From assembly GCA_048882045.1 (NCBI GenBank), contig JBHLRZ010000040.1, positions 1-26,756 of the forward strand: a DNA stretch of 26,756 bases, in the 5' to 3' direction. The notes beneath the pieces were generated by a model. That model saw only the letters and a list, made by a program, of their open reading frames with translations, was not told where the DNA came from and made no database searches. Of this stretch, positions 1 through 26,756 are shown in pieces; position 1 is the stretch's first letter, and each line of letters starts with the position of its first letter. Both the position numbers and the translations under genes were made by a program. The DNA is from Candidatus Thorarchaeota archaeon. GTDB lineage: Archaea > Asgardarchaeota > Thorarchaeia > Thorarchaeales > Thorarchaeaceae.

Positions 1-1
1 T

Positions 2-478
2 CATCGAGAACACATAGGAGAACATGATGGGATGCATATGCACCACAGATTTGAAACTCATGAGCGTTTCCGAAATGTTTCTCTGGATGCTGATATGAAT
101 TGGACCACAGACGGAGGCAATGAAACACGATTTGAGCGAATGGATGGCACTCATTGCCAGAACATGGATTTCGTGGACAGTGAGTCTACAATCTCTCGAG
201 GATTCTTCAGTTGGCTAGATACAGCTGTTATCACGTGGCCTGGCGGAGAAACCGAAGCAGTTAATGTGACTGCATCCTATCTGCCTCGAGGCGATGGGGT
301 AGCAGTATATCTCGCATATCCCTACTTCGACAACGGTAGCATTCTGCATGACCCATCAATCGGACTGTACGAAGAAGGTGTTCCCTTGGTCAGTACACCG
401 GTAAATCTCACACTTATAGCTGGAATTGGAGGAGTAGCTATTATCGCACTACTCATCGTAATGGTCCGGAAGAAATAG
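2..478 (+). CDS. C-terminal part of a membrane-anchored cell-surface protein (5' end outside window)
   Basis: Frame is open from position 2 (HREHIGEHDGMHMHH...). It ends in 'ILHDPSIG', then a hydrophobic helix and a basic tail (IAGIGGVAIIALLIVMVRKK), typical of C-terminal anchors. Confidence 0.8.
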   Translation, partial: HREHIGEHDGMHMHHRFETHERFRNVSLDADMNWTTDGGNETRFERMDGTHCQNMDFVDSESTISRGFFSWLDTAVITWPGGETEAVNVTASYLPRGDGVAVYLAYPYFDNGSILHDPSIGLYEEGVPLVSTPVNLTLIAGIGGVAIIALLIVMVRKK

Positions 479-507
479 TCTCTCTCTAGACATAAGGTCG
501 TAAACCA

Positions 508-542
508 GGGTAGTGGACCACTCCACTACCCACCATTTTCTT
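508..542 (+). terminator. Hairpin plus T-rich tract downstream of the surface-protein gene
   Basis: Perfect 10-bp stem GGGTAGTGGA(508-517)-CCAC-TCCACTACCC(522-531), followed by ACCATTTTCTT. Confidence 0.6.
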
Positions 543-605
543 GCCACACGAGAAGTCTTATGAATACGTAGCAAAGTGAACTCATACTTAATGGAGGTGT
601 GTAAA

Positions 606-1592
606 GTGCAACAGAAGTTCTGGTTAATGGCAATTCTGATTGTCACATCTCTATTGGTCGTTCCAGCACAGGGAGATTTTGCGCTTGCACAGTCTGAAGG
701 ACTTGTTATTGATCCCATTGACATCAAGGCAACTATGAACTCTGATGGAACAACATCTATCGATATTCACGCACGAGCAGTCAATCTAGGTTCAACTCAA
801 ATAACATCAATCGTTTTCCGCATTGATTCACTACAGGTGACCGTACTCCAGACTGCTGTAGATGAAGCCGTTTCTAGCTTTGAAACAGTTCGATTGGATA
901 GGTATACTGAGATCAACATCTCACTGCCTGTGCCACTTGATGTGAATAATTCGGTATGGTTTGACATTTCACTAGAATCAACAGATCTCCAGTCTGAAGG
1001 GTCTGGATCAGACATCACGAGACTCCAAAGAGTCTTCGTCTTTTACATAAATCCCTCAATTGAATTCGCCAACTTCACATTCACTGCATTTCTACCCCAG
1101 GATGCAGTGCTCTCCCGAGAGTCAGTGGTCCCACTCTTCCCGGAAGCGGACTCCAACTTCACTGATGGTGACACCCTAGCTTTTGTCTGGTTTACTCAGT
1201 CACTCCAACCTGGTCAAATCAGTGTCTTTACTATAAAATATCAGATTCCAAATGATGATCCGGTTTCGACTCAGTCTGACCTCATTTCCTTCTCTATTAT
1301 AGCATTACTTGGGATTGTAGCAGGAATCGTTCTCACTCTGGGAGGACCGAAGTTCTATCAACGAATTCGAAGGATTGGCGCAGTCAGATTTGTGGGAGTA
1401 ACTGCTGAAGAAGAAGAAGTCTTGGAGGTAATACGACAAAAGGGAGGATCTTGTCCTCAGAAGGACCTCTACACCGAGTTTGATATGTCTCAAGCAAAAG
1501 TTAGTATCATTCTCAACAACCTCGAAGAACGTGGTCTGGTCAGAAGATTCCGCGAGGGAAGAGAGAACGTAGTTCACATAATGGAGAAGTGA
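606..1592 (+). CDS. Membrane-tethered transcriptional regulator: signal peptide, extracellular beta domain, TM helix, C-terminal winged HTH (COG2512-like)
   Basis: SD GGAGGTG (593-599) favours GTG606 as start. N-terminal hydrophobic signal, TM segment FSIIALLGIVAGIVLTLGG, and wHTH 'EEEVLEVIRQKGGSCPQKDLYTEFDMSQAKVSIILNNLEERGLVRRFREGREN'. Confidence 0.85.
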   Translation: MQQKFWLMAILIVTSLLVVPAQGDFALAQSEGLVIDPIDIKATMNSDGTTSIDIHARAVNLGSTQITSIVFRIDSLQVTVLQTAVDEAVSSFETVRLDRYTEINISLPVPLDVNNSVWFDISLESTDLQSEGSGSDITRLQRVFVFYINPSIEFANFTFTAFLPQDAVLSRESVVPLFPEADSNFTDGDTLAFVWFTQSLQPGQISVFTIKYQIPNDDPVSTQSDLISFSIIALLGIVAGIVLTLGGPKFYQRIRRIGAVRFVGVTAEEEEVLEVIRQKGGSCPQKDLYTEFDMSQAKVSIILNNLEERGLVRRFREGRENVVHIMEK

Positions 1593-1594
1593 AT

Positions 1595-1610
1595 CGAAAG
1601 GCTTTATATC
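1595..1610 (+). promoter_or_regulatory. BRE/TATA promoter of the mutase operon
   Basis: CGAAAGGC-TTTATATC, about 50 nt upstream of the first gene, with an SD-like TGAGGTG before the start. Confidence 0.55.
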
Positions 1611-1656
1611 ACACTCAGAGTCTTCAGCAATCGAATCATCAACCTGAGGTGTGTTC

Positions 1657-2058
1657 TTGAGTTCTTCCAAGAAGATTCGTGTATTAGTAGCAAAACCGGG
1701 GTTGGACGGCCATGACAGGGGTGCTAAGATAGTAGCCCGTGCACTTAGAGACGCAGGTATGGAGGTCATCTATACTGGCCTCAGACAGACCCCTGAGATG
1801 GTTGTGAATGCTGCACTTGATGAAGGTGTCCATTGTATCGGTCTCAGTATCCTGAGTGGGGCACATAACGCTTTGTTTCCTAAGATAATGGAACTCCTGA
1901 AGGCAGAAGGTGCAGAGGACATACTTGTCGTCGGAGGAGGAATCATTCCTGAGGACGACATACCAAACCTGAAGAAAGCTGGAATCTCCGCGATTTTTGG
2001 TCCTGGTACCCCCCTGGATGAGATTGTTGAGTTCATCAAATCCAATGTGATACTCTGA
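1657..2058 (+). CDS. Methylmalonyl-CoA mutase small (cobalamin-binding) subunit
   Basis: DxHxxG motif '[12 protein letters not shown]', 'GLSILSGAH' and 'GGGIIP'. TTG1657 is preferred on SD spacing; GTG1651 is the alternative. Confidence 0.95.
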
Positions 2059-2082
2059 TTCTGACATTGAGAGGGACAAGTC

Positions 2083-3042
2083 TTGCCAGTGACCGAACTT
2101 GTCAATGGAGTTCTGAAAGGTAGACGTAGAGACCTCGCTCGCTTGATTACGCTTATTGAGAACGAGGACAGTGAGGTTGTAGATGCTCTCAGTCAGTTGT
2201 ACCGTCACACTGGGAACGCACATATTATCGGTGTGACAGGACCTCCTGGATCTGGCAAAAGCTCACTTGTCACAAAACTAACAGCAGAATTACGCAGTCG
2301 GAAGAAGACAATTGGTGTTGTCTGTGTAGATCCATCAAGTCCCTTTACTGGTGGGGCTCTTCTGGGCGATCGGATTCGGATGCAAGAACACAGTCTTGAC
2401 AAGGACGTCTATGTAAGGAGTATGGGTACTCGAGGTCATCTTGGAGGTCTCGCTAGAGCAACTTCAGATGCTGTAAAGGCCATTGATGCTTTTGGAAAGG
2501 ACATAATCTTTGTTGAAACTGTTGGAACCGGTCAATCTGAAGTCGAGGTCATTGATATCGCTCATACAGTGTTGGTAGTAGATGTACCGGGAAGTGGTGA
2601 TGACATTCAGGCAATTAAGGCTGGGATAATGGAAATCGCGGACATATTCGTGGTAAACAAGATGGACCAGTCTGGTGTTGACAAGAAGGTCAGCGAAATC
2701 AACGCCATGTTGGATATCGATCCCCGGAAACATGAATGGAGACCTCCGGTCATGATGACCAACTCTCGAACTGGCGAAGGTGTCGATGAACTCGTCGACA
2801 AGATAGCTGAACATCTCAGGTTCCTGAAAAAGAGTGGCCAGTATGAACAGAAGGGTCTCAAACGCAGCAGAGAGGAACTGCAAGAACTCATGAGATACAA
2901 GCTCACTCGCGAGCTTTATCAGAAGTTGGAAGGTCGCCCTGAATATGAAGCGGCTATCAGGAAAATCGCAGAGCGAAAGGAAGATCCCTATACAATGGCT
3001 GAGCGATTGCTGGCTGAGTTTTTGTTCAAAGAGAGTAGGTGA
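2083..3042 (+). CDS. meaB: Methylmalonyl-CoA mutase-associated GTPase MeaB (ArgK/MMAA family)
   Basis: [49 protein letters not shown] and NKMD motifs. Confidence 0.95.
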
Positions 3043-4718
3043 TGAAAATGGGGGATAACGAGAAGCTACGAGAATCACTGAAGAGATGGGAAGAGGAGAC
3101 TGTAGCAAATACTATCGATCGGTTTCCAGAACGAAGGGAAAGCTTCGAAACGATATCTGGACTCCTGACCAAGCGGCTCTATACTCCTGTGGACACTCAG
3201 GAACTGGATTATGAGAAAGATCTTGGATTTCCGGGTCAGTACCCTTTCACCAGAGGTGTACAACCAACTGGCTATAGAGGTCGTTTCTGGACAATGCGCC
3301 AGTATAGCGGTTTCGCCACAGCACGTGTAACTAACGAGCGTTTTCACTTCTTACTCGAACAGGGTCAGACTGGTCTCTCGGTAGCTTTCGATCTCCCAAC
3401 CCAGATTGGATATGACTCTGATGATCCACTCGCTCGGGGAGAAGTCGGAAAGGTCGGAGTGGCCATATCCTCACTTGCTGATGCTGAGATCCTTTTTGAC
3501 AAAATCCCCCTTGATAAGGTCAGTACTTCAATGACAATAAACTCCTCTGCCGCTATCCTTCTTGCAATGTACATTGTTGTAGCTGAGAAACAGGGTGTTT
3601 CTATGGACAAGCTGAGGGGCACGATTCAGAACGATCTGCTAAAGGAATACGTGGCACGCGGAACATACATTTTCCCTCCAAAGCCATCGATGAGGATTAT
3701 CACTGACATCTTCAAGTTCTGCAGCGAAAACATGCCGCTGTGGAATACGATATCCATCTCGGGCTATCACATCCGTGAAGCTGGCTCGACCGCAGTCCAG
3801 GAGGTTGCCTTCACACTCGCTAATGGTATTGCTTATGTTCAGGCTGCCATTGATGCTGGTCTAGATGTTGATGCATTTGCCTCGAGACTGTCCTTCTTTT
3901 TTGGGTCGCACAGTGACTTTCTCGAAGAAATCAGCAAGTTCCGAGCTGCACGTAGGCTCTGGGCAAGAATCATGCGCGAGCGGTTCAAAACAAAAGAAGA
4001 CAGTTCTTGCAAGATGCGGTTTCACACACAGACAGCTGGATGCACACTTACTGCTCAGCAACCTGAAAATAATGTCGTACGAGTCACTCTACAAGCACTT
4101 CAGGCTGTACTTGGTGGGACTCAGTCATTGCACACGAATTCCAGAGATGAGGCTCTTTCACTACCAACTGAAGAATCGGTCCAGATTGCTTTACGGACCC
4201 AACAGATAATCGCTCATGAATCAGGAGTCGGTGACACAGTGGATCCACTGGCGGGATCATACTACATCGAGAGCCTTACCAACACCATTGAGAATGAAGC
4301 GATGGATTATATCACGAAGATAGATGACATGGGTGGAGCTCCGATGGCAATTGAACAGGGTTATGTCCAGAGGGAGATCCACGATGCCGCCTATCAGTTC
4401 CAGAAGAGTGTGGATGAAGGAGGGTGGGTTGTTGTGGGAGTGAATAAGTTCACCGTGGAAGAAGAGTCTCAGTTCGACTATCTGAGAGTAAACCCCGAAG
4501 CTGAGCGAGAGCAGATTAAACAGCTTGAAAGTGTCAGGAAGAAACGCGACAACAAAAAGGTCAAGGAATCATTGGACTCACTTCGACAAGCCGCCGAGAG
4601 TGACACAAATTTAATGCCACCAATCATTGAGGCAGTAAGAGTATATGCCACTCTAGGCGAAGTCTGTGGTGTACTGAGGGAGGTCTTCGGAGAATACAAA
4701 GCTCCCGACATTCTATAG
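3039..4718 (+). CDS. Methylmalonyl-CoA mutase large (substrate-binding TIM barrel) subunit
   Basis: [49 protein letters not shown] and GGTQSLHTN motifs. The true start is probably ATG3048, after SD AGGTGA. Confidence 0.95.
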
Positions 4719-4731
4719 GAGAGATATCATC

Positions 4732-5139
4732 ATGGCTATTGAGAAGATTGATCACATAGGTATTGCAGTTGACAGTATCGACAATTGGATTGCATACTAT
4801 AGAGATGTGCTTGGCCTAGAGTTCAAGGGCATTGAAGAGGTTGCTGAACAGAAAGTACGTATCGCATTCTTCAAGATTGGTGAGAGCAAGATAGAGCTAC
4901 TCGAACCAACCTCGGATCATAGTCCCATAGCCAAGTTCCTTGAGAATCGGGGTGGAGGTATTCATCACATCGCTGTACTTGTGGATGACATCGAAGCCGC
5001 TCTTGAGAAACATCATGATGCCGGAGCTAGATTGATTGACATTGAACCAAGGATTGGCGCACACAATATGCGCATTGCATTCATTCATCCAAAAGCCTCT
5101 GGCGGTGTCCTCATGGAATTGTGCCAGGAACCTGATTGA
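4732..5139 (+). CDS. mce: Methylmalonyl-CoA epimerase (VOC fold)
   Basis: IDHIGIAV, IELLEP, GGIHHIA and FIHPKASGGVLMEL motifs; SD AGGAG; directly follows the mutase gene. Confidence 0.93.
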   Translation: MAIEKIDHIGIAVDSIDNWIAYYRDVLGLEFKGIEEVAEQKVRIAFFKIGESKIELLEPTSDHSPIAKFLENRGGGIHHIAVLVDDIEAALEKHHDAGARLIDIEPRIGAHNMRIAFIHPKASGGVLMELCQEPD

Positions 5140-5160
5140 TTCGACTTCAATTTGAAACGT

Positions 5161-5174
5161 GAAAACCTTATCAG
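5161..5174 (+). promoter_or_regulatory. Putative BRE/TATA promoter of the TPR gene
   Basis: GAAAACCTTATCAG resembles motifs upstream of other genes here (1596 gaaaggctttata; minus 16300 ataaccttattga; minus 19232 aaacctatttag). Confidence 0.4.
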
Positions 5175-5215
5175 AGTATTTTCTCTAATAGTTTGCACTA
5201 AGAGGTGAGTGCAAA

Positions 5216-5491
5216 GTGTCGAAGAAAAGCCCAGCGACACGCTATGAGTATTATCGGGCTGCCAAGGAGCATGAAGAACACAACCAGTTTGAGGAAGCTC
5301 TAGCGGCATATGATAAGGCAATAGAACTGAGCGAAACATATGCTCATGCATGGTTCAACAAGAGTAGGCTGCTTTACAGAATGGAAAAGTATGGTGAATG
5401 CATCGGTTGTGCAGAGAAAGCTCGTCAATTAGAACCAATTTGGAGTGACCACATTACCCGAATGATTGAGGATGCAAAGAGTAGAATGTAA
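5216..5491 (+). CDS. Small tetratricopeptide-repeat protein (2 TPRs)
   Basis: 'FEEALAAYDKAIELSETYAHAWFNKSRLLYRMEKYGECIGCAEKARQLEP' fits the TPR consensus; SD GAGGTGA at 5202-5208. Confidence 0.85.
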   Translation: MSKKSPATRYEYYRAAKEHEEHNQFEEALAAYDKAIELSETYAHAWFNKSRLLYRMEKYGECIGCAEKARQLEPIWSDHITRMIEDAKSRM

Positions 5492-5492
5492 G

Positions 5493-6530
5493 CTACTTCA
5501 GTAATTGCTCCAAGGCTGAAGCGATTCTATCAACATCCTCTCGGTCAATCATTCGATTCATGACTATTCTAGTTCTGACTCCATATCCCCCGTAGACCTT
5601 GATGTTCTTCTTTGCCAATTCTTCAGACAGTTTCATCTGGCTGATGGAGAGATCTTGTAGCTCAAGGAACAGGATATTTGTGTCTGGTTTGTTGACAATG
5701 AGATTAGGTATGTCCTTAATCTTTTCAAAGAGCAATAGTGCATTCTCATGGTCGTCTTTTAGGCGATTCACCATCTTCTCAATTGCTACAATCCCCGGTG
5801 CAGCAATGATTCCAGCCTGTCTCATCCCACCACCGAGCTTCTTTCGAATTCTGTGTGCCTCATGAATGAACTCTTCAGTCCCTGCGATTATCGATCCCAC
5901 AGGAGCTGAGAGACCCTTACTGAGGCAGATCTGAACGGAGTCCACCTCCTCGACCAGTTTCTTGGCTGGAACATCCAATGCAACTGCCGCGTTGAACAAA
6001 CGCGCTCCATCACAATGAACCTTCATTCCAAGTTCATGAGCAGTTGAAGCAAGGGCGTTGACCTGTTCTGGACGGATCACAACTCCTCCTGCGTAGTTGT
6101 GAGTATTTTCAATGACGACCATTGCAGTTGTGGCATAATGGGCATCATCGGGACTAAAGACCGACCTGAGTGTTTCAGGGAGGATGTAGCCACGTTCACC
6201 CTTGACAGGTTTGGGATAGAGTCCTCCCATCGATGCCATTGATCCACCCTCGAAGAGAAACGAATGAGACTTCTCCTCAACAACTATCTCGTCGCCTCTC
6301 TTTGCCTGGGCAAGCATTGAGATGAGATTCCCTTGGGTTCCAGATGTGACTAGGAGTGACGCTTCCTTACCGAGTTTTTTTGCTGCCTTCTTCTGAAGCT
6401 CATTGACTACCTCGTCTTCGCCAATGACATCGTCTCCGAATCTTCCTTGCTTGTGGGCATTGACAATCGCTTCAATCATTTCATCAGTTGGTTGTGTGAT
6501 CGTATCACTACGTAGGTCGAGGGTCTTCAT
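5493..6530 (-). CDS. ltaE: Low-specificity L-threonine aldolase (PLP-dependent)
   Basis: DLRSDT, SGTQGN, ENTHN, DGARLFNA, CLSKGLSAPVGS (PLP lysine) and GGGMRQAG motifs. Start placed at ATG6530 (MKTLDLRSDT). Confidence 0.93.
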   Translation of the reverse strand: MKTLDLRSDTITQPTDEMIEAIVNAHKQGRFGDDVIGEDEVVNELQKKAAKKLGKEASLLVTSGTQGNLISMLAQAKRGDEIVVEEKSHSFLFEGGSMASMGGLYPKPVKGERGYILPETLRSVFSPDDAHYATTAMVVIENTHNYAGGVVIRPEQVNALASTAHELGMKVHCDGARLFNAAVALDVPAKKLVEEVDSVQICLSKGLSAPVGSIIAGTEEFIHEAHRIRKKLGGGMRQAGIIAAPGIVAIEKMVNRLKDDHENALLLFEKIKDIPNLIVNKPDTNILFLELQDLSISQMKLSEELAKKNIKVYGGYGVRTRIVMNRMIDREDVDRIASALEQLLK

Positions 6531-6632
6531 AGTTACAGATGCCGCAGTCCTTCGATTTAGCCTTAGTGATTGTGCTCTATTGACAATGCATAAAGGGCAG
6601 ATATTTTTCATCGACTCGCGAAATGGTGCATT

Positions 6633-7943
6633 TTGGAGGCAATCACTTTGATCGAGGAGGAGAAACTCAGCTATATCAACAAGCTTCGACTCTTCGGCAG
6701 AGACGCTAGACTCTACATCAGCACTGCATTCATGGGTGCATTTGCTTGGGGCATTAGTGGAGTGATTTTTAATCTCTATCTCCGAGATGCAGGGTTTCCA
6801 GAGGACTTCATTGGATTTTTCCTTTCAGTTTCGATGTTTGCTACAGCTGGAATCGCCTTTATTGCTGGATTGATATCGGACAGGTCCAGTAGAAGACAAA
6901 TAATTCTCATTTCGAACATCATTGGATTTGTTGTACTTGTTGTACAATTCACCACCCTCAATCCACTTGGTCTTCTGATATCTCAGGTTTTTCTGGGACT
7001 ATCGAGTGCTTTTAGAGAAGTTGCTTGGTTCCCGTATGTGACGGATATCTCAACGAATCGTGAACGGGCTCATCTGTTTGCTGTCGGAGGTGGAGTGTCC
7101 CTTCTTGGAGTGTTTGCTGGGAACATCCTTGGTGGGATCATGCCACAGTTCTTTGCTGATTGGCTTAGCATGGAATCTACTGATCCACTCGTCGTTCCTT
7201 ATCGCTATACGCTATGGATTAGTCTTGTTCCAACTGCAATTGCTATCTTGCTCATCGCCAAAATGACAACAGATACTCCTTCTCCCACATCAGATCGATT
7301 GGCACTTAGAAATGTAAAGAACTGGGGATTCATTGGAAAGTATACGTCGTCTGTAGCTACTGTTGGACTTGGAGCTGGGATGATCGTGATGTTCTTCAAC
7401 CTCTTCTTCACACATGAATTCCCAATAGATTCTGGTTTGCTAGGCCTGATATTTGGTGTAAACACGATCATTCTTTCAGCTGGCAACTTCTTAGCACCTG
7501 CACTGTCTGATCGAATTGGTAAGGTTCGGACTGTTGTGTTGACAGAGGCGCTCAGTATTCCATTCCTCGTAACTCTCTCATTTGCTGACACACTCGAGCT
7601 TGCAGTTTTGGGTTATGTAGCGCGTAATGTACTGATGAACATGGCTGGTCCAGTATCCAATGCTTTCTTCATGGAAGGCCTGACAAAGGACGAACGGGCT
7701 ACCGCTGTTGGAGTTGTACGGTCTGCAGACTCATTGGTCAGAGCCATTGCTGCCAACATAGGTGGTTGGCTATTGGCACTCGGACTCTATCGACTTCCAT
7801 ATCTCCTTGTGTCGGGACTCTACATCTTCGGAATCGGGTTCTTCTATGGTTTCTTTAGGAACAAGGAACGTGATCTGAACCTACTTCAAGACATTGAACT
7901 GACTATAGAGAAAGCACCAGAGGGTTCCATGGATGTGACATGA
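6633..7943 (+). CDS. MFS transporter (about 12 TM)
   Basis: Motif A in both halves (AGLISDRSSRR; APALSDRIGKVR), plus ERAHLFA and ERATAVG. Confidence 0.9.
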   Translation: MEAITLIEEEKLSYINKLRLFGRDARLYISTAFMGAFAWGISGVIFNLYLRDAGFPEDFIGFFLSVSMFATAGIAFIAGLISDRSSRRQIILISNIIGFVVLVVQFTTLNPLGLLISQVFLGLSSAFREVAWFPYVTDISTNRERAHLFAVGGGVSLLGVFAGNILGGIMPQFFADWLSMESTDPLVVPYRYTLWISLVPTAIAILLIAKMTTDTPSPTSDRLALRNVKNWGFIGKYTSSVATVGLGAGMIVMFFNLFFTHEFPIDSGLLGLIFGVNTIILSAGNFLAPALSDRIGKVRTVVLTEALSIPFLVTLSFADTLELAVLGYVARNVLMNMAGPVSNAFFMEGLTKDERATAVGVVRSADSLVRAIAANIGGWLLALGLYRLPYLLVSGLYIFGIGFFYGFFRNKERDLNLLQDIELTIEKAPEGSMDVT

Positions 7944-7946
7944 CCT

Positions 7947-8417
7947 CTAACGACGTCGTATAAATGCAAACACTACTGCCACTACTCCAATGGCAACAAT
8001 CGCGACAGCTATAATCATTTCCGTTGGTAATCCACTATCAGGTGGGGTAGTAGGTGCTGTTGGATCAATCAGTGAGATATCTCCGATTCCTGTACCTGAA
8101 ATACTACAATCTGCTCTGACACTCAACACATCTCCGTGTACAGCAGGTATAACATACGTTGCTGAGAATCCTGAGGTTGTGTTTTGGGTTGAGTATGTCT
8201 TTGTCAAAACCTCCACAGAGTTTTTCTCTATTCGAATCTGTGCTACGTGATGAGTGTTTACATCAGTTACAGCATGGACGATATCAACAGACAAGGTTTG
8301 CGTACCAAAGTCATAGTCAAGCGTCATCGGTCCTGGTGGGTGCGCACTAACAGGTGCTGCTTGAATGAACACCATAGCGAATAATATACCAAGCATTGTT
8401 AGACTCTTTCTGTTCAT
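7947..8417 (-). CDS. Secreted, C-terminally anchored protein with a superoxide-reductase/desulfoferrodoxin-like His/Cys pattern
   Basis: SD CAGGTG before ATG8417; signal peptide ending VSA|HPP; H..H..C pattern; Pro/Thr linker; TM helix; RRR tail. Confidence 0.75.
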   Translation of the reverse strand: MNRKSLTMLGILFAMVFIQAAPVSAHPPGPMTLDYDFGTQTLSVDIVHAVTDVNTHHVAQIRIEKNSVEVLTKTYSTQNTTSGFSATYVIPAVHGDVLSVRADCSISGTGIGDISLIDPTAPTTPPDSGLPTEMIIAVAIVAIGVVAVVFAFIRRR

Positions 8418-8638
8418 ATTCAACACCTGACCTCTCAACGTATCTCTAAGAGAGATAATAGTGTTTCCCAATTTTGATTCAATCTCAACGTCTAACAAAA
8501 GCGACTGCCAAGACTATAACAAGTTCTCTAACAGCTCCAGCAGCAATTATCAATGTTAAATTCATGTATCCGTGCGGATGAGGACTTGTTGTTCGATAAC
8601 CGTTTGTTTCATATGTTGCTCTGTCTTCATTGAGTTTG

Positions 8639-9655
8639 ATGATACGAGAGATTTTCCTTATTGACCGCAGTGTCTTACAGTTTCATTACAGTAGCGAAGA
8701 ATCACCTAGTGATGATGATATGGCAGTCCTCTCCTCTGGATTCTTGTCTGCAATTCAAGACTTTAGCACTCACACTCGTTCAGATGCATTGGATTCTTTC
8801 TCTACTGAGAATGAGTATTTCTTGTATCTCCGTTTTCCTGACTCAGAAAGAGTACTTGTTGGAGTCTTTGACAGAAAAGCACCTGAAGTATTTGCTCGTG
8901 AAGCCATGGAGAAGATTCAATCGATTCTTCTCCAAGTTGAAATGCCTGAAATTGAAGGTATGCAACTGGATTCAGAAAAGAAAGAAGAAATTTGTCAACA
9001 TATCTCACGAATCAATACTCAACTCTTCAGTGATGAACAATTATCAACTATCGTCATTGATCTTCTAAAGAGTAGAAATGATATTCCATTAGCATTTATT
9101 GTAGATTCTAGTAACAATAAACTGATCACAAGTTTCTCAAGACCCAAACCCCTGTTCAAAGATTCACAGGTACGTGAGTTTCTTCTTGTTCATTCTACTC
9201 TCATGAAGACATTGGAGAATCTAGGTCTGAATTCTCAATATTCATACTTTGTCATAGAGGCTGACGATTATGCTGTAGTTGCTTGCAATGGAGGTCGGCT
9301 ACTCAGTGTTGCCAGTGGTGCAATGAAGATACCCATCGAGAATGTATATGAGGCTGCAACAAGTATCTGCTATGCTGATGTTTTCGACCCTGAGATGGAA
9401 CCAATTCAGGCTGGAACTGTAATTTCTGAAACGACATTTCAAGACGGTAAAATGATCAGCAGTACTGGTATTGGTTTTTCAGGTCCGGCTCAGATTTTTG
9501 TATCAAGTTTGGTGAAGAACGTAGATTCACTATTCAGATCCTTGACCAGACGTCCGTTCAAGGTGTTCACAATCCGCATTATCGGAACTCCCTCGTTTGG
9601 ATTACTACTAAGTCAGACTGTAGATGGACTTAAACTGCAAATCACTCAATTCTAG
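8639..9655 (+). CDS. Longin-domain protein with additional roadblock/longin-like domains
   Basis: N-terminal 'MIREIFLIDRSVLQFHY...VLSSGFLSAIQDFS' matches the Asgard-type longin pattern, followed by two more beta-beta-alpha-beta-beta-beta units. TTG8630 is an alternative start. Confidence 0.7.
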   Translation: MIREIFLIDRSVLQFHYSSEESPSDDDMAVLSSGFLSAIQDFSTHTRSDALDSFSTENEYFLYLRFPDSERVLVGVFDRKAPEVFAREAMEKIQSILLQVEMPEIEGMQLDSEKKEEICQHISRINTQLFSDEQLSTIVIDLLKSRNDIPLAFIVDSSNNKLITSFSRPKPLFKDSQVREFLLVHSTLMKTLENLGLNSQYSYFVIEADDYAVVACNGGRLLSVASGAMKIPIENVYEAATSICYADVFDPEMEPIQAGTVISETTFQDGKMISSTGIGFSGPAQIFVSSLVKNVDSLFRSLTRRPFKVFTIRIIGTPSFGLLLSQTVDGLKLQITQF

Positions 9656-9721
9656 TAAGGGGAAAGTCATTTTAGAGCAAGTGTTGATGAACTAAAAACT
9701 AGAATCAGGATTGCATTACTC

Positions 9722-10444
9722 ATGAGTCAATCAAGCAAGGATGATCAACAGCTCGAGGCTGTATTCTTGTATAGAGGGATTCTGGATGCGTATGATGCGG
9801 TGGGTACAGAACTCATTGGTCCAAAAGTTCTGGATGAGCATGTTCTCCCAAGAATGGTCTACTATGTCCGTGAGTTCTTACCAGAGGTGTTTTCCTACAG
9901 AGCAGACTCCTCTCAACTTGTAAGCGAACTGAAAACGTTCATCTCCGAGTTCCACGAAAAGGTGGATGAGGCACAAGCCAAAGGAACTACTGAAGACCTC
10001 ACAATAGAGGAGATCTGGAAACTACGAGCTGCAATATTTGGATACGAATCTGTCTTCATCAATATCCTTGGTGAGGCTGCTATCAAAGATTATGTTTTTG
10101 TGAGAATGGCTGATATTCTAGCAGCATATCTTCCTGAACAACTTCTTGATCCAAGTGTAAGTTTGGATGATAAGCTTCATGCATATGCAAAATACATCTC
10201 TGACCACAAATTCGTGAAATATGCGCGAGTCACAACTGATGGCAATAAAGTGACAGTAGCTGCTAACTACTGTGCTTTCTCAAGAATCCATGATTCCGAG
10301 GCATATCAAAATCTAAATGTCCGATTTTGCCCTTGGGGAATGATTGGTTCTTCAATTGTGGCGGCTCATGAAGGAAAAGGTGCACTCCTAAAATCGAGTC
10401 TATTCACAACAAGTGGAAGCGTAAGTGAAATCGAAACGAAATGA
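9722..10444 (+). CDS. V4R/MetOD1/Bet3-fold-like protein with a duplicated N-terminal helical module
   Basis: C-terminal 'VTVAANYCAF..H...FCPWG' pattern; ungapped internal repeat of residues 12-55 and 96-139. Confidence 0.6.
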   Translation: MSQSSKDDQQLEAVFLYRGILDAYDAVGTELIGPKVLDEHVLPRMVYYVREFLPEVFSYRADSSQLVSELKTFISEFHEKVDEAQAKGTTEDLTIEEIWKLRAAIFGYESVFINILGEAAIKDYVFVRMADILAAYLPEQLLDPSVSLDDKLHAYAKYISDHKFVKYARVTTDGNKVTVAANYCAFSRIHDSEAYQNLNVRFCPWGMIGSSIVAAHEGKGALLKSSLFTTSGSVSEIETK

Positions 10445-10894
10445 ATGGAGGAAACAAGTCTGCAGTTCTTCTTTGGTTTGCCAATCTCATATATCATATT
10501 GATTCTTGAAGTCATCGTACTTATTGGTCTAGCAATTGGCTGGATCTATGGGTCTCGGAGAATGAAATACAAATTGCATCACAAAGCAGTCTATTTTGTT
10601 GTGTTAGTCCACATATTGACTGTTGGTGCTTGGATGATTCCCAGAGCTCTCGAACGGATTCCCTTTATGCTCGCAAATCCGATTCAAAACTGGTACCAGA
10701 TTGTTCACGATTTGATAGGGATTTTTGCTATAGTACTCGGAGCGAGTCTTGTTGTTGTGTTTCTCATCAGGACTGGGATGCCTCTGAAACTTTTGAAGAG
10801 GACAAGACCTTTGATGTTCCTGACTGTTGGGACCTGGATTATTGCCTTCATTCTTGGAGTTTACTGGTTCCTGTTGGCATGGATACTAATCTGA
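10445..10894 (+). CDS. 4-TM membrane protein, DUF420/cytochrome b-like
   Basis: Four hydrophobic helices with His45/46, His56 and His88. The ATG directly abuts the upstream TGA. Confidence 0.7.
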   Translation: MEETSLQFFFGLPISYIILILEVIVLIGLAIGWIYGSRRMKYKLHHKAVYFVVLVHILTVGAWMIPRALERIPFMLANPIQNWYQIVHDLIGIFAIVLGASLVVVFLIRTGMPLKLLKRTRPLMFLTVGTWIIAFILGVYWFLLAWILI

Positions 10895-10918
10895 GGTTAG
10901 GCAGAGGTTTGTATATCA

Positions 10919-11695
10919 TTGAATATTGATGATTGCTTTAAGACTGAGATTCTGGTTCCGCGAGTGATTCAGTTTGACAGCGTAGAATCAACAAGTGACG
11001 AAGCAAAGGTCCTATTGAGCAGAGGGGAAACAGAGGGCCTAATAGTATTCGCTATTACTCAAACTTCCGGAAGAGGAAGGAGAGATCGTAGTTGGCTATC
11101 CCCAATCGGAGGTCTCTACTTCTCTATAATTCTGAACCCTCGACTTGGTTATGACACAATCCCGTTAATGGGTCTTCTCTGTGCATGCGCAGTAAGACGC
11201 GCACTTTTCTCTCTCGGATTAAATGTCCAATTGAAATGGCCCAATGACATTTTAGTTGACGACAAGAAAATCGCTGGAATTCTCAGTGAGGCTGTTACTG
11301 TTGAGAACGACGTAATAGGAGTCGTCATCGGAATAGGAGTCAATCAAAACTGCCCTGTTTCAGAAATGCCTTCTAGTTTGCAATGGCCTACGACATCAAT
11401 CATCGATGAAATTGGGTCCGAAACATCCAACGAATCTCTTCTCTGCGACATCGTAAACGAGATCGATTCTCTCCTTAGGATTGTGGAGGTCAACTCTTCC
11501 TATTCTGCTATCCTCGAAGAGTGGAGAAAGACAAGTTCTACACTTGGCAAATCTGTGCGAGTGCACGAAGATAACAAACTCATTGATGGAATCGCTCGTG
11601 ATCTTGGAGAAGATGGATCTCTTCTGGTCGAAACTGAAAACGGCGTTGTCCACGTTTTGTTAGGAGACGTGCATCACCTTCGTTCAGGAGAGTGA
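10919..11695 (+). CDS. birA: Biotin--protein ligase (monofunctional, no N-terminal HTH)
   Basis: QTSGRGRRDRSWLSP, KWPND, KKIAGIL and GIGVN motifs; C-terminal SH3-like DGSLLV..GDV. Confidence 0.95.
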   Translation: MNIDDCFKTEILVPRVIQFDSVESTSDEAKVLLSRGETEGLIVFAITQTSGRGRRDRSWLSPIGGLYFSIILNPRLGYDTIPLMGLLCACAVRRALFSLGLNVQLKWPNDILVDDKKIAGILSEAVTVENDVIGVVIGIGVNQNCPVSEMPSSLQWPTTSIIDEIGSETSNESLLCDIVNEIDSLLRIVEVNSSYSAILEEWRKTSSTLGKSVRVHEDNKLIDGIARDLGEDGSLLVETENGVVHVLLGDVHHLRSGE

Positions 11696-11699
11696 GGTC

Positions 11700-12530
11700 A
11701 TGGAATTCCTGGTTCTGTCTGATATTCATGATTCTTGGACCCATCTGAACAAGATGCTTCGACTAGCACAGGAGAAGGATGGAGTAATCTTTCTTGGTGA
11801 CTTAATGGCTTTCAGAAAGATAACTCAGGAGTCGTTTACAAACTTCACAAAAATCAAAGATGCAAGCGATTGGCTTATTGGAGTGCCTGGAAATGGTCCA
11901 CTTCTAAAAGTACGTGAATACTTTGATGAATTGGGAATAAACCTGCATTGTAAAGGTAGAACCATTGACGACATAGGCTTCTTTGGCGTAGGTGGAGTAC
12001 AGGAAACAATAACATCAATCGCAGAGCTGAGAGAGTTCTTCAAGAATGAGGACACATCAGAAATCAAGCCAGATGACCGAGCAATGGACGCTTTGAATAC
12101 ATTTGGAATACTACATGAGAATGGCAAGTTTGTGGTTGAAGAATGGTCCTATAGGAAATTAAGCGAGATGGAGGTGTATGCTAGTCCCTTTGAGCATTCA
12201 GAGAATCGGATTTACGAGATACTCTCAACAGCTCTCAAGGAAATCAAAGGTGCATCAATTCAGGTGATGGTCTCACACGTACCTCCGTTTGAACCTGGAG
12301 TCATCAAAGCATTTTCAATTGGTGTTTCAACAGGGAGCAAGGCGATGTCTAGGTTTATCAAAGACACCCATCCTACCCTCTCAATATCAGCACACTATCA
12401 TCGTCACTACGAGTTCATGGTGAGCACAACAAAGTGCGTCGTGTTTCCTGCAGTCAAGAACGGATTCTATGGATTCCTGTCCATCAATCATGATAAGAAC
12501 CAGATAGAAACCTCAGTTCATGCTTTTTGA
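11700..12530 (+). CDS. Calcineurin-like metallophosphoesterase (Icc-related)
   Basis: SDIH, GDL, PGN, SHVPP and AHYH motifs; SD GTGAGG. Confidence 0.88.
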   Translation: MEFLVLSDIHDSWTHLNKMLRLAQEKDGVIFLGDLMAFRKITQESFTNFTKIKDASDWLIGVPGNGPLLKVREYFDELGINLHCKGRTIDDIGFFGVGGVQETITSIAELREFFKNEDTSEIKPDDRAMDALNTFGILHENGKFVVEEWSYRKLSEMEVYASPFEHSENRIYEILSTALKEIKGASIQVMVSHVPPFEPGVIKAFSIGVSTGSKAMSRFIKDTHPTLSISAHYHRHYEFMVSTTKCVVFPAVKNGFYGFLSINHDKNQIETSVHAF

Positions 12531-12584
12531 TTCCACCTTAAGACATAATACGAACACAGGAAGTTGTTGCTTTGGAGAGGTACT

Positions 12585-13448
12585 TTGAAACCGACTGTAG
12601 TGAAGATTGATCCAAAGCAGCTAGCAGAGCTTCGTAAAATTCTATTAGTTTCCAAGGAGTCCTCAGATCTTGCGACCACAAACAAGTATGAATCCTTCAG
12701 AATTATGTTTGCAGGTGAAGCCATAGTTGGATACACAAGCGGGAAAGTAGTCAGTAATGGTCCATATTCAGCTGCAGCTGTTCAGAATGCTATTCTCCAG
12801 ATGCGTTCTGTTGATAATGGTCAAATCGTGATTGGATCCGATGAGGCTGGAAAAGGTGAATGGCTCGGACCTATGACAGTCGCTGCGGTCGCTTTGACAC
12901 CGCAACAATCTGCCATGTTGCGTTCTTTGGGAGTCATGGACAGTAAGAGTGTGTCTGTTATGCGAATTGCTGAACTCGCTAAGTCTGTTCGTATGAACTC
13001 GATGCAAATTCAGAGTCTTGTCATATCTCCCGAGAAGTTCAACAAACAGATAGAAGAGTTTCGAAGAGAAGGAAAGAATTTGAATGACATGCTTGCCTGG
13101 GCGCATGCCAAGGTCATCTCAGATGTCTACGAATCTTTGAAGAAGAAAAATCAGGACATCAAGATTGTAGTCGACCAGTTCGCCAGGTTGAAGACAGAAC
13201 AACGTCTTGCAAGGAAAATTGATTTGAACACTGTAGAACTCGTTCAACGACCAAAAGCAGAGGATGAGATTGCAGTTGCAGCGGCGAGTATTGTCGCTCG
13301 TGAAACTAGGGAGGATTGGTTGGATAGAACTTCGGACAAACTGGGTCTCGCCCTTCGTGATTTGAGCATTCAAGAGGCCGACTCGCATCCAAACAAAGGA
13401 GGGTTCACAAAAACCTCCTATATCAAATCAGAGCTAAAACGGAAATGA
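12585..13448 (+). CDS. rnhC: Ribonuclease HIII (type 2 RNase H with N-terminal TBP-like domain)
   Basis: GSDEAGKGEWLGP, GVMDSK, VVDQF and KAE..AVAAASIVAR motifs; N-terminal 'VGYTSGKVVSNG'. TTG12585 follows SD GGAGAGG. Confidence 0.8.
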   Translation: MKPTVVKIDPKQLAELRKILLVSKESSDLATTNKYESFRIMFAGEAIVGYTSGKVVSNGPYSAAAVQNAILQMRSVDNGQIVIGSDEAGKGEWLGPMTVAAVALTPQQSAMLRSLGVMDSKSVSVMRIAELAKSVRMNSMQIQSLVISPEKFNKQIEEFRREGKNLNDMLAWAHAKVISDVYESLKKKNQDIKIVVDQFARLKTEQRLARKIDLNTVELVQRPKAEDEIAVAAASIVARETREDWLDRTSDKLGLALRDLSIQEADSHPNKGGFTKTSYIKSELKRK

Positions 13449-13449
13449 G

Positions 13450-13743
13450 TCAAGAGCTCTGTTGAGTTGCAATAGACCGTATTGTACGGACTACTTTCTT
13501 GATGTCTGGATTTGCAATACTATACATCTTCCGAGTTCCATCTTTTCTGAAGTTTAGAATTCCTGCCCTGACCATTTTGGTAAGATAGGCTGAAACAGTA
13601 GACTGAGCTAGTCCGAATTTCGGGAATATCTCACATTGGCATTGTTCTCCATCCATGAGCAAATCCACGATCTGAAGACGGACTTGATTACCTAGAGCTT
13701 TGTGGAAATCTACTCTCCAATCCTCTTCCTTACTTGACTCCAT
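13450..13743 (-). CDS. arsR: ArsR/SmtB family metalloregulator
   Basis: FHKALGNQVRLQIV, alpha3 metal site CQCE, HTH AQSTVSAYL, and wing RKDG..MYS. Confidence 0.9.
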   Translation of the reverse strand: MESSKEEDWRVDFHKALGNQVRLQIVDLLMDGEQCQCEIFPKFGLAQSTVSAYLTKMVRAGILNFRKDGTRKMYSIANPDIKKVVRTIRSIATQQSS

Positions 13744-13758
13744 TACAATCACTCTCTA

Positions 13759-14805
13759 TTACATAGGTTCTCCTATCCAGAAATCTTTCTTTCGCAAATA
13801 TCTTGCAAAGTATACAAGTCCAAGCATAATGGGGACTTCCCAAAAAAGACCCATTGTTGTACCGAGAGCAGCAATAGATCCGACTCCATACATGGAAACT
13901 GCTGTGGCAATTGCAATCTCAAAGTGGCTGGATGAACCGATTATCACCGTAATGGTAGCTTCTCTGTATGCCAATTTCGCCATTCGTGTCACAATAAGAT
14001 TGTACCCAACTACAATTGCAAACCCGATTAAAAGGGGAATTGATACGAGGCCTAGCAAATCGGGATGTTCAAGCATCACTGTGCCATTCAAAGAGAATAA
14101 CACTACTAATGTCGTCAATAAAGCAAGAAGCGCTAGGTTCCCCACAGCTGGCCTGTATCTGCTTTGGAACCAATCCATTCCCTTCCACTTAACTAGAGAG
14201 CGCCTTGAAACTATACCCAGGCCTAAAGGAACTCCAATAAAAACGAGTACTGAAATTACTAGAAGCACTCGATCTATGGGAATGTTGGATATCCCTGTAA
14301 ATATCGCAACAAGTGGTGCGAATAGAATGAGGATCGTGATTGTATTCAGTGTCGTGTTGACAACATTCTGTTCTTGATTTCCATCTGCCAGATATCCCCA
14401 GACTAGAACCATTGCAGTACATGGACTCGAAGACAGTAAAATCACCGCAACGATTAGTTCCTCATTACCAGGTAGGAAAGTTTGAGCAAGTGCAAATCCG
14501 ACTATCGGCGCTACTATCCAGTTCGAAATCAGAGTGAGAATAATGGGTTTCGGATTCTTCCTAAGTTTTCTCAATTCAGAAGCTTGAATTCCTAGCATGG
14601 CTGGATACATCATTAAGAACAAGCAGATACCAATCGGTATTGATATTCCAGCAATTTGCCAGGAATCGATTGCTATACTAATGCCTGGAATCAATTGTGA
14701 TAGAATGATACCTAGAATCATGCAGATGCCAATCCACAAAGGCAAGTATTTCTCAAATGTATTCAATTCTCTACTAGGTAATTGGGTTTCAAGAATCTCA
14801 TTCAT
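13759..14805 (-). CDS. acr3: Arsenite efflux transporter Acr3
   Basis: FEKYLPLWI, LMMYP, NWIVAP, SPCTAMV, SSHFEIAIA and EVPIML motifs. Confidence 0.95.
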   Translation of the reverse strand: MNEILETQLPSRELNTFEKYLPLWIGICMILGIILSQLIPGISIAIDSWQIAGISIPIGICLFLMMYPAMLGIQASELRKLRKNPKPIILTLISNWIVAPIVGFALAQTFLPGNEELIVAVILLSSSPCTAMVLVWGYLADGNQEQNVVNTTLNTITILILFAPLVAIFTGISNIPIDRVLLVISVLVFIGVPLGLGIVSRRSLVKWKGMDWFQSRYRPAVGNLALLALLTTLVVLFSLNGTVMLEHPDLLGLVSIPLLIGFAIVVGYNLIVTRMAKLAYREATITVIIGSSSHFEIAIATAVSMYGVGSIAALGTTMGLFWEVPIMLGLVYFARYLRKKDFWIGEPM

Positions 14806-14819
14806 GGCCTATCACGAAA

Positions 14820-14847
14820 CAATTATCGAATAATTGCGATATTTAAA
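14820..14847 (-). promoter_or_regulatory. acr3 promoter with putative ArsR operator
   Basis: Perfect IR CAATTAT-N3-ATAATTG (14820-14836) overlaps TATCG-N8-CGATA (14824-14841). Both lie just downstream of a minus-strand TTTAAATA box (14847-14840). Confidence 0.6.
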
Positions 14848-14870
14848 TAAAACGAATATCTCAATTCTGA

Positions 14871-15128
14871 TTAGCGTTTAAGTGTCCTTCTTCTTCTGGT
14901 CTTCTCCCAAGCTTTCTTAATGTGATGTGCCTGATGGGCTTTTCTTGACCTGTAGACACTGAGGTTCCCGTACCTATTATCCACTTTGATCTTGTTTTGG
15001 TGGTGAACAACTTCTCCAGGTCTTAGTTTTCGACCTAACTTCCTCTCAGCCTTCCATCGATGAACAAGCTTTCCAGAGTCGATGAACCTGAGATATCCCT
15101 GCGCATCTCTGTAGGTCTTCCTAGACAT
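14871..15128 (-). CDS. Small stand-alone HNH endonuclease (HNH_3-like)
   Basis: VHR...LGRKLRPGEVVHH.N..K.DN...NL..H..HH pattern; very basic protein. Confidence 0.85.
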   Translation of the reverse strand: MSRKTYRDAQGYLRFIDSGKLVHRWKAERKLGRKLRPGEVVHHQNKIKVDNRYGNLSVYRSRKAHQAHHIKKAWEKTRRRRTLKR

Positions 15129-15185
15129 ACATTAGAGTTCTCGTATCATCTTATAGGAATATCCGAAAAAGCGAGTAACCGCGCT

Positions 15186-16244
15186 CTAAGCCTCTGGGGC
15201 AAAGAGATTATTCACTATCGAACTTGCAGAATAGAACTGTGAGACTTCTCCTCCGAAATTCTCCAATGCCTCTCCATAGATCATGTCAAACCGTTCCGCA
15301 AAGTCCTCGACCTTCTCAAGTAGAACTCTGTACGGTTCTTTGGTCAGGAGCATTGAGATGAAGTTATCCCGTTGAGCAAAGAGAATGTCAAAGTCACCAA
15401 CAGAGAGATTGTGGAGCCCCTGTTTGCTCTGTGTAATCTCCTTCACCATCTCCTGAACACCTGTGATTCCTGCGGCTGTAAGGTTCTCATCAAGCTCAAC
15501 TGCAGACTTGAATTTGTGATGAAATACAAGAATCCCAGCTGAATGAATTACATAGAGCTCCAACATCTGTTCGTCCCAATCGAGCTCGTCAAGAGTTGGT
15601 GAGCTAAGAACTGCAATTCCGAGAATGACAAGACCTGTCACAAGGAGTGCAGCTCCGAGAACATAGTACTGTTCACCAAAACTGTAGACAAGGTCGCTTC
15701 GAAGCAAGTATCCAATAAACCCGATTAGTACACCAAAAAAGATCATTCTCATACTACTTCTCACAGCTCCAGTTGTGTTCTTCACAAAATAAGCAAAGAA
15801 TAGGAACAACATTCCGAAAGCCAAAAGAGATGCAGAGAGAGCGAGTAGAGTGAGTAATTCTCTGGGTGCAAAAACGGTTACAATTGCGATCAAGAGAACC
15901 GACCAAGTGAATATATTACGCGTACGATAGGGAAGGATTCTCTCAAGTGCAAGGAAGAATCCCATCAGAGCTATCATCATTGCAATGTATCCGGTCTTTG
16001 TCCATAGTAATGACGCTGGGTCTTCTGTGAAATAGAAGTCAGTCATCATGAATGAGAACGTATTTAGGACCATACCAAGCATAAACACTGCCCAAGCTAG
16101 TCTGACATCTGTGAGTTTTCGTAGTGGGCTTTTCCTCCACTGATTCATGAAAGTACCAAAGAACAGGAGTGAGTAGAGAACTACTGCTGCATGTAATATC
16201 ATGACAAGGTCTCTTGTGAGAGTCAGTTCAGTGAATGGAATCAT
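15186..16244 (-). CDS. Seven-TM protein fused to a C-terminal longin domain
   Basis: Seven hydrophobic segments in residues ~13-214, then 'LYVIHSAGILVFHHKF...LTAAGITGVQEMVKEIT...FAERFDMIY...FGGEVSQF'. SD AGGTGAGG at 16260-16253. Confidence 0.8.
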   Translation of the reverse strand: MIPFTELTLTRDLVMILHAAVVLYSLLFFGTFMNQWRKSPLRKLTDVRLAWAVFMLGMVLNTFSFMMTDFYFTEDPASLLWTKTGYIAMMIALMGFFLALERILPYRTRNIFTWSVLLIAIVTVFAPRELLTLLALSASLLAFGMLFLFFAYFVKNTTGAVRSSMRMIFFGVLIGFIGYLLRSDLVYSFGEQYYVLGAALLVTGLVILGIAVLSSPTLDELDWDEQMLELYVIHSAGILVFHHKFKSAVELDENLTAAGITGVQEMVKEITQSKQGLHNLSVGDFDILFAQRDNFISMLLTKEPYRVLLEKVEDFAERFDMIYGEALENFGGEVSQFYSASSIVNNLFAPEA

Positions 16245-16314
16245 CTCTTTGTCCTCACCTGATTCCTCTGCAATGGATTTCCATCCCTCAATAAGGTTAT
16301 GTGGGTAAATCCAA

Positions 16315-19185
16315 CTATCCCGTGAGTGCTTTGATTTCGTTCACCATACTCTCTTTGGCTGAACTTTCTCCTCTGATCTTATTGATGGCTGATGTCACTG
16401 ATTTGATGGTCTTACTGTTGCCATTCCGTTCAAGAGTCTTTACTGCAAGACTGACAAGTGGTCTTATTGTATCGTGCAACAGTGGATAGACAGATGATGC
16501 GTCGACTGTTTTACCAGGTCTCTTGATGTAATTGTTCATCAGACCGATGACACCATTCACGGAAGATAGACAGAGGTCTGCCATCGGTTGACTCTTCACC
16601 AACTCCTCGCAAATTTGTTGTTCGCATCTATCAATGCTTGAAATAAGGTCCTCGACCAGTTTCAGAGCCGCTGAGAAAACTGCTTCAAAGTGCTCTCGAT
16701 CTCTTACTGGCGCTTTTGACAGATCTTTGAAAGCTTGCAAAGTGATTGAAATTCTCACCTCAAACTTGTCCTCACCAAATGATGAATTCAAATCCCCAAG
16801 TTCTGTAAGAGCGAGTTTCGCCCGTCCGCTTTTCATAAGTTTTCCAAACTCTTTTGATACAAATGATATGTCCTCTGAATCGAATCCAAGAAGCTGCCAC
16901 TTGTTCCTTAGATGGGACATCATACCAGAATAGTCTCCAAACTTGACAGCTCTCTGCATCCCTTTCTGAAACACTCCATTTACAATCCGATGAGCATTCT
17001 CGTCCAAGGATGCTTCACTGATGTTTCGGGTAAGAATGTCAGATGCTGCACCATCACCCAAGGTTTCAGCCAATGATAACGAAATCAGGTCTAGATTATT
17101 GATGTACATAGCAAAATCTAACTTGACAAGTTTCCCTGCTCCAGCTGCAAGTAGATTTCCTAGGGATTCTTCATCCGTTAATTTCCCCTTTTCACTCAAA
17201 ATCATGACTCTACGGCATGCTTTAAGCAATCTTCTTGCAAACTTTCTTGGAGTAATCGTTTTGTCTGAAATCGCTTCTTCGAGAAGTTCAAAGCTGGTCT
17301 TCCTCATTCCCACGGTTCCTGATATTGAATCCTCTATTGCCTTCTCAATCATGGGGCCAATGTCACCCATTTTTTTGAGTTCTTCTAGATTTTTGAGTTC
17401 CTTTGCAATATCGTCTACCTTTACATCTCCCGCTGCAGCAATTTGCTCTTCTATGAATTTTCCGAGACTGTCTGGAACCACAACTGGCTTCTGCCCGGAT
17501 TTCGTCATAGTTGAAACAACTTCTGGTACTGGTTCAAAAGAAGGAATCTCTGAAAGAGGACCTGTAAGAGCAAACAGACCCTGACTAATTGGGTTCTCTA
17601 GGTGTTGATTTGCTAGATCTAACGCAAGTGGGTCAATCCTATCAGTACCAAAGTTCTTGGCTGCAAAGTAGGAGTATGCTAGAAGTAGGTCTAGTCCTCC
17701 AGTCTTGTCAACCTCATACTCTGCCTTGACATGCTTCCACCCATCATCAAGCGCTTGACTCTCAATGTTCCGTCGTCCAGCCACTCCCATCTCTTGTGCG
17801 ACTAATCGGAAGTCGCCTACGACAGGATGGTCAACTTTTCCTCTTAGAACATCAGCAAGAGTGTCATGCATGAACTTCAAGGAGAAAAATCGAGGGTCTC
17901 GAGATAGGTACTGCTTGAATGCATTGAATGGTCCTGGACTGTCAGACGGTTGTTTTAGTGCAAAGAACATTTGATTCAGATGGACCTCATGTGTCTCATA
18001 GTTCGGCATGTCTGCCAGGCAGAGGAGCGTCTTGATTACAGGTAGAGCTCCAGCTCTTGGTTTGTATATTGTCCCATCCAACTCAAACAGTATTCGAGCA
18101 AGGATTCCTGCAACATAATCTGTCATTCCCCTTGGTGCAGTCTTCAATCGATTAGTTGTGAGCTTGGAAATTGTGCCTGCCTTTACTTCAGCTCCAATTT
18201 CCTCAGCTAAATATCTGACATAGATTGGGCTTCCCTGTGCACTCTCTACTATTGTTGTTAGCGCCTCCTTCTCATAGGTTATCCCTTGACTCTCTAGATG
18301 TTTCTTTACAATATCCGTCATCACATCATCTGAGATATTTGGGAGATTGATTGGAGTGAACTTACTTCTCAGATTTAGGGGTAGACGCGACCAGTCCTGA
18401 TCACGTGCAGTGGTGACTATACCGTTCACATCCCTCTCGACAACAGCCTTTGCCAACTCCCGCGATTCAGGAATGTCATCACTGAACAGAATCACTCCTT
18501 CCTTTTCGTGTGTCCTGGCAACATCCTTTGTGTCCCACACAAGTGCTGTATCGTGCTCCTTGTCCAGTTCTTTCCAGATTGCATACATCACTGTTGTCTT
18601 CCCAGATCCTGGAGCTCCGAGGATGACAACATTTTCTCCGTCTTTTGCACTCTTCACTGCTGTATTGATCACAGTCTTTCGAGCTTCTTCTATTACCAAC
18701 ACATCTTCAAGATATGTTGGAAGTCTCCAGACATTCATAATTCGACTTTGTGAATCCGGTATCTCGTAGTAAGAGAGCATCTCATGAAGGATTCCAAGGT
18801 TCTGCAGAACCACTGTTAATTCAGATTTCATTGTGTCTACGAACTGTCCGGTTTCAGGTGCATTTGCTCCGAGTTGGTTCATTGCAGTTGCTACTGGAGC
18901 CGCTACATGCACTCCTCCTTCTCTAACTGCTTCCTTGAGTGAATCCCTGACTGCTGGGTCTTGAATAGCTTCTTTGAAGAAGTCAATCAACTGATCTGGC
19001 CGCACTCTCTGTTTGTCCTCTTGCGCCTTCATAATTGATCCAGCAGCAACAGCCAATATCGCGGATCCTGAACCAATCATAGCGAAGTTAGCTGCCACTG
19101 CTGAAGCTATCCCTAAAACCTTCTTTGCACGTGGACGTTCAGCGAAATAGCTCGTTATTGCATCCTTGAGACCCAAGTTGTTCAC
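16315..19185 (-). CDS. STAND-class P-loop ATPase (NB-ARC/NLR-like), 956 aa
   Basis: Walker A GAPGSGKT (190-197), Walker B VILFSDD, sensor-1 IVTTAR, GSP (318-320) and MHD (439-441); apparently helical N- and C-terminal regions. Start is GTG19185 or TTG19176. Confidence 0.8.
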   Translation of the reverse strand: MNNLGLKDAITSYFAERPRAKKVLGIASAVAANFAMIGSGSAILAVAAGSIMKAQEDKQRVRPDQLIDFFKEAIQDPAVRDSLKEAVREGGVHVAAPVATAMNQLGANAPETGQFVDTMKSELTVVLQNLGILHEMLSYYEIPDSQSRIMNVWRLPTYLEDVLVIEEARKTVINTAVKSAKDGENVVILGAPGSGKTTVMYAIWKELDKEHDTALVWDTKDVARTHEKEGVILFSDDIPESRELAKAVVERDVNGIVTTARDQDWSRLPLNLRSKFTPINLPNISDDVMTDIVKKHLESQGITYEKEALTTIVESAQGSPIYVRYLAEEIGAEVKAGTISKLTTNRLKTAPRGMTDYVAGILARILFELDGTIYKPRAGALPVIKTLLCLADMPNYETHEVHLNQMFFALKQPSDSPGPFNAFKQYLSRDPRFFSLKFMHDTLADVLRGKVDHPVVGDFRLVAQEMGVAGRRNIESQALDDGWKHVKAEYEVDKTGGLDLLLAYSYFAAKNFGTDRIDPLALDLANQHLENPISQGLFALTGPLSEIPSFEPVPEVVSTMTKSGQKPVVVPDSLGKFIEEQIAAAGDVKVDDIAKELKNLEELKKMGDIGPMIEKAIEDSISGTVGMRKTSFELLEEAISDKTITPRKFARRLLKACRRVMILSEKGKLTDEESLGNLLAAGAGKLVKLDFAMYINNLDLISLSLAETLGDGAASDILTRNISEASLDENAHRIVNGVFQKGMQRAVKFGDYSGMMSHLRNKWQLLGFDSEDISFVSKEFGKLMKSGRAKLALTELGDLNSSFGEDKFEVRISITLQAFKDLSKAPVRDREHFEAVFSAALKLVEDLISSIDRCEQQICEELVKSQPMADLCLSSVNGVIGLMNNYIKRPGKTVDASSVYPLLHDTIRPLVSLAVKTLERNGNSKTIKSVTSAINKIRGESSAKESMVNEIKALTG

Positions 19186-19303
19186 TACCTTAAAGTGGAT
19201 GCGACTGAAGGAGTACGTGACTAAATAGGTTTGGGGAGTCTAATTCTATACTCCGTTGCGTAGAAATGCTGTATTATATTCACCGTGGTTCTTAGAGATT
19301 AGC

Positions 19304-20083
19304 ATGATGCGCTCAAGAAACTCAAAAATCTTGTTTGGTATCATTCTTGGAGCTATTGTTGTTTCTGCCCCAATCATATTGATGCTACTTCCCCAATCTC
19401 AGAGTGAAATTAGCGTATCGCTGCTAATTAATGATGGCGTAATGATCGAAGCAAATGGTATCCGAATATTCATTGATCCTCTTTTTCTCCCAAGCAACTA
19501 TTCAGACATGCCTGCTGACTTGATTCTCATCACACATGCTCATGGTGATCATTATAGTCCGCTAGACATTGATATCGTATATACAAATGACACACTCTTT
19601 GTGTGTCCAGAGAATATGACTGAAGCTATCGACAGATATGATGGCTTCGGAGTTAATCCTGGTGATACTTTTCTCTTTGGAGACATCAATATCACTGCTT
19701 TCCCACTTTACTTACCTGACTATCCATCTGGAGTTCCTAGTGCTCATCCACGAGAAAGTAACTGGACAAGCTTCATAATTGACATTAATGGATTTACTAT
19801 ATTCCATGCTGGTGATAACAAGTACATTGATGAATATGAACAATTGACGGATAAAATCGATCTTGCTTTTCTTCCGATATATTTCGACCCTGGTCTAGGA
19901 GCTCTGAATGAATCACTCCTCCCCATTGTCGATGCCATCAACACCATCAGACCTCGCTCGATCATTCTCACCCACTACATCGGAGCCATTCGTGAAACCT
20001 TCATCTCTGAGTATAGTATTCTAGTCGATGATTCTGAATGTGAGATATTGGATATTGAATATTGGACAGATCTCATCTTTTAA
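19304..20083 (+). CDS. Membrane-anchored metallo-beta-lactamase-fold hydrolase
   Basis: N-terminal TM ILFGIILGAIVVSAPIILMLL; IFIDP, THAHGDH, FHAGD and THY motifs. Start placed at ATG19304 or 19307. Confidence 0.88.
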   Translation: MMRSRNSKILFGIILGAIVVSAPIILMLLPQSQSEISVSLLINDGVMIEANGIRIFIDPLFLPSNYSDMPADLILITHAHGDHYSPLDIDIVYTNDTLFVCPENMTEAIDRYDGFGVNPGDTFLFGDINITAFPLYLPDYPSGVPSAHPRESNWTSFIIDINGFTIFHAGDNKYIDEYEQLTDKIDLAFLPIYFDPGLGALNESLLPIVDAINTIRPRSIILTHYIGAIRETFISEYSILVDDSECEILDIEYWTDLIF

Positions 20084-20299
20084 GTAAATGAGAACGAAAT
20101 ATGACATAGCGATTCGAAACCGATGCTTCCTTTTCTTGTCAGGTTCTAATACTGGAGAGTATGCAAAACAGATGGAATTGAGAAACTCGTCTTTGCACAT
20201 ATCAAGACCCATTTTTAATTTTCACATATATATTTCATTTTTTATATATATCCAAAATATTTAATAATGATGAAATCTATGATATTCAGTCGCGCTTCA

Positions 20300-20403
20300 G
20301 GAGGATATGGAATGATTGTAATAACTTGCATCAATTCATTATCTAATGACAAACCAAAATGTCATCCACTATTAATCTCAGCTCTAATCTGCCCATATCC
20401 TCC
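20300..20403. repeat. Long-range inverted repeat 1 (11-bp arms)
   Basis: GGAGGATATGG (20300-20310) pairs with CCATATCCTCC (20393-20403); internal hairpin ATGACA-N8-TGTCAT (20346-20365). Confidence 0.75.
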
Positions 20404-20443
20404 ACCAATCTTGAGGATTCAAAATCCTAAAACAACGAAAAAA

Positions 20444-20555
20444 GGCAGGAGCTGGCTTCAAAATATCTGGATCCCTCTTTAACCGGCATCAAATTTCATG
20501 TATATTTGGAAGGTCTCATGCGCAGGCCTCTGATCCCCACAATTTGGCTCCTGCC
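20444..20555. repeat. Long-range inverted repeat 2 (9-bp arms)
   Basis: GGCAGGAGC (20444-20452) pairs with GCTCCTGCC (20547-20555); on the minus strand the stem is followed by TTTTTT. Confidence 0.7.
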
Positions 20556-20597
20556 AATCCCTGTATCATCCACTCTTGTCTTACTAATCTAGTCGAA

Positions 20598-23500
20598 TTA
20601 TGCTGCTACTGAATCAAGAGTGATTACAAAGCCTGTGGATTTTCCTTTTTCCAATGAAATACTCCAACCATGAGCTTCAACGAGTTTCTTAACAATTGAA
20701 AGTCCAAGACCCGTACCTCTCTCCTTAGTTGTAAATCCTCTTCTAAATATGCTAGATCTTATGTTGGCGGGGATTATAGCTCCATCATTTCTAATAACAA
20801 TTGATGTGCCAGTAGAGAGTTCAATTCTTCTAACTTCAATCTTAGTTGGTTTACCGTGTTCAATAGCATTCACAAGTAAGTTTTGAAATATCTGACTGAT
20901 TCTTTCAGGACTGCCCATGACGTTTGGTAAATCATCAACTTGAAACGAAATTGAGTCTGGCAAAGTTGTTTCCGCAATTTCTCTTACGATTGTATTCAGG
21001 TCAACTTTTTCTTTTTTCTCGATTACCATACCCGCGTCAGCAAGCTCTGCCGAAGCCTGAAGGAGTACTGCAGATTGTTGGGCAATGTTATCGATCCTCT
21101 GAAGTGTTTCTCCATCAGGATTCTTCAACATAATCTTGGCAAGAGAACGTATGTTTTTCATCTTATTCCCAAGGTCATGTGACATCATATGTGCTAATTC
21201 ACTCAACTCTTCCTTTTGTCTTCTAAGAAGGTTATCTGCTATTTTCCAATCAGTGATATCCTGAAATATGCAGTGAGTCTGCTTGAAATTACCATTTTCA
21301 TCATATGCTACTCTCCCATTGAATCTAGCAACTAGTATTGTTCCATTACTCTTTATCATCTCAAACTCAATGTTTCTCACAAATCCATCTGATTTGAAAT
21401 TCGGAAAGATATCGATGAACAACTCTTTAGACTCTGAAGTCATGAAATCGACCAAGTATTGACCGACAATATCTCCTTTTGTATATCCCATTATATCAAG
21501 CCATGCTTGGTTCACATTGACGATTTCACCATCTACATCTAATGTTTGATATCCCAATGGAGCTTTCTCAAATAGGTCTCGAAATCTCTGTTCACTAGCC
21601 TCTAGCGCTCTAAGTGCATTCTTACGCTCAGTTATATCAATTGAATACTCAATCATTTGAATAACTTCATCTTTATCATCAAAAACCGGATAGGCATGAA
21701 CTTCAACATCCCGTGGATTGCCCTTTGCATCAAAGTGAATGTGCTCAGTTACGACCCTACTCTTTGTCCTTGCGACTTCGGAGAGAGGACAAGGATGGTC
21801 CTTTCCAGAACAAGGTTCACTATTCAAATGAGTTATTGAGTAGCAAGTGCCCTCTATTTGTTCGATACCATTTCGCGCAGCGCGATTGGCCATCTGTATT
21901 GTGTAGTCGTTGACATCAACGACATAGAAGGGATGATCCAATGATTCAATCACTTCATTCAGAAATTCCACTTGCTTTTCTAGGGCTTTTTCTACCATCA
22001 ATCTTTGAGAAACATCTCTCGATATTCCAAAGAGTACAGTTGATCCTTGCCATTTCCCCAAAGATATTTGGGTTTCTGCTGGGAGCTCGGTTTCGTCCCT
22101 TCTCATGAGTGGCACCGGGCAAAAAGTAGTCTTACCAGCTATCATTTCTTGCAAAATTGCGGCAGCTTCGTCTCTTCTTTCAACGGGGTGCAGCTGAACA
22201 GCTGGAAGTCCTTGAAGTTCCTCTTCACTGTATCCGAGACGTTCTCTTGCTGATTTGTTTGTGGTTATTATCCGTGTATCTAGGCCGACTATAAAAAGCA
22301 TGTCTTCAACAGTGTCAAAAAGGGTTCTCAGGTTTTCTTCACTAAGTATGAGAGTCTGTTCTGCAATCCTTCTATCTTTTGAATCTAGAAACGTAATAAC
22401 AACTTGTCCAGGTGAACTCTGAAAAGCAAAAATATCAAGTGCTTGAGAAATCTGTCCCTTCTCAAAAGAAACTCGTTCTCCTTTCCACAATGAGCCATTC
22501 TTAGCGATATCCCACAATTCTGAAGGGATTTCTCTATCTTCAAGTGATGGGAACGTTTCCTGAATTGTTCTACCAATCAAATCATTGTGATTCACACCCA
22601 AGATATTATCAGCTGCTAGGTTCTTTTCTACAAGAATGAAATTATTTTCTGAATCTAGTTCATAAATGTGAATACCCATAGAAGCGGAATCAATGACTTG
22701 TCTGAATTTGGTTTCACTTGCTTTGAGATCTTCCTCCGCACTTATCCGATCAGATATGTTTTCCGCCATTCCAATGATAAAAGAAATCTCCCCGTCATTA
22801 TCACGAACAACTGTTACTGTTAGATTAACCCAAATTGTTTTGCCATTCTTAGTGATGTATCTTTTAATCATTTGATAGGTGTTTCTTTTCTTTTCAAGCA
22901 CCTCTTTAAACAATGATGCATCTACTAAAGCATCATCTGGATGAGTGAAATCTGCAATTTTCAATTGTCGAAGTTCTTCAATACTGTATCCTAACATCTC
23001 TTGATATGCAGAATTCGCTTCTATGATATAGTCATCAGTGCCAACCAAAGTCATACCTATTCCAGCTTTTTCGAAGATACTTCGGAATTTTGCTTCACTG
23101 TTTTTCAGAGCTTCTTCTGCGAGTTTCTGCTTAGTAAAGTCCTCAAGAATCCCTATGGTGAATTCCGGATCTCCGCTGTAGTTTCTAACTAGTGAAACTG
23201 TCAAGCGTCCCCATATTTCTCGTCCGTCCTTGCGAATATAGCATTTAATCATGTTATAGCTGTCCCGTTTCCCTTCGATCAGTTCTCTACTGAGACGCGA
23301 TTCAATCTCTCGGTGTTCCTGAGTAGTGATATCGAATGCACTGATTCCTCTCAGTTTTCCACTACTGTATCCAAGCATGTCTTCTAGAGCATTGTTTGCC
23401 TCCAAAATCTCACCAGATACATCTACTCTCGCGACGCCAACTGCAGCATGTTCAAACATTGCTCTGAATCTGGCTTCACTTTCCTGTAATCTCCTCTCAG

Positions 23501-26500
23501 CCAACATGCGCTCTGAGATGTCTAAAGTTTGGATGATGAATCCTCTTGGATTTCCAGAGCTATCAATACCAAGTGGTGCAATAACAGATTCAATATACTC
23601 TTCTCCAGATTTGATTGTTTCAATTGCTGTTCGTTCCTTGAACAAGTCAAAATTAAAGATCCCTTCGGATCTGAGTGTTTCACCAGCAAGCATTTTCTGT
23701 TTGTCATTTTCTGATAGATTTGGGTCACTGAAAATATTGTGTCCTTCGAGAGCATGTTCAGAAGCAATCCCGAAAAGATCCAAACAAGCTTTGTTTGCTC
23801 GGATAAATACGCCTTCCGAATCATATGCATTAATAGCTATTGGAGATGCTTCAATAATCGAGTTGAGGAACTCCTCACTCGACTGCAAATCATCACGCAA
23901 TTTTATCTTTTCTCTGATATCTTCGACCATGCCAATTATGAACTCGGGTTCTCCGGCATCGTTTCTCTTAATTGAAACATTTAATCTCCCCCAAACAATT
24001 TGTCCCTTTTTATCGTAGTAGCGCTTCTCAATTGTATATATGTCCCTAGTGCCTTCAAATAATTCTTGATTTAGCCGAAATTCTTCTTTCCAGTCATCTG
24101 GATGAGTGATCGATTCGACATTTAATCTTGTCAGTTCGTCGTGTGTGTACCCAAGCATATCTACAAGTGCATTATTTACTCGAAATAGACTGCCATCCAT
24201 TCCAGCGTGCGACATTCCAATCGGGGCATGATCAAATATTAGTCTGAATCTAGATTCACTGGCTCTTAGTTCTTCTTCTGCTTGTTTCTTTTTCGTGATA
24301 TCCAATCCTGCGCTAAGGATACTTGAAGAGGTGCCCTCAATTTTAGTAAGCACAACATCATGCCACTGAATCCAGTGAATGTTCCCATTTACATCAAGGA
24401 CGGGACCTGGAACTCCTGGTGTTGTTTCCCTATCTCCCGAGATTACACCAAGCATATAGTTGCGTATCTCATTTTTTTTCCATTCGGGAATGAAATCATC
24501 AATCCAATTCTTGCCAATGATCTCCTCTTGGGGGCGTCCAAGAATTCGGCAACCTTCTTTATTGATTAGTGTTATATTCAGATCGGAGTCTGTTGCAATT
24601 ATCAGAGTGCCTGCCATATCCAAATACGTTTCAGCGCGAACTTTCTCTTCCTCCAATTTGTCTTCTGCTAACTTTCTTTTAGTGATATCCAGGATGGTGA
24701 TAAGAATTGCAGGTCCTTTTTCTAAATCAATCAAGCTTGATCCAAGGATGAGCCAAATCCTCTTTCCGCTTTTATGATATCCTTGAATCTCGAATTGTGA
24801 AGCAATACTCCTCTTATTTGTCAGATTAATGAGATGATTCATGAGTGGTTCTCTTTGGGATTCATCAAGAAGTTCAAACACTCCGTTACTACCTTTTTCT
24901 GTTAGCTCTTCGACATTGTAACCAAATATCCTCGTTATTTTTGAATTACAAAATTGGACCGTCATTGTTTCAGGTTCTAGAATGATAATACCCTCTTCAG
25001 CATTTTCAACAAGAGTTTGATACTTTCGCTCACTTTCTTCAAAGGCTCGCTCTGCATATCGTTGCTCGCTAATGTCTTGTCCTGAACTAAGTGTACCAAC
25101 TATTTCTCCTTCTTCATTTTGCAGCACACTATTTACCCAAGAAATAATCCTCTCTTCGCCCGATTTTGTTTGCACTAATGACTCCGCAATCCTAGTTTCA
25201 TTTAGTTGCCCAGCGATGAGTTCCGAGAAGAATTCTACTGTGTCCTTTTGTATTTTCTGTGGGACAAAAACTTCGAACCAATTTTGCCCAAGAGCCTCAT
25301 CTTTGGAACACTCAAGAACTTCACACCCTTTCCTGTTGATTAGTGTTATATTACCGTCGATGTCTAACGCAACCAAAATGACCTCGGCTATATCCAGATA
25401 TGATTGAGCTCTGTCTCTTTCTGCCCTAAGTAGTATTTCTGCTTGTATTTGTGCAGTCACATCCTCAACCATTCCAATAGTAGCTTGCGGAAATCCTTCT
25501 GCATCTTTTATAAGAGATACAGTCAGCTTTCCCCAAACTGTTTCGTCATCTTTCCTGACATATCGTTTCTGAATTCGGTATTGTGTTTCTTTGGCATCCA
25601 ACATGTTTTGTAATGCCATGTCATCATGTTCTATGTCCATCTGGTGTGTAAAATCATTTGTTTTCATTGTCAAGAGTTCTTCGTTATCATATCCTAGAAA
25701 TTCGCTAAGGGCTTCGTTTGCTTCAAGGACTTGGCCATCCATTGTAACAAGAGCCATGCCTATTCCTGCGCGTTCAAAGATCGCTCGAAATTGAGATTCG
25801 CTCTCTCTAATTGCACTTTCTGCCTTCACCCTTTCGGAAATGTTATGACATATGTGAACAACGCCAGCTGGATTTCCATCCTCCTCGAAAATTGGTGAAG
25901 TCGTGACCAAGTAGGGCTCACCAAGATTAGGATCAAGAATCTCCACCGTAGCTTTTTCTCCGGTTTCCATCGTGATTATGTGAGGACATCCAGGAAATGG
26001 ACTATCTGACTTATGCATCACTTCATAACATGCCCTGCCAATCAAATCTTCACGACTACATCCTAGCGCATCAGCCATGGACTTGTTTGCTTTTATTATA
26101 CGAAAGTCATTATCTAACACAGAAACGAGATCCGGGAGGGAGTCGAAGGTATTCCTCCATTCTCTCTCAGCTAATTTCACCTCATTCTCAGCTTTTTGAC
26201 GCTCTGTGATATCTCTTATAATAACAATAATGCTCCTTTGATCCTCGTGAAGATCCAGATCAACGGTTAACCATTTATCGATTGCTTCCAGACTGAGTTT
26301 GAAATCAAAAGACTCTCTCTCTCCAGTTGCCCTGACCTCTGATGAGAACGTGTGAAATGGCTCCATGAAACTGGATGGGAACACAACATCTGCGGGTTTT
26401 CCAAGAATTTCCTTAGGATGAGGCAGATGTGGATTTCTATCAGGAGAATGAAATTGGATAAATCGATTCTGTTCATCAAGTACATAGATTTGGTCGCTCA

Positions 26501-26756
26501 TGGATTTTACTAAAGTCCGGTATCTTTGCTCACTTTCGAAAAGAGCACGCTCAGTCTTTCTACTTCTGACAACATTTCTGATGTAATGCCCAATTTCAGT
26601 GAATAGACTCTCCAAGTCTTCACCCTTTTCTAGGTAGTAATCAGCGCCCAAATTAAGGGCCTGAATTGCCACCTCCTCTCGACTTCTTCCAGTAAATATA
26701 ATGAATGGTGTGTTGCACCCACGGTCTCTTAGCCACTCAAGAATTTGAAGACCATT
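20598..26756 (-). CDS. Giant hybrid sensor histidine kinase: REC (partial) - 14 PAS - HisKA - HATPase_c (5' end outside window)
   Basis: Frame is open to the window edge (NGLQILEWLRDRGCNTPFIIFTGRSREEVAIQALNLGADYYLEKG, the second half of a receiver domain). Fourteen PAS/PAC units end in DIT-like motifs, followed by the H-box SHDLGN, N-box NLLVNAIEHG and G2 GTGLGL. Confidence 0.95.
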   Translation of the reverse strand, partial: NGLQILEWLRDRGCNTPFIIFTGRSREEVAIQALNLGADYYLEKGEDLESLFTEIGHYIRNVVRSRKTERALFESEQRYRTLVKSMSDQIYVLDEQNRFIQFHSPDRNPHLPHPKEILGKPADVVFPSSFMEPFHTFSSEVRATGERESFDFKLSLEAIDKWLTVDLDLHEDQRSIIVIIRDITERQKAENEVKLAEREWRNTFDSLPDLVSVLDNDFRIIKANKSMADALGCSREDLIGRACYEVMHKSDSPFPGCPHIITMETGEKATVEILDPNLGEPYLVTTSPIFEEDGNPAGVVHICHNISERVKAESAIRESESQFRAIFERAGIGMALVTMDGQVLEANEALSEFLGYDNEELLTMKTNDFTHQMDIEHDDMALQNMLDAKETQYRIQKRYVRKDDETVWGKLTVSLIKDAEGFPQATIGMVEDVTAQIQAEILLRAERDRAQSYLDIAEVILVALDIDGNITLINRKGCEVLECSKDEALGQNWFEVFVPQKIQKDTVEFFSELIAGQLNETRIAESLVQTKSGEERIISWVNSVLQNEEGEIVGTLSSGQDISEQRYAERAFEESERKYQTLVENAEEGIIILEPETMTVQFCNSKITRIFGYNVEELTEKGSNGVFELLDESQREPLMNHLINLTNKRSIASQFEIQGYHKSGKRIWLILGSSLIDLEKGPAILITILDITKRKLAEDKLEEEKVRAETYLDMAGTLIIATDSDLNITLINKEGCRILGRPQEEIIGKNWIDDFIPEWKKNEIRNYMLGVISGDRETTPGVPGPVLDVNGNIHWIQWHDVVLTKIEGTSSSILSAGLDITKKKQAEEELRASESRFRLIFDHAPIGMSHAGMDGSLFRVNNALVDMLGYTHDELTRLNVESITHPDDWKEEFRLNQELFEGTRDIYTIEKRYYDKKGQIVWGRLNVSIKRNDAGEPEFIIGMVEDIREKIKLRDDLQSSEEFLNSIIEASPIAINAYDSEGVFIRANKACLDLFGIASEHALEGHNIFSDPNLSENDKQKMLAGETLRSEGIFNFDLFKERTAIETIKSGEEYIESVIAPLGIDSSGNPRGFIIQTLDISERMLAERRLQESEARFRAMFEHAAVGVARVDVSGEILEANNALEDMLGYSSGKLRGISAFDITTQEHREIESRLSRELIEGKRDSYNMIKCYIRKDGREIWGRLTVSLVRNYSGDPEFTIGILEDFTKQKLAEEALKNSEAKFRSIFEKAGIGMTLVGTDDYIIEANSAYQEMLGYSIEELRQLKIADFTHPDDALVDASLFKEVLEKKRNTYQMIKRYITKNGKTIWVNLTVTVVRDNDGEISFIIGMAENISDRISAEEDLKASETKFRQVIDSASMGIHIYELDSENNFILVEKNLAADNILGVNHNDLIGRTIQETFPSLEDREIPSELWDIAKNGSLWKGERVSFEKGQISQALDIFAFQSSPGQVVITFLDSKDRRIAEQTLILSEENLRTLFDTVEDMLFIVGLDTRIITTNKSARERLGYSEEELQGLPAVQLHPVERRDEAAAILQEMIAGKTTFCPVPLMRRDETELPAETQISLGKWQGSTVLFGISRDVSQRLMVEKALEKQVEFLNEVIESLDHPFYVVDVNDYTIQMANRAARNGIEQIEGTCYSITHLNSEPCSGKDHPCPLSEVARTKSRVVTEHIHFDAKGNPRDVEVHAYPVFDDKDEVIQMIEYSIDITERKNALRALEASEQRFRDLFEKAPLGYQTLDVDGEIVNVNQAWLDIMGYTKGDIVGQYLVDFMTSESKELFIDIFPNFKSDGFVRNIEFEMIKSNGTILVARFNGRVAYDENGNFKQTHCIFQDITDWKIADNLLRRQKEELSELAHMMSHDLGNKMKNIRSLAKIMLKNPDGETLQRIDNIAQQSAVLLQASAELADAGMVIEKKEKVDLNTIVREIAETTLPDSISFQVDDLPNVMGSPERISQIFQNLLVNAIEHGKPTKIEVRRIELSTGTSIVIRNDGAIIPANIRSSIFRRGFTTKERGTGLGLSIVKKLVEAHGWSISLEKGKSTGFVITLDSVAA

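Follow-up and report, generated by a model that had tools for sequence, protein, structure and literature searches.

A conserved Asgard archaeal protein family that joins a seven-helix membrane domain to a cytoplasmic longin domain

Longin and roadblock proteins build platforms for small GTPases by pairing about a two-fold axis through helix alpha1 and strand beta3, and eukaryotes couple sensors to longin platforms both at the lysosome and in trafficking. Among the lysosomal sensors, GPR155/LYCHOS acts with GATOR1 and SLC38A9 acts with Ragulator-Rag, and in these systems small GTPases are controlled by a longin/roadblock platform, to which a polytopic sensor or a protein resembling a transporter is coupled. 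Asgard genomes encode dozens of small GTPases and dozens of longin and roadblock proteins. To our knowledge, almost nothing is known about the activators of the Asgard small GTPases or about the cellular site at which these GTPases work. In prokaryotic 7TMR-DISM receptors and their relatives a polytopic seven-helix input and a cytoplasmic signaling module are joined in one polypeptide, a logic that the protein described here has in common with them. The outputs of 7TMR-DISM receptors are kinase, cyclase or phosphatase domains and their input includes an extracellular DISMED-type domain, whereas the present protein has a longin output and no such domain.

Longin domains of Asgard archaea have been reported fused to GTPases, to TRAPPC3 or to two-component domains (10.1101/2020.10.19.343400; PMC10933270), and these soluble longins and GTPase-longin fusions belong to the same expanded longin superfamily as the domain studied here. 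In the portions of these two accounts available to us, no seven-helix membrane fusion is described, and the longin homologues treated in the corresponding part of Tran et al. (PMC10933270) come from Loki and Odin lineages, not Thor. A preprint (10.64898/2026.10.28.762692) names '7TM proteins' of Asgard archaea and a structural cluster called 'class C GPCR', which its accessible part does not detail and which may be the present family. Our search of the literature, as far as the texts were accessible, found no account of a seven-helix-longin protein.

The window analyzed is a stretch of 26,756 nucleotides from Candidatus Thorarchaeota archaeon. The sequencing runs listed as containing this stretch are all DNA from sediment metagenomes, with no RNA run among them. 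The window contains an open reading frame that begins with ATG, ends with TAG and encodes 352 residues; we call its product P0001 (Table 1). The first-pass annotation had described this frame as seven transmembrane segments followed by a longin-pattern domain; hydropathy, AlphaFold2, structure matches and homologues all bear out that observation. P0001 is a polytopic plasma-membrane protein with seven transmembrane helices and an outside N-terminus, in which a cytoplasmic longin domain is attached through a P..E..W linker.

Table 1. Features of the seven-helix-longin gene and its product, with positions in the window.
Feature	Positions	Strand	Basis
Whole gene P0001: seven-helix membrane domain and longin domain	15186..16244	(-)	ORF and homologues
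Shine-Dalgarno-like GGTGAGG, 9-15 nt 5' of the ATG	16253..16259	(-)	sequence reading
TM helix 1, residues 9-38	16131..16220	(-)	hydropathy, AlphaFold2
TM helix 2, residues 47-71, conserved D69-F-Y71 at outer end	16032..16106	(-)	AlphaFold2, alignment
TM helix 3, residues 77-103, G85-Y86 at outer end, E101 at cytoplasmic end (LALERI)	15936..16016	(-)	AlphaFold2, alignment
E101 codon	15942..15944	(-)	61-member alignment
TM helix 4, residues 111-125	15870..15914	(-)	hydropathy, AlphaFold2
TM helix 5, residues 128-156	15777..15863	(-)	hydropathy, AlphaFold2
TM helix 6, residues 160-181, conserved G178	15702..15767	(-)	AlphaFold2, alignment
TM helix 7, residues 191-214, without lysine	15603..15674	(-)	AlphaFold2, alignment
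Juxtamembrane linker, residues 215-226, P216..E220..W223	15567..15602	(-)	61-member alignment
Longin domain, residues 227-348, beta1-beta2-alpha1-beta3-beta4-beta5-alpha2-alpha3	15201..15566	(-)	AlphaFold2, structure matches, profiles
Predicted homodimer interface, residues 251-285: alpha1 (L255..G259..G262) and beta3	15390..15494	(-)	complex prediction, conservation

Searched alone against Pfam and NCBIfam, P0001 gave no meaningful match. A word-indexed search returned 54 close relatives with 42-90% identity, all labelled 'hypothetical protein', and the named ones among them are Thorarchaeota. When 1.84 billion cluster representatives were scanned exhaustively with HMMER, 623 matched at E<=1e-3, 185 of them at E<=1e-10; the majority of the matches are proteins of 340-380 residues aligned from the first helix to the last residue. 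The few named matches belong to Odinarchaeota, 'Asgardarchaeia' and Promethearchaeota, and Hermodarchaeota were added from genome contigs. Since the 623 representatives match mostly at full length, P0001 is not a chance reading frame. Queries of the ESM Atlas by features and by shape returned nothing but unnamed Asgard clusters.

Family counts out of 61 refer to an alignment of 61 diverse members, from which a profile was also derived. At E<=1e-10 this profile found matches in 395 of 400 Asgard genomes and in 90 of the 90 high-quality ones, with the proviso that the weaker matches may cover the tail only; full-length matches occur in at least 11 of 33 families. Many matches in the 400 genomes were flagged with a single in-frame stop, in cases where the match is at least as long as the open frame, and we read these stops as the profile overrunning the end of the gene and not as broken genes. 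A second seven-helix-longin copy lies on another contig of the same genome (44% identity), and tandem duplicates of the gene are present at related loci in several Thorarchaeota. Together the results describe a large, conserved, Asgard-wide family that has no Pfam or NCBIfam model and that merits one of its own even should the GTPase link discussed below fail.

Hydropathy of P0001 gives seven hydrophobic segments and AlphaFold2, run on a 35-sequence alignment (mean pLDDT 79, pTM 0.68), gives seven long helices, as the first-pass annotation had claimed from the letters alone. Predicted inner loops carry a mean of 9.8 Lys and Arg residues and outer loops 2.8, and the inner count is the larger in every one of the 61 diverse members; the N-terminus is therefore outside and the C-terminal domain cytoplasmic, which is the topology of a GPCR. 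The outer parts of P0001 are short, with an N-terminus of 12 residues and outer loops of 16, 3 and 10 residues, and neither hydropathy nor AlphaFold2 indicated an extracellular domain, so any ligand would have to bind within the bundle or the membrane. Apart from E101, the conserved residues of the bundle include G178 (90%), D69 (47 of 61) and D184, which follows TM6 (38 of 61), as well as Y71 at the outer end of TM2 and G85 and Y86 at the start of TM3.

The sequence LALERI, which had been likened to the (D/E)RY motif of class A GPCRs, is indeed present at the end of TM3 (residues 98-103), but the likeness is lost in the family. The Glu at position 101 is kept in 55 of 61 members, whereas position 102 is Arg in only 26, Lys in 11 and Tyr in 9, and the paralogue from the same genome reads E-L at the two positions. 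Class A GPCRs, by contrast, have an invariant Arg, and a basic residue is expected at the membrane boundary regardless. Judged from the alignment, the ERI pattern is the reverse of the DRY motif, with the Glu conserved and not the Arg.

Several known classes of seven-helix protein were considered for the membrane domain and rejected. Membership of the class A GPCRs was discarded on the Arg count at position 102, the lack of a 7tm_1 match and the lack of NPxxY in TM7, which ends SSP..LDELDW; a Pfam search with the 61 members found no match to any 7tm family. A microbial rhodopsin or other retinal protein would have a Schiff-base lysine in TM7. The absence of lysine from TM7, already noted in the first-pass annotation, holds for P0001, and no TM7 column of the family has a conserved Lys, the highest count in any of them being 9 of 61. 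PAQR proteins, AdipoR and alkaline ceramidases have the opposite topology, with the N-terminus in and the C-terminus out, and a His3-Asp zinc site, whereas the membrane domain of P0001 contains one His, H18. Assignment to 7TMR-DISM was rejected as P0001 has no PF07695 match and a weak one (1.1e-3) appears in 2 of the 61 relatives; a PF07695 profile search found nothing above cut-off in this genome or in 14 control genomes. Weak single-member matches to Bax1-I, DUF5985 and holin were mutually inconsistent and were treated as hydrophobic noise.

Comparison with solved structures placed the bundle nearest to GPCR cores. The best match was the adhesion GPCR ADGRL3 (Z 15.0, rmsd 4.0, 205 residues aligned), followed by CD97 (Z 13.5), a de novo designed GPCR-like seven-helix bundle (13.2) and other GPCRs (10-12.6); ceramidase scored 11.9 and rhodopsins 10.6-10.7. 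The helical-bundle background of the tool lies at about Z 13-14, and the ADGRL3 score is barely above it. For the predicted model we do not read these scores as homology; they indicate a seven-helix arrangement of a common sort, with GPCR cores as its nearest likeness. A Foldseek search of the PDB with the whole P0001 model gave nothing at E<=1e-3; its rows were nonetheless all longins or seven-TM proteins. A PDB search with the full-length profile returned noise alone (Sm D2 and ribonuclease inhibitor, E ~1).

The C-terminal domain is a longin by topology and by its best solved matches, in agreement with the first-pass annotation. DSSP of the AlphaFold2 model assigns strands at 227-234 and 239-244, a helix at 253-271, strands at 279-282, 285-291 and 295-301, and helices at 306-328 and 340-348. 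This is the longin order, with two short turns alone before beta1 and two helices at the C-terminus. Among the best 50 structure matches to the model, every match confined to the tail range is a longin and no roadblock chain appears. In VIA-align the closest was CPLANE chain 7q3d_C (Z 12.9, rmsd 2.7, 118 residues aligned), followed by VAMP7 and Sec22 (both 12.4), AP sigma subunits (11.2-11.7, AP2 sigma 11.7), synbindin (11.5), sedlin (11.3), the SRX domain (10.7) and BLOC-3 (10.6), with AP mu-N also among the matches; the longin matches as a set span Z 10.6-12.9, rmsd 2.7-3.5 and 115-127 residues. For this range Foldseek returned AP sigma, Mon1/Ccz1 and TRAPP, with TM scores by target of 0.6-0.73.

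Profile searches point to particular longins. The tail-only profile matched yeast Trs23 in the PDB at E 1.4e-3 and TRAPPC1 at 1.7e-3 and 2e-3, and lower down a roadblock (Robl_LC7) chain at 0.15 with Mon1 next, in the range 0.15-0.24. A few family members match the Pfam models Fuz_longin_1 (4.7e-5) and Sybindin (1.3e-3). By hhalign, the tail profile aligns (96%, E 4.5e-9) with a soluble protein from this genome that combines a longin and a wHTH domain and that itself passes the Fuz_longin_1 gathering score. These sequence-level links are weak, marginal singly and consistent together. Because of the profile matches and the alignment to a Fuz_longin_1-passing protein, we class the tail with the longins of the TRAPPC1/C4 and Mon1/Fuzzy type.

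Bet5/TRAPPC1 and Trs23/TRAPPC4 (Sybindin) of TRAPP, Mon1-Ccz1 and the first longins of Fuzzy-Inturned have their fold and topology in common with the tail of P0001. The likeness to these GEF-type platforms extends to weak, repeated profile matches, to the hairpin Gly and to the two-fold alpha1/beta3 dimer predicted below. The difference lies in the setting: GEF-type longins are soluble subunits of multi-protein complexes, whereas the P0001 tail is fused behind seven transmembrane helices and is predicted to pair with itself.

Three other assignments of the tail were tried and rejected. Roadblock domains have an N-terminal helix and lack the third, C-terminal helix of longins, according to the part of the source available to us (PMC10933270); a Roadblock/LC7 (MglB-like) assignment was dropped as P0001 has no N-terminal helix before the hairpin and has two C-terminal helices. 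GAP-type longins such as FLCN, NPRL2 and SMCR8 are marked by a conserved arginine finger together with a GP motif of the beta1-beta2 region, as described in the accessible part of PMC12290439. In the family alignment of 61 sequences no Arg of the domain is conserved, and the conserved Gly of the beta1-beta2 hairpin, G237, is followed by Ile, Leu or Val and not by Pro. The longin SNAREs VAMP7, Sec22 and Ykt6 begin with a longin, continue with a SNARE coiled coil and end in a single membrane anchor; P0001 has the reversed domain order, with the membrane part first, and has no coiled coil or SNARE motif.

The short linker between bundle and tail is the most conserved stretch of the family, with W223 invariant (61 of 61), E220 present in 55 of 61 and P216 also conserved. 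This conservation, together with E101 at the inner face, argues from the alignment that bundle and tail are mechanically coupled and that the bundle may be more than an anchor.

When two copies of the tail were modelled with the 61-row alignment, three runs gave ipSAE values of 0.43, 0.43 and 0.41, and the best of three controls gave 0.00. In calibration, 20 of 30 solved pairs and 1 of 23 single chains scored at or above the mark of 0.42. The three runs share at least 97% of their contacts, with a partner pLDDT of 83 or more. In the predicted interface, helix alpha1 with its conserved small residues and strand beta3 pair about a two-fold axis. The tail is thus predicted to form the canonical alpha1/beta3 homodimer, at a score that is just over the mark and may partly reflect resemblance to solved longin dimers. 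Residues 250-262 and 269-276 are the low-confidence part of the monomer model and overlap the interface; low confidence there would fit a surface that requires a partner.

The same type of tail, including the E..W motif, also follows 11-12 hydrophobic segments in other Asgard proteins. The membrane part of these proteins matches MFS_1 (53 bits) and their tails align with the P0001 tail profile by hhalign at 99.8%, E 4e-28. At the level of sequence, this shows the tail as a portable cytoplasmic module for polytopic membrane proteins. As fusions of a transporter-type domain to a longin, they may echo the transporter-type sensors of the lysosome. The analogy with lysosomal sensors as a whole would be one of logic: there, sensor and longins are separate polypeptides and the longins are GAP-type, whereas in P0001 the two are fused and the GAP signature is absent.

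Evidence on GTPases comes from paralogues and not from the gene neighborhood. In 8 kb on each side of 44 related loci there was no conserved GTPase or roadblock gene, an ORF with GTPase motifs being found at 1 of the 44, and the contigs of both seven-helix copies in this genome contain no Ras-like or roadblock match. Asgard GTPase genes generally lie outside the operons of putative regulators, as stated in the accessible part of Tran et al. (PMC10933270), and a missing GTPase neighbor is for that reason weak counter-evidence. A profile search of the genome yielded 22 matches to the tail longin, 32 to Ras-like domains and 15 to Robl_LC7. Of 20 soluble longin paralogues, five have a Ras-like domain within 3 kb, where random placement predicts 1.03 (P ~0.003). 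One of the five, a protein of 652 residues, fuses an Arf/Roc-type GTPase (residues 122-253) to a longin of the P0001 type (residues 373-497; hhalign 95.5%, E 1.4e-8). Another soluble longin paralogue overlaps the start of a gene for a 283-residue Arf-like GTPase, and a third is the first in a row of three genes of which the last encodes a 169-residue Ras-family GTPase. Since Arf/Ras-like GTPases occur fused to, or next to, homologous longins of this genome, a GTPase partnership of the seven-helix-longin proteins is plausible by paralogy. Other soluble paralogues adjoin an EF-Tu-type GTPase and a ParA/MinD-type ATPase, and the safest general statement is that the longin type of the P0001 tail associates with P-loop NTPases.

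We propose, tentatively and at a little less than even confidence, that P0001 acts as a dimer, serving as a sensor or adaptor with a GEF-type longin platform displayed at the membrane. Two tails would pair through alpha1 and beta3 into a two-fold platform, as in Bet5/Trs23 of TRAPP, in Mon1-Ccz1 and in MglB. This platform would dock a small Arf-, Ras- or Rag-like GTPase, or another P-loop NTPase, at the membrane; its role may be that of a recruiter or of an exchange-type regulator, and not that of a GAP. The bundle, through E101 and the linker, would set the availability of the platform, perhaps by sensing an intramembrane, ionic or small-molecule cue. We infer a sensor-adaptor in one polypeptide that works like a receptor-to-GTPase relay and is a member of no GPCR family. 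Of the GPCR-like interpretation in the first-pass annotation, the seven helices with a cytoplasmic longin and the N-out, C-in topology are retained; the E-R pair is not, and no sequence relation to any GPCR family was found. GTPase-independent roles are known for longin folds, for example in SNAREs and in the sigma and mu subunits of adaptors, and these count against the sensor-adaptor, as does the prospect that the partner class is other P-loop NTPases. The lack of a conserved GTPase or roadblock neighbor, the narrow margin of the dimer score, the absence of an extracellular domain and the near-background level of the GPCR-like fold match also speak against it.

The MFS-longin fusions keep alive a solute-handling alternative, in which P0001 is a 'transceptor', a channel or transporter whose tail is regulatory: the bundle would move or bind a solute or ion and the tail would regulate transport or report occupancy. 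That an identical tail, with its E..W motif, sits on MFS-type domains of 11-12 helices speaks for this, as do the conserved acidic and aromatic residues of the outer face (D69, Y71, Y86, D184), E101 at the inner face and the lack of an extracellular ligand-binding domain. The MFS fusions fit a sensor equally well, however; the seven-helix domain has no transporter family match in Pfam or NCBIfam, and its best structural matches are receptors, not carriers. We regard this account as rather unlikely. Less likely again is a trafficking or scaffold adaptor that works without a GTPase, its tail recruiting longin, roadblock or coat-like proteins and its bundle serving mainly as an anchor or oligomerization unit. 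In structure the tail matches VAMP7, Sec22 and AP sigma no less strongly than it does GEF-type longins, the 22 longin-type and 15 roadblock matches in the genome offer possible pairing partners, and the tandem duplicates in several Thorarchaeota suggest heterodimers. Yet one helix suffices to anchor a protein, while this family retains, throughout the phylum, seven that bear conserved polar residues; P0001 also lacks a SNARE motif, and the sequence affinities of the tail lie with the TRAPPC1/Trs23 and Fuz/Mon1 types.

We consider a true evolutionary relationship to the GPCRs of eukaryotes, in which TM3 would end in a DRY-like switch, highly improbable. It would account for the N-out, C-in topology, for ADGRL3 as the best fold match with many further GPCRs in the list, and for a Glu at the cytoplasmic end of TM3. 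Against it stand the absence of sequence signal to any 7tm family, Arg at position 102 in fewer than half of the members, the missing NPxxY and the scores of the designed bundle (Z 13.2), ceramidase (11.9) and rhodopsin (10.7), which mark the arrangement as a common one.

A stronger form of the sensor-adaptor proposal would make the family a near-universal class of Asgard receptors, whose seven-helix sensor exerts direct control over an Arf-, Rag- or Ras-like GTPase through its built-in dimeric GEF-type longin. This form appears doubtful to us. If true, the family would be a one-polypeptide forerunner of the eukaryotic logic that joins receptors to GTPases and nutrient sensors to longin complexes, with the MFS-longin proteins as a parallel, transporter-type branch. 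More generally, a membrane longin protein in nearly every Asgard genome is a candidate input and membrane address for the GTPase network, and if its tail recruits or activates a GTPase, the coupling of polytopic sensors to longin platforms would predate eukaryotes. New in the present work are the predicted dimer mode, the MFS-longin relatives, the absent GAP signature, the family-wide statistics on topology and E101, and the enrichment of longin paralogues near GTPases within the genome.

The surroundings of the gene vary among the related loci. Upstream of the P0001 gene on the same strand lies a gene for a 956-residue, STAND-like P-loop NTPase, with 70 nt from its stop to the ATG of P0001, and this neighbor co-occurs with the seven-helix-longin gene solely in the closest relative. 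A small HNH gene near the seven-helix-longin gene is retained in four genomes. Loci of the paralogue group keep a row of genes that comprises cluster 3 (~397 aa), cluster 4 (~171 aa) and the ABC-ATPase-like gene of cluster 1, which we read as synteny inherited within Thorarchaeota.

The genome that carries the seven-helix-longin gene also encodes soluble proteins with related longin domains. One of them, 652 aa long, is a naturally occurring GTPase-longin fusion: it combines an Arf/Roc-type GTPase domain with a longin domain that is a homologue of the seven-helix protein's tail. Among the soluble paralogues, the one closest to this tail is a TPR protein of 622 aa whose longin domain is at the C-terminus; a gene for an EF-Tu-type GTPase (GTP_EFTU plus domain 2) starts 41 nt after it. 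Additionally, two tandem genes on a third contig each encode a longin domain of the Fuz/Mon1 type at the N-terminus and a TrmB-like winged helix at the C-terminus, and are followed by a ParA/MinD-type ATPase gene.

Features in the window and on other contigs of the same genome
Feature	Location	Strand	Remark
GTPase-longin protein, 652 aa	contig C6:107708-109666 (locus L052:1209-3167)	-	
Tandem longin-wHTH genes, 348 and 425 aa	contig C37, locus L004:3-2920	-	
TPR-longin protein, 622 aa	contig C3, locus L003:13-3352	+	span includes EF-Tu-type GTPase gene
HNH_3 endonuclease-like ORF, 85 aa	window 14871-15128	-	just downstream of seven-helix-longin gene
P-loop NTPase, 956 aa	window 16315-19185	-	directly upstream of seven-helix-longin gene, same strand
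Methylmalonyl-CoA mutase cluster	window 1651-5139	+	
Three consecutive ORFs, 341/240/149 aa	window 8630-10894	+	without Pfam family
Giant sensor kinase, >2052 aa	window 20598-26756	-	runs off window

The same longin tail is also found on other membrane proteins. Two MFS-like proteins from other Asgard metagenome contigs (P0197 and P0192), with 11-12 hydrophobic segments, carry it, and they have the E..W juxtamembrane motif in common with the seven-helix-longin protein.

In several Thorarchaeota (loci L010, L022, L024, L028 and L032) the seven-helix-longin genes are duplicated in tandem, and the duplicates may represent heterodimer pairs. Of the related loci, L041, from the MAG 'archaeon isolate Dive96', is alone in having a small GTPase in its vicinity; here a 178-aa ORF with GTPase motifs lies six genes from a split or fragmentary family member found among two more longin-type ORFs (356 and 262 aa).

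The upstream P-loop NTPase gave sub-threshold Pfam matches to nSTAND_NTPase5, nSTAND3 and NB-ARC at residues ~171-267, and no C-terminal domain was recognised in it. Linkage of this gene to the seven-helix-longin gene is confined to the present genome and the one most closely related to it (L005). The HNH_3-like ORF keeps its position in four related genomes, those of this window and of L005, L006 and L007; in the window it is followed by an ACR3/SBF arsenite-type carrier and an ArsR regulator.

Elsewhere in the window, the giant sensor kinase contains approximately 10 PAS domains, with HATPase_c at the C-terminus and a partial receiver domain at the cut N-terminus. The mutase cluster comprises the large and the B12-binding subunits of the mutase, a MeaB GTPase and an epimerase-like protein of the glyoxalase family.
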